Notes: generated from the letters alone by a model not told the origin. 64,000 bases of DNA from Frankiales bacterium (GCA_025965475.1 JAOPWV010000105.1:320-64319), one strand, 5' to 3'; positions 1-64,000 are shown, numbered from the stretch's first letter. Program-made: numbers and translations.

Positions 1-572
1 AGGTCGAAGGTCACCGGCGGCAGCGCGTCGCCGACGGTGAGCAGCATCAGCGGGTCGGGCTCGCGGCCGGTGACGGACCTGACCCAGGCACCCATCTCGC
101 CGCCCCCGTTGCCGTCACCCTCCTGCCAGCCGGCGTTCGCCCGGTGCAGCCGGATGTCGAGCTGCTCGACGATGCCGTTGCGGTGCTCGCCGGCCGGCGC
201 GATGTTGCGGATGCACTCCTCCACCGGCGGCAGCTCCGGTGGCCGCCCGCCCCGGGACCAGAAGGGCGCGGAGTCGGCCGGCAGCCGCCCGGCCGAGCAG
301 AGCATCTCCACCTTGACGCCGTCCTCCTGCTCCAGCCGCAGGCGCAGGGAGGAGACCGAGCGGCCGGTGCGCAGGCGCTCCACCTCCAGCACGGCCGGTC
401 CGAGTCGCGGCGCCGAGACGAAGTGGGCACTGACCGCCAGCGGATGGGGGTGGTCGGGATCGCCGGCGAGTGCCGTGCTGACCGCGTTCTCGACGAGCCA
501 GCCCCCGTGCAGGACACCGGCGCCGTACGCCCAATCCGGCGGCAGCGTGAGGTCGTGGCGGGTGGTGCTCAC
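1..572 (-). CDS. acyl-CoA thioesterase-like protein (TesB/hotdog-type), 3' end cut by window edge
   Basis: This ORF is not in the track because it runs off the edge. Hand translation of the minus strand from GTG (572..570) gives VSTTRHDLTLPPDWAYGAGVLHGGWLVENAVSTALAGDPDHPHPLAVSAHF...DPLMLLTVGDALPPVTFDL. It has high GC3 and family-level resemblance only. It is divergent from the pirin gene. Confidence 0.5.
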   Translation of the reverse strand, partial: MSTTRHDLTLPPDWAYGAGVLHGGWLVENAVSTALAGDPDHPHPLAVSAHFVSAPRLGPAVLEVERLRTGRSVSSLRLRLEQEDGVKVEMLCSAGRLPADSAPFWSRGGRPPELPPVEECIRNIAPAGEHRNGIVEQLDIRLHRANAGWQEGDGNGGGEMGAWVRSVTGREPDPLMLLTVGDALPPVTFD

Positions 573-688
573 GGCGGCGGCTCCAGAAACTCGGTGGGGC
601 GCCGAGTGTCGCAGTTGCGGGAATCATGCGGGCCGCGGGACAGTTACGGTTGCTGTAATTGCACTTTCAACGACTTGAGGAGCACGCC

Positions 689-1660
689 GTGCCTGCGGTG
701 ACCGCTGACACCCTGACCCTGACCCGCGTCCCGGCCGCCGGACTGGGCGACGTCGAGCGTCCCGTGCGCTCCGTCACGACTGCCCCCTCCGGCTTCGAGG
801 GCGAGGGCTTCCCGGTCCGCCGGGCCTTCGCCGGTGTCGAGCCGCGCGATCTCGACCCGTTCATCCACATGGACCAGATGGGCGAGGTGGAGTACGCGCC
901 GGGCGAGCCCAAGGGCACCTCCTGGCACCCCCACCGCGGGTTCGAGACCGTGACCTACATCATGGACGGCACGTTCCTGCATCAGGACTCGCACGGCGGC
1001 GGCGGCGTCATCCAGGACGGCGCCACCCAGTGGATGACCGCAGGTGGCGGGATCCTGCACATCGAGACGCCGCCCGAGGAGCTCGTCCTGAGCGGCGGCC
1101 TCTTCCACGGCATCCAGCTCTGGGTCAACCTGCCGGCCAAGGACAAGTTCACGCCCCCGGCGTACCAGAACCTCGAGGGCAGCCAGGTCACGCTGCTCGC
1201 CTCCGAGGACGGTGGCAGCCTGCTGCGCGTGATCGCCGGCGACATCGGCGGCGTGCGCGGCCCCGGCTCGACCCACACCCCGATCAGCCTCGTGCACGCC
1301 AGCATCACTCCCGGCGCGCAGCTGAGCATGCCGTGGCGCGCGGACTTCAACGCGCTCGTCTACGTCCTCGCCGGACACGGCACCGTCGGCGTCGAGGGCC
1401 GGCCGATCCGCACCGGCCAGCTCGCCGTGCTGGGCAAGGGCGACCGGCTGACGGTTGCCGCCGCCCGCCAGCAGGACGCCCGCCACCCGGCGCTCGAGGT
1501 GCTGCTGCTCGGCGGGGAGCCGATCCGCGAGCCCGTCGCGCAGTACGGGCCGTTCGTCATGAACACCCGCGAGGAGCTGGTGCAGGCCGTCGAGGACTAC
1601 CAGTCCGGGCGCCTCGGGGTCATCCCGGACGGCGCCCTCATGCCCCACACCAGCCGCTAG
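689..1660 (+). CDS. pirin family protein
   Basis: Track ORF 659..1660 starts at TTG. I trimmed it to the in-frame GTG at 689 (VPAVTADTLTLTRVP). Pirin/cupin signatures are present: TAPSGFEGEGFPVRRAF, HPHRGFETVTYI and QWMTAGGGILHIE. Confidence 0.9.
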   Translation: MPAVTADTLTLTRVPAAGLGDVERPVRSVTTAPSGFEGEGFPVRRAFAGVEPRDLDPFIHMDQMGEVEYAPGEPKGTSWHPHRGFETVTYIMDGTFLHQDSHGGGGVIQDGATQWMTAGGGILHIETPPEELVLSGGLFHGIQLWVNLPAKDKFTPPAYQNLEGSQVTLLASEDGGSLLRVIAGDIGGVRGPGSTHTPISLVHASITPGAQLSMPWRADFNALVYVLAGHGTVGVEGRPIRTGQLAVLGKGDRLTVAAARQQDARHPALEVLLLGGEPIREPVAQYGPFVMNTREELVQAVEDYQSGRLGVIPDGALMPHTSR

Positions 1661-2184
1661 CCAGCAGCCGGCTCGGCGGTCAGGCGCTGCAGCGCGAGGA
1701 CGGTGTTCCAGTTCCGCGCGGTCGCGTCGACGCCGAGCCGGGCCAGCACCGCCGCCGAGAGCTTCGAACGGCCCGCCCCGCTCGGGTAGTGCAGGTAGAG
1801 CGCCTGGTCGCCCAGCCGCAGCTCGTCGGGCAGGAACGTCTCGGCGTCCAGCGCGGCGAACCGCTCCGGGTCCGGCTGCCCCGCCAGGAACGCGACGTGC
1901 AGGGTCGTCGGCGCGGCCGCGGCGTCCAGGAACGGGTTGGCGTCGACGACCGCGGTCAGCTCGGTGTGCGTGCGCGCCACGACGGCGACGCCGAACCGGT
2001 CGGCGACGCCGCGGCAGAGGTCCTGGCGGCTCAGCGCCGTCGTGACGACGGCATTGCCGCTCTGGAGGTACGTGGAGACCTGGATGCCGCCGAGCGACTC
2101 CAGGCAGGCACGCAGGTCGGCCATCGGCACCCGGTTGTTGCCCCCGACGTTGACTCCGCGCAGCAGGACCGCATAGGTGATCAC
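1657..2184 (-). CDS. DUF1697-like protein
   Basis: Track ORF 1657..2379 was trimmed to GTG at 2184 (VITYAVLLRGVNVGGNNRVPMADLR), the characteristic N-terminus of this family. The stop overlaps the pirin stop region. Confidence 0.8.
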   Translation of the reverse strand: MITYAVLLRGVNVGGNNRVPMADLRACLESLGGIQVSTYLQSGNAVVTTALSRQDLCRGVADRFGVAVVARTHTELTAVVDANPFLDAAAAPTTLHVAFLAGQPDPERFAALDAETFLPDELRLGDQALYLHYPSGAGRSKLSAAVLARLGVDATARNWNTVLALQRLTAEPAAG

Positions 2185-2264
2185 GGCGCCGATTGTGTCG
2201 CTCAACCTGAACCGGGCCTGAACGATGGTGGTCGTACGTCGTCGTAGGGGCCGATACTCCCGCC

Positions 2265-2930
2265 ATGGAGGCTCGGCTGCTGGTCGTGGAGGACGACCAC
2301 GGCCTGCGGGACGTCCTGGCTCGGGCGCTCCGCGAGGAAGGCTTCGAGGTGCGCACCGCGTCGGACGGACGGTCCGCACTGCTCAGCGCGCAGCAGCCGG
2401 TCGACGCGGTGGTGCTCGACATCGGCCTGCCCGACGCGGACGGCCGCGACGTCTGCGCGGCGCTGCGGGCCCGCGAGGTCACGGTGCCGGTCATCTTCCT
2501 CACCGCGCGCGACGGCGTGACGGACCGCCTCTCCGGGTTCTCCGCCGGCGGCGACGACTACCTGGCCAAGCCCTTCCACGTCGCCGAGCTGGTCGCGCGG
2601 CTGCGGGCGGTTCTGCGCCGCTCCGGCGGGGTGCCGCCGCCCTCGCTCGGCGACGGCCTGACCCTCGACCCCGCCGTCCACGCGCTGCGGGCGCCCGGCG
2701 GGACGGTTCCCCTGTCCCCGACGGAGTTCCGGTTGCTCGCCTGCCTGTTGCGAGCGCCGGGGACCGTCGTCCGGCGACGCGAGCTCCTCAGGGCCGCCTG
2801 GCCGGACGGCGCGATCGTCGCGGACAACACCCTCGACCAGTACGCCGCCAAACTGCGGCGCAAGCTCGCCGAGGCGGGAAGTACCCGGCGGCTGTCGGCC
2901 GTGCGCGGCGTCGGTTACCGGCTCGGATGA
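2265..2930 (+). CDS. OmpR-family response regulator
   Basis: The receiver domain shows LLVVEDD and VVLDIGLPDADG. A winged-helix C-terminus is present (LSPTEFRLLACL...VRGVGYRL). Confidence 0.9.
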   Translation: MEARLLVVEDDHGLRDVLARALREEGFEVRTASDGRSALLSAQQPVDAVVLDIGLPDADGRDVCAALRAREVTVPVIFLTARDGVTDRLSGFSAGGDDYLAKPFHVAELVARLRAVLRRSGGVPPPSLGDGLTLDPAVHALRAPGGTVPLSPTEFRLLACLLRAPGTVVRRRELLRAAWPDGAIVADNTLDQYAAKLRRKLAEAGSTRRLSAVRGVGYRLG

Positions 2931-4255
2931 TCCGGGTCGGCAGGATCGGCACCCTGCGGGGGCGCCTCGCCCTGGTGGTGGTCCTCACCACGTCTGCGTG
3001 GGCGGGTCTGCTCACCGTGGGGTTCAACGTCGTCCTGGCCGGCCAGTTGCACAACCAGGCCACCTCCCTGCTGCGGGAGCGCGCCGCGGTGGCCGCGGGA
3101 ACCGTCGAGATCGGACCGGACGGGCAGCTGACCATCCACGACCCGGCCACGGACGAGGCCCTCGACTCCAGCATCTGGATCTACGCGGGCAAGGATGCAG
3201 TCGAACGCCCTCGCGCGGGCCAACAGCTCGACGACGAGGCTGACCGGCTCGCGGACAGCGGGCAACGCTTCGCTCTCATCACGGACCCCGCGCCCACCCG
3301 GCTGTTCGCGCTGCCCATCAAGGTGGGCCACCGCCAGGTGGCGACCGTGGTCTCCGCGGTCTCGTTGGACCCCTACCGGCACGTCCAACGCGTCGCGTTG
3401 CTCGCCAGCCTGGGGCTCGCCGTGCTCCTGCTGGCCGGGGTCTACGGCGCGACCCGCATCCTCGTCGGCCGGGCTCTGGCGCCGATGACGGCGATGAGCC
3501 GGCAGGCCGCCCGGTGGAGCGCGGAGGACGAGACCCAGCGCTTCGGACAAACCCACCGGCCGCGCGAGCTGGCCGCCCTGGCCGGCAACCTGGACGGCCT
3601 GCTCGACCGGCTGGACGCCGTACTCCGGCACGAGCAGCACTTCACCGAGGAGCTGTCGCACGAACTGCGTACGCCCCTGGCGCTCATCACCGCGGAGACC
3701 GACCTGCTGACGGTCCGGCCCCGTACCCCCACGGAGCGGGCCCTCGCGTACGGCCGCATCTCCGACGCCTCGGCCCGCATGAGCCGGATCCTCGAGACGT
3801 TGCTGACCGCCGCGCGCTCCCGCGGACTGCCCTCGACCGGGCGCTGCGAGCTGCGTCCTGTCGCCGAGCTGGCCGCCGCGCGCTGTGCGGCCGGCGACGT
3901 GACGGTGACGGTCGTGGGCCCCCCGGGCCTGGCGGCCGGGGCGGGGGCGGACGTCGTGGAGCGCATCCTCGCGCCGCTGCTGGACAACGCGGTGCGCTAC
4001 GCCACCAGATCGGTCCAGGTCGAGCTGGCCGTCAACCGGGCGCAGGTCGTGCTGCGGGTGACCGACGACGGACCGGGCGTCGAACCCGCAGTCCGGGATG
4101 CGGTCTTCGAACCCGGCCGGCGAGGCAGCGACGACGGGCATCTCGGAGCGGGGCTGGGGCTTGCGCTGGCCCGGCGGCTGGCCCGTGCCGCCGGTGGCGA
4201 CCTCCAGCTGACGTCCGGCGGCGCCTTCGAGATCCGGCTGCCGCGGGTCGCCTAG
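2927..4255 (+). CDS. sensor histidine kinase
   Basis: The ATG at 2927 overlaps the response-regulator stop (ATGA), in the frame of track ORF 2225..4255. There is an N-terminal TM segment, an H-box SHELRTPLALI, and N/G boxes LLDNAVRYA, DDGPGV and GAGLGLALARRL. Confidence 0.9.
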   Translation: MIRVGRIGTLRGRLALVVVLTTSAWAGLLTVGFNVVLAGQLHNQATSLLRERAAVAAGTVEIGPDGQLTIHDPATDEALDSSIWIYAGKDAVERPRAGQQLDDEADRLADSGQRFALITDPAPTRLFALPIKVGHRQVATVVSAVSLDPYRHVQRVALLASLGLAVLLLAGVYGATRILVGRALAPMTAMSRQAARWSAEDETQRFGQTHRPRELAALAGNLDGLLDRLDAVLRHEQHFTEELSHELRTPLALITAETDLLTVRPRTPTERALAYGRISDASARMSRILETLLTAARSRGLPSTGRCELRPVAELAAARCAAGDVTVTVVGPPGLAAGAGADVVERILAPLLDNAVRYATRSVQVELAVNRAQVVLRVTDDGPGVEPAVRDAVFEPGRRGSDDGHLGAGLGLALARRLARAAGGDLQLTSGGAFEIRLPRVA

Positions 4256-4291
4256 GGTCGTCACCGGTCCAGCTCACCGGGAGGGGAACGC

Positions 4292-4990
4292 GTGTCGGTC
4301 AGCATGGCCAGCGGGCGCCGCGTGCTGCTCGTCGAGGACGACAGCAGCATCGGCGCCGGACTCGTGGCCGCCCTGGCCGGCGCGGCCTACGAGGTGCGGT
4401 GGGCGCGTACCGCCCAGGAGGCCAGGGCCCTGCTCGCCGGCCGTGACGCCGACCTCGTCCTGCTCGACCTCGGGCTGCCCGACGGTGACGGCATCGAGCT
4501 GTGCCGCGACCTGCGGGCCACCGACGACCAGGTGGTGGTCGTCGTCGTGACCGCCCGCACGGACGAGGCCGATGCCGTCCTGGCCCTCGACGCCGGGGCC
4601 GACGACTACATCACCAAGCCGTTCCGCGTCGTCGAGCTGCTGGCGCGGGTGCGCGCCCACCTGCGCCGCCGCGACGCGGCCGGCCCCGACGACGTCCGGG
4701 TCGGCCGGCTGCGCCTGGACCGCCGGGGCCGACGGGTCTGGATCGACCAGACCGAGCTCGTCCTGCGGCCCAAGGAGCTCGAGCTGCTCTCGATGCTCGT
4801 GGCCTACGCGGGCACCGCGGTACGCCGCGAGCAGCTCATGGACGAGGTGTGGGACGAGCACTGGCAGGGCTCGACCAAGACCCTCGACGTCCACGTCGCG
4901 AACCTGCGGCGCAAGCTCGCCGACGCCGGCGACCGGTGGGACCGGATCGCGACCCTGCGGGGGTACGGCTACCGCTACGAGGCGGACTGA
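4292..4990 (+). CDS. OmpR-family response regulator
   Basis: Receiver motifs are VLLVEDD, LVLLDLGLPDGDG and ITKPF. The C-terminus has LRPKELELLSML...LRGYGYRY. Confidence 0.9.
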   Translation: MSVSMASGRRVLLVEDDSSIGAGLVAALAGAAYEVRWARTAQEARALLAGRDADLVLLDLGLPDGDGIELCRDLRATDDQVVVVVVTARTDEADAVLALDAGADDYITKPFRVVELLARVRAHLRRRDAAGPDDVRVGRLRLDRRGRRVWIDQTELVLRPKELELLSMLVAYAGTAVRREQLMDEVWDEHWQGSTKTLDVHVANLRRKLADAGDRWDRIATLRGYGYRYEAD

Positions 4991-6303
4991 GCCGGCAGGA
5001 GCAGCGCCAGCCGGGGATGCGGAGCCCGGCGGCGGACGAGCAGGTCCCCGCCGAACCGCTCCGCCAGTTCGGCAGCCAGCCGCAGCCCGACACCCGGAAC
5101 CGCTCCGTCGGCCAGCCCGGGCCCCTCGTCCGCGACCTCGACCACGACCCGCTCACCGAACGGCTCGACGGTCACGGTGACGCGGCCGGCCCCGTGACGC
5201 AGGGCGTTGTCGACCAGCACGTCCAGCGCCTGACGCACCGCGGCGTCCGGTACCCGCACCCGGTCCACCTCGTCGGCCCGCAGGTCGACCGCCCGCCCGC
5301 TCGTCGTACGCCGCCAGCGCTCCACGACCTCGACCGCGACCGCGACCGGGTCGCACGACACGTCCTCGTCCGCGGACCGGACGACCAGCAGGTCGTCGAT
5401 CGTCGTCTCCAGGTGGCGGGCCCGCTCCAGGGCCGCCTCCAGTGCGGCCTTCCCGGACCCGTTGGCGCTCGGCGCCAGCGCCGTCTCGAGTCCGACGAGC
5501 AGACCGGCCAGCGGCGTCCGCAGCTGGTGCGAGGCGTGCCGGGTGAACTCCCGCTCGTGGCGGACCAGGGCGCCCACCTGCCGGGCGGACTGCTGCAGCG
5601 CGGCACCGGCGGCGTCCGCCTCGGCCAGCCCCCAGCTCGGCAGCGCCAGGTCGTACGACCCGGAACCGAGCGACCGGGCGGCGTCGGTCAGTGCCTCGAA
5701 CGGCCGGGAGATCCGGCGGGCCACCCGGCCGGCGACGACGAACACGACGGCCAGCACCAGCAGGGCCAGCCCCAGCAGCGCCGCCCACGCCTCGAGCACG
5801 CGCTCCCGCAGAACGGCCACCGGGATCGCCGCCCGCACCGTGCCGGCGACCGCCACGTCGGAGCGGACCGGCAGCACCACGGTGAGCTGCCCGGCCTCGG
5901 TGCCGTCCCGCTCGCGTCCGTCGGCGGCCTGTCTCGCCAGCGCCGACGTCGCTGGGCCGGTGCCCGCGACCCGGCGCCCGGCGGGGTCGTAGACCGCAAG
6001 GACCGAGGGGGCGGCCAGCCGCGGCAGGGCGATGGCGGCGCCGACCTCGATCGCGTTGTCGGGGACGCCGGCCAACGCCCGCGTCGCGTCGCGCTGCAAC
6101 CGGGTCAGGGCCTCGTCGTCGACGACGCGGTTCACCGCGATGGCGAGGGGGACCGCGAACAGACCGATGGCGCAGGCGGCCAGCAACACGATGGCGTCCC
6201 GTACCCGATTGCGGAGCAGCGGCACCCGCCGACTCTGCCACACCGGCAAGCCCCCGCGACGAGGCAAACGCGGCGTTGGCCGAGGGTCGCCTGGCGCTGA
6301 CAT
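4975..6303 (-). CDS. sensor histidine kinase
   Basis: Track ORF 4975..6447 was trimmed to ATG at 6303 (MSAPGD). It has an H-box SHQLRTPLAGL, LVDNALRHG and DEGPGL. Its 3' end overlaps the convergent response regulator by 16 nt. Confidence 0.85.
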   Translation of the reverse strand: MSAPGDPRPTPRLPRRGGLPVWQSRRVPLLRNRVRDAIVLLAACAIGLFAVPLAIAVNRVVDDEALTRLQRDATRALAGVPDNAIEVGAAIALPRLAAPSVLAVYDPAGRRVAGTGPATSALARQAADGRERDGTEAGQLTVVLPVRSDVAVAGTVRAAIPVAVLRERVLEAWAALLGLALLVLAVVFVVAGRVARRISRPFEALTDAARSLGSGSYDLALPSWGLAEADAAGAALQQSARQVGALVRHEREFTRHASHQLRTPLAGLLVGLETALAPSANGSGKAALEAALERARHLETTIDDLLVVRSADEDVSCDPVAVAVEVVERWRRTTSGRAVDLRADEVDRVRVPDAAVRQALDVLVDNALRHGAGRVTVTVEPFGERVVVEVADEGPGLADGAVPGVGLRLAAELAERFGGDLLVRRRAPHPRLALLLPAQSAS

Positions 6304-6338
6304 TCCGGTTCCTAACGTCGTACTCCCCGACCTCTGGA

Positions 6339-7004
6339 GTGCTCGTGCTGCACCGCACCGCCACCCTCTCCGTCTCCGCCCTGCTCGGCGTGGCCGTGCT
6401 GGCCACCGGTTGCGGTGGCTCCTCTCCGGCCCCCGCGCCGGGCACATCCCCCGCAGCCGGGTCCTCCGCCCCCGCGGCAGCCGCAGGTCCGAGCGCCGGC
6501 AGCGCCGGCACCGAGAAGCCGGTGGCCGTGGAGAGCAACCCGCCGGGGGACATCAGCGACAACATCCAGTACGTCGCCTACACGAACCCGGCCGGGCGGT
6601 ACACGATCAAGCATCCCGAGGGCTGGGTCCAGCAGGAGCAGGGGGCGAGCGCCTCCTTCAACGACAAGCTCAACGGGCTCACCGTCGCGCCGGGCACGGC
6701 CACCACGGTGCCGACGGTGCAGACCGCCACGTCGACGGACGTGCCAGCGCTGCAGCGCAGCCAGCCGGCGTTCCAGCTCGGCGCCGTCTCGGCGGTCACC
6801 GTCCCGGCCGGCAACGGCGTGCGGATCGTGTACCGGCGCAACTCGGCCCCGGACCCGGTCACCGGGCGCAAGTACCGGGACGAGGTGCAGCGCTACGAGC
6901 TGGTCCACAACGGACGCGAGGTGGTCGTGGAGCTGTTCGGGCCCGTCGGGTCGGACAACGTCGACCCGTACCGCATCATGATCCAGAGCCTGCAGATCTC
7001 ATGA
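6339..7004 (+). CDS. secreted lipoprotein of unknown function
   Basis: GTG at 6339 gives VLVLHRTATLSVSALLGVAVLATGCGG, a signal peptide plus lipobox LATGC. A Pro/Ala/Ser linker follows. This is the first gene of the ABC operon. Confidence 0.7.
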   Translation: MLVLHRTATLSVSALLGVAVLATGCGGSSPAPAPGTSPAAGSSAPAAAAGPSAGSAGTEKPVAVESNPPGDISDNIQYVAYTNPAGRYTIKHPEGWVQQEQGASASFNDKLNGLTVAPGTATTVPTVQTATSTDVPALQRSQPAFQLGAVSAVTVPAGNGVRIVYRRNSAPDPVTGRKYRDEVQRYELVHNGREVVVELFGPVGSDNVDPYRIMIQSLQIS

Positions 7005-7693
7005 CCGACCGCCTGCCCCTGCGCGCCGAGGGCCTGCACCGCTTCTACCGCCGCGGCGGCAGCGAGGTCGCCGCGCTGCTCGACGTGAGCCTGACCTGCT
7101 CCCCCGGCGAGACCGTTGCCGTGACCGGACCCTCGGGTTCCGGCAAGTCCACGCTGCTCGGGCTGCTCGCCGGGCTCGACGACCCGGACGGCGGCCGCGT
7201 CACGATCTACGGCGAACGCCTCAGCCACCTCAGCGACCGCCAGGCGGCCCTGATGCGGGGCCGCCACATCGGCGTCCTCACCCAGGCCAGCGGCCTGCTC
7301 GGGCACCTCGACGTGCTCGCCAACGTGCAGCTCGCCGAGTCGCTGCGCCGTACGTCCGGGCGGGCACCCGGCGCCGCCCCCGGTGCCGAGGAGCTGATCG
7401 AGCGGCTCGGGCTGTCCGCCGTACGGCGGGCGCGACCCGCGACCCTGTCCGGCGGCGAGACCGCCCGCGCGGGCTTGGCCGTCGCGCTGGCCGGCGGCCC
7501 CGACGTCCTGCTCGCGGACGAACCCACCGCGGAGGTCAGCGCCGACGAGGAGGTCACCGTCCTGGACCTGCTCGCCGAGTGGCGGCCGGCCGGCGGCGCG
7601 ACCGTCCTCGTCACGCACTCAGCCGTGGTCGCCGGTCGGGCCGACCGGGTCGTCGCCCTGCGCGACGGCCGCGTCGTCGGGGCTGCCGCATGA
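7001..7693 (+). CDS. ABC transporter ATP-binding protein (MacB/LolD-like), copy 1
   Basis: ATG at 7001 overlaps the upstream stop (ATGA). Motifs are Walker A GPSGSGKST, signature LSGGE and Walker B VLLADEPT. Confidence 0.9.
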   Translation: MTDRLPLRAEGLHRFYRRGGSEVAALLDVSLTCSPGETVAVTGPSGSGKSTLLGLLAGLDDPDGGRVTIYGERLSHLSDRQAALMRGRHIGVLTQASGLLGHLDVLANVQLAESLRRTSGRAPGAAPGAEELIERLGLSAVRRARPATLSGGETARAGLAVALAGGPDVLLADEPTAEVSADEEVTVLDLLAEWRPAGGATVLVTHSAVVAGRADRVVALRDGRVVGAAA

Positions 7694-8337
7694 ACGCGCC
7701 GACCGTGACCGTCGGCCAGGTCGTCCAGGCCCGCGGGGTCGGCGTCGACCATGCGGGTCGGCAGGTCCTGACCGGCCTCGACCTCACCGTCGCGGCGGGC
7801 GAGCAGCTCGCCATCAGCGGCCGGTCCGGCAGCGGCAAGACCACCCTGCTGCTCGTCCTGGCCGGGCTCCTGCCACCGAGCTCGGGACAGGCCGGCACCA
7901 CCTGCACCCCACGAGAGGTCATGTACGTGCCCCAGGCACCGTCGCTCGTCCCCGAGCTCACCGCGGAGGAGAACGCCTCGCTGCCCCTGCGGCTGCGCGG
8001 CGTCCGGCCCTCCGAGGCCCTCGACCGGGCCCGCGCCCAGCTCGCGTTGCTCGAACTCGGTGAGGCGACAGAAGCCCTGCCCCACGAGCTGTCCGGCGGG
8101 ATGCAGCAGCGGGTCGCCCTCGCCAGGGCGCTGCTCAGCGAGCCCCGGCTGCTCCTCGCCGACGAGCCGACCGGGGCGCTCGACCGGCGTACCGGCACGG
8201 CGGTCGTGGAGGTGCTGCGCGCCTCCATGCAGCGCACCGGCGGCGCGCTCGTCGTGGCCACCCATGACCCCGAGGTGGCGGCCGGCTTCCCGCGCCGGCT
8301 CCTGCTCGAGGCCGGCCGCCTGCAGGAGCTGTCGTGA
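7690..8337 (+). CDS. ABC transporter ATP-binding protein (MacB/LolD-like), copy 2
   Basis: ATG at 7690 overlaps the upstream stop. Motifs are Walker A GRSGSGKTT, signature LSGGMQQR and Walker B LLLADEPT. Confidence 0.9.
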   Translation: MNAPTVTVGQVVQARGVGVDHAGRQVLTGLDLTVAAGEQLAISGRSGSGKTTLLLVLAGLLPPSSGQAGTTCTPREVMYVPQAPSLVPELTAEENASLPLRLRGVRPSEALDRARAQLALLELGEATEALPHELSGGMQQRVALARALLSEPRLLLADEPTGALDRRTGTAVVEVLRASMQRTGGALVVATHDPEVAAGFPRRLLLEAGRLQELS

Positions 8338-10961
8338 ACCTGCTCCGCTACGTGTTCTCCGCCCTTCTGCGGCGGCGCGCCGAGACCGTCGCGGCGGCGG
8401 TCGCCATCGGCCTGGCCGTGGCGTTCCTCGCCTCGCTCGGCTCCTTCGTCTCCCAGAACCGTGCCCAGCTCGCGGTCCGGGCCGCCGCGCGGGTACCCGT
8501 CGACTGGCAGGTGCAGGTCACGTCCGCCGGCGACCCGACCGCCGTCCGGACCGCACTCGACAAGGTCCCGGACGTGCAGGGCGTGCGCGCCGTCGACTAC
8601 GCGCACGTTCCGGGGCTGCGGTTCCGCTCGCCGAGCGGCACCCGTACGACCGGAGCGGCGTACGTCGTGTCGCTGCCGGCCGACTACGCGGCCTTCGCGC
8701 CCGGCGTCCTGCGGCCGCTGCTGGGCGGCCTGTCCGGCGTGCTGCTGCAGCAGCAGACCGCGTCCAGCCTGGCGGCCGGTCCCGGTGCGAGCATCGAGGT
8801 GCTCGGCCGCGGCACCGCTTCCGCGCCGGTCCGTGCCGACGGGGTCGTGGACGTACGCGGCGCGGACTCGTTCTTCCAGGTCGTCGGCGCGCCCGCCGGT
8901 GCCGGTGCGAGCGCTCCCCCGGACAACGTCCTGTTCGTCCCGCCGTCCGCGTTCGCCCGGCTCACGCAGGGCAGCCCGGTGGTGCACCAGTTCCACACCC
9001 GCTTCCGGCACGACCGGCTGCCGTCGGACCCGGCCGCGGCCGCCGACACGGTGACCCTGCGGGCCAACCACTACGCCGCGGCGGTCACCGGCGGTGCCCT
9101 GGTCGGCAACAACCTCGGAGCGGCGCTGTCCGCCGCGAGGCAGGACGCGATCTACGCCCAGCTGCTCGTGCTGCTGCTCGGCCTGCCCGGGGTCGTGCTG
9201 GCCGGGGTCGTCACGGCACTCGTCGTCGCCCTGCGCACCGACCGGCAGCGCCGCGACATCGCCCTGCTGCGGCTGCGCGGCGCCACCCCGGCCCGCACCG
9301 GGCTGCTGCTCGGACTGCTCGCGGCCGCCGACGGGATCCTCGGCGCGGGCGTCGGCGTCGCCGGTGCCCTCATCGCCACCCGGCTCGCGCTCGGCCGTGG
9401 CGCCCACCTGTCGGTGAGCTGGACGGTCGGCGCCGCCCTGGCCGGCGTGGCCCTGGCCCTGGTCACCGAGCTGGCCCCGGTGTTGCGCCTGCTGCGCCGC
9501 GGCGCCCAGACGGTCTCCGACGCGGTGACCACGCCCGCTCCGGCGCGGACGCCCTGGCCGTTGCGCCTCGGGCTCGACGTGATCCTGCTGGCCGCCTCGC
9601 TGCTCGTCTTCGTCCTGACGGCACGCGGCGGCTACCAGGTCGTCGTCGTGCCCGAAGGCGTCCCGGTCGCCTCGGTCAACTACGCGGCGCTCCTGGCACC
9701 GGCCCTGGCCTGGCCGGGTCTGGCGCTGCTGCTGTGGCGGGTCATCGCCGCGATCCTCGGCCGCCGCCCCCGGGTGCCGGCGGACGACCCGGCCGGCCGG
9801 CTGCCCGACGTGCACGCGGCCGTCGTACGGCGTCGTCGCTGGCTGATCGCCCGGGGCGCCACCGGCCTCGCGGTCGCCGTCGCGGTCGCGGTCTCCACGG
9901 CGGTCTTCACGACGACCTACGACAAGCAGGCCCGGCTCGACGTCGCGCTCACCGTCGGCTCCGACGCCGCGGTCACCCTGCCGCCGGATGCGGCGGGTCC
10001 GCGCCTCGACCCGGCCGCGTACGCCCGCATCCCGAACGTCTCGCACGTCGAGCCGGTCCAGCACCGGCTGGCGTACGTCGGCGCCGACCTGCAGGACCTC
10101 TACGGGATCAACCCGCGCTCGATCGGGCGGTCGGCCCCGCTGCTGGACGCGTTCACGCCCGGCAGCTCGATCCGGTCCAGCCTCGCGAAGCTCGCGGCCA
10201 CCCCCGACGGCGCGCTCCTGGCCCAGGAGACGCTGCACGACTACCAGCTGCATCCCGGGGACATGATCCGGCTGCGCCTCAAGGACCGGACCGGGCACTA
10301 CGCCACCGTGCCGTTCCACGTCGTCGGGGTCATCACCGAGTTCGCCACCGCGCCGCGGGACAGCTTCATCCTCGCGAACAGCTCCTACATCGCGCAGGCC
10401 AGCGGCTCCGACGTGGCGCAGACGATGCTGATCAGCACCCCCGACCCGACCGGGGTCGGTGCGGCACTGCGCCGGCAGGTTCCTGCCGGCGCCGTCGTCG
10501 CCGACACCACATCGGCCGCCGGCAGCGTCACCACGGCCTCCGGGCTCGCGGCCAACGACCTGTCCGGGCTCGCCCGGCTCGGTCTGGGCTTCGGGATGCT
10601 GCTCGCCCTTGCCAGCAGCGCGCTGGTGCTCGTCGTCGGACTCGCGCAGCGCCGCCGGTCGCTCGTGATGCTCGCGGTGCTGGGCGCGACCACGCGGCAG
10701 CGGGCCGGCTTCGTGTGGAGCGAGGCACGGGCCCTCGTCATCGCCGGGACGCTGGGCGGCCTCGTCGCGGGCGGAGTCGTCGCCGCCGAGCTCGTCAAGG
10801 TGCTCAACGGCATCTTCGACCCGGCGCCGGAGAGCCCGGCCGTCCCGGTCACCTTCCTGTCGGTGCTCGTCGCCGGGGTGATCGCCGCGACCGCACTGGC
10901 CGCCCTCGTCTGCGCCCGCGTGCTCGGCCGGGTCGACGCGAGCCGGCTCCGCGATCTCTGA
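8334..10961 (+). CDS. FtsX-family ABC permease (long, double-module type)
   Basis: GTG at 8334 overlaps the upstream stop. The 875-aa product has hydrophobic helix clusters at the N-terminus, the middle (about aa 270-470) and the C-terminus (about aa 740-870), separated by large soluble regions. It sits directly after the two ATPases. Confidence 0.8.
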   Translation: MNLLRYVFSALLRRRAETVAAAVAIGLAVAFLASLGSFVSQNRAQLAVRAAARVPVDWQVQVTSAGDPTAVRTALDKVPDVQGVRAVDYAHVPGLRFRSPSGTRTTGAAYVVSLPADYAAFAPGVLRPLLGGLSGVLLQQQTASSLAAGPGASIEVLGRGTASAPVRADGVVDVRGADSFFQVVGAPAGAGASAPPDNVLFVPPSAFARLTQGSPVVHQFHTRFRHDRLPSDPAAAADTVTLRANHYAAAVTGGALVGNNLGAALSAARQDAIYAQLLVLLLGLPGVVLAGVVTALVVALRTDRQRRDIALLRLRGATPARTGLLLGLLAAADGILGAGVGVAGALIATRLALGRGAHLSVSWTVGAALAGVALALVTELAPVLRLLRRGAQTVSDAVTTPAPARTPWPLRLGLDVILLAASLLVFVLTARGGYQVVVVPEGVPVASVNYAALLAPALAWPGLALLLWRVIAAILGRRPRVPADDPAGRLPDVHAAVVRRRRWLIARGATGLAVAVAVAVSTAVFTTTYDKQARLDVALTVGSDAAVTLPPDAAGPRLDPAAYARIPNVSHVEPVQHRLAYVGADLQDLYGINPRSIGRSAPLLDAFTPGSSIRSSLAKLAATPDGALLAQETLHDYQLHPGDMIRLRLKDRTGHYATVPFHVVGVITEFATAPRDSFILANSSYIAQASGSDVAQTMLISTPDPTGVGAALRRQVPAGAVVADTTSAAGSVTTASGLAANDLSGLARLGLGFGMLLALASSALVLVVGLAQRRRSLVMLAVLGATTRQRAGFVWSEARALVIAGTLGGLVAGGVVAAELVKVLNGIFDPAPESPAVPVTFLSVLVAGVIAATALAALVCARVLGRVDASRLRDL

Positions 10962-10983
10962 CCGAACCTGCGAAGGTGGGGGC

Positions 10984-12264
10984 ATGGACAGGACGCGTCT
11001 GCCGCTGCGCACCACGATCGCGGCTCTGCTCGGCGGGCTGGCCGGCCTGCTGTCCCGGCTGCTCGGCCGGGGCAGCGGCGGCACCATCCCGGGGCGGATC
11101 ACCCTGGCGCTCGCACCGGAGGCGCTCGCGCAGCTGACGGCGGGCCGGCGCGTCCTGCTGGTCTCGGGGACCAACGGCAAGACGACCACCACCAGCTACC
11201 TCGCGGCGGCGTTGCGGTCGGCCGGACCGGTGGTGACCAACGAGGGCGGGTCGAACCTGGCCCGCGGCCTGGCCACCGCGATGCTGCTGTCGCGGCGGGA
11301 CACCACCTCGCCGGTCGTCCTGGAGGTCGACGAGGTCGTCCTGCCGTACGCGATCGCGCAGACCCGGCCGGTCGCGGTCGTACTGCTCAACCTCAGCCGT
11401 GACCAGCTCGACCGGCTCGGCGAGGTGGCAAGCCACGTCAGCCGGTGGTCCCAGGCGCTGTCCACGCACCAGGGCGTCGTCGTGGTCGCCAACGCGGACG
11501 ACCCTCTGGTCGTGGACGCCGTCCACACGGCCCGGCCGGACGGGCACGGGGTGGTCTTCGTCGGCGCCGGCGGGAGCTGGCGTCAGGACGCGTCGCTGTG
11601 CCCCCGCTGCGGGGCCCCGCTGCCGCTCGACCGGCTCTACCAGTGCCCGCGCTGCGACTTCGCCCGACCGGCCACCGGGTGGGCGGTCGAGGACGACCTG
11701 CTGATCCGGCCGGACGGCGCACCGGTCCCCCTCGAGCTCGGCCTGCCCGGCCGGGCCAACCGGGGCAACGCGGCTCAGGCCGCGGCGGCGGCCATGCAGG
11801 TCGGCATCGATCCGGTGGACGCCGTGGCGCAGATGCGCGCCGTCACCGAGGTCAGCGGCCGTTACCTCGTCGTGAAGGTGGACGGCACCGAGGCGCAGCT
11901 GCTGCTCGCCAAGAATCCGGCGGGCTGGGCGGAGGCGCTCGACCTGGTCGCCAGCCGCACCACCCCCGTCGTCCTGGCGATCAACGCCCGCACCGCCGAC
12001 GGGACGGACCCGTCCTGGCTGTGGGACGTGCCCTTCGAGCTGCTCCAGGGCCGGCAGGTGGCGATCACCGGCGAACGCGTCTGGGACCTCGCGGTCCGGC
12101 TGGACCACGCCGAGGTGCCGTACGACGTCGCCGACGACGTGGCCGGCGGCATCCGGCGGGTCGGCGGAGCCCGCTGCGACGTCGTCGCCAACTACACCGC
12201 CTTCACCACCGCCCGCGCCGCGTTGCTGCGTGGCGACCTGGCCGTGACGGAGGGAACGCGATGA
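10984..12264 (+). CDS. murT: lipid II isoglutaminyl synthase subunit MurT (Mur-ligase family)
   Basis: It has a Mur-ligase P-loop VSGTNGKTTT and a Cys4 ribbon CPRCGAPL...YQCPRCDF. It is followed by, and translationally coupled to, a GatD-type amidotransferase. Confidence 0.85.
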   Translation: MDRTRLPLRTTIAALLGGLAGLLSRLLGRGSGGTIPGRITLALAPEALAQLTAGRRVLLVSGTNGKTTTTSYLAAALRSAGPVVTNEGGSNLARGLATAMLLSRRDTTSPVVLEVDEVVLPYAIAQTRPVAVVLLNLSRDQLDRLGEVASHVSRWSQALSTHQGVVVVANADDPLVVDAVHTARPDGHGVVFVGAGGSWRQDASLCPRCGAPLPLDRLYQCPRCDFARPATGWAVEDDLLIRPDGAPVPLELGLPGRANRGNAAQAAAAAMQVGIDPVDAVAQMRAVTEVSGRYLVVKVDGTEAQLLLAKNPAGWAEALDLVASRTTPVVLAINARTADGTDPSWLWDVPFELLQGRQVAITGERVWDLAVRLDHAEVPYDVADDVAGGIRRVGGARCDVVANYTAFTTARAALLRGDLAVTEGTR

Positions 12265-12965
12265 CCGGCGAGGCCGCACTGCGGATCGCGGTGCTCTACC
12301 CCGAGGTCCTCGGCACGTACGGCGACCGGGGCAACGCCCTGGTGCTCGAGCGGCGGATGGCCTGGCGCGGCGAAGCCGTCGAGGTGGTCGACGTCGCCGT
12401 CGGCTCGACGGTCCCCACGACCTGCGACCTCTATCTCATCGGCGGCGGCGAGGACGCGGCCCAGTCGGCCGCGCTGCAGGACCTGTCCCGCACCGGCGCG
12501 CTCGCCGACATCGTGTCCCGCGGGGTCCCGGTGCTCGCCGTCTGCGCCGGGCTGCAGATGCTCGGCCAGACCTTCGAGGTCAGTGGCGGCCGCGTCGTGC
12601 CGGGGCTCGGGCTGCTCGACGTCACGACCACCCGGCTCGCGACGCGCGCCGTCGGCGAGGTGGTGGCCCGGGTGGACGGTCTCCCGGGCGTCCCGGAGCT
12701 GACCGGGTTCGAGAACCATGGCGGCGGCACGACCCTCGGGCCGGACGCGGCGCCCCTGGCCCAGGTGGTCAGCGGCACCGGCAACGGGGCCGGCGGTACC
12801 GAGGGGGCGCTCCAGGGCAGCATCGTCGCGACGTACCTGCACGGCCCGGTCCTGGCGCGCAATCCGGCACTCGCCGACCTGCTGCTGAGCCGGGCCACCG
12901 GCCGCGACCTGGCGCCGTTGGACCTGCCCTCGGTGGACCGGCTGCGCCGTGAGCGGCTGGCATAG
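12261..12965 (+). CDS. gatD: glutamine amidotransferase GatD (CobQ-like GATase)
   Basis: ATG at 12261 overlaps the murT stop (ATGA). The nucleophile context is PVLAVCAGLQMLG and the C-terminal His context is ATYLHGPVLARNP. Confidence 0.85.
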   Translation: MTGEAALRIAVLYPEVLGTYGDRGNALVLERRMAWRGEAVEVVDVAVGSTVPTTCDLYLIGGGEDAAQSAALQDLSRTGALADIVSRGVPVLAVCAGLQMLGQTFEVSGGRVVPGLGLLDVTTTRLATRAVGEVVARVDGLPGVPELTGFENHGGGTTLGPDAAPLAQVVSGTGNGAGGTEGALQGSIVATYLHGPVLARNPALADLLLSRATGRDLAPLDLPSVDRLRRERLA

Positions 12966-13677
12966 GGCGGCGACTGCCGGCGGGCTGCTGGCCGCGGCAG
13001 GCGCCGTCGCGCAGGGCGCGCCGGGTGTCACCGCGCTCGCCGGCCTGCGACCGCTGTGGCCGCGCCTGGCGGGCACCGGCCGCCCCGGGCATGTGGCCCT
13101 GACCTTCGACGACGGCCCGGACGGGGCGAGCACGCCGCAGTTCCTCGACCTGCTCGCCCGCCGCGGTGTCCGGGCCACCTTCTTCCTGCTCGGCGAGATG
13201 ATCACCCGGTTCCCGGACCTGCCCGGCCGGATGACGGCCGAGGGCCACGAAGTGGCCGTGCACAGCTGGGACCACCGCAACCACCTCCGGCACCTGCCCG
13301 GCCGGGCGCTCGACCAGCTGGCCCGGACCGCCGACCTCGCCGAGGCCCGTGGCGGCGTCAGGCCGCGGTTCTTCCGGCCGCCGTACGGCGTGCTGAGCAC
13401 CGCCGGGTTGCGCGCCGCCGCGACTGTGGGGCTGCAGCCGGTGCTCTGGACGACCTGGGGCCGGGACTGGGCCGCCGAGGCCACCCCCGGGTCGGTGCTG
13501 CGCACGGTCACCTCGGGACTGACCGGCGGCGGCACCGTCCTGCTGCACGACTCCGACTGCACCTCCGCGCCGGGCGCCTGGCGGTCGGCGTACGGCGCCG
13601 TGCCGGAGCTGCTGTCGTGGTGCGCCGGGCGCGGCCTCGAGGTCGGCCCGCTGGCCGAGCACGGCCTGCCCCGGTGA
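12949..13677 (+). CDS. polysaccharide deacetylase (NodB homology domain)
   Basis: NodB motifs are ALTFDDGPD, HSWDH and FRPPYG. It overlaps the gatD 3' end by 17 nt. Confidence 0.85.
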   Translation: MSGWHRAATAGGLLAAAGAVAQGAPGVTALAGLRPLWPRLAGTGRPGHVALTFDDGPDGASTPQFLDLLARRGVRATFFLLGEMITRFPDLPGRMTAEGHEVAVHSWDHRNHLRHLPGRALDQLARTADLAEARGGVRPRFFRPPYGVLSTAGLRAAATVGLQPVLWTTWGRDWAAEATPGSVLRTVTSGLTGGGTVLLHDSDCTSAPGAWRSAYGAVPELLSWCAGRGLEVGPLAEHGLPR

Positions 13678-14537
13678 GCGGCCCGGCCACCGCCGTCGCC
13701 GTGGCGACGGGGCTCGCGTCCGCGGCCGCCTTCGGGCTGGCGTCCGCGCTGCAGCACCACCAGGCGGGCCGCGTCACGAGGACCGGTGCGCTTGACCCCG
13801 CCCTGCTGTCCAGCCTGGTCCGCCGCCCGCTGTGGCTGCTCGGTGTCCTGGCCGACGGGCTGGCGGTGGCGCTGCAGGCCGTCGGGCTGCGCTTCGGGCC
13901 GGTCGCCCTCGTCCAGCCGCTCCTGATCGCCGGGCTACCCGTCGCCGTCGTCCTGTCCGCGCTGCTGGAGCACCGGCGCCCGTCCGGCCGCGAGGTGGCG
14001 GGGATCCTCCTGTGCACCGCCGGCCTGGCAGTGCTGGCCCCCGCCACCGCGACGGCGGGGCTCGGCGGCGACCCCGGTCGGCGCAGCGCAATCCTGGCCG
14101 GTCTCGTGCTCGCTGCCGTCGTCGGCGCACTGTTGCTCGCCGCCCGACTGCGGAACCACTGGTCCCCCGTCGCCACCGGGACGGCCGCGGGTGTCACGGT
14201 CGGGGCCGGATCGGTGCTGCTCGCGGTGTGTGCGCTCCGCGTCGACCACCCGGGGCGGCTGCTGACCAGCATCGCGCCGTACGCACTGATCGCCGTCGGA
14301 CTTCTGGGACTGGCCCTGACGCAGGCGGCGTTCCAGACGGGCGCGCTCGGCGCTCCACTGGCGGCCCTGTCCGTGATGGAGCCGGTGGTCGCGGTCGCGC
14401 TCGCCGTCGCGGTGCTGCACGAGCACCTGCCCGCCGCGGCGACCGGGCGCGTGCTGGCGGCGATCGGCGCTACCGCGGCCGTGGCCGGCGTCGTCGTCCT
14501 GTCGCGGCGGGCTCCTGCGCGCGCCCGGGCCGGCTAG
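13674..14537 (+). CDS. DMT-superfamily-like integral membrane protein
   Basis: GTG at 13674 overlaps the upstream stop (GTGA), in the frame of track ORF 13056..14537. The roughly 287-aa product is almost entirely hydrophobic helices. It is paralogous in layout to 53671..54564 and 54561..55421. Confidence 0.7.
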   Translation: MSGPATAVAVATGLASAAAFGLASALQHHQAGRVTRTGALDPALLSSLVRRPLWLLGVLADGLAVALQAVGLRFGPVALVQPLLIAGLPVAVVLSALLEHRRPSGREVAGILLCTAGLAVLAPATATAGLGGDPGRRSAILAGLVLAAVVGALLLAARLRNHWSPVATGTAAGVTVGAGSVLLAVCALRVDHPGRLLTSIAPYALIAVGLLGLALTQAAFQTGALGAPLAALSVMEPVVAVALAVAVLHEHLPAAATGRVLAAIGATAAVAGVVVLSRRAPARARAG

Positions 14538-15862
14538 GGCAGCCGGGGCAGCCGCACCTGCAGCCGCGCACCGCCCAGCGGCGAGTCGGTCGCCGACACC
14601 ACGCCGCCGTGGGCGGCCGCGATCTCCCGGACCAGGGTGAGGCCGAGGCCGGCGCCGCCCTCCGGCCGGCTGCGTCCGGGGTCCAGCCGGACCCAGCGGT
14701 CGAAGATCCGCTCCCGGTCCTCCGACGGGATCCCCGGTCCGTCGTCATCGACGGTGAGCACCGCAGCTCCGCCGTCGGTGACGACGGCGACCCGCACGGT
14801 CGCGGCGTACCGGCCGGCGTTGTCGGTGAGGTTGCGCAGCAGCCGCTGGAGCGCCGCCCGATCGCCGAGCACCCGGACCGGGGTGCCGTTCGTTCCCGCG
14901 AGCGCGGACAGGTCGACGGGCCTGAACGGTGCCGGCTGGCGGGCGTCGAGCCGCGCGAGCAGGAGCAGGTCGTCCACCAGTTCCTGCAGCCGGTCGACCT
15001 CCTGGTCCAGGTCGGCCACCAGCTGCGCCCCGTCCACGAGGTCGGGATGCGCCCGGGCCACATCGAGCTGCACCCGCATGCTGGCCAGCGGCGAACGCAG
15101 TTCGTGGGCGGCATCGGCGACGAAGGCACGCTGCTGGCGCAGGGCCGACTGCAGCCGGCCGAGGACGTCGTTGAGGGTGCCGGCGAGCCGGCTCACCTCG
15201 TCGTCCCGCTCGCCGACCGGGAGCAGCTGCCCCGGGCCCTCACCGGACGCCGCGATCCGGCCGGCGGCCTCACGCAGCCGCTCCACCGGCCGCAGTGAGG
15301 ACCCGATGACGAGCCGGGCGAGCAGGGTCGCGGCCAGCACCAGGGCGGGGACCACCAGCAGCAGCACGACGCGGAGCGCGCCGATCGCCCGCCGTACGTC
15401 GGCGAGCGGGGCGGCGACGACGACCAGTACCGGGCGACCCCCGACGACGGACGAGGCGGTCCGCACCCGCACCGGCCCGTCGCCGTACGCCGGCGCCTCC
15501 TCGGTGAACGTCCCGGGCGCCCGGCCCACGAGGCCGTCCACCAGGGGCCGGGCCTGGCTCGCCGCGGGCGACGCGGCCAGGACGACGCCCGACCGGTCGA
15601 GTACCTGGGCCAGCAGGGTCGAGCCGGCCGGGACGGGCAGCGGCCGCGGCAGCTGCCCGCTGCTGACGAGCTGCACGAGGACGTCCGCCTCGCGGGCCGT
15701 CTGTACGTCCAGCTGACGCATCCGGCCGGCGGCGAAGACGGCGACGACCGCCACCGTCCCGACGAGCAGCGCCGCCGCGAGCGGGACGACCGATCCCACG
15801 ACCAGGCGCGTGCGCAGGGACCGGGCGAACCACCAGCCGGTCAGCGCCGCCGGCGGCCTCAT
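14534..15862 (-). CDS. sensor histidine kinase
   Basis: It has two TM segments, a HAMP-like linker, an H-box AHELRSPLASM, and NLTDNAGRYA, DDDGPGI and GAGLGLTLV. Confidence 0.9.
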   Translation of the reverse strand: MRPPAALTGWWFARSLRTRLVVGSVVPLAAALLVGTVAVVAVFAAGRMRQLDVQTAREADVLVQLVSSGQLPRPLPVPAGSTLLAQVLDRSGVVLAASPAASQARPLVDGLVGRAPGTFTEEAPAYGDGPVRVRTASSVVGGRPVLVVVAAPLADVRRAIGALRVVLLLVVPALVLAATLLARLVIGSSLRPVERLREAAGRIAASGEGPGQLLPVGERDDEVSRLAGTLNDVLGRLQSALRQQRAFVADAAHELRSPLASMRVQLDVARAHPDLVDGAQLVADLDQEVDRLQELVDDLLLLARLDARQPAPFRPVDLSALAGTNGTPVRVLGDRAALQRLLRNLTDNAGRYAATVRVAVVTDGGAAVLTVDDDGPGIPSEDRERIFDRWVRLDPGRSRPEGGAGLGLTLVREIAAAHGGVVSATDSPLGGARLQVRLPRLP

Positions 15863-16515
15863 CCGCCGATCCGGTAGCCGCCGCCGCGCACCGTCACGAC
15901 GGCCTCCCGCCCGAGTTTGCGGCGCAGGTAGCTGACGTACACCTCGACAAGGTTGGGGCCGCCGTCGGCCCCGACGTCGAAGACGTGCTCGAGCAGCTCG
16001 CTCTTCGACACGGCGGCTCCGTCCCTGCGCATCAGGTATTCCAGGACGCCGAACTCGCGCGGGGTGAGGTCCACCGGCTTGCCCGCCTTGGTCACCGTAC
16101 GGCTGGCCGGGTCGAGCACGACCGCCCCGGCTGCGAGCAGCGCCGGCCGGGGCGCGCGGCCGCGGCGGACGAGGACGCGCAGCCGGGCGAGGAGGACGAC
16201 GTACGAGTACGGCTTGACCAGGTAGTCGTCGGCGCCGAGGTCGAGGGCGTCCGCCAGGTCGTACTCGCCGTCCTTGGCGGACAGGACCAGCACGGGCGTC
16301 CAGTCGCCCCCGTGGCGGAGCCTGCGCAGGACCTCGTAGCCGGACAGCACCGGCATCATGAGGTCCAGCAGCAGCGCGTCGTACTCCACCGACTCCGCCA
16401 GCTCCAGCGCCGCCGCCCCGTCGGCCGCCACATCGACGGTGAAGCCGTCCGCGACCAGCCCGCGGGCCAGGGCGGCGGTCAGCCGGGGCTCGTCGTCGAC
16501 CAGCAGCAGGCGCAC
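15859..16515 (-). CDS. OmpR-family response regulator
   Basis: Motifs are MRLLLVDDE, LLLDLMMPVLSG, LVKPY and a C-terminal LTPREFGVLEYL...VRGGGYRI. The stop overlaps the kinase start. Confidence 0.9.
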   Translation of the reverse strand: MRLLLVDDEPRLTAALARGLVADGFTVDVAADGAAALELAESVEYDALLLDLMMPVLSGYEVLRRLRHGGDWTPVLVLSAKDGEYDLADALDLGADDYLVKPYSYVVLLARLRVLVRRGRAPRPALLAAGAVVLDPASRTVTKAGKPVDLTPREFGVLEYLMRRDGAAVSKSELLEHVFDVGADGGPNLVEVYVSYLRRKLGREAVVTVRGGGYRIGG

Positions 16516-16623
16516 CGGGCCTCCCCTCCGGCCCCGCGGGGCAGGGAGCCAGTGTCTCCCGATGCCGGTGCGCAGGCCGGTTGCTCTCAGCGGACTCTAA
16601 GTACGGCGAGGGACTCTCGTCCC

Positions 16624-17748
16624 ATGACTTCCACTACGCGACGCCCCCTCCGTCGCCGTGCCGCCTGGTCCGTGCCCGTGGTCACGGCCGGGCTGGTCGC
16701 CGCGGCAGCCGTCCTGCCCGGCAGCGCCTTCAGCAGCGCGGCCTTCGGCAACGGTCATACGGCCCTTCAACCGCGCACCCCCGCGGAACTGCTCGCCGCG
16801 GTGCGGACCAGCAGCGTCCGATCCGTGTCGGGGACCGTGGTCGAGACCACGCGTCTCGGGCTCCCGCCCCTTCCGGGTGCCGACCGGTCCGCGTCGCTGC
16901 AGTGGCAGTCGCTCGTGGCCGGCTCGCACACCGCCCGCGTCTGGGCCGACGGCCCCGGCCGGCAGCGACTGGCCATGCTCGGGCAGCTCGCCGAGTCCGA
17001 CGTCGTCCGCAACGGCCAGGACCTGTGGACGTACGCCTCCGACACCACCGCCGTCACGCACGCCGTCGTGCCCTCTGATGCCTCGAAAGCCATGACCGCG
17101 CCCGCGGACATCCGCGGCTTCACCCCGCAGGCAGCGGCCGACAAGGCGCTGCAGGCCATCGACCCGACGACGGCCGTGAGCGTGCGCGCCGACGCCGTGG
17201 TCGCGGGCCGGACGACGTACACGCTTCGCCTCGCGCCCCGCACGGCCGGCTCGACCATCCGCCAGGTGCTCATCGCCGTCGACGGCGCGACGAGCGTTCC
17301 GCTGCGCGTGCAGGTCTACGGCGCCGGAAGCAGCCCGGCCTTCGAGACCGCCTTCACCGACATCTCGTTCGCCCGCCCCGCGGCCACGGTGTTCGCCTTC
17401 GTGCCGCCCGCCGGTGCGAGCGTCACGACCCGGAGCCTCCTGAGCCGTACCCAGGCCGGCAGCAGCGACAAGGCCGCGGCCCGGCTCCGGGCGGCCGCGG
17501 AGCCGATGGCCAGCATGATGATCGGCAGCGGCTGGACCTCGATCGCCGCGTTCCGCCCAGGGAACTCGCCCCGCCGGGACGCCTCCACCGCCACCATGCT
17601 CGACCAGCTGTCGACCGTACAGCCCAACGGTGACCGGCTCGTGCGGACGCCGCTCGTCAACGCCCTGCTCACCCGGGACGGCCGGGCCTTCGTCGGCGCG
17701 GTGACGCCGGAGCTGCTCCTTCGGGCGGCGGCCGGGAACGCCGGGTGA
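16624..17748 (+). CDS. secreted LolA-fold-like protein
   Basis: ATG at 16624 lies in the frame of track ORF 15985..17748. The signal-like N-terminus is MTSTTRRPLRRRAAWSVPVVTAGLVAAAAVLPGSAFS. The segment LSGTVVETTRLGLPPLPG...SHTARVWADGPGRQRLAMLGQLAESDVVRNGQDLWTY resembles actinobacterial LolA-like proteins as I recall them. Confidence 0.65.
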   Translation: MTSTTRRPLRRRAAWSVPVVTAGLVAAAAVLPGSAFSSAAFGNGHTALQPRTPAELLAAVRTSSVRSVSGTVVETTRLGLPPLPGADRSASLQWQSLVAGSHTARVWADGPGRQRLAMLGQLAESDVVRNGQDLWTYASDTTAVTHAVVPSDASKAMTAPADIRGFTPQAAADKALQAIDPTTAVSVRADAVVAGRTTYTLRLAPRTAGSTIRQVLIAVDGATSVPLRVQVYGAGSSPAFETAFTDISFARPAATVFAFVPPAGASVTTRSLLSRTQAGSSDKAAARLRAAAEPMASMMIGSGWTSIAAFRPGNSPRRDASTATMLDQLSTVQPNGDRLVRTPLVNALLTRDGRAFVGAVTPELLLRAAAGNAG

Positions 17749-18737
17749 CGGCAGGCACCGCCGGAGCCCTCACCAGGGACAGCGGCCGGTCCGGCCACCC
17801 AGCCGGGCCGGCCGTCCGGACGGCCGGCCTGACCCGCAGGTTCGGTGACCAGATCGCGGTGGACGATGTCGACCTCGTCGTCCCCCGCGGTGCCGTCTAC
17901 GGCTTCCTCGGCCCCAATGGTTCGGGCAAGACGACGACCATCCGGATGCTGCTCGGCCTCCTCGCCGCCGACAGCGGGGAGATCGACCTGCTCGGCGAGC
18001 CGATGCCGGCCAGCCTCGGGAGCGTCCTGCCGCGGGTGGGCGCGCTCATCGAGGGGCCGGCCTTCCACCTGTACCTGTCCGGCTGGGACAACCTGCGCCG
18101 GCTGGACGCCAGCGACCGCACCGCGGACCCGGCGACGAGCCGCGAGCGGATCGGCACGGCGCTCGCCCGGGTCGGACTGACCGCGGCGGCCAGCAAGCGG
18201 TACCGGCAGTACTCGCTCGGCATGAAGCAGCGCCTCGGACTGGCCGCGGCGCTGCTGCAGCCACGCGAGCTGCTCGTGCTCGACGAGCCCACCAACGGCC
18301 TGGACCCGCAGGGCACCCGCGAGGTCCGCAACCTCGTGCGGGAGCTCGCCTTCGACGGGACGACGGTCCTGGTCTCCAGCCACCTGCTCGCCGAGATCGA
18401 GCAGGTGGCCACGCACGTCGGGATCATGGCCGCCGGCCGGCTGCTGCGGCAGGGGCCGCTCACCGAGGTGCTCGCCGACGGCGCCGCGGTCGTGCGGATC
18501 AGTACGCCGGACGTCACGCTCGCGTCCGGGGCGCTGGCCCGCAGCGGGCTGACCGGTGTCGTGGCCGACCGGGAGGCGGCGGTCGTCACCGCGCGGCTCG
18601 GCGAGCACCTGCCGGAGGACGTCCTGCGGGAGGTCGTGACAGACGGCGCGCGGGTACGCGGTTTCGCCGTGGAACGCCCCCACCTGGAGGAACTGTTCGT
18701 CGCACTGACCGGCGAGGGCTTCGATGTCCTCCGCTGA
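17745..18737 (+). CDS. ABC transporter ATP-binding protein (ABC-2 exporter type)
   Basis: GTG at 17745 overlaps the upstream stop. Motifs are Walker A GPNGSGKTT, signature YSLGMKQR and Walker B LLVLDEPT. Confidence 0.9.
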   Translation: MTAGTAGALTRDSGRSGHPAGPAVRTAGLTRRFGDQIAVDDVDLVVPRGAVYGFLGPNGSGKTTTIRMLLGLLAADSGEIDLLGEPMPASLGSVLPRVGALIEGPAFHLYLSGWDNLRRLDASDRTADPATSRERIGTALARVGLTAAASKRYRQYSLGMKQRLGLAAALLQPRELLVLDEPTNGLDPQGTREVRNLVRELAFDGTTVLVSSHLLAEIEQVATHVGIMAAGRLLRQGPLTEVLADGAAVVRISTPDVTLASGALARSGLTGVVADREAAVVTARLGEHLPEDVLREVVTDGARVRGFAVERPHLEELFVALTGEGFDVLR

Positions 18738-19614
18738 GATGTCCACGGCTGAGGTGACGGTCCTGCCCCGACCGTCGTTCGCGCCGCCCCGCACGCAGCG
18801 CGGCGCGTTCTGGCGGCTGTACCGCAGCGAGATGCGGCTGCTGTTGCGGCGCCGCCGCAACATCGCGCTGCTCGCGGTCCTGGCGATCGTGCCGCTGCTC
18901 ATCGGCGTGGCGGTCAAGATCAGCACCCCCCGCAACGGCGAGGGTCCGGCCTTCCTCGGACAGATCACCGGCAACGGGCTCTTCCTCGTCTTCACCGCAC
19001 TCACCGTGGCGTTGCCGTTGTTCCTGCCACTCGTGATCGGCGTCGTGGCCGGCGATTCGATAGCAGGCGAGGCGGGCAACGGGACGTTGCGCTACCTGCT
19101 CACCGTGCCGGTCACCCGGACCCGGCTCCTGGCCGTGAAGACCCTCGGGGTCGCGTCTTTCACGGCACTGGCCGTCCTCACCGTCGCCCTCGTCGGCCTG
19201 GTCGTCGGCGGCGTGCTTTTCGGGCTGCACGCGTTCACCCTGCTCTCCGGGGACACGGTCAGCGCCGCCAGCGGCCTGGTCCGGGCCGTGTTCGTCGCGG
19301 CGTACGTCGTCATCGCCCTGTTCGCCCTCGCCGCGGGCGGGCTCTTCATCTCCACCCTGACCGAGAACGCGATCGCCGCGATGGCCACGACCATCGGGTT
19401 GGCCGTCTTCTCCGCACTGCTCGACGCGGTGCCGCAGCTCGACAGGATCCACGGGGCGCTGCTCACCGACCACTGGCTCGGGTTCGGTGAGTTGCTGCGC
19501 AGCAACGTGGACGCGGCCGCGCTGATCCGCTGGAGCCTGCTGCACCTGGGTTATGCGGCCGTCTTCCTCAGCCTGGCCTGGGCCCGCCTGTCCACCAAGG
19601 ACATCACCAGCTGA
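18724..19614 (+). CDS. ABC-2 family permease
   Basis: The 296-aa product has about six hydrophobic helices. It overlaps the ATPase 3' end by 14 nt. Confidence 0.8.
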   Translation: MSSAEMSTAEVTVLPRPSFAPPRTQRGAFWRLYRSEMRLLLRRRRNIALLAVLAIVPLLIGVAVKISTPRNGEGPAFLGQITGNGLFLVFTALTVALPLFLPLVIGVVAGDSIAGEAGNGTLRYLLTVPVTRTRLLAVKTLGVASFTALAVLTVALVGLVVGGVLFGLHAFTLLSGDTVSAASGLVRAVFVAAYVVIALFALAAGGLFISTLTENAIAAMATTIGLAVFSALLDAVPQLDRIHGALLTDHWLGFGELLRSNVDAAALIRWSLLHLGYAAVFLSLAWARLSTKDITS

Positions 19615-19625
19615 GTGCGCCGCGG

Positions 19626-22600
19626 CTAGGCCGGTGTGCTCCGGGTCCGTACGGCGAGCAGCGCGACGTCGTCGTCCGGCGCATCCGGCAGCAGCCGATC
19701 GAGGATCGCGTCGCACAACTCGTCGAGCGGGAGCGCGCCCAGCTCCGTCAGGGCGTCGCGCAACCGCGCCAGGCCCACCCCCAGCGCGCTGTCGTCCCGC
19801 CGCTCGACGAGGCCGTCGGTGTAGAGGAGCAGCGTCGAGCCGGGCGGCAGTTCCACGGTGTGGTCGTGGCGGGCGGTCTCCGGGTCCAGACCGAGCAGCA
19901 GGTCCTGTCCCTGGTCCAGCAGGGTGACCCGGCCGTCCGGGCCGAGCAGCATCGCGGGCGGATGTCCGGCGTTGGACCAACGCAGCGTCCGCGGGCCGCG
20001 CTCGTCCTGACCGGCCGACTCCAGCCGGGCGACGAGGGCGGTGGCCAGCGTGTCCACCGCGAGGCCGCGGACGGCACCGTCGACCCGGGCGAGCACCCGG
20101 GCCGGACTGTCCTTCCGGTCGAAGGCGGTACCCCGGAGCAGGCTGCGCAGCTGCCCCATGGCGGCGGCGGCACTGATGTCGTGGCCGATCACGTCACCGA
20201 TGACCAGCACGGTCTGGCCGTCGGGCTGGAGGAAGGCGTCGTACCAGTCGCCGCCCACCTGGGCCTGCTCGGCGGCGGCCCGGTATCGGGCGGTCAGCAG
20301 CAGGCCGGGCGTCTCGGGCAGCGGGGTGAGCAGACTGCGCTGGAGCACCTCCGCCTCACGCCGCTGCCGCATGTACAACCGCGCGTTCTCCAGCGCCAAG
20401 CCGGCCCGCCGTCCGATGTCGTGGGCGGTCGCGAGGTCCTCGACGTCGAACACGGGCCGGTCCGGTCCACGGACGAGGGCGGCGACGCCCAGCGTGCGGT
20501 CCCCGGCCTGCACGGGCACCACCAGTGCCGACGCCGCACCCAGGCGGCCGAGCAGGTTGCGGGGCCCGCTGCCGACGAGCACCGACAGGTCCACCGAGGT
20601 GACCAGCTCCGCCCGACCCGTCCGCGCGACGCGCGCCACCCGCTCGACGCCGGCGAACGTCTCCGGCCGGTCCCTGACGAGCTCCGCGATGGCAGCCGTC
20701 AGCGCGGGATCCCGGTGCACGCCGTTGGGGCTGCTGATCTGCCCGGCCTCGTCCACGGTGCCGAGGACGACCCAGTCGGCCAGTCGGGGGACGAGGACGT
20801 CGGTCACCCTGGCCAGCACGGACAACTCGTCACTCGCACCGACCATGCCCCGCGTCGCCTCGGCCAGTAGCTCCAGCCGGGCATGGGCCGCCTCACGCGC
20901 ATGCTCGGCCTGCCGGCGGGCGCTGACGTCGTGGAAGAACACGGACAGACCCTCGGCGTCGGGGATCGCCCGGATCTCGAACCACGCGTCGAGGGACGGC
21001 ATGTAGTCCTCGAACGTCACCTGGCGGCCGCCGGCGACGGCCCGGTCGAAGCTGTCCCGGAAGCCGGTGCCGATCCCCCGCGGGAACTCGTCCCAGATGT
21101 GCCTGCCCAGCAGGTCGTCACGGCGGCGGAACAGCATCCGCTCGGCCTGCCCGTTCGCGTACGTGAACCGCATCGCCGGGTCCAGGCGGAAGAACCCGTC
21201 GTTCATCGTCTCGAGGAGGCGGGCCAGCTGCTCCCTGCCTTCGCGGGCCCGGGTCGTGTCGTAGGCCACGCCCGCCAGGCGGTCCGGTTCACCGGCGGCG
21301 TTGGTGAGCACCGCCCCGCGCACGGCGATCCACCGGGTTCCGCCGGAGGACAGCACCACCCGGTGCTCCTCGACGTACTCGCCCCGGCGGGCCACCGCGT
21401 CGGCGATGGCGGCCGAGACGCGGGGCGCGTCCTCCGGGTGGATCCGCTTCTGGAAGTCCTCCAGATGCGTGGCCTCGTCGTCCGGGCCGAGACCGAAGAA
21501 CGCGGCGAGCCGCCAGTCCGCGTCGAGCCGCTGGTCGTCGAGGTGCAGGACGAACTGCGCCACCTCCGCCGCGGACAGCGCGTTGGTCAGGGTGCCCCGG
21601 CCGCCGGTGTCCGGCCTGCCTTCGCCGGTCGGCTCATGGGGGAACCCGCCCTCGAGCGAGCGGTTCGTGGCCTCCTGGAACAACCTCGCGTTGTCCAGGG
21701 CCACCGCGGCGCGGCTCGCGAGGTCCCGCGCGAACTCCAGATCGGAATCGCCGTAGATGCGCCCGGACTCGGCCGTGATGAAGGTCAGCGCGCCGAAGGT
21801 GCGGCCGCGGGCGGTGAGCGGGACGATGATCACGCTCACCAGTCCGAGCTTCTCCATGATCGCGTCGTGCTCGGCCCCGCGTGAACGGGCGGGCTCACCG
21901 GCCGCCTGGAGCTGGGCGCGCAGCCGCGGGATGGACGGGACGAGGACCGGCGCACCCGAGCGCACGACCGGGCCGACGCCGCTCGGGTCCGCGAGCCGCG
22001 CCGGCCAGCGCTCCTCGGTGGCGCGGGCCAGCGCGGTCTTGTCCGGGTCGACGTGCGCGACGGCCAGCGGGACGAGCTCGCCCTCGTCGACCAGATGCAG
22101 CACGCACCAGTCCGCGAGGACCGGCACGGCCAGGCGGACCACCCGGCTCAGCGTGGCCTCGACGTCGAGCGTGCCGGCGAGCTCGGCGGAGGCCTGCGCG
22201 AGGAAGCTCAGCTTGCGGTTGGCTTCGGCCTCCCGCTCGGCGGCCCAGGCCCGCTGGAGGGCCTGCGCGCAGGCGTCGGCGAAGGCCATGAAGAAGTCGT
22301 GAGCCGGTGCCGCGTGCAGGTCCTGCCCCTCCCCGACGGGGAATGAGAGGGTCAGCGCGCCCCGCGTGCTGTCCTCGACGTGCAGCGGCAGGACGACGAG
22401 CGAATGGTCGTGACCGCTGTCGAACTGGGCCAGCGCCGGCCAGCGCGCGTCCCGCTCCGCCACGGAGTCGACCCAGATCAGCAGTCCTGTCCGGATGGCC
22501 TCGGCGACCGGCAGGGGGTCGTCGAGCCCGAACGTCCGCCACTGCTCCGCCCCGTCCGCGAGGGGCGGCTGCACCCGGGCGATCTCGATGCTCCGGCCGT

Positions 22601-24218
22601 CCTCGCCGACCAGGCTGAGGGACGCGATGCGGGCTCCCACCAGCCCGGTGGCGTGCTCGATCGTGACGTCCAGGACCTCGTCGACGGTGCGGGTCGCGGC
22701 GAGCGCCGCCGTCACCGCCTGGAGCCGCGTCAGCCGGTCCGCCACGAGCGTCTTGGTCTCGAACAGGGAGGCACGCTCGAGCGCCTGGGCGGCGACCGCC
22801 GCGAGGGCCTCGAGGAAGGAACGCTCGTCCTCGGTGAACAGCCGTGCCTCGGCGAACGACAGCCGCATGACGCCGACGGTGTGCCCGGCCACGTGCATCG
22901 GCACCGCGCAGGCGGCCACGATGTCGGGCTCGTACTGCCCGTAGCCCGGGTACTGCTCGTCGCGCTGCTCGCGCGTCTCCAGCCAGACCGGCTGCCCCGT
23001 CCGGTACGCCGTCAGGCCGGGCATCGGCACGCCGGCGGCCCAGGCTGCGGCGAGCTGCGCCCACAGCTCCCGGGTGTAGCCGACCTGGGTGCCGAACAAC
23101 GGCAGGTCCGGGGCGGGCAGCAGCACCGCGCCGCGCAGGGCCCCGAGCTCCGCCGCCGCCTCCACGAGAGCCGTCTCGGCGACCTGCTCGCTGTCCAGGG
23201 CGGCGGCGAGCGCCGAGCTCACCCGCTGCAGCCGGGCCGCCCGGTCCGAGACCTGCTGCAGTTCCGCCAGGTGGCCGACCTCGGTCATGAGGAACGACTC
23301 GAACGAGGGAGCCGTCACCGTGCCGTCACCGGCGGTCGCGCGCCGCAGCCCGTCGACGAGGGCGGTGACGTACCACCGGCGGAAGGCGCGGTGCTGCGGC
23401 GGCGCGGCCAGGGTGAGCAGGCGGGACGCACGTGCGTACGTGTCCGCCTCCCCCAGGGCGGTCAGATAGCGCTCCCCCGCCTCTGCGGCCTCGGCCGGGA
23501 GGGTGAGGACGAGGGTGGTGCGCGCCTGCCCGCGTTCGAAGGCCGTGATCGCCTGCCGCTTGATCGCCTGGCGGGCCTCGGCGAACTCGGTGACGACGTC
23601 ATGGACGAGCTCGGCAAGGTGGGGTGGGAGCGTCCCGGAGACACCGGACCGCGAGCCGGACTCCGACAGGGTCAGCTCGCGGACCACCGAGTCCACGTGC
23701 GCCTTGGCGTCCAGCAGCAGGCCGGTCGGGACGTCGCCCAGCGTGACGGTGAAGCGTTCCGCCGCCTCGGGCCAGTCCTCGAATCCGGCCAGGAGCGCGT
23801 CGAGGTCGACGTCACCCGGTTCGGACAGCTCGACGCTTTTCGCCGTCAGTTCGACCCAGACGTACTTGCCGTCGTCGGTCGCGACCACGCCCCAGTCCGC
23901 CGCCACGGCGTCCACCAGCGCCAGCCCGCGGCCGGTCATGCCGTCACCACCGGCGAGCGGACGGACCGGGACGGCGCGCGAACCGTCGTGCACCTCGATG
24001 CGGGCCCGGCCGTCCGGGTGGCCGTCGGGTTGCGAGGAGACCACCAGCCGGTACGGCGCGCTGCCGTGGAGCACCGCGTTCGTGGCCAGCTCGGTGACCA
24101 CGAGGGCGGCCGCGTCGACGACGTCCATGGGAAGCTCCGCGAGGGCGGCGACCGCGAACCGCCGGGCGCAGGGGACCGCATCCGGGGAGTCCCTGATGTC
24201 GAGCTGCTCCTGGAACAC
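19626..24218 (-). CDS. multidomain regulator: RsbW-like HATPase + GAF/PAS repeats + C-terminal PP2C (SpoIIE-type) phosphatase
   Basis: Track ORF 19626..24323 was trimmed to GTG at 24218 (VFQEQLDIRD). The N-terminus has ALVVTELATNAVLHG...GRGLALVDAVAADWG, anti-sigma kinase-like. Several GAF-like blocks have the pattern ...LADWCVLHLVDE... and ...LADWVVLGTVDE.... Two PAS blocks are present (IHPEDAPRV...TRWIAVRG and NDGFFRLD...FTYANGQAE). The C-terminus has GGDWYDAF...VIGDVIGHD...YTDGLVE, a PP2C signature. Confidence 0.85.
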   Translation of the reverse strand: MFQEQLDIRDSPDAVPCARRFAVAALAELPMDVVDAAALVVTELATNAVLHGSAPYRLVVSSQPDGHPDGRARIEVHDGSRAVPVRPLAGGDGMTGRGLALVDAVAADWGVVATDDGKYVWVELTAKSVELSEPGDVDLDALLAGFEDWPEAAERFTVTLGDVPTGLLLDAKAHVDSVVRELTLSESGSRSGVSGTLPPHLAELVHDVVTEFAEARQAIKRQAITAFERGQARTTLVLTLPAEAAEAGERYLTALGEADTYARASRLLTLAAPPQHRAFRRWYVTALVDGLRRATAGDGTVTAPSFESFLMTEVGHLAELQQVSDRAARLQRVSSALAAALDSEQVAETALVEAAAELGALRGAVLLPAPDLPLFGTQVGYTRELWAQLAAAWAAGVPMPGLTAYRTGQPVWLETREQRDEQYPGYGQYEPDIVAACAVPMHVAGHTVGVMRLSFAEARLFTEDERSFLEALAAVAAQALERASLFETKTLVADRLTRLQAVTAALAATRTVDEVLDVTIEHATGLVGARIASLSLVGEDGRSIEIARVQPPLADGAEQWRTFGLDDPLPVAEAIRTGLLIWVDSVAERDARWPALAQFDSGHDHSLVVLPLHVEDSTRGALTLSFPVGEGQDLHAAPAHDFFMAFADACAQALQRAWAAEREAEANRKLSFLAQASAELAGTLDVEATLSRVVRLAVPVLADWCVLHLVDEGELVPLAVAHVDPDKTALARATEERWPARLADPSGVGPVVRSGAPVLVPSIPRLRAQLQAAGEPARSRGAEHDAIMEKLGLVSVIIVPLTARGRTFGALTFITAESGRIYGDSDLEFARDLASRAAVALDNARLFQEATNRSLEGGFPHEPTGEGRPDTGGRGTLTNALSAAEVAQFVLHLDDQRLDADWRLAAFFGLGPDDEATHLEDFQKRIHPEDAPRVSAAIADAVARRGEYVEEHRVVLSSGGTRWIAVRGAVLTNAAGEPDRLAGVAYDTTRAREGREQLARLLETMNDGFFRLDPAMRFTYANGQAERMLFRRRDDLLGRHIWDEFPRGIGTGFRDSFDRAVAGGRQVTFEDYMPSLDAWFEIRAIPDAEGLSVFFHDVSARRQAEHAREAAHARLELLAEATRGMVGASDELSVLARVTDVLVPRLADWVVLGTVDEAGQISSPNGVHRDPALTAAIAELVRDRPETFAGVERVARVARTGRAELVTSVDLSVLVGSGPRNLLGRLGAASALVVPVQAGDRTLGVAALVRGPDRPVFDVEDLATAHDIGRRAGLALENARLYMRQRREAEVLQRSLLTPLPETPGLLLTARYRAAAEQAQVGGDWYDAFLQPDGQTVLVIGDVIGHDISAAAAMGQLRSLLRGTAFDRKDSPARVLARVDGAVRGLAVDTLATALVARLESAGQDERGPRTLRWSNAGHPPAMLLGPDGRVTLLDQGQDLLLGLDPETARHDHTVELPPGSTLLLYTDGLVERRDDSALGVGLARLRDALTELGALPLDELCDAILDRLLPDAPDDDVALLAVRTRSTPA

Positions 24219-24490
24219 CGAGACCCCTTCGATCCGACCTTGGCGCCGGCACGACCTGTGGCGCGGCACCAAGTGTTGCAGCGCCCGCGCACGCCCGAGG
24301 GAACACGCTCGAAACCGGCGCAACAGGGGGCATCCCTCGGACGCCGGACCGGCACCAACACGTACATCCCGGACGGCTACGACGCTCGCGGCGCGGCTGC
24401 CGGCCCGGCATGAATGCGCCTGACCGCCTTCAGCCTGGTCTCGGGGCTGCCCCGGTCGTACCGTGGGCGCGCACTGCCGAGGAGGTTGCC

Positions 24491-25777
24491 ATGGCCGTCC
24501 CCACCGCGCTCGCCGCCGGCATGGTGGATGCGTGCTTCGCGCGCCGGGTCGCTCCCCTCGAACGCCTCGGCGAACACGCCGACCTCGTGGCGCTCGCGGC
24601 CCGGGACGTCGCGGCCCGGCTGGCCCGTGGCGGCCGGCTCCTGCTGTTCGCGGGCGGCGGCGCCACCACCGACGCGGCCCACGTTGCGGTGGAGTTCGTC
24701 CATCCGGTCGGGGTCGGCAAGCCCAGCCTGCCGGCGCTGTCCCTGACGGCCGACGTGGCGAGCCTGCTGGCCACGGCGTCCAGCCACGGGCTCGACCAGG
24801 TCTTCGCCCACCAGGTCCGGCTCATTGGCGGCCCCGACGACGTCGCGGTCGGCCTGTCCGCCGATGGCCGGTCCCCGGCGGTGGCGGCCGGCCTCCGGGC
24901 TGCCCGCGACGCCGGCCTGCTCACCGTGGCCCTGCTCGGCGGGGACGGCGGTGCGATCGCCCGCGATCGCCTCGCCGAGCACTGCCTGGTCAACGGCGCC
25001 CCGGACGCACACCTGGCGAAGGAGGCCCACGTCACGACCTACCACGTCCTGTGGGAGTTGGTGCACGTCTTCCTCGACCATCCCGAGGCAATGACCGACG
25101 CGCCACCACCGGCGGCCGGCGGGGTCGAGCAGCTGTATCCGTTCCTGTACGGCGGCGGGGGCGGGAGCCAGCAGGTGCTCACCGAGGCGGTGGTCTCGAC
25201 CCGGGTGAAGGTCGCCGACGTGCTCGCGCTGCGCCACGAGGTGCTGCAGGAGCAGCGGACCCAGCTGGCCACCTGTGCGGGACGTATGGCCGAGGCCTTC
25301 GACCAGGGCGCGACGCTCCTGGCGTTCGGCAACGGGGGCAGCAGCACCGATGCCCAGGAGCTGACGGCGTCGTTCCTGGCGCCACCGTCCGGACGGCCGC
25401 TGCCGGCGCTCTGCCTCACCAACGACGTGGCGATCGTGACCGCGCTGTCGAACGACATCGGCTTCGACGTGGTCTTCGCGCGGCAGGTCGAGGCGTTCGG
25501 CCGGCCGGGGGACATCGCGGTGGGCCTGTCCACGAGCGGCGGATCGCCGAACGTCCTCGCCGGTCTGCGGACGGCCAAGGAGCGCGGCATGACGACGATC
25601 GGGCTGGCCGGCTATGGCGGTGGCCAGATGGCCACCCTCGGCGCCATCGACCACCTGTTCACCGTGCCGTCGTCCTCCGTGCACCGCGTGCAGGAGGTGC
25701 AGACGACGATCTACCACGTGTTGTGGGAACTCGTTCAGCAGGCGCTGCCGTCCCGGGCGGCCGCCACCGCGACCTGA
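24491..25777 (+). CDS. tandem SIS-domain (GmhA-like sugar-phosphate isomerase fold) protein
   Basis: ATG at 24491 has GGAGG 6 nt upstream. There are two SIS halves. The first is degenerate (LLLFAGGGATTDAAHVAVEF) and the second is canonical-looking (LLAFGNGGSSTDAQELTASF...GLSTSGGSPNV). It converges on hypF and overlaps it by 43 nt. Confidence 0.8.
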   Translation: MAVPTALAAGMVDACFARRVAPLERLGEHADLVALAARDVAARLARGGRLLLFAGGGATTDAAHVAVEFVHPVGVGKPSLPALSLTADVASLLATASSHGLDQVFAHQVRLIGGPDDVAVGLSADGRSPAVAAGLRAARDAGLLTVALLGGDGGAIARDRLAEHCLVNGAPDAHLAKEAHVTTYHVLWELVHVFLDHPEAMTDAPPPAAGGVEQLYPFLYGGGGGSQQVLTEAVVSTRVKVADVLALRHEVLQEQRTQLATCAGRMAEAFDQGATLLAFGNGGSSTDAQELTASFLAPPSGRPLPALCLTNDVAIVTALSNDIGFDVVFARQVEAFGRPGDIAVGLSTSGGSPNVLAGLRTAKERGMTTIGLAGYGGGQMATLGAIDHLFTVPSSSVHRVQEVQTTIYHVLWELVQQALPSRAAATAT

Positions 25778-28023
25778 CCGAGGCTGATACCGCCGTCGTT
25801 GCACGGCACCTGCCGATGCGTGAGCACCTCGAAGCCCGCGCCCTGCAGACCATCGAGGCAGCGGCCGAGGAGCAGGGCGTTCTGGAAGACGCCGCCGGAC
25901 AGGGCCACGACGTCGAGGCCGTGCGCCCCCCGTAGCCGGGAGCAGACGTCGATGACGACGTCCGCCATCGCGTTGTGGAACCGCGCCGCCACGATCGGCA
26001 CCGACGCGCCCGCCAACCGGTCCTGGACCACAGCGCGGACCAGCTCGGCACCCGGCACTTCCAGGATCGGGCCGCCCTGTACGCGCACCGGGTAGCTGCC
26101 CGTCTCACCCTCGTCGGCGCACTGCTCCAGTTCCACGGCCGCCTGCCCCTCGTAGGTCACCGCGTCGCGGAGCCCGAGCACCGCGGCCACCGCGTCGAAC
26201 AGCCGCCCGGCGCTGGAGCTCAGCGGCGCGTTGAGACCGGCCGCCGCCGCGGACAGCACGTGGTCCCAGCGGCGGCCCTGCCGGATCCGTACCTCGAGGG
26301 CCGGTACGTCGGCGCCGTACGCCGCGTCGAGATACGACGCGGCCATCCGCCACGGCTGCCGGGTGGCAGCGTCGCCGCCCGGCAGCGGCACCGGCTGCAG
26401 ATGCGCCACGCGGGTAGCGGTCACCAGGTCGGCGAGGAGGAACTCCCCGCCCCAGAGCGTGCCGTCCTCGCCGAGCCCGCTCCCGTCGAGCGCCACGCCG
26501 ATCACCGGCCCGCGGACCCCGTTGTCCACGAGACACGCGGCGACGTGGGCATGGTGGTGCTGAACGGCAACCCGCTCCACGTCAGGCAACTCCGCGGCAT
26601 AGCGGGTGGATGGGTAGTCCGGATGCAGGTCGTGGGCCACCAGCACGGGCTGCAGGTCGAACAGCCGCCGCAGGTGGTCGATGCCGTCGAGATACGAGCC
26701 GTAGGTGCTGTAGTCGTCGAGGTCGCCGATGTGGTGGGACACGAACGCGTGCCGGCCCCGCGCCAGGCAGAACGTGTTCTTGAGCGACGCACCGCAGCCG
26801 AGCACCGTCCGGCGTGCCTCCAGGGGAAGGGTCAGCGGATCGGGCACATAGCCGCGCGAGCGCCGGATCGGTACGACGCGTCCACGGACCGCGCGCACGA
26901 CGGAGTCGTCCACGCGGGTGCGGATGGGCCGGTCGTGCGTCAGCCAGGCGTCGGCGACGCCGGACAGGCGCTGCAGGGCGTCGCCGTCCTCGTAGGCGAT
27001 CGGCTCGTCGGACCGGTTACCGCTCGTCATCACGAGTGGCCCCCCGACCTCGGCGAGCAACCGATGGTGCAGGGCGGTGTACGGCAGCATCACGCCCAGC
27101 GCCCGCTGGCCCGGCGCGACCGACGGCGCCACCGCAGCCCCGATGCGCCTGCGCAACAGGAGAATCGGCCGCGCGCGCGCCACGAGCAGCTGCTCTTCCC
27201 CGGGGTCGACGTCACACAGCGTCCTGATACCTGGCAGGTCCGCCACCATCAGCGCGAACGGCCGGTCCTCCCGATGCTTGCGCCGGCGCAGGAGGGCAAC
27301 GGCCGCCTCGTCGGCCGCGAGCACGGCGAGATGGAAGCCGCCGAGGCCCTTGACGGCAAGGACCCCGCCGGCCCGCAACAGGTCGGCTGCCCCGCCGAGC
27401 GCGTCCCCCTCGACCGGCTGCCCGTCCGCGTCGAGCAGCGCGAGCCGCGGCCCGCACGCCGGGCAGCACAACGGTTGCGCGTGGAAGCGGCGGTCGCCCG
27501 GATCGTCGTACTCCGCCTGACAGGACGGGCACAGGGGGAAGCCCGCCATGGTCGTGCGCTGCCGGTCGTACGGCACGTCCCGCACGATCGTGTAGCGCGG
27601 GCCGCAGTGCGTGCAGGTGGCGAAGACGTGGCCGAAGCGACGGTCGACCGGGTCGCGGACCTCCGCCAGGCAGGCGTCGCAGGTCGCCGCGTCCGGTGAT
27701 ACCAGGACGTCGCGCGGCCCCGTGCTGTCGCTGAACTGGACCGAGAAGCCGGCCTCCCCGGTCAGCGCCACCTCCCGGCTGCGCACCTGGTCGACCCGGG
27801 CCAGGGGCGGCGCGTCGGTATGCAGGGCGGCCAGCAGCGCCGTGACCGCGGCCGGCGCCCCCTCCACCTCGAGGACGACTCCCGCCGTGTCGTTGCGGAC
27901 GAAGCCTGCCAGCCCGAGGCCGACGGCCTTACGCCAGACGAACGGGCGGAAACCCACGCCCTGGACGATCCCGGTGACATGGGCGCGGGTCCGGACGGGG
28001 GCTCCGCCTTTCAGGTCGTCCAT
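25735..28023 (-). CDS. hypF: [NiFe]-hydrogenase maturation carbamoyltransferase HypF
   Basis: The 762-aa product has an acylphosphatase-like N-terminus (VTGIVQGVGFRPFVWR), zinc-finger CxxC pairs (CDAC...CTHCGPRY...CPSC...CPACGPR), and YrdC-like and Kae1-like C-terminal regions. Confidence 0.95.
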   Translation of the reverse strand: MDDLKGGAPVRTRAHVTGIVQGVGFRPFVWRKAVGLGLAGFVRNDTAGVVLEVEGAPAAVTALLAALHTDAPPLARVDQVRSREVALTGEAGFSVQFSDSTGPRDVLVSPDAATCDACLAEVRDPVDRRFGHVFATCTHCGPRYTIVRDVPYDRQRTTMAGFPLCPSCQAEYDDPGDRRFHAQPLCCPACGPRLALLDADGQPVEGDALGGAADLLRAGGVLAVKGLGGFHLAVLAADEAAVALLRRRKHREDRPFALMVADLPGIRTLCDVDPGEEQLLVARARPILLLRRRIGAAVAPSVAPGQRALGVMLPYTALHHRLLAEVGGPLVMTSGNRSDEPIAYEDGDALQRLSGVADAWLTHDRPIRTRVDDSVVRAVRGRVVPIRRSRGYVPDPLTLPLEARRTVLGCGASLKNTFCLARGRHAFVSHHIGDLDDYSTYGSYLDGIDHLRRLFDLQPVLVAHDLHPDYPSTRYAAELPDVERVAVQHHHAHVAACLVDNGVRGPVIGVALDGSGLGEDGTLWGGEFLLADLVTATRVAHLQPVPLPGGDAATRQPWRMAASYLDAAYGADVPALEVRIRQGRRWDHVLSAAAAGLNAPLSSSAGRLFDAVAAVLGLRDAVTYEGQAAVELEQCADEGETGSYPVRVQGGPILEVPGAELVRAVVQDRLAGASVPIVAARFHNAMADVVIDVCSRLRGAHGLDVVALSGGVFQNALLLGRCLDGLQGAGFEVLTHRQVPCNDGGISLGQVAVAAARDGSAC

Positions 28024-28071
28024 ATGGACACCTCACCGAAAACCGCTACAGGCCTGGAGATAGGCGGGATC

Positions 28072-28101
28072 TTGACACTCGACCCGAGAGGGGTCTATCA
28101 C
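28072..28101 (+). promoter_or_regulatory. candidate sigma70-type promoter for hhyS (TTGACA-N18-TATCAC)
   Basis: TTGACA lies at 28072..28077 and TATCAC at 28096..28101, in a locally AT-richer island within the 164-bp hypF/hhyS divergent region. It lies about 87 nt upstream of the hhyS start. Confidence 0.35.
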
Positions 28102-28187
28102 AAAACGAAGGCGTGCAAGCAGGTCATCGCGGACCGGACTCGCGCCGTACCGGGGCTGGTGGTCCCAGGCCCCGAGGGGAGGGCCAC

Positions 28188-29243
28188 GTGCCCACTGCTG
28201 AGGCGATCGCAGCGCAAGACACCTTGGTCCACGTTCTCTGGATCAATGCGGGGCTGAGTTGTGACGGCGACTCCGTCGCCCTGACCGGCGCCACCCAGCC
28301 GACCATCGAGGAGATCGCCCTCGGTGCGCTCCCCGGGCTGCCGAACGTCGCCGTGCACTGGCCCCTGATCGACTTCGAGTGCGGGCCCAACGGCGGCCGC
28401 GACGACTTCCTCGAGTGGTTCTGGAAAGCCGACCGCGGGGAACTCGAGCCGTTCGTCCTCGTCGTCGAGGGATCGATCCCGAACGAGACCCTCAAGGAAG
28501 AGGGGTACTGGTGCGGCTTCGGCAACAACCCGATGACCGGCCAGCCCGTCACGACCAGCGAGTGGCTGGACCGGCTGACCCCCAAGGCCTTGGCCGTGCT
28601 GGCCGTCGGCACCTGCGCGACGTACGGCGGCATCCACGCGATGGCCGGCAACCCCACGGGTGCGATGGGCGTGCCCGACTATCTCGGCTGGGACTGGAAG
28701 AGCAAGGCCGGCATCCCGATCGTGTGCGTCCCCGGCTGTCCGGTCCAGGGCGACAACCTGTCCGAGACCATCACGTACCTGCTCTACCAGGCGACCGGGC
28801 AGGCGCCGATGATCCCGTTGGACGAGGAGCTGCGGCCGACCTGGCTGTTCGGCAAGACCGTGCACGAAGGCTGCGACCGGGCCGGCTACTACGAGCAGGG
28901 CGACTTCGCCACGGAGTACGGCTCGCCCAAGTGCATCGTCAAGCTCGGCTGCTGGGGACCGGTCGTGAAGTGCAACGTCCCCAAGCGTGGCTGGATCAAC
29001 GGCGTCGGTGGCTGCCCGAACGTCGGTGGGATCTGCATCGGCTGCACGATGCCGGGCTTCCCCGACAAGTTCATGCCGTTCATGGACGAACCGCCGGGCG
29101 GGAAGCTCTCCACGACGATCATCGGCGGCTACGGCGCCACCATCCGCGCCCTGCGCACCAAGACGACGCAGACGCTGGACAAGGAACCCAAGTGGCGCAG
29201 GCCGGGCGCGCGACTGACCACGGGCGCGACCCGCACCTGGTAG
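28188..29243 (+). CDS. hhyS: [NiFe]-hydrogenase small subunit, group 1h (Hhy) type
   Basis: GTG at 28188 lies in the frame of track ORF 28113..29243, preceded by GAGGGGAGGG. There is no twin-arginine signal peptide. Fe-S cluster cysteines are present: INAGLSCDGDS, VGTCATYGG, VPGCP, HEGCDR and GGCPNVGGICIGC. Confidence 0.9.
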   Translation: MPTAEAIAAQDTLVHVLWINAGLSCDGDSVALTGATQPTIEEIALGALPGLPNVAVHWPLIDFECGPNGGRDDFLEWFWKADRGELEPFVLVVEGSIPNETLKEEGYWCGFGNNPMTGQPVTTSEWLDRLTPKALAVLAVGTCATYGGIHAMAGNPTGAMGVPDYLGWDWKSKAGIPIVCVPGCPVQGDNLSETITYLLYQATGQAPMIPLDEELRPTWLFGKTVHEGCDRAGYYEQGDFATEYGSPKCIVKLGCWGPVVKCNVPKRGWINGVGGCPNVGGICIGCTMPGFPDKFMPFMDEPPGGKLSTTIIGGYGATIRALRTKTTQTLDKEPKWRRPGARLTTGATRTW

Positions 29244-29307
29244 TGCGCACGAGCAGTCCCCCGCCAGACCTCCGCACGTCCTCCGCCCACCTCGCAGGGA
29301 GACATCG

Positions 29308-31104
29308 ATGACGGACACGCTTCCCCGGACCTCCGACACCGGTGCGGTGGACAAGGGACTCGTCGAGATGGCGTGGGACCCCATCACGCGGATCGTGGGC
29401 AGTCTCGGCATCTACACGAAGGTGGACTTCGCGAACCGGACCGTCGCCGAGTGCCACTCGACGTCGTCGATCTTCCGTGGCTACAGCATCTTCATGAAGG
29501 GCAAGGACCCGCGGGACGCGCACTTCATCACCAGCCGCATCTGCGGGATCTGCGGCGACAACCACGCCACCTGCTCCTGCTACGCCCAGAACATGGCCTA
29601 CGGCGTACGACCGCCGGCGGTCGGCGAGTGGATCGTCAACCTGGGCGAGGCCGCCGAGTACATGTTCGACCACAACATCTTCCAGGAGAACCTGGTCGGG
29701 GTGGACTACTGCGAGCGGATGGTCAAGGAGACCAACCCCGGGGTCCTCGCCCAGGCCGAGAACGCCCTCGCTCCCGGCTCCGCCGCCCACGGCTACCGCA
29801 CGATCGCGGACATCATGCGGGCCCTGAACCCGTTCACCGGCGAGTTCTACCGCGAGGCGCTCCAGGTCAGTCGCATGACGCGGGAGATGTTCTGCCTGAT
29901 GGAGGGCCGGCACGTCCACCCGTCCACGCTCTACCCGGGCGGCGTCGGCACGGTGGCCACCGTTCAGCTGATGACCGACTACCTGACGCGGCTGATGCGG
30001 TACGTCGAGTTCATGAAGAAGGTCGTCCCGATGCACGACGACCTGTTCGACTTCATCTACGAGGCGCTGCCCGGCTACGAGATGGTCGGGAACCGGCGCA
30101 TCCTGCTCGGCTGCTGGGGCTCGTTCCAGGACCCGGACTACTGCAACTTCACCTACCGGGACATGGAGCAGTGGGGCCGCAAGATGTTCGTCACCCCCGG
30201 GGTGGTCGTCGACGGCAAGCTCGTCACGACCAGCCTGGTCGACATCAACCTGGGACTGCGGATCCTGCTCGGCAGCTCGTACTACGACGACTGGAAGGAC
30301 CAGGAGGTCTTCGTCACCCACGACCCGCTGGGCAATCCCGTCGACAAGCGCCACCCGTGGAACCAGCACACCAACCCGCATCCGCAGAAGCGCGACCTGG
30401 ACGGCAACTACAGCTGGGTGATGTCCCCACGGTGGTACGACGGCAAGGACTACCTCGCCCTCGACACGGGGGGCGGCCCGCTCGCCCGGATGTGGTCGAC
30501 AGCGCTGGCCAACCTGGTCGACATCGGCTACGTGCGGTCGACCGGCCACAGCGTGGAGATCAACCTACCGAAGACGGCCCTCAAGGGACCGGTGAGCTTC
30601 GAGTGGAAGATCCCGCAGTGGAGCAACACCCTGGAACGCAACAGGGCGCGCACCTACTTCCAGGCCTACGCGGCAGCGATGGCACTGCACTTCACCGAGA
30701 AGGCACTGGCGGAGATCCGGGCCGGCCGCACGAAGACCTGGGAGACGTTCGACGTGCCCGAGGAAGCGGTCAGCTGCGGCTTCACCGAGGCCGTCCGCGG
30801 CGTCCTGTCGCATCACATGGTCATCCGGGACGGCAAGATCGCGAACTACCACCCGTACCCGCCGACGCCCTGGAACGCCAGCCCGCGGGACAGCTACGGC
30901 ACACCCGGTCCCTATGAGGACGCGGTGCAGGACCAGCCGCTGTTCGAGGAGAACGACCGGGAGAACTTCAAGGGCATCGACATCATGCGGACCGTCCGCA
31001 GTTTCGACCCCTGCCTGCCCTGCGGCGTCCACATGTACCTGGGCAAGGGCAAGACCCTGAAGAAGGTCCACTCGCCGACGATGGCCGGCACGGGCGAGGA
31101 GTGA
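29308..31104 (+). CDS. hhyL: [NiFe]-hydrogenase large subunit, group 1h (Hhy) type
   Basis: The N-terminal metal-site motif is TSRICGICGDNH. The C-terminal motif is SFDPCLPCGVH, followed by a 23-aa tail MYLGKGKTLKKVHSPTMAGTGEE. A GGGAGA ribosome-binding site precedes the ATG. Confidence 0.95.
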   Translation: MTDTLPRTSDTGAVDKGLVEMAWDPITRIVGSLGIYTKVDFANRTVAECHSTSSIFRGYSIFMKGKDPRDAHFITSRICGICGDNHATCSCYAQNMAYGVRPPAVGEWIVNLGEAAEYMFDHNIFQENLVGVDYCERMVKETNPGVLAQAENALAPGSAAHGYRTIADIMRALNPFTGEFYREALQVSRMTREMFCLMEGRHVHPSTLYPGGVGTVATVQLMTDYLTRLMRYVEFMKKVVPMHDDLFDFIYEALPGYEMVGNRRILLGCWGSFQDPDYCNFTYRDMEQWGRKMFVTPGVVVDGKLVTTSLVDINLGLRILLGSSYYDDWKDQEVFVTHDPLGNPVDKRHPWNQHTNPHPQKRDLDGNYSWVMSPRWYDGKDYLALDTGGGPLARMWSTALANLVDIGYVRSTGHSVEINLPKTALKGPVSFEWKIPQWSNTLERNRARTYFQAYAAAMALHFTEKALAEIRAGRTKTWETFDVPEEAVSCGFTEAVRGVLSHHMVIRDGKIANYHPYPPTPWNASPRDSYGTPGPYEDAVQDQPLFEENDRENFKGIDIMRTVRSFDPCLPCGVHMYLGKGKTLKKVHSPTMAGTGEE

Positions 31105-32003
31105 CCGATCCCGCGGCTTCCGGCCGTCGCATCGAGCAGCTACTCGAGGCGAGTGCCGCCGCCGGACCCGCCGCCCGGGAGCGGGCGGAGGAGCTCGTGC
31201 GCCTGGTCGTGGATCTCTACGGCGCAGGCCTCGAGCGGCTGCTCGACATCGCGTACGAGTGCGGCGCGCTCACCGAGGACCTGCTCGCCGCTCTGGCCGC
31301 CGACGACCTGGTGTCGAGCCTGCTGCTCGTGCACGGCCTGCACCCGTATCCGGTGGAGGAGCGCGTGGAGCAGGCGCTGCGCGACGTACGGCCGTATCTG
31401 GGCTCCCACGGGGGTGACGTCCGCCTGCTCGAGGTCACCGGCGACGGCGTCGTACGGCTCGCGCTGCTGGGCAGCTGTGACGGGTGCCCCTCGTCGTCGG
31501 TGACGCTCTCGCTCGCCGTGGACGGGGCGGTACGCGCCGCCGCGCCGGAGGTGGTGCGCATCGACGTGGAGGAGGGCGTCGCTGACGGCAGTACCGCCGG
31601 CACCGTCATCCCGGTCGGCTCGCTGACCGCCAGGCTGCGGGCAGAGGCCCCGCCAGGGACGTGGGCAGACGTCGCCGCCGTGTCGGCACTTCCGGTTGGC
31701 AGCCTCGAGCCGGCGAGGGCCGCGGGGCTGGCGATCGCGCTGTGCCGTCTCGGCGACACCGTGTACGCCTACCTCGACGCCTGCCCGTCCTGCGGCGCCG
31801 CGTTGGTCGGGGCGCGCGTGGAACGGGCCCTCGGCTCCCCGGTCGGGACGGCGGTTCTCGCCTGCGCGCGCTGCCACGAGCACTTCGACGTCACGCACGC
31901 CGGCGCAGGCGTCGAGCAGCCGGCCCACCACCTGGAGCCGCTCCCCCTGCTGGTGCGGGACGGACGGGTCGAGGTCGCCGTACCGTCGGCGGTGCCGGCA
32001 TGA
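31101..32003 (+). CDS. hydrogenase-associated putative Fe-S protein (NifU-like domain + C-terminal Cys-rich domain)
   Basis: GTG at 31101 overlaps the hhyL stop (GTGA). The NifU-C-like block is HGGDVRLLEVTGDGVVRLALLGSCDGCPSS. The C-terminal half has CRLGD...LDACPSCG...LACARCHEHFD. Confidence 0.75.
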   Translation: MTDPAASGRRIEQLLEASAAAGPAARERAEELVRLVVDLYGAGLERLLDIAYECGALTEDLLAALAADDLVSSLLLVHGLHPYPVEERVEQALRDVRPYLGSHGGDVRLLEVTGDGVVRLALLGSCDGCPSSSVTLSLAVDGAVRAAAPEVVRIDVEEGVADGSTAGTVIPVGSLTARLRAEAPPGTWADVAAVSALPVGSLEPARAAGLAIALCRLGDTVYAYLDACPSCGAALVGARVERALGSPVGTAVLACARCHEHFDVTHAGAGVEQPAHHLEPLPLLVRDGRVEVAVPSAVPA

Positions 32004-32626
32004 ACAACGCCACGCTCGGGGTCCTCGCGCGGATCCGGGCCGATCGGCCGACAGCCACGCCGGGCGAGCGCTGCGAGATGTGTGCCGCGCCGATCGCGGA
32101 CGCGCACTCCCACGTCGTGAACCTCGGCAGCCGCTCGCTGCTGTGCACCTGCCGGGCCTGCTACCTGTTGTTCACCCACGATGACGCCACCCTGTCCTAT
32201 CGGGCGGTGCCGGACCGCTACCTGTCGTTCCCGGCGCTGGCGCCGGCGGTCTGGGACGAGCTGCAACTGCCGGTGGGCACCGCGTTCCTGTTCCTGAACT
32301 CCCACCTCGAGCGCATCGTGGCCTTCTATCCCGGACCAGCCGGGGCGACGGAGTCGGACCTCCCCCTCGAGGCCTGGGGCCGCGTGGTGGCGGCCGCCCC
32401 GTCGCTCTCCGCCCTGCGGCCGGACGTGGAGGCGGTCCTGGTCCGCGCCACCGGCCAGGACATCGCCTGCTTCCTCGTCCCGATCGACGTCTGCTACGAG
32501 CTGGTCGGCCACCTGCGGCGGCTGTGGCGCGGCTTCGACGGCGGGCAGGACGTACGCCGCCGGCTCGACGAGTTCTTCGCCGGCATCGCCGCGCGGAGCA
32601 AGCCGGCACCGGAGCACCAGCCGTGA
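32000..32626 (+). CDS. conserved hydrogenase-cluster protein of unknown function (N-terminal Cys cluster)
   Basis: ATG at 32000 overlaps the upstream stop (ATGA), in the frame of track ORF 31661..32626. The N-terminus has CEMCAAPIADAHSHVV...LLCTCRACYLLF. Confidence 0.75.
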   Translation: MNNATLGVLARIRADRPTATPGERCEMCAAPIADAHSHVVNLGSRSLLCTCRACYLLFTHDDATLSYRAVPDRYLSFPALAPAVWDELQLPVGTAFLFLNSHLERIVAFYPGPAGATESDLPLEAWGRVVAAAPSLSALRPDVEAVLVRATGQDIACFLVPIDVCYELVGHLRRLWRGFDGGQDVRRRLDEFFAGIAARSKPAPEHQP

Positions 32627-33261
32627 CCGAACTGGCCTTCACGGTGCTCGACGTGCAGCCGCAGGCGCACGCCGCGGCGCCGCACATGCTCTTCCGGCTG
32701 CGCGTCACCGAGAGCAGCGGTGCGTGCGTGCACGCCATGGCATTGCGCTGCCAGCTGCGGATCGAGCCGCAGCGCCGGGCCTACGAGCCACGGGAGCAGG
32801 CCGGACTCGAGGACCTGTTCGGCACCGCCGAGCGCTGGGGCCAGACGGCGAAGCCGTTCCTGTGGACCCATGCCTCGACGATGGTGCGCGGCTTCGAGGG
32901 CAGTCACGAGTTCGACCTGCCCGTGGCCTGCACCTACGACTTCGAGGTCAGCGGCACGAAATACCTGCATGCGCTGGCCGGCGGCGAGGTCCCCCTGGTC
33001 CTGCTGTTCAGCGGGACCGTGTTCACCCGCGGCGCGACCGGCTTCGCCGTCGAGCAGCTGTCCTGGTCCCTGGAGGCGGACACCCGGATGCCGGTGCGGG
33101 TGTGGCGGGACCTGATGGACCTGTACTTCCCGAACAGCGGCTGGATCCGCCTGGACCGGGACACCCTGGACGCGCTGCTCCGCTACAAGGCCTCGCGGGC
33201 ACTCACCTCGTGGGAGCAGGCCCTCGACCAGCTGCTGCCGGCCGAGGAGCGCGTGTCATGA
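32623..33261 (+). CDS. conserved hydrogenase-cluster protein of unknown function
   Basis: GTG at 32623 overlaps the upstream stop (GTGA), in the frame of track ORF 32524..33261. The composition is protein-like (VTELAFTVLDVQPQAHAAAPHMLFRLRVTE...). Confidence 0.7.
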   Translation: MTELAFTVLDVQPQAHAAAPHMLFRLRVTESSGACVHAMALRCQLRIEPQRRAYEPREQAGLEDLFGTAERWGQTAKPFLWTHASTMVRGFEGSHEFDLPVACTYDFEVSGTKYLHALAGGEVPLVLLFSGTVFTRGATGFAVEQLSWSLEADTRMPVRVWRDLMDLYFPNSGWIRLDRDTLDALLRYKASRALTSWEQALDQLLPAEERVS

Positions 33262-34625
33262 GCCTCACCGCGGCCCGCCGCGTCGCCGACGCCGTCCTGT
33301 ACGAGGGCTACCTGCTCTACCCCTACCGGGCATCGTCGCCGAAGAACCAGCTGCGCTGGCAGTTCGGGATCCTGGGCCCGGCCGGCGCCGTGCAGGCCGG
33401 CGTGGGCGAGGAGCCGTCGATGCGTGCCCAATGCCTGCTCGACAGCCCGGACGCCTCGGGGCGGCTCGACGTGCAGCTGCGTTTCCTGCAGGTGCAGGCG
33501 CGGACCGTCGAACGCCGTGACGGCGGCCAGTACGTCGGTGTGGAGGAGCTCGACGTCGCCGGCACGCGGTGGATCGGCTGGCACGAGGCCGTCGAGCGGG
33601 AGGTGCCGGTCCTCGACGTGCCGGTGGCCGACCTGCTCACCGGCCGGACCGTGACCGTGGCCGTGCCGGGCGGTGAGGAGTGCGAACTGCTCCACGACGG
33701 GGCGGACGTGGTGGGCCGGCTCGTCCGCAGGCGCTGGCCCCTGCAGGCAGAGCTGTTCCTGACCGCCCGACGCGGGATCGACCCCCGACTGCTGGTCGTC
33801 TCTGTCGCCGTCGACAACGAGACGGTCTGGCCAGGCGAGGGTGCGCCGGCGCCGGCTGCCTCGCCGCGCGATGTCGCTGCCCGGGGCTCGTTCATCGGGA
33901 CCCACCTGCTGCTGGCCGCCCGGGGGGCGGAGTTCGTCTCGCTGCTGGACGGGCCGCAGTGGTCCGCGGACGACGCCGCGGCCTGCGTGCAGTCACGGTG
34001 CTGGCCGGTGCTCGTGCTGGACGACCAGGGCCGGGACGCGGTCCTGGTCTCGCCCATCATCCTGGCCGAACGGCCGGTCGTCGCACCGGAGAGCGCCGGC
34101 GACCTGTTCGACGCCACCGAGATCGACGAGATCCTGACCTTGCGCATCATGACCATGACGGACGAGGAGAAGGCGGACGCGCGCGGCACGGACCCCCGCG
34201 CCGCCGCGATCATCGACCGTTGCGACGACATGACCCCGGCGGGCCTGAAGCGGCTGCACGGTACACGCCGCTCGACCGACGATGAGCCGGACCGAGAGAG
34301 GGTTCCGTGGTGGGACCCGGGATCGGACGCCTCCGTCTCCCCCGGCACGGACGCGGTGGACATCGCCGGCACCGCCGTCGCGAAGGGCAGCCGCGTGCTG
34401 CTGCGGCCGACGCGTCGGGCGGATGCCCAGGACCTGTTCCTCGCCGGGATGGTCGGCGTCGTCACCGCCGTCTACGCCGACGTCGACGGCGGGACGCATG
34501 TGGCGGTGGTGCTGGAGGACGATCCGGCGAGCGACCTGCACGAGTGGTACGGGCGCTACTACTACTTCGGACCGGATGAACTCGAACCGCTCCCGGCGCG
34601 CACCTCGACCGGACCGCAGCCATGA
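33258..34625 (+). CDS. conserved hydrogenase-cluster protein of unknown function (455 aa)
   Basis: ATG at 33258 overlaps the upstream stop (ATGA), in the frame of track ORF 32724..34625. The product begins MSLTAARRVADAVLYEGYLLYPYRASSPKNQLRWQFG. I recognise no catalytic motif. Confidence 0.75.
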   Translation: MSLTAARRVADAVLYEGYLLYPYRASSPKNQLRWQFGILGPAGAVQAGVGEEPSMRAQCLLDSPDASGRLDVQLRFLQVQARTVERRDGGQYVGVEELDVAGTRWIGWHEAVEREVPVLDVPVADLLTGRTVTVAVPGGEECELLHDGADVVGRLVRRRWPLQAELFLTARRGIDPRLLVVSVAVDNETVWPGEGAPAPAASPRDVAARGSFIGTHLLLAARGAEFVSLLDGPQWSADDAAACVQSRCWPVLVLDDQGRDAVLVSPIILAERPVVAPESAGDLFDATEIDEILTLRIMTMTDEEKADARGTDPRAAAIIDRCDDMTPAGLKRLHGTRRSTDDEPDRERVPWWDPGSDASVSPGTDAVDIAGTAVAKGSRVLLRPTRRADAQDLFLAGMVGVVTAVYADVDGGTHVAVVLEDDPASDLHEWYGRYYYFGPDELEPLPARTSTGPQP

Positions 34626-35131
34626 CCGCCCGGGTACTCGTCGCCGGCGTCGGCAACATCTTCCTGCGCGACGACGGGTTCGGCTGCGAGGCGGCACGGC
34701 GTCTCACGGCCCGGGAGCTGCCGGACGGCGTGCGCGTCGTCGACTACGGCATCCGCGGCATGCACCTGGCCTACGACCTGCTTGACGGGTACGACGCGCT
34801 CGTCGTCCTCGACGCGCTCCCCCGTGGCGGTCAGCCGGGCGACCTCGTCGTCCTGCAGGTCGGTCCCGAGGACCTGGGCGACGCCGAACTCGACGCGCAC
34901 GGGATGGAGCCCACCGCCGTACTCGCCAGCCTGTCGTGGCTCGGCGGCCAGCTGCCGCCGACGTACGTCGTCGGCTGTGAGCCGGCGGATATCTCGGAGG
35001 GCATGGGTCTGTCGCCTCCGGTCGAGGGCGCAGTCGACGCCGCGGTCGAGCTGGCCCGGCGCCTCCTGGACGACGAACTCACCCGCCTGCCCGGCCGGGC
35101 CGACGCAACCACGAGAAAGGACCGCACATGA
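34622..35131 (+). CDS. hydrogenase maturation endopeptidase (HupD/HyaD/HybD family)
   Basis: ATG at 34622 overlaps the upstream stop. The product contains VLVAGVGNIFLRDDGFG...VVDYG...LVVLDA...DAHGM, typical of large-subunit C-terminal proteases. Confidence 0.9.
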   Translation: MTARVLVAGVGNIFLRDDGFGCEAARRLTARELPDGVRVVDYGIRGMHLAYDLLDGYDALVVLDALPRGGQPGDLVVLQVGPEDLGDAELDAHGMEPTAVLASLSWLGGQLPPTYVVGCEPADISEGMGLSPPVEGAVDAAVELARRLLDDELTRLPGRADATTRKDRT

Positions 35132-35247
35132 GGACCATCGGCGTGATCACCGTCGCCGTCGGCGCCGTGGGGGTGGCTTTCGGAGCCCTGCTCGTGGTGC
35201 GCTCCATCCCGGACATCCAGCGCTACCTGCGCATCCGATCGATGTAG
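35128..35247 (+). CDS. 39-aa single-pass membrane micro-protein (absent from ORF track)
   Basis: ATG at 35128 overlaps the protease stop (ATGA). Hand translation gives MRTIGVITVAVGAVGVAFGALLVVRSIPDIQRYLRIRSM, ending at TAG 35245..35247. It has one hydrophobic helix followed by a basic tail, and high GC3. Confidence 0.55.
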   Translation: MRTIGVITVAVGAVGVAFGALLVVRSIPDIQRYLRIRSM

Positions 35248-35256
35248 GCCGGCGTC

Positions 35257-35664
35257 GTGCACGAGATCGGTTACTGCGAAGGCGTCGTCGAGGCGGTCGT
35301 ACGACGGGCTGCCGGCCGCCCGGTGGCCCGGATCGGTGTGCGCATCGGCGCCCTGCACCGCATCGTGCCCGACGCGTTCGCCCAGTCGTTCCAGCTGGTG
35401 GCGGGTGGTACCAGCGCCGAGGACGCCGTCACCGAGCTCGTCGTCGTACCCGCCCAGGCGACCTGCCGCGGGTGCGGTGCCGTCTTCGAGACGCCCGACC
35501 CCTCAGCGGTCTGCCCGGACTGCGGAGATCTCGACGTCACCGTCACGGGAGGCGACGAGGTCGTCCTGGAATGGGTCGAGTACGCCGACGCCGCGGCCGC
35601 GGAGCAACCGGACGAACGGGTGCCCGCCCATACCCACCAGCACTCGCCAGCCGGAGGTCGATAG
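35257..35664 (+). CDS. hypA: hydrogenase nickel-insertion protein HypA
   Basis: A GTG start gives an M-H-E N-terminus, the Ni-binding motif. The zinc site is CRGCG-x12-CPDCG. An unusual C-terminal tail contains PAHTHQHSPAGG. Confidence 0.9.
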   Translation: MHEIGYCEGVVEAVVRRAAGRPVARIGVRIGALHRIVPDAFAQSFQLVAGGTSAEDAVTELVVVPAQATCRGCGAVFETPDPSAVCPDCGDLDVTVTGGDEVVLEWVEYADAAAAEQPDERVPAHTHQHSPAGGR

Positions 35665-35666
35665 CC

Positions 35667-35942
35667 GTGTGCCTCGCCATCCCCGGGCAGATCGTCCAGC
35701 TGCTGCCGGGCAACAGCGATCAACTCGCCCTCGTCGACGTGGTCGGCGTGAAACGCCGGATCAACATCGGCCTCCTGGAGGAGGGCGGTGCGAAGGTCGG
35801 GGACTGGGTCCTCATCCACGTCGGCTTCGCGATGTCCGTGGTCGACGAGCGCGAGGCGGCAGAGGCCCTGTCGATGCTGGAGATGATGGGCAAGACCTTC
35901 ACCGACGAGCTGCAGGCCGTCGCCGAGTCGAGCATCCCGTGA
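35667..35942 (+). CDS. hypC: hydrogenase assembly chaperone HypC
   Basis: GTG at 35667 gives an (M)CLAIPGQIV N-terminus with the essential Cys2. It lies in the frame of track ORF 34782..35942. Confidence 0.9.
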   Translation: MCLAIPGQIVQLLPGNSDQLALVDVVGVKRRINIGLLEEGGAKVGDWVLIHVGFAMSVVDEREAAEALSMLEMMGKTFTDELQAVAESSIP

Positions 35943-36178
35943 CCGATCCGTCGTCGAGCTGCGCGACCGGCCCTGGCTGCATCACCTGCGGCGACGTGGC
36001 GTTGCCGCTGACGGTGGTCGAGGTCACCGGCCCGGACGCCCGGTGCCGCACCGACGACGGCCGGGAGGAATTGGTGGCCACCGAACTCGTCGGCGTCGTC
36101 GCGGCCGGCGACGTCTTGCTGGTGCACGCCGGCGTCGCTCTCGAACACCTTGCCCGGCGGAACGGGGAGTCCCCATGA
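35939..36178 (+). CDS. second HypC/HupF-like chaperone with Cys-rich N-terminal extension
   Basis: GTG at 35939 overlaps the hypC stop (GTGA). The product is VTDPSSSCATGPGCITCGDVALPLTVVEV...GDVLLVHAGVALE, a HypC-like barrel sequence with C-x5-C-x2-C in place of the N-terminal MC motif. Confidence 0.7.
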   Translation: MTDPSSSCATGPGCITCGDVALPLTVVEVTGPDARCRTDDGREELVATELVGVVAAGDVLLVHAGVALEHLARRNGESP

Positions 36179-37308
36179 CCATGCGCTTCGTCGACGAGTT
36201 CCGCGACCCCGAGTTGGCCGCGGTGCTGGGTCGGGAGATCACAGCCCTGTGCGAGCCGGGCCGGCACTACAAGGTGATGGAGGTGTGCGGCGGGCACACG
36301 CACACGATCTACCGGTACGGCGTGCAGGACCACCTGCCCGACGACATCGAGCTCGTGCACGGGCCGGGCTGCCCCGTCTGCGTGATCCCGATGGGACGGG
36401 TCGACGACGGCATCGCCATCGCCGAGCAGGACGGCGTCATCCTCACCTGCTTCGGTGACATGATGCGGGTCCCCGGCGGCAACGGCTCGTTCCTCGACGC
36501 GAACGCCCGTGGCGCGGACATCCGGATGGTCTACTCGCCGCTCGACGCGCTGCGCATCGCCCGCGACAACCCGGGACGGCAGGTCGTCTTCTACGCCATC
36601 GGCTTCGAGACGACGGCACCGTCGACCGCCCTGACCGTGCTGCGCGCGAAGAAGGAGGGGGTCAGCAACTTCTCCGTCTTCTGCAACCACGTGACGATCA
36701 TCCCCGCCATCAAGGCCATCCTGGACTCCCCCGACCTGCGGCTGGACGCCTTCATCGGGCCGGGGCACGTCTCCACGGTCATCGGCTGCCGGCCCTACGA
36801 GTTCATCCCCCGGCAGCACGGCAAGCCGCTCGTCTGCGGCGGCTTCGAACCGCTGGACCTGCTGCAGTCGGTCTACATGATCATGAGGCAGTTGGCCGAG
36901 GGCCGGGCCGAGGTGGAGAACCAGTACACCCGCGTCGTGGCCTACGACGGCAACCCGGTCGCACTGAAGGTGCTGGCCGAGGTGTTCTCGCTGCGGCCGT
37001 ACTTCGAGTGGCGCGGCCTCGGTTCGATCTCCTCCTCCGCGCTGCAGCTGTCCGAGCGGTATGCCGAGTACGACGCCGAGCTGCGCTACGACGTCCCGGG
37101 CCTGCGCGTCGCCGACCCCAAGGCGTGCCAGTGCGGCGAGGTGCTCAAGGGCGTCCTCAAGCCGTGGGAGTGCAAGGTCTTCGGTACGGCGTGCACGCCG
37201 GAGACCCCCATCGGCACCTGCATGGTCTCCAGCGAAGGCGCGTGCGCGGCGTACTACAACTACGGCCGCTACGCGAAGCAGCGGCTCCACCTGGAGATCG
37301 CGACATGA
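36175..37308 (+). CDS. hypD: hydrogenase maturation protein HypD
   Basis: ATG at 36175 overlaps the upstream stop. Motifs are MEVCGGHTH, GPGCPVCV, FETTAP and the C-terminal cysteines CQCGEVLKG...CKVFGTACTPE...CMVSSEGAC. Confidence 0.95.
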   Translation: MTMRFVDEFRDPELAAVLGREITALCEPGRHYKVMEVCGGHTHTIYRYGVQDHLPDDIELVHGPGCPVCVIPMGRVDDGIAIAEQDGVILTCFGDMMRVPGGNGSFLDANARGADIRMVYSPLDALRIARDNPGRQVVFYAIGFETTAPSTALTVLRAKKEGVSNFSVFCNHVTIIPAIKAILDSPDLRLDAFIGPGHVSTVIGCRPYEFIPRQHGKPLVCGGFEPLDLLQSVYMIMRQLAEGRAEVENQYTRVVAYDGNPVALKVLAEVFSLRPYFEWRGLGSISSSALQLSERYAEYDAELRYDVPGLRVADPKACQCGEVLKGVLKPWECKVFGTACTPETPIGTCMVSSEGACAAYYNYGRYAKQRLHLEIAT

Positions 37309-38387
37309 CCAGGCAGATCACCGAGGACCAGGTCGGCGAGCGGATCGAGGCGATCCGGCGGCGGCCCCAGCGCTTCCGCGACGAGCGGGTGACCATGGCG
37401 CACGGCGCCGGCGGAAAGGCGTCGCGGGCGCTCGTGGAGGGCCTGATCGTGCCGCTGCTCGACAACCCGGCACTGGCCGCGCTGTCCGACGCCGCGTCGA
37501 TCGACGTCGGGCAGGAGCGGCTCGCCTTCACGACCGACGCCTTCGTCGTACGCCCGATCTCCTTCCCCGGCGGCTCCATCGGCGAGCTCGCCGTCAACGG
37601 CACGATCAACGACCTGGCGGTCTCCGGAGCCCGCCCCGTGGCACTGTCGGCAGCCCTGATCCTCGAGGAGGGATTGTCCGCGGAGGTCCTGTCCGCCCAG
37701 GTCGAGGCGATGGCCCGGGCCGCCCGGACCGCAGGCGTGCCGGTGGTCGCCGGCGACACGAAGGTCGTCGAACGGGGCAAGTGCGACCAGATGTACATCG
37801 TGACGACCGGCGTCGGCGTCGTCGCGCCGGAGACGCAACTCGCGGCCGACCGGGTACGGGCGGGCGACAAGGTGCTGGTGTCGGGGACCATCGGCGACCA
37901 CGGCGTGGCGATCATGCTCGCCCGTGGCGAACTGGACATCGAGGCGGACGTGCACAGCGACACCCGATCCCTGTGGGACCTGGTGCGTGAGGTCCTCGCG
38001 CGCTGCGGCACCGGCGTCCACTGCATGCGTGACGCGACCCGGGGCGGGGTGGCGACGGTGCTCAACGAGATCGCCATGGCGGCCGAGGTCGGCGTCGTGA
38101 TCGCCGAGGAGCGCGTCCCGCTCCGGCCGGAGGTGATGGGGGCGGGCGAGATCCTGGGCATCGACCCGCTGTACGTCGCGAACGAGGGCAAGCTGGTGGC
38201 GTTCGTGGCGCCGGAGCACGCGGACGCCGCGCTGGCCGCGATGCGCGCGACGCCGGCCGGTGAACAGGCCGCGATCATCGGCGAGGTCCGGGACGAGCCA
38301 CCGGGCCGGGTTCTCGGCCGCACCGGCTTCGGCGGCCACCGCATGATCGACATGCTGGTCGGCGACCCGCTGCCGCGGATCTGCTGA
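37305..38387 (+). CDS. hypE: hydrogenase maturation protein HypE
   Basis: ATG at 37305 overlaps the hypD stop. It has an AIR-synthase-like fold (MAHGAGG, NDLAVSGA) and the diagnostic C-terminal ...DPLPRIC. Confidence 0.95.
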   Translation: MTRQITEDQVGERIEAIRRRPQRFRDERVTMAHGAGGKASRALVEGLIVPLLDNPALAALSDAASIDVGQERLAFTTDAFVVRPISFPGGSIGELAVNGTINDLAVSGARPVALSAALILEEGLSAEVLSAQVEAMARAARTAGVPVVAGDTKVVERGKCDQMYIVTTGVGVVAPETQLAADRVRAGDKVLVSGTIGDHGVAIMLARGELDIEADVHSDTRSLWDLVREVLARCGTGVHCMRDATRGGVATVLNEIAMAAEVGVVIAEERVPLRPEVMGAGEILGIDPLYVANEGKLVAFVAPEHADAALAAMRATPAGEQAAIIGEVRDEPPGRVLGRTGFGGHRMIDMLVGDPLPRIC

Positions 38388-38401
38388 CTGGAGGCGTCAG
38401 C
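38383..38401. terminator. short hairpin GCTGAC-N7-GTCAGC built from two convergent stop codons
   Basis: GCTGAC (38383..38388) pairs with GTCAGC (38396..38401). It contains the hypE TGA and the TGA of the minus-strand gene. There is no U-tract. Confidence 0.2.
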
Positions 38402-38909
38402 CGATGACCGCGAGCCCGGCGTCGGTGAGCACCCGCTCGTCCTTCTCGGTCCGCAGCAGAGGCTGCGGGCCCCGGTAGAGGGCCGCGAGGCCGGCCGGCG
38501 CGATGCCGAGTTCCCGCGCGGTCTGATGCAGCTCCAGCTTGTGCATACGCCCGCCTGCGGCGGACACCCGCCGCAGCAGGTTCCCGACCTGCGCACCGTC
38601 CGGGCCGGCCGACTCCTGGGGCTCCGCATCGGCGAGCAGCGCGTCGATCTGGCGCTGGAGCCCACGCAGCGCGAACCGAAGCCGGGTCGCCTCGTCGAGC
38701 TCCTGCGGCGCGTCGCCCGCGCCCTGCCAGGTCCGCTTGGGGTGCCGGCGCAGGTACTCCTGCTCCAGCTCCAGCATGCGCTCCGTGTGCCGGGCGTACT
38801 GCTCGGCCGTGCCGTGCAGGAAGACCCAGTTGCGCGTGGCATGCGCGTGCGTCCCCTGCTGCTCCAGCTCCTCGTCCGACAGCTCGCGGGCAGGCCGTCC
38901 CTCGCTCAT
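38397..38909 (-). CDS. hypothetical protein (acidic N-terminus, last gene of box operon)
   Basis: The 170-aa ORF has a start that overlaps the amidohydrolase stop (ATGA). The product begins MSEGRPARELSDEELEQQGTHAHATRNWVFLHGTAEQYARHTERMLELEQEYLRRHP. I cannot assign a function. Confidence 0.6.
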   Translation of the reverse strand: MSEGRPARELSDEELEQQGTHAHATRNWVFLHGTAEQYARHTERMLELEQEYLRRHPKRTWQGAGDAPQELDEATRLRFALRGLQRQIDALLADAEPQESAGPDGAQVGNLLRRVSAAGGRMHKLELHQTARELGIAPAGLAALYRGPQPLLRTEKDERVLTDAGLAVIG

Positions 38910-39778
38910 GGCGTCTCCTCCGCATCACCAAGTCCCGCATACACCCGCCGCGCGTTCTCGCCGAGCACGAGAGGGATGACGTCCTCCGGGATACCGAGCC
39001 CGGCGACCGCCCGGGCGTTGGTGGCGGTGCCCGGCACCCCGGGCCAGTCCGTGGCGAAGATCCACTTGCGGGCGAGCCGGCCCAGGTCGAACCGGGCGTA
39101 GTACTCCGGCAGCCGCTTGGGCGGCAGGCCGGACAGCTCGATCCAGACGTTCGGGTGCGTCAGCGCGAGGAAGGCGGCCGCGTCGTACCACCAGCCCCGG
39201 CCGCCGTGCGCGAGCACGATGGTCAGGTCAGGGAAGTCGCGCAGCACCGTGTCGGCGTGCACCGGGTCGGCAAGGGCGTTGGTCGAGCCGGGGAACGTGC
39301 TGGTCCCGCAGTGCACGACCAGCGGCACCTGCCGTTCGACGAGCACCTCGTACGCCGGGTAGAGCGCGGCGTCGTCGAGCCGGAAACCACCATGAACCGG
39401 GTGCAGCTTGAGCGCGGCACCGCCGAGGTCGAGCTGGCGCCGTACCTCCCGCGCAATCGGGTAGTGCAGGTGCGGGTTGACGTTGGCGACGGGGCGGAAC
39501 AGCACCGGGTCGTGCTCGACGATCGGCAGTAGGTCGTCGAACCGCTGGTAGCCGGTGGCCTTGGGGCTGTACTCGCAGAACAGCAGCGCGACGTCGACAC
39601 CCTCGCGGCGGAACAGCTCCGCCAGCCGGGCCGGCCGCGGGACCCCCTCGGGATCCCAGACGTCCTCGAGGATGCCGGCGGGCCCGAAGTTCTCCGCCCA
39701 GGCGAGCCACGCGGGCGCGAGACTGTCGAGCCGCGGCACGTGGACGTGGGCGTCCACCAGCAGGTGGCCGTCGAGCAC
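38906..39778 (-). CDS. metal-dependent amidohydrolase-fold (TIM-barrel) hydrolase
   Basis: The product has LLVDAHVHVP (an HxH metal motif) and then ...LKLHP...VVHCG...VLAHGG...FATDWP, a pattern typical of the amidohydrolase-2 type family. Confidence 0.8.
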   Translation of the reverse strand: MLDGHLLVDAHVHVPRLDSLAPAWLAWAENFGPAGILEDVWDPEGVPRPARLAELFRREGVDVALLFCEYSPKATGYQRFDDLLPIVEHDPVLFRPVANVNPHLHYPIAREVRRQLDLGGAALKLHPVHGGFRLDDAALYPAYEVLVERQVPLVVHCGTSTFPGSTNALADPVHADTVLRDFPDLTIVLAHGGRGWWYDAAAFLALTHPNVWIELSGLPPKRLPEYYARFDLGRLARKWIFATDWPGVPGTATNARAVAGLGIPEDVIPLVLGENARRVYAGLGDAEETP

Positions 39779-39781
39779 GCG

Positions 39782-40117
39782 TCAGCCCTCCTGGCTCTGC
39801 ACGAAGGGCGTGTCGACCCCGACCGGGCCCACCTTGCGGGAGCCACCCGGCGCGCCGAGCGGGCCGTCACGGCCGGGCAGGGGTTCGGCGAAGAAGACCC
39901 GGTTGTCGTCGATGTAGGCCTTCATGTCCTCCGGCACGCGGCGGTCCTGGCTGATCGCCTCCACCGGGCAGACCGGCTCGCATGCGCCACAGTCGATGCA
40001 CTCCTTGGGGTTGATGTAGCTCTTGCGCTCCCCCTCGTAGATGCAGTCGACCGGGCACTCGTCCATGCACGCCTTGTCGTTGACGTCGATGCAGGGGCCG
40101 GCGATGACGTAGGGCAC
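39782..40117 (-). CDS. fdxA: 7Fe ferredoxin ([3Fe-4S][4Fe-4S], FdxA-type)
   Basis: The product begins MPYVIAGPCIDVNDKACMDECPVDCIYEG...CIDCGACEPVCPVEAI, the classical 7Fe ferredoxin cysteine pattern. Confidence 0.9.
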   Translation of the reverse strand: MPYVIAGPCIDVNDKACMDECPVDCIYEGERKSYINPKECIDCGACEPVCPVEAISQDRRVPEDMKAYIDDNRVFFAEPLPGRDGPLGAPGGSRKVGPVGVDTPFVQSQEG

Positions 40118-40129
40118 GGGTACTCCGGG

Positions 40130-41146
40130 TCAGGCGAGAGGGGCGGGGACAGGTGCGGGTGCGGCATCCGTGGAGTGACCCGGGAACAGCTGCGCCTCCG
40201 GGTCGATCTCCACAGCGGCATTGTTCACCGCCGTGGCGACCTCGCCGAACCCGACACTGATCAGGCGCACCTTGCCTGCGTAGTCGGTGATGTCACCGGC
40301 GGCGTAGACCCGCGGCAGGCTGGTGCGCATCCGGCTGTCGACCACCAGGTGCCGGTTGTCGTGCAGCTCCAGGCCCCACTCGCGCATCGGACCGAGATCG
40401 GCGAGGAAGCCCAGGGCCGCGACGAGGCGCTGGCACGGCAGCACCACCGGGCCGTCGAGGTCCTTCGCCGTCACGTGAACGGCGTCAACGCTTCCGGCTC
40501 CCAGGACGGCCGTCACCTCGGCGTCCACGAGGATGCGGGCGCCGGAGGCGCGGACGGCATCGACGGTCGCCGCGTGCGCCCGGAACGCCTTGCGGCGGTG
40601 GACCAGGGTCACCGAGCGCGCGGTCGGCGTGAGCGCCAGCGCCCAGTCGCAGGCGCTGTCGCCACCGCCGACGATGACGACGTCGGTGCCGTCGTAGTCG
40701 GCGAGCCGTGGGACGAAGTACGCCAGGCCCCGGCCGAGGAACTCCTCGCCGGTCGGCAGCGGTCGTGGCTCGAAGGTCCCGATCCCACCGCTGATGACGG
40801 CGGCGCCGCAGGTGATGCGGCTGCCGGCACTCGTCTCGACGACCAGCGGGCCGTCCGGCCGGTGCTCCAGGGACTGCGCCGCCTCCCCGAGCAGGTATGC
40901 CGGGTCGTACCGGGCGGCCTGCTCGACCAGCCCGGCCACGAGGTCCCGGCCGCGGATGCTCGGGAAGCCGGCGACGTCGTAGATCGGCTTCTCCGGGTAC
41001 ATGGCCGTCACCTGGCCACCCACCTCCGGCAGCGAATCCACCAGCGCGGTCCGCAGGCCCCGCACCCCGGCGTAGTAGGCGCCGTACAGGCCGACCGGAC
41101 CGGCGCCCACGATGAGCAGGTCGACGTCGACGTCCTGTGCGGTCAC
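40130..41146 (-). CDS. thioredoxin-reductase-like ferredoxin-NADP(+) reductase
   Basis: Track ORF 40130..41209 was trimmed to GTG at 41146. Motifs are the FAD site LLIVGAGPVGLYGAYYAG, the NADPH site VVIVGGGDSACDWA and C-terminal YAAGDI. There is no CxxC redox pair, so it looks like an FNR rather than a TrxB. Confidence 0.8.
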   Translation of the reverse strand: MTAQDVDVDLLIVGAGPVGLYGAYYAGVRGLRTALVDSLPEVGGQVTAMYPEKPIYDVAGFPSIRGRDLVAGLVEQAARYDPAYLLGEAAQSLEHRPDGPLVVETSAGSRITCGAAVISGGIGTFEPRPLPTGEEFLGRGLAYFVPRLADYDGTDVVIVGGGDSACDWALALTPTARSVTLVHRRKAFRAHAATVDAVRASGARILVDAEVTAVLGAGSVDAVHVTAKDLDGPVVLPCQRLVAALGFLADLGPMREWGLELHDNRHLVVDSRMRTSLPRVYAAGDITDYAGKVRLISVGFGEVATAVNNAAVEIDPEAQLFPGHSTDAAPAPVPAPLA

Positions 41147-41150
41147 CGCG

Positions 41151-42857
41151 TCACACCCGCGCGGTGTCGAACGACGCCCGCGTGCCGCTGCCGAACCGGC
41201 GCAGCGCACCGTCGGGTCCGGAGGCGTTGGGCCGCAGGAAGATCCAGTTCTGCCAGGCGGTGAGGCGTCCGAAGATCTTGGTCTCGACGGTCTCCGGGCC
41301 GACGAACCGGTGGTTGGCCTCCAGGCCGGTCAGCGCGTCCGGGGAGAGCGAGGCACGCTCCTCGAGCGCGATCCGCAGCTCGTCCTCCCAGTCCAGGTCG
41401 TCGGGCGCGACGGTGACCAGGCCCAGGTCCATCGCCGCCGCGGCGTCCAGCGGCTCACCGGCGGACGCGGCCGCCGCCGCGAGATCGTCGTCGTGCCCGT
41501 AGAAGCGGGACTCCAGCCGGCTCAGGCCGTTGCCCATCGGGTAGCGGCCCAGGTTGGCGGGTCCGACCGTCAGGGCCGCCGGCCCGTCGGCCGCGTCGAT
41601 GCCCGGGATCGGGTCCTCGGGGATGCCGTCGAGCATGTACTGGCGGTCGCAGGCGAGCGCGAGCTCGAGCAGCGTCCCCGCGAAGCAGCTGCCCGGCTCG
41701 ATCACGGCGATCAGGCTCCGGCTCGTCACGTCGAGCCGCTTGAACGTCCGCTTGAGGAAGTGGGTGACCTCGTTGACGAACCAGTCGCCGGCCAGTTCGT
41801 CGAGCTGTGCGTCGTACGCCAGCAGACGCCGCGCGTCGCCCCGGGTCCTGATGACCCAGGTGCCGAGCTGCAGCTCGTTCGTGCGCAGATGCAGGATCAG
41901 CTCGTCGAGCTCCCTGGCCAGCGCCATCGGGTAGTAGTCGACGCCCTCGTCCAGGACGCCCGCCGCGTCGGCGGGCGGATCCTGGTCCGGTCCCGTGACG
42001 AGAAGGTCCACCCGCCGCGCGGCACGGTCCAGCCGTGCCTCGACGTGCCGGTAGGTGATCCGGTCGTCGGTCTCCTCGCGCTGCAGCGGGCTGAGGGTGA
42101 CCCCGCGGCCGCCCTCACGGGTCGAGTGGGCTGCCGCCTCCTCGGCCCGGGTGCGCACGGCCTCCGCGAACTGCCCGCGCGGGACGCTCTCGTCGACCAG
42201 GCCCCAGTCGACCGCCGTCCGCCCGCGGGCGCCTTCGGTCTTCGTCGCGAACACGTCGGCCCGGTCCTTGCGGACGTGCCGCTTGTCGACCACGCGCGTC
42301 AGGCCGCCCGTGCCGGGCAGTACGCCGAGCAGCGGCACCTCGGGCAGCGACACCGCCGACGAGCCGTCGTCCACGAGGACGATGTGCTCGCAGGCCAGCG
42401 CGAGCTCGTACCCGCCGCCGGCCGCGGTGCCGTTGAGCGCCGCGATGTAGGTCTGGCCGGAGACCGCGCTCGCGTCCTCGATGCCGTTGCGGGTCTCGTT
42501 GGTGAACTTGCAGAAGTTCACCTTCCAGGCATGCGAGGACTGCGCGAGCATCCGGATGTTCGCCCCGGCACAGAACATCCGGTCCATCCCGCCGGTCACG
42601 ACGACCGCACCGACCTCCGGATGCTCGAAGCGCAGCCGCTGCACCGCGTCGTACAGCTCGATGTCCACGCCGAGGTCGTAGCTGTTCATCTTCAGGTCGT
42701 AGCCCGGCACGAGCCCGCCGTGCTCGTCCACCGTGAGCGTCAGCGTCGCGACACCGCCCTCCGTCTCCAGCGTCCAGTGCCGGTAGCGGTCCGGAGCGGT
42801 TGCGAAGACCACCCGCGCGGGAGTCGCCGTGCCGGGTCCGCTCTCGAGCAACGTCAT
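41151..42857 (-). CDS. boxC: 2,3-epoxybenzoyl-CoA dihydrolase BoxC (crotonase superfamily)
   Basis: The roughly 568-aa product is a double crotonase-like protein (FCAGANI, AALNGTAAGGGYELALACE). It lies next to a benzoate-CoA ligase and near boxB. I prefer ATG at 42857 because GGAG lies 6 nt upstream. ATG at 42863 is an alternative. Confidence 0.8.
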   Translation of the reverse strand: MTLLESGPGTATPARVVFATAPDRYRHWTLETEGGVATLTLTVDEHGGLVPGYDLKMNSYDLGVDIELYDAVQRLRFEHPEVGAVVVTGGMDRMFCAGANIRMLAQSSHAWKVNFCKFTNETRNGIEDASAVSGQTYIAALNGTAAGGGYELALACEHIVLVDDGSSAVSLPEVPLLGVLPGTGGLTRVVDKRHVRKDRADVFATKTEGARGRTAVDWGLVDESVPRGQFAEAVRTRAEEAAAHSTREGGRGVTLSPLQREETDDRITYRHVEARLDRAARRVDLLVTGPDQDPPADAAGVLDEGVDYYPMALARELDELILHLRTNELQLGTWVIRTRGDARRLLAYDAQLDELAGDWFVNEVTHFLKRTFKRLDVTSRSLIAVIEPGSCFAGTLLELALACDRQYMLDGIPEDPIPGIDAADGPAALTVGPANLGRYPMGNGLSRLESRFYGHDDDLAAAAASAGEPLDAAAAMDLGLVTVAPDDLDWEDELRIALEERASLSPDALTGLEANHRFVGPETVETKIFGRLTAWQNWIFLRPNASGPDGALRRFGSGTRASFDTARV

Positions 42858-42893
42858 GTGCATCTCCGTCCGCCGAGGGTCGGTCGCCTCTCC

Positions 42894-42942
42894 AAACACA
42901 CTACGGGTTCGTGCATCTGCGTCAATGCTGTGTAGCAGGTTT
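42894..42942. promoter_or_regulatory. box operator-like element, site 1: AACACACTAC-N27-GTAGCAGGTTT
   Basis: CTAC lies at 42901..42904 and GTAG at 42932..42935, exactly 27 nt apart. The flanks are identical to site 2 (10 nt plus 11 nt). It sits between the bcl stop and the boxC start. Confidence 0.5.
42898..42925 (-). promoter_or_regulatory. candidate boxC promoter TTGACG-N16-TAGTGT (minus strand)
   Basis: The minus strand reads TTGACG (42925..42920), a 16-nt spacer, then TAGTGT (42903..42898). The bcl stop codon TGA is embedded in the -35 hexamer. The promoter lies inside operator site 1. Confidence 0.45.
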
Positions 42943-44505
42943 CTGGACGAGCCGGTCGGCCACCGCGTCCCGCAGCCGGAACCGCTGGATCTTGCCGGTG
43001 GCCGTCTTCGGCAGCTCGTCGAGGACCACCACGGCCCGCGGCCGCTTGAACGCGGCCAGACCCTCGCGGCACCAGGCCACCAGCTCGTCGGCGTCCACCG
43101 TCCGGCCGGCGGCCGGCACCACGCAGGCGACCGGCTTCACCAGCCCATCGCCGTCCGGGGCACCCACGACGGCCACCTCGGCGACCGACGGGTGCTGCAG
43201 CAGCCGCTCCTCCACCTCGGCCGGGGACACCCAGATGCCGCCGGCCTTGAGCAGGTCGTTGGACCGGCCCATGCACGTGTAGTACCCGTCGACGGACCGG
43301 GTGTAGGTGTCGCCGGTGCACAGCCACTCCCCCTGGAAAACGGCGCGTGAGGCGTCCGTGCGGCACCAGTACCCGGAGGCGATCGAGGCACCGCGCACGA
43401 ACAAGCCGCCGGGCTCCCCGTCGGGCACCCGCGCACCGGTCTCGTCGCGCAGCTCGATGTCGTACCCGTGCACCGGCGTCCCCGACGTGCCGGGACGCAC
43501 GGCTCCTGCGGTGTTGGACAGGAAGATGTGCAGCGCCTCGGTGGACCCGATGCCGTCGAGGATGTCGACCCCGAACCGGCTGGTGAACCGGTGGTACAGC
43601 GTCGGTGGCAGGGCCTCGCCGGCCGAGGCGCAGAGCCGGACGCTGGAGAAGGTGTCCGCGGGCAGGTCCGAAGCGAGCAGCGCGGCGAAGAAGCTCGGGC
43701 TGCCGAAGAACAGCGTCGGCGCATCGGCCGCCATCCGCTCTCGGACCACCTCCGGGGACGGCCGCCGCGGCTCGAGGACCGTCGTCGCACCGACGGAGAG
43801 GGGGAACAGCGCGGAGTTTCCGAGGCCGTAGGCGAAGAACAGCTTCGCGACGGAGAAGCAGACGTCCTCGGGGCCGATGCGCAACACGTCACGGCCGTAC
43901 GTCTCGCAGACGGCCCGCAGGTTCTCGTGCCGATGCATCGCCGCCTTCGGCATCCCCGTGGTCCCCGACGTGTACAGCCAGAGCGCCGGCGTGTCCGCGG
44001 TCGTCCTGCCGGGCGGTCCGGGCGGCGTGCCGGCACCCGCGGCGAGCACGTCGTCCCACGCGTGCACGGCCACCCCGGGCGGGGTCCGCACCTCCGCGCC
44101 ATCCACGGTGATCACGTGCGCGAGGTCGGGCGCGGCCGCCATCGCCGTGGAGGCGGCGTCGGCGAACTCGGGCGTCACCACGAGGACGCGGGCGCCGGAG
44201 TCCGCGACCACCTTGGTCAGCTCGGGTCCGGTCAGCATGGTGGAGACGGGCACCGCGACGGCGCCGCTGCGGAAGGCCCCCAGGACGCCGGCCAGCAGCT
44301 CCGGCCGGTCGGAGGCCACGAACATCACCCGCTCGCCCGCTCGGACGTCGAGCGCGCGCAGACCCGCCGCCACCCGGCAGGACGCATCCTGCAGCTGCCC
44401 ATAGGTCTGCGTCCGGCCGGCACTGCGCACCGCCACCCGCTCGCCGAGGCCGGCATCGACCTGACGGTCGACGAGGTACTGCGCGGCATTGAACGCTTCG
44501 CTCAT
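42922..44505 (-). CDS. benzoate-CoA ligase family (adenylate-forming enzyme)
   Basis: Track ORF 42922..44568 was trimmed to ATG at 44505 (MSEAFNAAQYLVD). The AMP-binding motifs are LYTSGTTGMPKA, GDTY and GKIQRF. Overall it resembles benzoate/4-hydroxybenzoate-CoA ligases. It is the first gene of the box operon. Confidence 0.85.
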   Translation of the reverse strand: MSEAFNAAQYLVDRQVDAGLGERVAVRSAGRTQTYGQLQDASCRVAAGLRALDVRAGERVMFVASDRPELLAGVLGAFRSGAVAVPVSTMLTGPELTKVVADSGARVLVVTPEFADAASTAMAAAPDLAHVITVDGAEVRTPPGVAVHAWDDVLAAGAGTPPGPPGRTTADTPALWLYTSGTTGMPKAAMHRHENLRAVCETYGRDVLRIGPEDVCFSVAKLFFAYGLGNSALFPLSVGATTVLEPRRPSPEVVRERMAADAPTLFFGSPSFFAALLASDLPADTFSSVRLCASAGEALPPTLYHRFTSRFGVDILDGIGSTEALHIFLSNTAGAVRPGTSGTPVHGYDIELRDETGARVPDGEPGGLFVRGASIASGYWCRTDASRAVFQGEWLCTGDTYTRSVDGYYTCMGRSNDLLKAGGIWVSPAEVEERLLQHPSVAEVAVVGAPDGDGLVKPVACVVPAAGRTVDADELVAWCREGLAAFKRPRAVVVLDELPKTATGKIQRFRLRDAVADRLVQKPATQH

Positions 44506-44561
44506 GGCTCTGCACTCCAGCAGTCGCGGTCCGTCAGGAGTCTGCCTCTCCTGTGACCCGG

Positions 44562-44609
44562 AACACACTACAGATCATCGGGCCGGCATCATCGACATGT
44601 AGCAGGTTT
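44562..44609. promoter_or_regulatory. box operator-like element, site 2: AACACACTAC-N27-GTAGCAGGTTT
   Basis: CTAC lies at 44568..44571 and GTAG at 44599..44602, 27 nt apart. It sits in the 152-bp divergent region between bcl (start 44505) and the PaaX-type regulator (start 44658). Confidence 0.5.
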
Positions 44610-44657
44610 GACCGGGACCTGCATGTCCGCGGTGGCGGCGCGTGGTGCAATTCGGGG

Positions 44658-45500
44658 GTGGATGACAGACCCCGCTCGCGCCGGCGCGAGACCGGCGCGG
44701 CCAGCGCGCGCTCGCTGCTGCTGACCGTCCTCGGGGAGTTCGTGCTGCCCCGGCACGCCGCCGCCTGGACCGCCGCGCTCGTGACCGCGTTGGCCGAGCT
44801 CGGCGTCGAGGAGAAGGCGGCCCGGCAGGCGCTGTCCCGCACGGCCGCCGAGGGCCTGCTCACGTCCGAGCGCGAGGGACGCCGGGTGCGCTGGCACCTG
44901 ACACCCGCCGGCACCCGGCTGCTCGAGGAGGGCACCGAGCGCATCTACGGATTCGGCCGGCGCGTCGAGGAATGGGACGGACGCTGGCTCATCCTCACGG
45001 TCAGCGTGCCGGAGACGCAGCGCCAGCTCCGCCACCGGCTGCGGACCCGGTTGACCTGGGCCGGCCTCGGGTCGCCCCTGCCCGGCCTGTGGGTGTCGCC
45101 GTACGCCGACAAGGAGAAGGAGGTCGCCGTCGTCATCGAGGAGCTCGGCGTCGAGTCGTTCTCCTTCACCGGGCCGTTCGGGATCGTCGGGGACCAGCAG
45201 AAGGTGGTGGCGGACGCCTGGGCGCTGGATGCCGTGGAGGAGCGGTACGCCGCGTTCCTGCGGGCGTTCCGCAGCGAGAAGGCCGCCACGACCACCGCTG
45301 CCTTCCGGGACCAGGTCCGGCTCGTACAGGAGTGGCGGCGCTTCCCGTTCCTCGACCCCGCACTCCCGGCGCCGCTGCTGCCCGCGACGTGGCCCGGACC
45401 GGCGGCCGCAGCGCTGTTCCACGCACGGCACGACCACTGGCACGCCGCCGCGCAGGAGCACTGGGACGAGCTGGCCGGGAACGCCGAGCTGCGCAGCTGA
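44658..45500 (+). CDS. PaaX-family transcriptional regulator
   Basis: Track ORF 44553..45500 was trimmed to GTG at 44658. It has a winged-helix N-terminus (SARSLLLTVLGEFVLP...ELGVEEKAARQALSR) and a PaaX-type C-terminal domain (WDGRWLILTVSVPE...RLRTRLTWAGLG...LWVSP). Confidence 0.85.
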   Translation: MDDRPRSRRRETGAASARSLLLTVLGEFVLPRHAAAWTAALVTALAELGVEEKAARQALSRTAAEGLLTSEREGRRVRWHLTPAGTRLLEEGTERIYGFGRRVEEWDGRWLILTVSVPETQRQLRHRLRTRLTWAGLGSPLPGLWVSPYADKEKEVAVVIEELGVESFSFTGPFGIVGDQQKVVADAWALDAVEERYAAFLRAFRSEKAATTTAAFRDQVRLVQEWRRFPFLDPALPAPLLPATWPGPAAAALFHARHDHWHAAAQEHWDELAGNAELRS

Positions 45501-45544
45501 GGCCCGCGCGCGGCGGCCGCGCCGGGCACCTGCAGAATCGGAGG

Positions 45545-45979
45545 GTGCCGACCCCTGACGCTGACCAGACCATCCTCCCGCCGCAGATGCTCGAAGGCTT
45601 CGACACCCTGCTCGGCCTGACCCTCACCCATGCCGACGCCGACACGGTCGTCGGACGGCTCGAGATCAAGCCCGAGCTGCACCAGCCGTTCGGCATCGTG
45701 CACGGCGGCGTCTACTGCTCGGTCGTCGAGACGGTGGCCAGCGTCGGGGCGTCGCTGTGGTTCGGCGATCGCGGCAACGTCGTCGGCGTCGCCAACCACA
45801 CCAACTTCCTGCGCGCGGTACGGCAGGGCACCCTCGACGTCAGGGCCACCCCGGTGCACCGCGGGCGCACCCAGCAGCTGTGGACCGTGACCGTCACAGA
45901 CGAGAGCGACCGGCTCATCGCCCAGGGCGAGGTGCGGCTCGCGAACGTGGCGAGCGCGGGGGCCCTCGCCCGGTCCTGA
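45545..45979 (+). CDS. PaaI-type hotdog-fold thioesterase
   Basis: It lies in the frame of track ORF 44972..45979, starting at GTG 45545 (alternative ATG about 45587). The product contains LGLTLTHADADTVVGRLEIKPELHQPFGIVHGGVYCSVVETVAS...HRGRTQQLW. Confidence 0.8.
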   Translation: MPTPDADQTILPPQMLEGFDTLLGLTLTHADADTVVGRLEIKPELHQPFGIVHGGVYCSVVETVASVGASLWFGDRGNVVGVANHTNFLRAVRQGTLDVRATPVHRGRTQQLWTVTVTDESDRLIAQGEVRLANVASAGALARS

Positions 45980-45994
45980 CCGTCCTGACTGCGC

Positions 45995-47458
45995 CTAGAA
46001 GCGCACGTAGTCGAACTCCACGGACATCTCGTTGATGCCCTGCGGCGGCGGCGTCAGCCAGGACGCGAAGCTCCCCGGCTCGTGATGCGGGACCATCAAC
46101 GCGCCGACCCGGCTGCGGTCGTCCGGGGTGGGCAGCCACTCGTCCGTCCGGGCCTGCCAGGCCGCCTCGTCGACGACCTCCCCGGCCGGGGTGACGTGGT
46201 GTCCGGCGTACGCCCCGACCTGGCGGTAGAAGCCCTCGTGCGGCAGAGCCAGCCGCTCGTCGAGGCCGGCCTCCTCCAGGGCCTGGTTCCAGCGGCGGAC
46301 ACCGTTCTCGCAGTCGGCGACGTACTCGTCGCGCAGGTCGAGGTTCAAGGCGCCGAGCAGCGGCACGGTCTTCTGGACGATGCGGCCGTCCTCGACGACG
46401 TTCATCTCGCGGGTCTGGTCGAGAAGGACGTGGTCGTCCTTGCGCCGGGTCTCGCCCCAGCGGCCCTTGAGCCCGGAGGTGAAGTAGTTCCCGGCGTTCG
46501 TCGACTGCTCCGACCCGAACAGGTCCATGGACACGGCGAATTGGAAGTTCAGGTACTTCTGGATGACGGCGAGCGGGATCGCGCCGTGGTCCCAGAGGTC
46601 GTCGCCGGGGTGGTCGCGCATGATCTGCGCGGTGCGCTCCACGATGCGCTGCACGCCGGTCGTGCCGACGAACATGTGGTGCGCCTCCTCCTTGAGCATG
46701 AACTCGCAGGTGCGCGCCAGCGGGTCGAAGCCGGACTCCTTGAGGGTGCCGAGCTGGTACTTGCCGTCCCGGTCCGTGAAGTACGTGAACATGAAGAACG
46801 TCAGCCAGTCGGGCGTGTCCTCGTTGAACGCCCCGAGGATGCGCGGGCTGTCGGGGTCGCCGGAGTGCCGCTTGAGCAGTTGCTCGGCCTCCTCACGGCC
46901 CTCCCGGCCGAAGTAGGCGTGCAGCAGGTAGACCATCGCCCACAGGTGACGCCCCTCCTCGACGTTCACCTGGAACAGGTTGCGCATGTCGTACAGGCTC
47001 GGTGCGGTCGAGCCGAGGTGGCGCTGCTGCTCGACGGACGCGGGCTCGGTGTCCCCCTGCACGACGATCAGCCGCAGCAACTCGGCGCGGTACTCCCCCG
47101 GCACCGTCTGCCAGGCCGATTCCCCCGCATGCTGCCCGAAGGCGATGCGCCGGTCCGGCTCGGGCTCGGCGAGGAAGATCCCCCAGCGGTACTCCTCCAT
47201 CGGCACCCGGTCGAAATGCGCCCAGCCGTCCCGCCCGACGGCCGTCGCGGTGCGCAGGTACACGTCCTGCGTCGGGATCGCGGGACCGAGTTCCTTCCAC
47301 CAGTCCATGAACTTGGGCTGCCAGCCCTCGAGCGCGCGCTGCAGGCGGCGGTCGGTGTTCAGGCCCACGTTGTTCGGGATCCGCTGTGAGTAGTCAACCG
47401 GGTTGAGTGGCCCGTCGGGATCGGGCGCCGAGCCCGTGTGCGTGGTGGGTGCCGTCAT
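45995..47458 (-). CDS. boxB: benzoyl-CoA 2,3-epoxidase oxygenase component BoxB (diiron)
   Basis: Track ORF 45995..48112 was trimmed to ATG at 47458, with GGAGG 6 nt upstream. The product contains YSQRIPNNVGLN...LEGWQPKFMDWW and the diiron ExxH pairs VEEGRHLW and KEEAHHMF. Confidence 0.9.
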   Translation of the reverse strand: MTAPTTHTGSAPDPDGPLNPVDYSQRIPNNVGLNTDRRLQRALEGWQPKFMDWWKELGPAIPTQDVYLRTATAVGRDGWAHFDRVPMEEYRWGIFLAEPEPDRRIAFGQHAGESAWQTVPGEYRAELLRLIVVQGDTEPASVEQQRHLGSTAPSLYDMRNLFQVNVEEGRHLWAMVYLLHAYFGREGREEAEQLLKRHSGDPDSPRILGAFNEDTPDWLTFFMFTYFTDRDGKYQLGTLKESGFDPLARTCEFMLKEEAHHMFVGTTGVQRIVERTAQIMRDHPGDDLWDHGAIPLAVIQKYLNFQFAVSMDLFGSEQSTNAGNYFTSGLKGRWGETRRKDDHVLLDQTREMNVVEDGRIVQKTVPLLGALNLDLRDEYVADCENGVRRWNQALEEAGLDERLALPHEGFYRQVGAYAGHHVTPAGEVVDEAAWQARTDEWLPTPDDRSRVGALMVPHHEPGSFASWLTPPPQGINEMSVEFDYVRF

Positions 47459-47471
47459 GGGACGCCTCCGG

Positions 47472-47516
47472 TTGTCTACGACTAGGTGGCGATACGTCAT
47501 CAGTCTGTAGCATGTC
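47472..47516. promoter_or_regulatory. box operator-like element, site 3: TTGTCTAC-N27-GTAGCATGT
   Basis: CTAC lies at 47476..47479 and GTAG at 47507..47510, again exactly 27 nt apart. It lies 14-58 nt upstream of the boxB start, in the boxB/CBS divergent region. Confidence 0.45.
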
Positions 47517-47632
47517 CGCCGGATGCACAACCCGGGAGGACCGTTGAGTTCTCCGCCCCGGCGCGTACTGTCAGCCACGAGATCGGGCAACCGTCTGTTC
47601 GCGTGCGTGTGTACGGATGGAGGTGCGGTGCG

Positions 47633-48061
47633 ATGAAGATCGCCGAGGTGCTCCGGCTCAAGGGTTCTGCCGTCGTCACGATCACCCCGGAGACCCCGGT
47701 CTCCGGGCTCGTGGACCAACTGGCCCAGCACGGCGTGGGCGCCCTCGTGGTCTCGGCGGACGGGCAGTCCCTCGACGGCATCGTCAGCGAGCGGGACGTC
47801 GTACGGCGGCTGGCCGCCCACGGCGCCGGGCTGCTCGACCACACGGTCGCGGACATCATGACCAGGTCGGTCCGCACCTGCGGCCTGAAGGACACCGTCG
47901 ACGAGCTCATGGCGCTGATGACCGAGCAGCGGGTCCGGCACGTGCCGGTCCTCGAGGACGGCAAGCTCGTCGGCCTCGTGAGCATCGGCGACGTCGTGAA
48001 GCAGCAGATCGACGTCCTCAAGACCGAGCGCGACCAGCTCGAGGCCTACATCACGACCTGA
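47633..48061 (+). CDS. CBS-domain pair protein
   Basis: ATG at 47633 lies in the frame of track ORF 47486..48061. There are two CBS motifs (GVGALVVSADGQSLDGIVSERDV and VRHVPVLEDGKLVGLVSIGDV). Confidence 0.85.
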   Translation: MKIAEVLRLKGSAVVTITPETPVSGLVDQLAQHGVGALVVSADGQSLDGIVSERDVVRRLAAHGAGLLDHTVADIMTRSVRTCGLKDTVDELMALMTEQRVRHVPVLEDGKLVGLVSIGDVVKQQIDVLKTERDQLEAYITT

Positions 48062-48426
48062 CGGTGACCTGACCGCCTGCGCGAACCAGCTGGTCGTGTC
48101 ACGGCGCGTCACCGTCGGGCGTACGGCGCATCCCGTAGGCCACGCTGCTCGCGGGCTACGGGATCCGGGGCGGCAGGAGTGGCGCTGGTCGCGCTGCTCA
48201 GCACGATCTCTTCGGCGAGAGCCTGACCGGTCTGCAGATCGGCGGTCCGGTCCTGGTCATGCTCGGGGTGGTCGCGCTCGAGGTCGGTGCCGCGGTGACC
48301 GGTCCTCGCGGTCACACCCGGCTGCTTCCCGAACTCCGCTGTTGAGTGGCCCGTGATCGGGTAGCCGAGCCCGCGTGGCGACCTGATTCTCCGCCGCGAC
48401 GGTCGGCCCATGAGGAGAGGCATGCC

Positions 48427-49362
48427 GTGACCGCGACGACCACGAACACCGCGCTCCGGACCACGAGCACCCCCCGTTACTCCATCCTCCGGCTGTTCCT
48501 GATCGGCGTCGCGCTGTGGGTGGCCTCGGTCGCCGTGACGTACTGGACGAAGAACGTCCACCTGGTGCCTACCGTCATCCTGCTCGGCTCGTTCCTGGTG
48601 CCGACCCTGTTCGTGGTGTGGGCCTTCCGGCGCGAACACGAGGTGGTCACGCTGGAGGACGTCCTCACCGGGTTCGTGGTCGGCGGTGTCCTGGGCGTGC
48701 TCGGCGCCACCGTGCTGGAGGCACGCTTCCTCCAGCCGACCAGCCTGTTCGTCTACCTCGGCGTCGGCTTCACCGAGGAGTTCTGCAAGGTCGCCGCCCT
48801 CTGGATCATCGCCCGCCGGTTGTCCCGCTTCACGCCGCGCGATGGCGCGGTCCTCGGGGCCGCTGTCGGTTTCGGGTTCGCGGCCCTCGAGTCGGCCGGG
48901 TACGCCTTCAACGCGATGTTCACACCACTGGGCCTGAGCCTGCGGGCACTGGTGGAGACCGAGGTGCTGCGGGGCGTCCTGAGTCCCTTCGGGCACGGGC
49001 TGTGGACCGGGATCCTCGGCATGGTGCTGTTCCGGGTCGCGGCCCGCAGCGGCCACCTGCGCGTGACACCGGAGCTGGTGGGCTGGTACGTCGTGGTCTC
49101 CGTGCTGCACGGGTTCTGGGACATGTCCAACGGGCTGGCCGCCCTCATCACGTCGGTGATCACCCGGGACCTGTTCCAGCAGCAGCTCCTCAACGACGGA
49201 CGGCTCAGCGATCCCAGCGCCGCAGAGGTGCACGTCTACACCGTCACGTCGTGGGGGCTGCTGATCGTCGACGCGGTCATCGGCGTCCTGGTCCTGCGCA
49301 TGCTGCACCGGAGAACGGCGCGCTCCGAGGCCCGAGGCCCGGCCCCGGAAAAGGCGACATGA
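48427..49362 (+). CDS. PrsW-like intramembrane metalloprotease
   Basis: Track ORF 48346..49362 was trimmed to GTG at 48427, with GAGGAGAGG upstream. The product is multi-pass and carries FTEEFCK and GFAALES...HGLWTG motifs, which I recall as typical of the PrsW family. Confidence 0.7.
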   Translation: MTATTTNTALRTTSTPRYSILRLFLIGVALWVASVAVTYWTKNVHLVPTVILLGSFLVPTLFVVWAFRREHEVVTLEDVLTGFVVGGVLGVLGATVLEARFLQPTSLFVYLGVGFTEEFCKVAALWIIARRLSRFTPRDGAVLGAAVGFGFAALESAGYAFNAMFTPLGLSLRALVETEVLRGVLSPFGHGLWTGILGMVLFRVAARSGHLRVTPELVGWYVVVSVLHGFWDMSNGLAALITSVITRDLFQQQLLNDGRLSDPSAAEVHVYTVTSWGLLIVDAVIGVLVLRMLHRRTARSEARGPAPEKAT

Positions 49363-49552
49363 CGCCCGGCCCGACGCGGCGGACGGGTGCCGAGCGGGGA
49401 AGGCCCGGCACCCGCCGGCCCGGGTGGATGGAACGTGGTCGGCGGCCAGAGCCACTCCTCGAGGCCCCTGATACCCGGCGCTCCCGAGCGCCGCCGCCTG
49501 GGGATGACCGGGGGTCGGATTCGCAGGCTGGCAGCCAGACCGGGAGACCCCG

Positions 49553-50194
49553 ATGTGGGACTACATCCAGACCCGCCGAGCCGAGATCCTGTTCCTGGGG
49601 TTCCAGCACGTCAGCCTCGTCGTCCAGTGCGCGCTGCTGGCGACCGCCATCGGCGTGACCGTGGCCGTGCTCGTGTACCGCGACGGGCGGCTGACGGCGC
49701 TCGCCAACGGCCTCTCCGCCGTCGGGTTGACCATCCCCGCGTTCGCCCTCCTCGGCCTGCTGCTCACGCCGTTCGGGTTCGGGGTCCGCCCCGCGGTGGT
49801 GGCCGTCACCTTCTACGCCGCTCTGCCGATCCTGCGCAACGCGGTCGTGGGGCTCGCCGGTGTGGATGCCTCGCTCGTGGAGTCCGCCCGCGGCATCGGC
49901 ATGGGCCGCGCCGCGACCCTGCTGCGCGTCGAGCTCCCCCTGGCCTGGCCGGTCATCCTCACCGGCGTACGCATCTCGACGCAGATGGTGATGGGGATCG
50001 CGGCGGTCGCGGCGTACGTCCTCGGCCCCGGCCTCGGCGGATTCATCTTCACCGGCCTGTCCCGCCTGGGCGGGGCCAACGCCCTGTACGCCACCCTCAC
50101 CGGCACCATCGGGGTCGTGGTGCTCGCGGTGGTGCTGGACCTGCTGCTCGTGCTGCTGGGCCGTTGGACGATCCCGAGGGGGATCCGTGTCTGA
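49553..50194 (+). CDS. osmoprotectant (Opu/ProW-type) ABC permease
   Basis: This 213-aa BPD-type permease has the EAA-like loop VESARGIGMGRAATLLRVELPLAWP. Confidence 0.85.
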   Translation: MWDYIQTRRAEILFLGFQHVSLVVQCALLATAIGVTVAVLVYRDGRLTALANGLSAVGLTIPAFALLGLLLTPFGFGVRPAVVAVTFYAALPILRNAVVGLAGVDASLVESARGIGMGRAATLLRVELPLAWPVILTGVRISTQMVMGIAAVAAYVLGPGLGGFIFTGLSRLGGANALYATLTGTIGVVVLAVVLDLLLVLLGRWTIPRGIRV

Positions 50195-51365
50195 CACCTC
50201 GACGGAGCGCCGGTCGGCGGACCGGCCGAAGGCCACCGGGGCATCCATCCGGCTGGAACACGTGTCCAAACGCTATCCGGCCCAGACGCGACCGGCCGTC
50301 GGCAACCTCGACCTGGACGTCCCGGCGGGCGAGATCGTGATGCTGGTCGGGCCGTCCGGCTGCGGGAAGACCACGGTCCTGAAGATGATCAACCGGCTGA
50401 TCGAGCCGACCAGCGGGCGGATCCTGCTCGACGGCGAGGACGTGACGGGCAAGGACCCGGACGAGTTGCGGCGCCGGATCGGCTACGTGATCCAGGCCGG
50501 CGGGCTGTTCCCCCACATGACGGTGGCCCGCAACGTCTCGCTGGTCCCGCAGATGTTGAAGTGGCCGCAGGAGCGGATCAGCACGCGCGTCGACGAGCTG
50601 CTCGACCTGGTCGGGCTGGACCCGGACACCTACCGGGACCGCTATCCCCGGGAGCTGTCCGGCGGGCAGCAGCAGCGGGTCGGGGTGGCACGGGGGCTCG
50701 CCGCGGATCCGCCGGTGCTGCTCATGGACGAGCCGTTCGGGGCCGTCGACCCCATCACCCGCCACCGGCTGCAGGACGAGCTGCTGCAGATCCAGGACGA
50801 GCTGCACAAGACGATCGTCATCGTCACGCACGACTTCGACGAGGCCCTCAAGCTCGGGGACCGGATCGTCGTCCTGGATGTGGGCGCCCGCGTCGTCCAG
50901 TACGGCACCCCGGAAGAGATCCTGACCCAGCCAGCCGAGGAGTTCGTGGAGGACTTCATCGGCGCCGGGGCCGCACTCAAGCAGCTCGCGCTGACCCGGG
51001 TGGCCGATCTCGAGCTCGGCCAGACGGTGACCGCGCGTGTCGGCGAGCCCACCGCCGATGTCGTACAACGGGCCCGGACCGCCGGCGCCGACCGGGTCGT
51101 CGTCCTGGACCGGCGGGAGCGGCCGCTGCGCTGGCCGACCCTGCGCGAGTTGGAACGATCCCCGGCGGTGACCGGCGAGGTGGACAGCAAGCTGCCCACG
51201 GTCGGGATGCGCTCGCCGGTGAACGACGCCCTGGACACCATGCTCGTGGCGAGCCAGGCCGGTGCCATCGTCCTCGGACGGCGCGACCGCTACGCCGGGG
51301 TGATCGCGTTCGAGACGGTGGTCGCGGTCATCGCGCGCACCCGCGACGCCGGCGCCGCATCGTGA
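50187..51365 (+). CDS. osmoprotectant ABC ATP-binding protein with C-terminal CBS pair (OpuCA/ProV-like)
   Basis: Motifs are Walker A GPSGCGKTT, signature LSGGQQQR and Walker B LLMDEPF. The C-terminal 130 aa or so are CBS-like. Confidence 0.9.
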   Translation: MSDTSTERRSADRPKATGASIRLEHVSKRYPAQTRPAVGNLDLDVPAGEIVMLVGPSGCGKTTVLKMINRLIEPTSGRILLDGEDVTGKDPDELRRRIGYVIQAGGLFPHMTVARNVSLVPQMLKWPQERISTRVDELLDLVGLDPDTYRDRYPRELSGGQQQRVGVARGLAADPPVLLMDEPFGAVDPITRHRLQDELLQIQDELHKTIVIVTHDFDEALKLGDRIVVLDVGARVVQYGTPEEILTQPAEEFVEDFIGAGAALKQLALTRVADLELGQTVTARVGEPTADVVQRARTAGADRVVVLDRRERPLRWPTLRELERSPAVTGEVDSKLPTVGMRSPVNDALDTMLVASQAGAIVLGRRDRYAGVIAFETVVAVIARTRDAGAAS

Positions 51366-52147
51366 CCGCGATCCCGGAGACGGTGCGCGCGCAGAGCCTG
51401 CCGGCCGCAGCGCCGGACATCGACCGCCGCGGTCGGTGGGGCCTGCTCGTGCAACCCGGCGTGGTCGTCCTCGGCGTACTGCTGTTCCTCGTGTGGCGGC
51501 TCACCGCCCATCTGTCCGAGACGGAGCTGCGCACCCTGGGCTGGGCCCCGCTACGCGACAGCGTCCTCGGGCACCTGTGGCTGACCCTCGCGGCCGGGCT
51601 GATCGTGCTGGTCGTGGCGATTCCCCTCGGGGTCATGCTGACCCGGCCACGGCTGCGCCGGCTCTCCGGGCCGGTGCTGTTGCTGGCCAACACCGGTCAG
51701 GCCGCCCCGGCCATCGGCCTGATCGTGCTGCTCGCCGCGTGGCTCGGCTTCGGCTTCGGCACCGCCGTCCTCGCGCTCGTGCTGTACGCGATGCTGCCCG
51801 TCCTGCGGAACACGGTGGTCGGCATCACCGCCGTCAACCCCGCCCTGGTCGAGGCGGGTCGGGGCATGGGGATGTCCGCGACGTCGGTGCTGTTCAAGGT
51901 CGAACTGCCCCTCGCCGTCCCCGTCATCCTGGCCGGCGTCCGGACCGCACTGGTGCTGCTGGTAGGCACGGCGAGCCTGGCCGTCTTCGTGAACGGCGGG
52001 GGCCTCGGGATCCTCATCACGACCGGGATCGCGCTCTACCTCAGCTCCCTGCTCATCAGCGGGGCGGTGCTCGTCGCGCTGCTCGCGCTGTTCGTCGACT
52101 GGGTCGGCCGGGTCGTCGAGCAGCTCGCCCGGCCGCGGGGCCTGTGA
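51362..52147 (+). CDS. osmoprotectant ABC permease (second)
   Basis: GTG at 51362 overlaps the upstream stop (GTGA), in the frame of track ORF 50561..52147. The EAA-like loop is VEAGRGMGMSATSVLFKVELPLAVP. Confidence 0.85.
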   Translation: MTAIPETVRAQSLPAAAPDIDRRGRWGLLVQPGVVVLGVLLFLVWRLTAHLSETELRTLGWAPLRDSVLGHLWLTLAAGLIVLVVAIPLGVMLTRPRLRRLSGPVLLLANTGQAAPAIGLIVLLAAWLGFGFGTAVLALVLYAMLPVLRNTVVGITAVNPALVEAGRGMGMSATSVLFKVELPLAVPVILAGVRTALVLLVGTASLAVFVNGGGLGILITTGIALYLSSLLISGAVLVALLALFVDWVGRVVEQLARPRGL

Positions 52148-53130
52148 TGCCGGCCCCTGGGTCCCGCGTACGGCGGCTGGCTGCCGCCCTGACCCTCGTC
52201 CTGCTCGCCGGCTGCGGCCTGCAGACCGCCTCGGGGTTCGCGCCCACGGCCCGCCCGGGGCTGATCCGCCCGGTGCCCGGTGCCGCCGGCAGTCGCGTCA
52301 CGGTGGCCGGCAAGAACTTCACCGAGCAGTTGGTGCTCGGCAAGATCGGCGTGCTCGCCCTGCGGGCAGCCGGTTTCGACGTGGTGGACCACACCGACAT
52401 CCCGGGCTCGGTCGCCTCCCGCGCCGCCCTGCTCCACGGCGAGGCCGACGTGCAGTGGGAGTACACCGGCACGGCCTGGATCGCGTACCTGGGCCACGAG
52501 CGCGGCATCCCGGACCCCCGGCAGCAATGGCTGGCGGTTCGGGCCGCCGACGCGAGCCACGGCCTGACGTGGCTGCCCACGGCGCCCCTGAACAACACGT
52601 ACGGCCTCGCGATCCGACCCGACGCACCCGGCCCACTGCGCACCGTCAGGCGCATCTCGCAGATCGCCGGTCTGCCGGTGCCGCTGCGCACGTTCTGCGT
52701 CGAGACCGAGTTCGCGAGCCGGAACGACGGCTTCGAGCCGATGCTCAAGGCGTACGGCATGCCGCTCGGCGCGCAGAACGGCGTCCCCCGCGGCAACGTG
52801 CGCCTGCTCGACGCAGGAGCCATCTATCTGGCGACCGACTCGGGGACGTGCAACTTCGGCGAGATCTTCACGACCGACGGCCGGATCAAGGCGCTGCGCC
52901 TCACCGTGCTCGCCGACGACAGACACTTCTTCCCGGCCTACAACGCAGCCCCCGTCGTACGGACCCGCGTCCTGGAGGAGCATCCGCAGATCGCCGGCAT
53001 CTTCGCGCGCATCGCACCGCTGCTCAACGACCGGGTCATGATCGAACTGAACCGCCAGGTCGACGTCGACGGCAACGAGCCAGCGGATGTGGCGTACCGC
53101 TGGATGCGGTCCACGCACCTGGTCACCTGA
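52144..53130 (+). CDS. glycine-betaine/choline-type substrate-binding lipoprotein
   Basis: GTG 52144 or ATG 52147 overlaps the upstream stop. The lipobox is LVLLAGCG. The product contains GKNFTEQLVLGKI...WEYTGTAW...APLNNTYGLA, typical of OpuBC/OpuCC-like binding proteins. Confidence 0.85.
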   Translation: MMPAPGSRVRRLAAALTLVLLAGCGLQTASGFAPTARPGLIRPVPGAAGSRVTVAGKNFTEQLVLGKIGVLALRAAGFDVVDHTDIPGSVASRAALLHGEADVQWEYTGTAWIAYLGHERGIPDPRQQWLAVRAADASHGLTWLPTAPLNNTYGLAIRPDAPGPLRTVRRISQIAGLPVPLRTFCVETEFASRNDGFEPMLKAYGMPLGAQNGVPRGNVRLLDAGAIYLATDSGTCNFGEIFTTDGRIKALRLTVLADDRHFFPAYNAAPVVRTRVLEEHPQIAGIFARIAPLLNDRVMIELNRQVDVDGNEPADVAYRWMRSTHLVT

Positions 53131-53133
53131 CCG

Positions 53134-53532
53134 CTACTTCACGGTCAGCGTGCCCTTCATGTTCGGGTGCACGGTGCAGAGGAACGAGTACGCGCCCGGC
53201 TTGGACGGCGCCGCGAAGCTGACGTCGTGACCCGGTGTCGCGTCCGCGCTCTTGAAGCTGCCGTCGGTCGCCGTGGCGTTGTGCGGGGCGCTGTCGCTGT
53301 TGACCAGCGTGATCCGGGTTCCCGGCGCCACGGTGAGCGGGTCGAAGGCGAAGTCGTGCACCTTCAGCACCGCGGTGCCGGCGGCGGCCGCTGCAGGGGC
53401 GGCCGGGGTCGTCGGGGCCGGGGGGGCTGCGCTGCTCCCGCCGCAGGCCCCGAGCAGCGCCACGGACAGGGCGAGGACGCCGGCCAGCATCAGCGGAGCG
53501 CGAAGCGCGCGGCGATGGGGTTCTGGGTGCAT
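53134..53532 (-). CDS. cupredoxin (type-1 copper) lipoprotein
   Basis: It has a signal peptide plus lipobox LLGACGG. The copper-ligand pattern is SAPHNA...FLCTVHPNMKG (His...Cys-x2-His-x2-Met). Confidence 0.8.
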   Translation of the reverse strand: MHPEPHRRALRAPLMLAGVLALSVALLGACGGSSAAPPAPTTPAAPAAAAAGTAVLKVHDFAFDPLTVAPGTRITLVNSDSAPHNATATDGSFKSADATPGHDVSFAAPSKPGAYSFLCTVHPNMKGTLTVK

Positions 53533-53670
53533 GAGCGCACGATCCGCCGGCCCGGCGGTCCGGCCAATCAGACCTTCGGCCTAGGACCACCCGCCGCCAC
53601 CGCGGCCCGGGCTGGACAGCCGCCCTGCCCGGGCGGACCGTCGCAGGATCGGGCCCCATGCGCAGGGGAG

Positions 53671-54564
53671 GTGTGCCCCGCCGTGCAGCTGGCTCCGGTG
53701 GCCGCCGCGCTGGCGGCGGCGCTGTGCCTCGGCTTCGGCTTCGTGCTCCAGCAGCGGGTCGCCGCCACCGTGCCGCAGTCGGATGTCCTCACGCTGCGGC
53801 TGCTCCGCGACCTGGTCGTCCAACCCGCCTGGCTGGCGGGTATCGCGAGCATGGTGGTGGGACAGCTGCTCGGAGCACTGGCCCTGCGGATGGCGGACAT
53901 CAGCCTCGTCGAGCCGCTGCTGACCGTGAACATCCTGTTCGCCCTCGGAATCTCGGCACGTCTGGCCGGTCGCCACCTGCGCCTGCGGGACTGGGTCGGC
54001 GTGGCGATGCTCACCGGCGGCATCACGGTCTTCCTGCTGGCGGCGCATCCGGCAGCCGCGGGTGAGGCCGCCCAGATGGGGCTCACCCAGTGGGTGACGC
54101 TCGCGGCTACGGGGGCCGTCGCCGCGGCGGCCGTCGTCGTGGCGCGCTCCCGGTCCGGCGCCGGGCGGGCCGCGCTGCTCGCCGCCGCGGCAGGCATCCT
54201 GTTCGGGCTGCAGGACGGCCTCACCCGGCAGGTGACCCTTCTCCTGGGTTCCGGGGTGCCTGCACTCGTCGTCCGGTGGGAACCGTGGGTCCTGCTGCTC
54301 ATCGCGGTCACGGGCCTGGTCCTGGCCGAGAGCGCGTTCGCCTCCGCCCCTCTCCAGACCTCCCTGCCCCCGCTCACCATCGCGGAGCCACTGGCGGGCA
54401 TCGGCGTCGGGATCGGCTACTTCGGCGAGCAACTGCGCACCGCGCCGGGGGCGCTGATGCTCGAGAGCGCAGGTCTGCTCGCCATGGTTTTCGGCTGCCT
54501 GGTCCTCACCAGCTCTCCCCTGCTCGCCTCGATCGCCCATACCCACGGGTTGCGGAGGCGGTGA
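53671..54564 (+). CDS. DMT-superfamily-like integral membrane protein
   Basis: It lies in the frame of track ORF 53167..54564, starting at GTG 53671 or GTG 53683. The later start has better spacing from the GGGGAGG at 53665..53671. The product is almost entirely hydrophobic helices. Confidence 0.65.
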   Translation: MCPAVQLAPVAAALAAALCLGFGFVLQQRVAATVPQSDVLTLRLLRDLVVQPAWLAGIASMVVGQLLGALALRMADISLVEPLLTVNILFALGISARLAGRHLRLRDWVGVAMLTGGITVFLLAAHPAAAGEAAQMGLTQWVTLAATGAVAAAAVVVARSRSGAGRAALLAAAAGILFGLQDGLTRQVTLLLGSGVPALVVRWEPWVLLLIAVTGLVLAESAFASAPLQTSLPPLTIAEPLAGIGVGIGYFGEQLRTAPGALMLESAGLLAMVFGCLVLTSSPLLASIAHTHGLRRR

Positions 54565-55421
54565 ACGTGGCCGCCGTCGTCTTCGCCCTCCTGGCCGCGA
54601 CGACCAACGCCCTGTCCTCGGTGCTGCAGCGCCTGGCGGCGCGGACGGCGCCACCGTCCGACGGCTGCTGGCTGTCCCAGGTGCGGTACCTGCTCCGGCA
54701 GCCGGTCTGGTACGGCGGGATGGCCGGCCTGATCCTCGGCTTCCTCCTCCAGGCGTCCGCCCTCGACCGGGCACCGCTGGCACTGGTCCAGCCGCTGCTG
54801 GTCACCGAGCTGCCGTTGACGCTGCTGTTCGCCCGGCCGCTCCTGCACATGCCCATGGAGCCGCGCTCGTGGGTCGCGGCAGTACTCCTGGCCGCCGGGC
54901 TCGCCCTCCTCCTGGTCGCGGCCTCCCCGAGCGGCGGCCAGCACCAGCCGTCGTCCGCGGCGTGGGTGCTGGCGACAGCTGTGACCGGAGGGATCCTGGC
55001 GGTGCTCGTCACACTGGCGCGCCACGCCTCCGGGCCGCTGCGGTCGGCCCTGCTCGGCGCCTGCGCCGGGATCGGCTTCGGCCTCACGGCCGCCTTCATG
55101 AAGGCGGCGACAGAACACCTCGGGGGTGGCCTGCCGGCGCTCCTGGACACCTGGCAGGTCTACGCGATGGTGTTCAGCGGGATCGCCAGCGTGGCCCTGC
55201 TCCAGGCCGCCTTCCACGCCGGACCGATCATCGCCGCGCAGCCCCCGGTGACGTTGCTGGATCCGATCGCCTCGACGGGCTACGGGATCGCCTTGTTCTC
55301 GGACCAGGTGCGCGGGGGCTGGTGGATCGCCCTCGAGCTGACGGGCCTGGTCCTGATCGCCGCCGGTACCGCCGAGATGTCCCGGTCACCGCTGCTGGCG
55401 GACGCGTCCTGGCAGCGCTAG
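54561..55421 (+). CDS. DMT-superfamily-like integral membrane protein (paralogue of preceding gene)
   Basis: GTG at 54561 overlaps the upstream stop (GTGA), in the frame of track ORF 54090..55421. The layout matches 13674..14537 and 53671..54564 (N-terminal ...LSSVLQRLAAR compared with ...GFVLQQRVA and ...ASALQHHQAG). Confidence 0.65.
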   Translation: MNVAAVVFALLAATTNALSSVLQRLAARTAPPSDGCWLSQVRYLLRQPVWYGGMAGLILGFLLQASALDRAPLALVQPLLVTELPLTLLFARPLLHMPMEPRSWVAAVLLAAGLALLLVAASPSGGQHQPSSAAWVLATAVTGGILAVLVTLARHASGPLRSALLGACAGIGFGLTAAFMKAATEHLGGGLPALLDTWQVYAMVFSGIASVALLQAAFHAGPIIAAQPPVTLLDPIASTGYGIALFSDQVRGGWWIALELTGLVLIAAGTAEMSRSPLLADASWQR

Positions 55422-56464
55422 GCGATCAGCTGGGCCGCGTCCTGCACGGGCCTGCCGTCGGACTCCGTAGCGGCGCTGCTGCATCCGTCGAGCATCCGCA
55501 CGAGGTCGTCGTCGTCACGCGCCCACGGCACGAGCCCCAGCCGGTCCAGGCGCTCGGCAGCCGCCCGCCCGTGCCCGGGGATCGGGCGGTAGGTGATGAC
55601 CGGACGCCCGGCCGTCAAGGCCTCCCAGCAGCTGAGCCCCCCGGCGTTCTGTACCACCGCATGCGCCGTACGCACGAGCGCCGGTACGTCGTCGCGCCAG
55701 CCGAGGGCCACCACGCCCGGCTCCCGGCGCAGTGTGTCGAGCAGCCGCTGGTTGTGCGCGCAGAGCACGACCGGCACGTACCTGCCGGTCCGCGCCACCA
55801 CGTGGGCGCACCGTCGCAGGTCGCCCACCCCCCACGCCCCTGCCGTGAGCACGACCATCGCCCGGCCAGCAGGGACTGCGAGGACCTCCCAGGACGGCTG
55901 CTGGGCCGGGCGACGGAAGTCAGGCCGCACGAGCGGTCCGACCTCCAGCGGGTCGCGGGCACCTCGGGCCCCGGCCTCCTGCACGGCGGACGGGTGCAGG
56001 CACAGGTGCCGGTCGTTGCCCGGATGGACCCACAGCGCATGGACGACGAGGTCGGTCACGAGCACGGTGCTCAGTACGTCGAGCTGCCCCCGGCTGCGCA
56101 ACCGGCCGGTCACCTGGGCCGCCAGGTGGAACGTCGCGACGACGGCGTCCGGCGCCAGGTCGGCGAGCAGGCGGCGGACCGGGCGCTCGGCGAGCACCAC
56201 GACCGGGTCGGCCCGCGTTCGACGGCGCGCCGGCGGCTCGAAGAAGTGGCCGTAGATGCCCTGGTACAGCCACGGCGCGTGGTGCAGCATCTGCCCGTAC
56301 GAGGTGCGGAGCAGTCGTCCGGTCCCGGCCGGGAGCAGCGCGAGCAGGTCCCGCAACACCGGCTCGTCGCCCCGGGCGGTCAGCCGGCGGGCCAGCTCGG
56401 CGGCGGCGGCGTCGTGGCCGGCGCCCATGCTCGCGCTGAGCAGCAGGACGCGACGGCCCGTCAT
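55418..56464 (-). CDS. glycosyltransferase (MGDG-synthase / GT28-like)
   Basis: The N-terminus VLLLSASMGAGHDAAAAEL is typical of the MGDG-synthase-like family. The C-terminal GT-B half has VVQNAGGLSCWEALTAGRPVI. Confidence 0.75.
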   Translation of the reverse strand: MTGRRVLLLSASMGAGHDAAAAELARRLTARGDEPVLRDLLALLPAGTGRLLRTSYGQMLHHAPWLYQGIYGHFFEPPARRRTRADPVVVLAERPVRRLLADLAPDAVVATFHLAAQVTGRLRSRGQLDVLSTVLVTDLVVHALWVHPGNDRHLCLHPSAVQEAGARGARDPLEVGPLVRPDFRRPAQQPSWEVLAVPAGRAMVVLTAGAWGVGDLRRCAHVVARTGRYVPVVLCAHNQRLLDTLRREPGVVALGWRDDVPALVRTAHAVVQNAGGLSCWEALTAGRPVITYRPIPGHGRAAAERLDRLGLVPWARDDDDLVRMLDGCSSAATESDGRPVQDAAQLIA

Positions 56465-56493
56465 CCGGCCGGCACGGGTGAGGGAGGAGCGGC

Positions 56494-57246
56494 GTGGAGC
56501 TCGCCGGTGCCGTCGTCGCGGTCACCGGTGCGACGCGTGGCATCGGCCGGAGCACCGTGCTGCTGCTGGCCGGGCGCGGCGCCCGCGTCGTGTGCGTGGG
56601 ACGTGACCCCGAGGCGGCCCGGGACGTGGCGCGCCAGGCGGGCGGCTCCTGGCTGGCCCTCGACCTGCGCGACCCGGCGAGCGCCGAGCAGGTCGTCGCG
56701 CACGCCCTGCGGGAACACGGGAGGCTGGACGCCCTGGTCGCGGGCGCGGGGCTGGGCCACGTCGGCGACCTGGCGGACATGCCGGCGGCGCTGATCGAGG
56801 AGCTCGTCGAGGTCAACCTGCTGTCGCCGATGTTGCTGGCCCGCGCCTGCCTGCCCGTGATGCGCGACCAGGGGCGGGGCAGCCTGCTGTTCGTCACGTC
56901 GATCGCGGGCGCGCTCGGTGTGCCCGGCGAGAGCGTGTACTCGGCCACCAAAGCGGCGGTGGAGGTGTTCGCGGACGCGCTCCGCGAGGAGGTGCGCGAG
57001 GACGGGCTGACGGTGACGACGGTGCTGCCCGCCGTCGTCGACACCGACTTCCTCGCGGCGCGGGCCCGGCCGTACGACCGCCGGCTGCCCCGGCCGGTCC
57101 CGCCGGAGCACATCGCCCGCGAGGTCGTGCGGGCCCTCGAGCGCGGCTCCCGCCGCCAGGTCCGGCCGCGCTGGCTGAGGGTGCCGATGACCCTGCGGGC
57201 CGTCGCTCCAGCGGTCTACCGGACGCTGGAACGGCGGTGGGGCTGA
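56494..57246 (+). CDS. short-chain dehydrogenase/reductase (SDR)
   Basis: Motifs are the cofactor site VTGATRGIG, the catalytic YSATKAA and an upstream Ser (TSIAG). Confidence 0.9.
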   Translation: MELAGAVVAVTGATRGIGRSTVLLLAGRGARVVCVGRDPEAARDVARQAGGSWLALDLRDPASAEQVVAHALREHGRLDALVAGAGLGHVGDLADMPAALIEELVEVNLLSPMLLARACLPVMRDQGRGSLLFVTSIAGALGVPGESVYSATKAAVEVFADALREEVREDGLTVTTVLPAVVDTDFLAARARPYDRRLPRPVPPEHIAREVVRALERGSRRQVRPRWLRVPMTLRAVAPAVYRTLERRWG

Positions 57247-57257
57247 CCCGCCGTCAG
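57243..57257. terminator. short hairpin CTGAC-N5-GTCAG built from two convergent stop codons
   Basis: CTGAC (57243..57247) pairs with GTCAG (57253..57257). It contains the SDR TGA and the dxs TGA. There is no U-tract. Confidence 0.15.
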
Positions 57258-59011
57258 ACGGCGACGTACGCCCGCGCATGCAGCGCCGCCTCGACCTGCG
57301 CGACGATGCCGCCCGCGTCCAGCCCCGCCTCGGCGAGGACGGCGGCCCGCCGGCCGTGGGGCAGGAACGCCTGCGGCAGCCCCAGCGCGACGACCTCGCT
57401 GCGCACCCCCGCCTCGCGCAGCGCCCGGCCGACCGTGCTGCCGTAGCCGCCCGCGAGGCCGTTGTCCTCCACCGTGACGACGAAGCGGTAGGCGCCGCAG
57501 AGCCGCACCACGTCGGGCTCGACGGGCAGCACCCAGCGCGGGTCCACGACGCTCACGGGAACCCCCCGCCGGGTCAACTCGCCGGCCGCCTCCAGGGCCG
57601 CGGGGGCGAGCGGCCCGACCGGCAGGAGCAGGACGTCCGCGTCGCCGTCCGAGGACAGGACCTCGCCGTGGCCCACGCGGCCCCTTGCGGGTACGGCGGG
57701 ACCGGCGTCGCCCTTGGGGAAGCGCACCGCAGTGGGGCCGTCGCCGTCGGCCACGGCCTCGTGCAGCAGGTCCAGCAGGCTCGCCGGGTCGCGAGGCGCG
57801 GCCACCCGCAGGCCGGGCACCAGCCCGAGCAGCGACAGGTCCCACATCCCGTGGTGGCTGGGCCCGTCCTCCCCCGTGACACCCGCCCGGTCGAGCACGA
57901 AGGTCACCGGCAGCCGGTGCAGCCCCACGTCCAGCAGCACCGAGTCGAGCGCGCGGTTGAGGAACGTCGCGTAGATGCACACGACTGGATGCAGCCCGGC
58001 CATCGCGAGCCCGGCGGCCGAGGTGACGGCGTGCTGCTCGGCGATCCCCACGTCGTGCACCCGGTCGGGGAAGCGACGGGCGAACGGGAGCAGCCCGGTG
58101 GGGCGCAGCATGGCCGCGGTGACGGCGACGAGGTCCGGACGCTGTTCACCGAGCTCGACCAGCCCCTCGCTCAGCACGGACGTCCAGCTACGGGCGGCCG
58201 GCACCGGGCTCGCCGGCGAAACGCTGTGCATCCGGTCCGCGACGTCCGCCTCCGCTGTGGGGAAGCCCTTTCCCTTGCACGTCAGGCAATGGACGACGAC
58301 CGGCCGGTGCAGCCCGGCCGCCGCGCGCAGCGCCTCCTCGACGGCTGTCACGTCATGGCCGTCCACCGGTCCCAGATACGCCAGACCGAGGGCGGTGAAG
58401 AACGGAGCGGGCCGGTCCGGTCCGTGCAGGGCCGCCAGGTGCGCCGCCAAGCCACCGACCGTCGCGTCGTAGGAGCGGCCGTTGTCGTTGAGCACCACGA
58501 CGACCGGCCGCTCGGGCGCTCCCCCGAGATTGTTCAGCGCCTCCCAGGCGAGCCCGCCGGTGAGGGCGCCGTCGCCGATGACGGCGACGACGCTGCGATC
58601 CGTCTGCCGGGTCAGAGCGAAGGCCTTCGCCCAGCCGTCGGCGTACGCCAGCGCGGTGGAGGCGTGCGAGTTCTCGACGTGGTCGTGCGGGCTCTCCGCC
58701 CGGCTCGGGTACCCGGACAGGCCGCCCCGCTGCCGCAGCCGGGCGAACCCGGCCCGCCGTCCGGTCAGCAACTTGTGGACGTACGCCTGGTGTCCGGTGT
58801 CCCAGAGCAGGACGTCGTGCGGCGAGCGGAAGACCCGGTGCAGGGCCAGCGTCAGCTCGACGACGCCGAGGTTCGGGCCGAGGTGGCCGCCGGTCGCCGA
58901 GACGGAGGCGATCAGGACCCGGCGCAGCTCCTCCGCGAGAGCCGGGAGCAGCGCCGGGGCCAGCCGGCGCAGGTCCTCCGGCCCGCTGAGCCCGTCCAGG
59001 AGCGGCGTCAC
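57254..59011 (-). CDS. dxs: 1-deoxy-D-xylulose-5-phosphate synthase (cluster-associated copy)
   Basis: Track ORF 57254..59914 was trimmed to GTG at 59011 (VTPLLDGLSGPEDLRRL). The product contains GGHLGPNLGVVELTLALH, WDTGHQAYVHK, the ThDP motif GDGALTGG...LNDN, and EQHAVT. Confidence 0.9.
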   Translation of the reverse strand: MTPLLDGLSGPEDLRRLAPALLPALAEELRRVLIASVSATGGHLGPNLGVVELTLALHRVFRSPHDVLLWDTGHQAYVHKLLTGRRAGFARLRQRGGLSGYPSRAESPHDHVENSHASTALAYADGWAKAFALTRQTDRSVVAVIGDGALTGGLAWEALNNLGGAPERPVVVVLNDNGRSYDATVGGLAAHLAALHGPDRPAPFFTALGLAYLGPVDGHDVTAVEEALRAAAGLHRPVVVHCLTCKGKGFPTAEADVADRMHSVSPASPVPAARSWTSVLSEGLVELGEQRPDLVAVTAAMLRPTGLLPFARRFPDRVHDVGIAEQHAVTSAAGLAMAGLHPVVCIYATFLNRALDSVLLDVGLHRLPVTFVLDRAGVTGEDGPSHHGMWDLSLLGLVPGLRVAAPRDPASLLDLLHEAVADGDGPTAVRFPKGDAGPAVPARGRVGHGEVLSSDGDADVLLLPVGPLAPAALEAAGELTRRGVPVSVVDPRWVLPVEPDVVRLCGAYRFVVTVEDNGLAGGYGSTVGRALREAGVRSEVVALGLPQAFLPHGRRAAVLAEAGLDAGGIVAQVEAALHARAYVAV

Positions 59012-59019
59012 GGCACGCC

Positions 59020-60024
59020 TCACCTGCCGCTGACCGCGCGCAGGCTCTCGCGCAGCGAGGCGGTGGTCACGAACACGGCACTGGGCTCGTACCCGCAGTG
59101 CGCCATGCAGTTGGCGCAGCGCGGGTCGTGACCGCGCCCGTACGACGACCAGTCGGTCTCCTCGATCAGCTCCCGGTACGTGCTCGCGTAGCCGTCGTCG
59201 AGCAGGTAGCAGGGCCGCTGCCAGCCGAGCAGCGAGTACGACGGGATGGCCCAGGCGGTGCACGCGAGGTCGCGGCGGCCCTCGAGGAAGTCGAGGAACA
59301 CCGGCGAGTGGTTGAGACGCCAGCGCCGGCGGCGGCCACCGGCGAAGGCCTCGGCGAACAGCGCCCGGGTCTGCTCGACGCCCAGCCAGTGCTCCTGGTC
59401 GGGCGCCTTGGAGTAGGCGTACGCGGGCGAGATCTGCATGCTGTCGACCTTCAGGTCGTCGTTCAGGAAGTCCAGGACATCGATCACGTCCCGCGGCTGG
59501 TCGGTGCTGAAGAAGGTGGTGTTGGTGTTGACGCGGAAGCCCGCCTCCTGCGCCATCCGGACGGCGGCGACCGCCAGGTCGAACACGCCGTCCTTGCAGA
59601 CCGAGGCGTCGTGCCGCTCCCGCAGCCCGTCCACGTGGACCATCCAGGCGAAGTTCCGGTGCGGCGTGAACCGGTGCAGGTGCTTGGGCAGCAGCACGGC
59701 ATTCGTGCACAGGAAGACGATCTTGTTGCGGTCGAGCAGCCGGCGGACGATCTCGTCGATCTGGGGGTGCATCAGCGGCTCGCCGCCGGCGATGGACACC
59801 ATCGGCGCGCCGCTCTCCTCGATGGCCGCGACGGCCTGCTCGACCGGCATCCGCTGCTTGAGCAGCGAGGCCGGCTGCGCGATCTTGCCGCAGCCCGCGC
59901 ACGTGAGGTTGCACGCGAACAGCGGCTCGAGCTCGACCAGCAGCGGGAACTTGTCACGACGCAGCAGCTTCTGCGCGAGCAGGTAGCTCCCGAGCCGGAC
60001 CGTCTGTCGCAGGGGCATGGCCAC
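59020..60024 (-). CDS. hpnH: adenosyl-hopene transferase HpnH (radical SAM)
   Basis: The radical-SAM motif is CNLTCAGCG. The N-terminus is LRQTVRLGSYLLAQKL and the C-terminal cysteines are CANCMAHCGYE. It lies in a hopanoid context next to shc. Confidence 0.9.
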   Translation of the reverse strand: MAMPLRQTVRLGSYLLAQKLLRRDKFPLLVELEPLFACNLTCAGCGKIAQPASLLKQRMPVEQAVAAIEESGAPMVSIAGGEPLMHPQIDEIVRRLLDRNKIVFLCTNAVLLPKHLHRFTPHRNFAWMVHVDGLRERHDASVCKDGVFDLAVAAVRMAQEAGFRVNTNTTFFSTDQPRDVIDVLDFLNDDLKVDSMQISPAYAYSKAPDQEHWLGVEQTRALFAEAFAGGRRRRWRLNHSPVFLDFLEGRRDLACTAWAIPSYSLLGWQRPCYLLDDGYASTYRELIEETDWSSYGRGHDPRCANCMAHCGYEPSAVFVTTASLRESLRAVSGR

Positions 60025-60027
60025 GGG

Positions 60028-61515
60028 TCAGCTCACCTCCTTGGGCAGCGTGAAGACGACGTCCTCCTCGGCGACCTGCACGGTGTGGACCGTCACCGTG
60101 CCGAGCCCGGCGAGGCAGCCCACCAGCTCGTCGACCAGGTGCGGCGGGGCGGAGGCGCCGGCCGTGATGCCGATCCGGCGGGCACCGGCCAGCCAGCGCA
60201 GGTCCACGTCCGCGGCCTCGTCCACCAGGTACGCCCTGGTCCCCTCCCGCTCGGCGACCTCGACCAGTCGCCGGGAGTTGGACGAGTTGCCGGAGCCGAC
60301 GACCAGTACGAGGTCACTGCACGCGGCGACCTCCCGCACCGCCGCCTGGCGGTTGCTCGTGGCGAAGCAGATGTCGTCGGTGCGCGGGCCGCGCAGCGCG
60401 GGGAACCGCTGCCGCAGCAGGGCGGCCACGTCCTCCGCCTCGTCGACGGCCAGCGTGGTCTGGGTGACATAGGCGACCCGGCCGGGATCGGGGGCCCCGA
60501 CGGCCGCGGCCTGGGCCAGGTCCTCCACGACGACGACGTCCTGCGGCGCCTCCCCCAGGGTGCCCTGCACCTCCTCGTGGTCGCGATGGCCGACCAGGAA
60601 GACGCGGTCCCCGGCCGCGGCGTACCGCCGGACCTCCGCGTGCACCTTCGCCACGAGCGGGCAGGTGGCGTCGATGACCAGCAGCCCGCGCTGCTCGGCC
60701 TCCGCGCGGACCGCCGGGGCCACGCCGTGCGCGGCGAGGACGACCCGGCCGCCCTCGGGGACCTCGTCGATCTCCTCCACGAAGACCGCGCCGCGGTCGC
60801 GCAGGCCGCGTACGACGTGGGCGTTGTGCACGACCTGCCGGCGCACGTGGACCGGCGGTCCGTACCGCTCCAAGGCGAGCTCGACGATGTCCACGGCCCG
60901 CTCCACCCCGGCGCAGAACGACCGCGGGCTGGCGAGCAGCACCTCCCGGTCGCCGAGCGCCTCGGCCCACTGCCGTAACGCCGGGGCGGCGGCGCGCAGC
61001 GTCCGCAGGGCAGCGAGCCCACGGGCTGCGGTGCGCGGCCGCCACAGCGGGAGCTCTGCCGTGTCCACGATCACCCGTACGACGGCGCACGGCCTGCCCG
61101 GCGCTGTGGCCAGCGCCCCGGACTCCATGTCGACGGCGAGGGCGCCGCCTCCGGCGAGCGCGGCCCGGGCTGCTCCGCCCACCAGCCGCGGACTCGACGC
61201 CACCGGCCCGAGATGCACCGGCAGCCCGCAGCGGCTGAGCGCTCCGGCCAGCAGCGGCGCGGACGGCACCGCCAGCCGACGGCCGCCTGTCACCACCTCG
61301 GAAGCCACCACGACGTCGCCCGGCCGGACCTCCGGTGCCAGGCCGCCGCCGAGGCCGGCCATCAGCAGGCCGGCCGACCGCTCCCGCAGCCGGGCGACCG
61401 CGCGGGCGGCCCGGTCCGGGCCCATTCCGGTCCGGCCGAGCGGCACGCTGCCGAGCCGCCCGCGCAGGGCCGCCTGCTCCAGCCCCAGGGCCGTGACCAC
61501 GGCGCCGGCCGTCAT
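60028..61515 (-). CDS. apparent fusion: HpnG-like nucleosidase (PNP/UDP-phosphorylase fold) + IspH (HMBPP reductase)
   Basis: ATG at 61515 overlaps the shc stop. There is a single open frame with no stop codon to 60028. The N-terminal 190 aa or so contain GMGPDRAA...MAGLGGGL...AVDMESGA (nucleosidase-like). From aa 192 or so, VLLASPRSFCAGVERAV...IDATCPLV...SNSRRLVE is full-length IspH. Confidence 0.8.
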   Translation of the reverse strand: MTAGAVVTALGLEQAALRGRLGSVPLGRTGMGPDRAARAVARLRERSAGLLMAGLGGGLAPEVRPGDVVVASEVVTGGRRLAVPSAPLLAGALSRCGLPVHLGPVASSPRLVGGAARAALAGGGALAVDMESGALATAPGRPCAVVRVIVDTAELPLWRPRTAARGLAALRTLRAAAPALRQWAEALGDREVLLASPRSFCAGVERAVDIVELALERYGPPVHVRRQVVHNAHVVRGLRDRGAVFVEEIDEVPEGGRVVLAAHGVAPAVRAEAEQRGLLVIDATCPLVAKVHAEVRRYAAAGDRVFLVGHRDHEEVQGTLGEAPQDVVVVEDLAQAAAVGAPDPGRVAYVTQTTLAVDEAEDVAALLRQRFPALRGPRTDDICFATSNRQAAVREVAACSDLVLVVGSGNSSNSRRLVEVAEREGTRAYLVDEAADVDLRWLAGARRIGITAGASAPPHLVDELVGCLAGLGTVTVHTVQVAEEDVVFTLPKEVS

Positions 61516-63413
61516 GACGGCCCCGCCAGGTAGCGGCCGAGCGCGCTCACCGGGAAGACCAGCCGGTACAGGTGGTAGTTGATCGAGAAGTCGCCGGGGA
61601 ACCCGGTGCCGGTGAACTGCGGCTCGTCCCACGTGCCGTCCGCGCGCTGATGCTCCACCAGCCAGGCGACCCCGCGCTGGGTCACGGTCCCGCGTTCGCC
61701 GGCCGCCAGCAGGGCGAGCAGCGCCCAGGCCGTCTGCGATGCCGTCGGCGTACCCCGCCCGATCCATGCCGGGTCCCGGTAGGACCGGATGTCCTCCCCC
61801 CAGCCGCCGTCGGCGGCCTGGTGCTCCAGCAGCCAGTGCACGGCGCGGCGCACCGGTGGCGCGTCGCGGTGCAGGCCGGCCGCCACCAGGGCGGGTACGA
61901 CGGCGCCGGTGCCGTACACGTGGTTGACCCCCCAGCGGCCGAACCAGGAACCACCTGGCTCCTGGTTCGCGAGCAGCCAGGAGACGCCCCGGCGGCAAGG
62001 CTCGCCGTCCGCCTCTCCGAGGTGCGCCAGCGCTTCGACCACGTGCGCCGTCACGTCCGCGGACGGCGGGTCGAGGACCTCGCCGAAGTCGCAGAACGGC
62101 AGCCGGGTGACCAGCCGGCGGGTGTTGTCCGCGTCGAACGCCGCCCAGCCGCCGTCCCGGCACTGCATGCCGGTCAGCCAGGCGGTGCCGCGGCGTGCGG
62201 CGGCCGTCAGTCGCCGCGGGTCAGGGTGGTCGGTGCGGCGGAGCGCGAGGACGATCTCGGCGGTGTCGTCGATGTCCGGGTACCCGTCGTTGGCGAACTC
62301 GAAGGCCCAGCCGCCCGGCGCCAGCCGCGGCCGGCGTACCGCCCAGTCGCCGGAGACGCGCACCTCCTCCCCGAGCAGCCAGTCCGCCGCCTGCACCACG
62401 GCGGGATCGTCCGCGGGGACGTCCGCATCCCGCAGCGCGGTCACCGCGAGCGCCGTGTCCCAGACCGGGGACTGGCAGGCCTCCACCCGCCGGACCACCC
62501 CGACCGGCGTCTGCTCGCGGATCACGAAGCCCTCGAGCCCCGCCAGGCCGGCCCGGACGACCTGCTCGTCAGCCGGGTCACCCAGCAGGTGCAGGGCCAG
62601 CAGCGAGTAGACCCAGGGCGGCTGGATCCCGCCCCACGAACCGTCGCCCTCCTGCCGGTCCCTGACCCACGCGGCGGCCCGGCGCAACGCGTGCGCCCGC
62701 AGCGCGGGCAGCGGTCGCCGGTCATATGCGTGCAGCAGCCGGTCGAGTCGCTGGAACGCCCCGGACCAGGTGCGCAGCGGGGCCCGGTCCGGCGGCGCGG
62801 AACCGTCCACGTGCAGCGGGGCGAGGTCGAACGGCAGCGGCCGGCAGGGCCGGAGCGTGCGTACGACGGTGAGCGGCACGACGGTCTGCCGGGCCCAGCA
62901 GGCGAAGTCGTAGACGTTGAGCGGCACCCAGGCCGGCAGCAGGACCAGCTCCGGCGGCAGGCTCGGCAGGTCGTCCCAGGACCACAGCCCGAACAGCGCG
63001 AGCCAGATGCGCGTGAACACCCGCGTCCGGGCGACCCCGCCGTGCGCGCGGACGAACCCGGCGGCTGCCGCCAGGGGCGCCGTATCCGGGTCGTGGCCGG
63101 CGAGGCGCAGGGCGACCCAGGCCTCGACGGTGGTCGACAGGTCCCCGGGTCCGCCCCGGAAGGTGGCCCAGCTGCCGTCCGCGCGCTGCTGCGACCTGAT
63201 CCAGCGGGCCGCCTCGTCGGTCTCCTGGGCGGTGCGCACGCCGAGGAATTCGCGGAGCAGCAGGTCCTCCGCGTCGATGGTCACGTTCGTCTCGAGCTCG
63301 CCCTTCCACCAGCCCTCGGGCGCCTGCAGGGCGCGCAGCCGCGCGACCGCCCGTTGCAGGGTGGCCTCGGTGGCGGCGGACGCGACAGCCGTGCGCGGGC
63401 TGGTGACGGTCAT
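61512..63413 (-). CDS. shc: squalene-hopene cyclase
   Basis: Track ORF 61512..63905 was trimmed to ATG at 63413 (MTVTSPRTAV). The catalytic motif is DIDDTAE. Repeated QW-type motifs (QRADGSW, QEGDGSWGG, QCRDGGW, QEPGGSW, QAADGGWG, QRADGTW) are present. Confidence 0.95.
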   Translation of the reverse strand: MTVTSPRTAVASAATEATLQRAVARLRALQAPEGWWKGELETNVTIDAEDLLLREFLGVRTAQETDEAARWIRSQQRADGSWATFRGGPGDLSTTVEAWVALRLAGHDPDTAPLAAAAGFVRAHGGVARTRVFTRIWLALFGLWSWDDLPSLPPELVLLPAWVPLNVYDFACWARQTVVPLTVVRTLRPCRPLPFDLAPLHVDGSAPPDRAPLRTWSGAFQRLDRLLHAYDRRPLPALRAHALRRAAAWVRDRQEGDGSWGGIQPPWVYSLLALHLLGDPADEQVVRAGLAGLEGFVIREQTPVGVVRRVEACQSPVWDTALAVTALRDADVPADDPAVVQAADWLLGEEVRVSGDWAVRRPRLAPGGWAFEFANDGYPDIDDTAEIVLALRRTDHPDPRRLTAAARRGTAWLTGMQCRDGGWAAFDADNTRRLVTRLPFCDFGEVLDPPSADVTAHVVEALAHLGEADGEPCRRGVSWLLANQEPGGSWFGRWGVNHVYGTGAVVPALVAAGLHRDAPPVRRAVHWLLEHQAADGGWGEDIRSYRDPAWIGRGTPTASQTAWALLALLAAGERGTVTQRGVAWLVEHQRADGTWDEPQFTGTGFPGDFSINYHLYRLVFPVSALGRYLAGPS

Positions 63414-64000
63414 CAGCACTCCCTCCCGACGACGAACCGGCCCAGCGCGACCAGGTCGCCGCACGCGTCCGCCGGCACGGGGGCGGCCAGCAGCGCCTGC
63501 TCGGCGTACGCCAGCCGGCGGGCCGCCTCGGCCGCGGCCCACGCCCGGCCGCCGGCCCGTTCCACCAGGTCGGCCGCCCGTCGTAGCTGCTCCTCGCCCC
63601 GGGCTGTGCCGGCGGCGAGCCAGTCCGCGAGCTCGGTACCGGCCGCGCCGCCATGGGCCAGCGCCCACGTGACCGGCAGCGTCTTCTTGCCGGTACGCAG
63701 GTCCGACAGGACCGGCTTCCCCGTGACGGCCGGATCGCCCCAGATGCCCAGCAGGTCGTCCACGAGCTGGAAGGCCAGCCCCAGCTCGCGCCCGAACGCC
63801 GCGAGTGCGGCGCAGAGAGACCCGGGCGCGCCGGCGAGCACCGCGCCGATGCTGGCGCTGGCCGAGAGCAGGGCGCCGGTCTTGCCGGCCGCCATCGTCA
63901 GGCACTGCTCGACGCCGACGACCGGCCGTTCTTCGAAGGCGACGTCCTCGGCCTGCCCGCGGACCAGTTCCTGGGTGGCGTCCGCCAGGAGCCGCGCGGC
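63413..64000 (-). CDS. polyprenyl diphosphate synthase (5' end outside window)
   Basis: The C-terminal part carries the second Asp-rich motif FQLVDDLLGIWGD and the GKTGALL block. The frame stays open to the window edge, and the stop shares 1 nt with the shc start. Confidence 0.8.
   Translation of the reverse strand, partial: AARLLADATQELVRGQAEDVAFEERPVVGVEQCLTMAAGKTGALLSASASIGAVLAGAPGSLCAALAAFGRELGLAFQLVDDLLGIWGDPAVTGKPVLSDLRTGKKTLPVTWALAHGGAAGTELADWLAAGTARGEEQLRRAADLVERAGGRAWAAAEAARRLAYAEQALLAAPVPADACGDLVALGRFVVGREC

Follow-up and report, generated by a model that had tools for sequence, protein, structure and literature searches.

How is the aerobic benzoyl-CoA (box) pathway controlled in Actinomycetota? 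The question is raised by a cluster of box genes in a Frankiales bacterium, contained in a 64,000-nt stretch of DNA analyzed as a whole (the window), in which a PaaX-family regulator gene lies among the catabolic genes and a long-spaced inverted repeat, CTAC-N27-GTAGCA, is present in three copies. The benzoyl-CoA regulators known so far come from two families, XRE (BoxR, BzdR) and MarR (GenR). In the literature, we found no paper on the regulation of the aerobic benzoyl-CoA pathway in Actinomycetota, nor on a link between PaaX and box genes.

The box cluster, its regulator gene and three inverted repeats

The cluster encodes the aerobic benzoyl-CoA pathway, as BoxB, BoxC and the benzoate-CoA ligase all score above their NCBIfam cut-offs (Table 1). 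No cluster gene matched a BoxA model; instead, boxC is followed by a TrxR-like FAD reductase gene here and in almost every related locus that has boxC. The sole regulator gene of the cluster is paaX, followed 44 nt downstream by a hotdog-fold thioesterase gene that is probably co-transcribed with it. In the paaXY pair of E. coli, PaaY is thought to adjust inducer levels, and by analogy the thioesterase may do the same for an aryl-CoA inducer here.

Table 1. Positions of the box genes, their neighbors and the candidate operators in the window
Feature	Coordinates	Strand	Remarks
TrxR-like FAD reductase	40130-41209	-	after boxC; adjoins boxC in relatives
boxC (2,3-epoxybenzoyl-CoA dihydrolase)	41151-42857	-	TIGR03222, 862.8 bits (cut-off 712); predicted target of operator 1
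Candidate operator 1	42895-42942	-	boxC promoter; exact match 42901-42937; core CTAC 42901-42904 / GTAG 42932-42935
Benzoate-CoA ligase family gene	42922-44505	-	TIGR02262, 539.5 bits (cut-off 375); predicted target of operator 2
Candidate operator 2	44562-44609	-	152-nt gap between divergent ligase and paaX; core and exact match 44568-44604
Box-type paaX (280-aa PaaX-family regulator)	44658-45500	+	winged-helix N domain, Cas2-like middle domain, C-terminal domain
Hotdog-fold (4HBT) thioesterase	45545-45979	+	PF03061; NCBIfam hotdog thioesterase; weak PaaI match
boxB (benzoyl-CoA 2,3-epoxidase subunit B)	45995-47458	-	TIGR03225, 741 bits (cut-off 499); predicted target of operator 3
Candidate operator 3	47472-47516	-	boxB promoter; core and exact match 47476-47512

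The paaX product carries all three Pfam domains of the family above their cut-offs (PF07848, 61.4 bits; PF20803, 70.4 bits; PF08223, 72.8 bits) and matches the E. coli PaaX structure (PDB 8A39, E 1.7e-22, residues 15-253), which bears out its earlier assignment as a PaaX-type regulator. It is nonetheless distinct from canonical PaaX: against TIGR02277, the phenylacetate PaaX equivalog, it scores 167.8 bits, below the 264.55 cut-off, it is 28-37% identical to canonical PaaX proteins, and it belongs to a separate box-type clade of 88 sequences (SH-aLRT 97). A second PaaX paralog is encoded in the genome (C71:2406-3182; 37% identity), outside the box-type clade. Inverted repeats of 5-mers at N23-31 in 19 paralog loci were GC-rich noise only, yielding no paralog operator, so that different operators for the two paralogs cannot be shown. 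The genome also has paaA/paaC genes on other contigs (C137 and C135), near which E. coli-like GATWC-N26-28-GWATC or AT-richer inverted repeats gave nothing convincing; GATWC-N26-GWATC has only two matches in the whole genome.

All three matches to CTAC-N27-GTAGCA are exact and read on the plus strand of the window, at the box promoters where the preliminary description had placed them, with its outer coordinates correct to within 1 nt. By chance, a mean of 0.01 matches is expected in the window, and three or more occurred in 0 of 100 dinucleotide-preserving shuffles. Sites 1 and 2 have in common AACACACTAC (42895-42904 and 44562-44571) and GTAGCAGGTTT (42932-42942 and 44599-44609), enclosing spacers of exactly 27 nt each whose sequences are unrelated, and site 3 reads TTGTCTAC (47472-47479)-N27-GTAGCATGT (47507-47515). 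Site 1 is located 38-85 nt 5' of the boxC ATG (42857) and overlaps the stop codon of the ligase gene at 42922-42924. The start codons of the divergent ligase (ATG, 44505) and paaX (GTG, 44658) genes flank site 2, and site 3 is 14-58 nt 5' of the boxB ATG (47458).

Throughout the genome (3.89 Mb, 215 contigs), CTAC-N27-GTAGCA is found only at these three sites, with 0 matches to the backwards control pattern; outside the box cluster this genome has no copy, and the similar genome-wide density that the preliminary description had allowed for is not seen. A weight-matrix scan recovered the same three sites and one weaker candidate on contig C195, with one mismatch and a score of 24.9 (next best in the genome, 14.6). 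This sole extra match is positioned upstream of an amidase/nitrile hydratase operon, which might also belong to the regulon, linking benzonitrile/benzamide breakdown to the box pathway. A site of this type is absent at the amidase orthologs of four relatives, and a fourth regulon member is therefore retained as a weak candidate only. A repeat element (REP/MITE) was ruled out by the unrelated spacers, the three genome copies and the positional conservation across families.

Conservation of spacing and placement in related genomes

Spacing was assessed across 1.416 Mb of actinobacterial sequence, comprising 80 related loci that surround orthologs of box-type PaaX. Strict CTAC-N27-GTAG matches number 43 in the 80 loci, versus 1-7 for each other spacing from N20 to N35, and all 43 adjoin box genes. 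The exact N27 motif is thus kept at box promoters, against the earlier reservation that it might not be conserved in relatives. Upstream of boxC, the site is strict in 28 of 43 relatives and present in 7 more with N26 or one mismatch; orthologous sites also occupy ligase/paaX or boxC/paaX gaps, and strict sites lie upstream of boxB, even where boxB is on another contig (G018, G031 and G022, each with a strict site 5' of the gene). Despite varied gene order, the number of sites tracks the number of transcription units, with three in G017 and G013, two in G029 and G051, and one in single-operon genomes. In Streptomyces, the site is 5' of boxC, and paaX is at the opposite end of the operon. Some lineages have N28 spacing or a degenerate half-site such as CGAC or GTGG. 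As a negative control, CTAC-N27-GTAG was absent from the control regions of a betaproteobacterial (Mycetohabitans) boxCBA cluster with a BoxR-type regulator.

The comparison also refined the consensus. An A at position -5 is found in 47 of the left halves and 44 of the right halves of 53 unique sites, which makes the site symmetric, and the widely conserved element is A-N4-CTAC-N27-GTAG-N4-T, the core plus a symmetric A/T five bases outside. The CTAC/GTAG core of the preliminary description stands; its trailing CA and the long AACACA/GGTTT flanks are lineage-specific. The bare CTAC-N27-GTAG gives 12-23 chance matches per genome in 6-10-Mb genomes, fewer than the backwards control pattern, so the 8-base core alone is not diagnostic outside a promoter context.

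In Amycolatopsis, the orthologous regulator is encoded 5.7 Mb from the box operon, beside an ABC-F ATPase, yet the operon has CTAC-N26-GTAG; linkage hence does not always support the pairing with PaaX. These observations would suit a different transcription factor, encoded elsewhere and bound to real operators, with PaaX regulating something else or nothing here. We consider this improbable, because the Amycolatopsis PaaX orthologs fall inside the box-type clade, the cluster studied here encodes no regulator other than PaaX, and the unusual N27 equals the published PaaX geometry (PMC9493321). Moreover, among 61 sampled relatives, boxB is present in 12 and box-type PaaX in 12, with 11 in common and broken contigs accounting for the two exceptions. 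The three sites are very likely operators of the PaaX-family protein encoded in the cluster.

Promoter overlap and a proposed regulatory circuit

The half-sites bracket a promoter that points in one direction. TTGACG occupies one constant position in 37 of the 53 sites, 6 nt in from the upstream half and only when read towards the box gene. The downstream half is overlapped by a -10 of the form TAGNNT, and this arrangement fits repression by blocking RNA polymerase. On the minus strand, operator 1 reads TGCTAC-N27-GTAGTGTGTT, with a -35 TTGACG (42925-42920) that contains the ligase stop TGA (42924-42922), a 16-nt spacer and a -10 TAGTGT (42903-42898). The spacer is somewhat short. Operator 2 has, towards the ligase, a -35-like ATGATG (44592-44587) and a -10 TAGTGT (44570-44565), and operator 3 a -35-like ATGACG (47500-47495) and a -10-like TAGACA (47478-47473). 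The latter, just 14 nt from the boxB ATG, would leave this gene with a very short leader. Actinobacterial -10 elements follow a TANNNT rule, looser than the E. coli type, and the -10 here fits only this looser rule. An E. coli-type promoter scan of positions 42700-47700 found no promoter, and the promoters are accordingly assigned from the conserved TTGACG together with the TANNNT rule. A second, divergent paaX promoter within the operator was considered and rejected, as a -35 in the paaX direction is not conserved (mean of 2.3/6 matches).

From the sites, their uniqueness, spacing, symmetry and promoter position, and from clade co-occurrence, we infer binding by box-type PaaX and repression. 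The overall explanation, in which PaaX-family operators form a small box regulon at three transcription units, appears likely. The regulon would comprise boxC with the reductase, the benzoate-CoA ligase and boxB, each operator bracketing a housekeeping-type promoter directed at a box gene. A PaaX dimer on the operator would keep RNA polymerase off the promoter; in the presence of benzoate, the ligase would make benzoyl-CoA, and the repressor would be released. Benzoyl-CoA is a reasonable, moderately favored choice of effector, after the pairs PaaX/phenylacetyl-CoA and BoxR/benzoyl-CoA.

Alternatively, PaaX bound at the sites could activate transcription or play a dual role, or it could respond to a different ligand, for example benzoate, 2,3-epoxybenzoyl-CoA or a further aryl-CoA. 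The choice of effector, and of repression over activation, is taken from analogy only, the protein is distant from canonical PaaX in identity and falls below the equivalog cut-off, and the thioesterase beside paaX suggests that CoA-ester levels matter. We give this alternative little credence, since an operator that covers the -35 flank together with the -10 typically indicates repression, and the PaaX proteins characterized so far repress their targets until the CoA thioester made by the first pathway enzyme releases them (PMC9493321; PMC4424350).

It is very unlikely that CTAC and GTAG are promoter elements only (an extended -10 and an upstream element) for RNA polymerase or a sigma factor, with no repressor: although GTAG overlaps the TAGNNT -10, the TTGACG offset is fixed and a promoter could explain part of the conservation, that conservation is two-fold symmetric (A -5/T +5; CTAC/GTAG), as against a one-way -35, the motif has three copies in 3.89 Mb, all of them at box promoters, and CTAC, 6 nt 5' of the -35, is to our knowledge no known promoter element, which also counts against this view.

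Relation to known regulators of aryl-CoA pathways

Sequence comparison indicates that a PaaX-family control circuit for box genes is very probably conserved across Actinomycetota and differs from the proteobacterial BoxR circuit. It would represent a second regulator family, recruited to the box pathway independently of the first, and hence a convergence of regulation; if true, it is also a natural case of the PaaX scaffold retargeted to a new pathway, with the 27-bp spacing a fixed property of PaaX proteins and a half-site that can change. The operator consensus and defined regulon are directly testable in culturable Streptomyces, Kribbella, Amycolatopsis and Mycobacterium strains. Several hundred genes labeled only 'PaaX family regulator' would gain an annotation, and the system is a candidate benzoyl-CoA biosensor for high-GC hosts.

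Three known systems invite comparison. PaaR, a TetR-family protein, regulates paa genes in Corynebacterium glutamicum, Thermus thermophilus and Burkholderia cenocepacia; the literature found describes no other regulator of this kind in an actinobacterium (PMC9493321). Like the proposed box-type PaaX, it is an aryl-CoA-responsive repressor of a CoA-dependent epoxidase pathway, but it differs in family, in its compact palindromic operators and in its target, the paa pathway. BoxR, a paralog of BzdR, is the benzoyl-CoA-responsive box repressor of Azoarcus sp. CIB, relieved by the first CoA intermediate (PMC4424350). Its job, pathway-specific box repression, is the one proposed here, but BoxR and BzdR belong to an unrelated family with an XRE-type HTH fused to a shikimate-kinase-like domain. 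This fusion architecture is present in the Mycetohabitans box cluster and absent, as HTH_3 + SKI, from the box cluster and the whole genome studied here, where a BoxR-type query gave separate partial matches only (residues 116-275 on C38, residues 18-86 on C128). The suggestion that PaaX-type box regulation is distinct from BoxR is upheld by the lack of a fused protein in the genome.

The closest counterpart is E. coli PaaX, acting at the Pa, Pz, Px and pac promoters, together with that of Pseudomonas sp. Y2, which share the family, the three-domain architecture and operators placed over catabolic promoters. The E. coli operator is TGATTC(N27)GAATCA, and a site resembling it is known from Pseudomonas sp. 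Y2 (PMC9493321), so that the inverted repeats some 26-27 bp apart cited in the preliminary description agree with the N27 given in this review. The inner spacing of 27 bp is the same in both systems, whereas the half-site is TGATTC in E. coli and A-N4-CTAC here; the E. coli regulon is paa, and the one proposed here is the box (benzoyl-CoA epoxidase) pathway, whose promoters carry CTAC/GTAG half-sites in place of the TGATTC type. In both, a thioesterase gene follows the regulator gene, PaaY having a hexapeptide-repeat fold as opposed to the hotdog fold here. We lean slightly towards box-type PaaX being a benzoyl-CoA sensor across Actinomycetota, which has kept the 27-bp reach and exchanged TGATTC for A-N4-CTAC, and the first PaaX-family benzoyl-CoA regulator. 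In E. coli, the inducer of PaaX is the aryl-CoA made by the first pathway enzyme, and the same would be expected here, the inducer presumably being benzoyl-CoA.

Three spaced repeats in the box locus

The three copies of CTAC-N27-GTAGCA reported in the preliminary description were recovered as exact matches by direct reading and pattern search, upstream of boxC, of the benzoate-CoA ligase gene (divergent from the regulator gene paaX) and of boxB, all in identical orientation relative to their respective downstream minus-strand gene. Sites 1 and 2 indeed have in common the flanks AACACACTAC and GTAGCAGGTTT, with 27-nt spacers between them that are unrelated to each other, and site 3 reads TTGTCTAC-N27-GTAGCATGT. 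The pattern is real, specific and non-random, because the shuffled window yields a mean of 0.01 matches vs 3 observed, the whole assembly (3.89 Mb in 215 contigs; the window is C178:320-64319) contains sites 1–3 as its only matches, a backwards control pattern has none in the same 3.89 Mb, and a genome scan with a weight matrix derived from half-sites agrees, recovering sites 1–3 plus a single 1-mismatch candidate on contig C195 (score 24.9; next score 14.6). A similar density of the pattern throughout the genome, which the preliminary description had considered, is thus not found, all three matches being in the window.

Features of the box locus and putative promoter elements (positions in the window)
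Feature	Position	Strand	Evidence or sequence
Site 1	42901-42937		CTAC-N27-GTAGCA, exact
Site 2	44568-44604		CTAC-N27-GTAGCA, exact
Site 3	47476-47512		CTAC-N27-GTAGCA, exact
Amidohydro_2 gene	38906-39778
TrxR-like FAD/NAD(P) reductase	40130-41209	-	follows boxC
boxC	41151-42857	-	TIGR03222, 863 bits (cut-off 712)
Benzoate-CoA ligase family	42922-44505	-	TIGR02262, 540 bits (cut-off 375)
PaaX-family regulator (paaX)	44658-45500	+	PaaX, PaaX_M, PaaX_C domains
Hotdog (4HBT) thioesterase	45545-45979	+	PF03061
paaX-thioesterase pair	44658-45979	+	44 nt between the genes
boxB	45995-47458	-	TIGR03225, 741 bits (cut-off 499)
Putative boxC promoter			TTGACG-N16-TAGTGT; the -35 contains the ligase stop codon, TGA
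Putative ligase promoter			ATGATG-N16-TAGTGT
Putative boxB promoter			ATGACG-N16-TAGACA

The locus is of an actinobacterial, high-GC type. The proposed PaaX-type identity of its regulator holds, given the three domains and homology to E. coli PaaX, whose structure is solved (8A39; E 1.7e-22); against the phenylacetate PaaX equivalog model the protein scores 167.8 bits, below the cut-off of 264.55. No BoxR-type fusion of an XRE HTH with a shikimate-kinase-like domain was found in the genome, where the query gave two separate partial hits, and a canonical BoxA was not recognised in the box cluster, none of whose genes matched a BoxA model. In almost every related locus with boxC, the reductase gene comes after it, and the reductase may supply BoxB with electrons; the Amidohydro_2 gene likewise remains with the cluster. 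The pairing of paaX with a thioesterase gene resembles E. coli paaX-paaY, also a regulator with a thioesterase, although the thioesterase fold differs; in the related genome G018 the cluster has a PaaY-like hexapeptide-repeat gene instead (L036, 6433-6960).

The candidate on C195 (locus L046, 6391-6425), CTAC-N27-GAAG, lies upstream of a minus-strand amidase gene (4731-6341), with nitrile hydratase beta (3977-4660) and alpha (3294-3980) genes in the operon behind it and a TetR gene adjoining. Such a site could link the degradation of nitriles or amides with the box regulon; in four relatives the amidase ortholog is without one.

Conservation of the sites and of the regulator

The exact N27 motif is kept at box promoters in relatives, as expected if the preliminary description was right. 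In orthologous clusters, the promoter gaps before boxC, ligase/paaX and boxB contain strict CTAC-N27-GTAG, and the number of sites equals the number of transcription units even with gene order rearranged: three per cluster in genomes G017 and G013, two in G029 and G051, and one where boxC-boxB, or boxC and the ligase gene, form a single operon. Where boxB stands on a separate contig (G018, G031, G022), a strict site precedes it by 18-125 nt in each case. Across 80 loci (1.416 Mb), fetched from a wider scan in which the regulator had at least 434 relatives among Actinomycetota, there are 43 strict N27 sites, all 43 adjoining box genes, vs 1-7 for each other spacing from N20 to N35. In Streptomyces, paaX lies at the far end of a boxC-boxB-ligase operon and convergent with it, whereas the site precedes boxC, so that the motif tracks the box promoter and does not just mark the regulator's own control region. 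The negative control, a betaproteobacterial boxCBA cluster that has a BoxR-type regulator, lacks CTAC-N27-GTAG in the control regions.

Two relatives carry peculiarities of their own. At L041 (G013:C5), boxB, paaX and the ligase gene have in-frame TGA stops or split matches, and the three candidate operators are intact; the assembly (5 contigs, 70%-complete) could contain sequencing errors here, or the genes could be in early decay. In G018, a 1-mismatch site, CTAC-N27-GGAG (L036, 6368-6402), lies downstream of the ligase cluster and upstream of genes for an ABC-type substrate-binding protein and permease, which may be a benzoate uptake system of the same regulon in that genome.

Some lineages depart from the strict form. 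Nonomuraea has N27 sites with one mismatch, and in Nocardioidaceae and Kribbella a CGAC-N28-GTAG form, agtCGACaa..c.TTGGCAag.tcgca....gaagtGTAGaac, stands upstream of boxB (L058, L063, L064, L065, L068, L077); given this lineage-specific variant, spacing within the family is not absolutely fixed. Amycolatopsis has CTAC-N26-GTAG upstream of boxC. In the one genome examined closely, Amycolatopsis sp. GA6-003 (L079, L134), this site and a TTGACG immediately precede the boxC of a boxC-boxB-ligase operon, and the orthologous regulator gene, 5.7 Mb away, adjoins an ABC-F-type ATPase gene. Within the subclade dominated by Amycolatopsis, the box-type PaaX ortholog has no box genes within 10 kb in 37/37 members sampled.

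The regulator shows a matching distribution. PaaX homologs in 61 sampled relatives fall into two classes, one box-adjacent and 51-78% identical, the other about 31-42% identical and including the second copy of the window's own genome (C71:2406-3182, 37% identity). An operator of this second paralog was sought and none identified; the genome also has two paaA/paaC-like gene sets on other contigs (C137:4737-6636 and C135:6841-8533). Among the 61 genomes, boxB is found in 12 and box-type PaaX in 12, with both in 11, and in the two exceptions the contig ends inside the cluster. In a quick maximum-likelihood tree, all box-linked PaaX proteins form one clade of 88 sequences (SH-aLRT 97), separated by a long branch from the paralogs; the regulator's relatives include Frankiales and Mycobacteriales MAGs, Nocardioidaceae, Kribbella, Mycobacterium, Streptomyces and Amycolatopsis. 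It is highly likely that sites 1–3 are operators of PaaX 44658-45500.

Site anatomy and putative mode of repression

Alignment of 53 unique strict sites, each oriented towards its own box gene, gave the consensus A.gT.CTACA.ac.cTTGACG-(N15)-cGTAGa.t.Tt, in which CTAC and GTAG are invariant as the selection criterion. Two signals are superimposed. The symmetric one, an A at -5 in 47/53 left and 44/53 right halves, is what a dimeric protein on a palindrome would be expected to leave. The directional one is what would be expected of a promoter: in 37/53 sites TTGACG sits precisely 6 nt beyond the upstream CTAC, and the remaining sites have close variants of it. Read in the opposite (paaX) direction, this offset holds no -35, with 2.3 of 6 bases matching on average. 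The downstream half-site is overlapped by a TAGNNT hexamer, 16 nt beyond the -35, whose assignment as -10 follows the actinobacterial TANNNT rule and the conserved register; an E. coli-type scan called none of these putative promoters. A protein bound to both halves would cover the -35 flank and the -10, which points to possible repression by promoter blocking.

Relation to known regulators

The operator geometry given in the preliminary description, a spacing of about 26–27 bp, agrees with the published E. coli PaaX binding sequence, TGATTC(N27)GAATCA, to which a site in Pseudomonas sp. Y2 is similar (PMC9493321); the inner 27-bp spacing is therefore shared with the present sites and the half-site is not. 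The inducer of PaaX is phenylacetyl-CoA (PMC9493321). The benzoyl-CoA-responsive regulators listed in the literature consulted are BzdR and BoxR of the XRE family and GenR of the MarR family, PaaX and PaaR being given for phenylacetyl-CoA only (PMC4424350). In the literature searched, where coverage of subscription journals was mostly wanting, no paper was found that connects box genes with a PaaX-type protein or treats box regulation in Actinobacteria, and this absence is no proof of novelty. The initial observation is confirmed, and its interpretation has all the support that computational analysis can give. Benzoyl-CoA is the favoured effector of PaaX 44658-45500, with somewhat better than even confidence. 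The comparison supports a PaaX-family repressor system that would keep the 27-bp operator geometry of its family, with a different half-site and a box regulon, and that probably differs from known PaaX in its effector, benzoyl-CoA.
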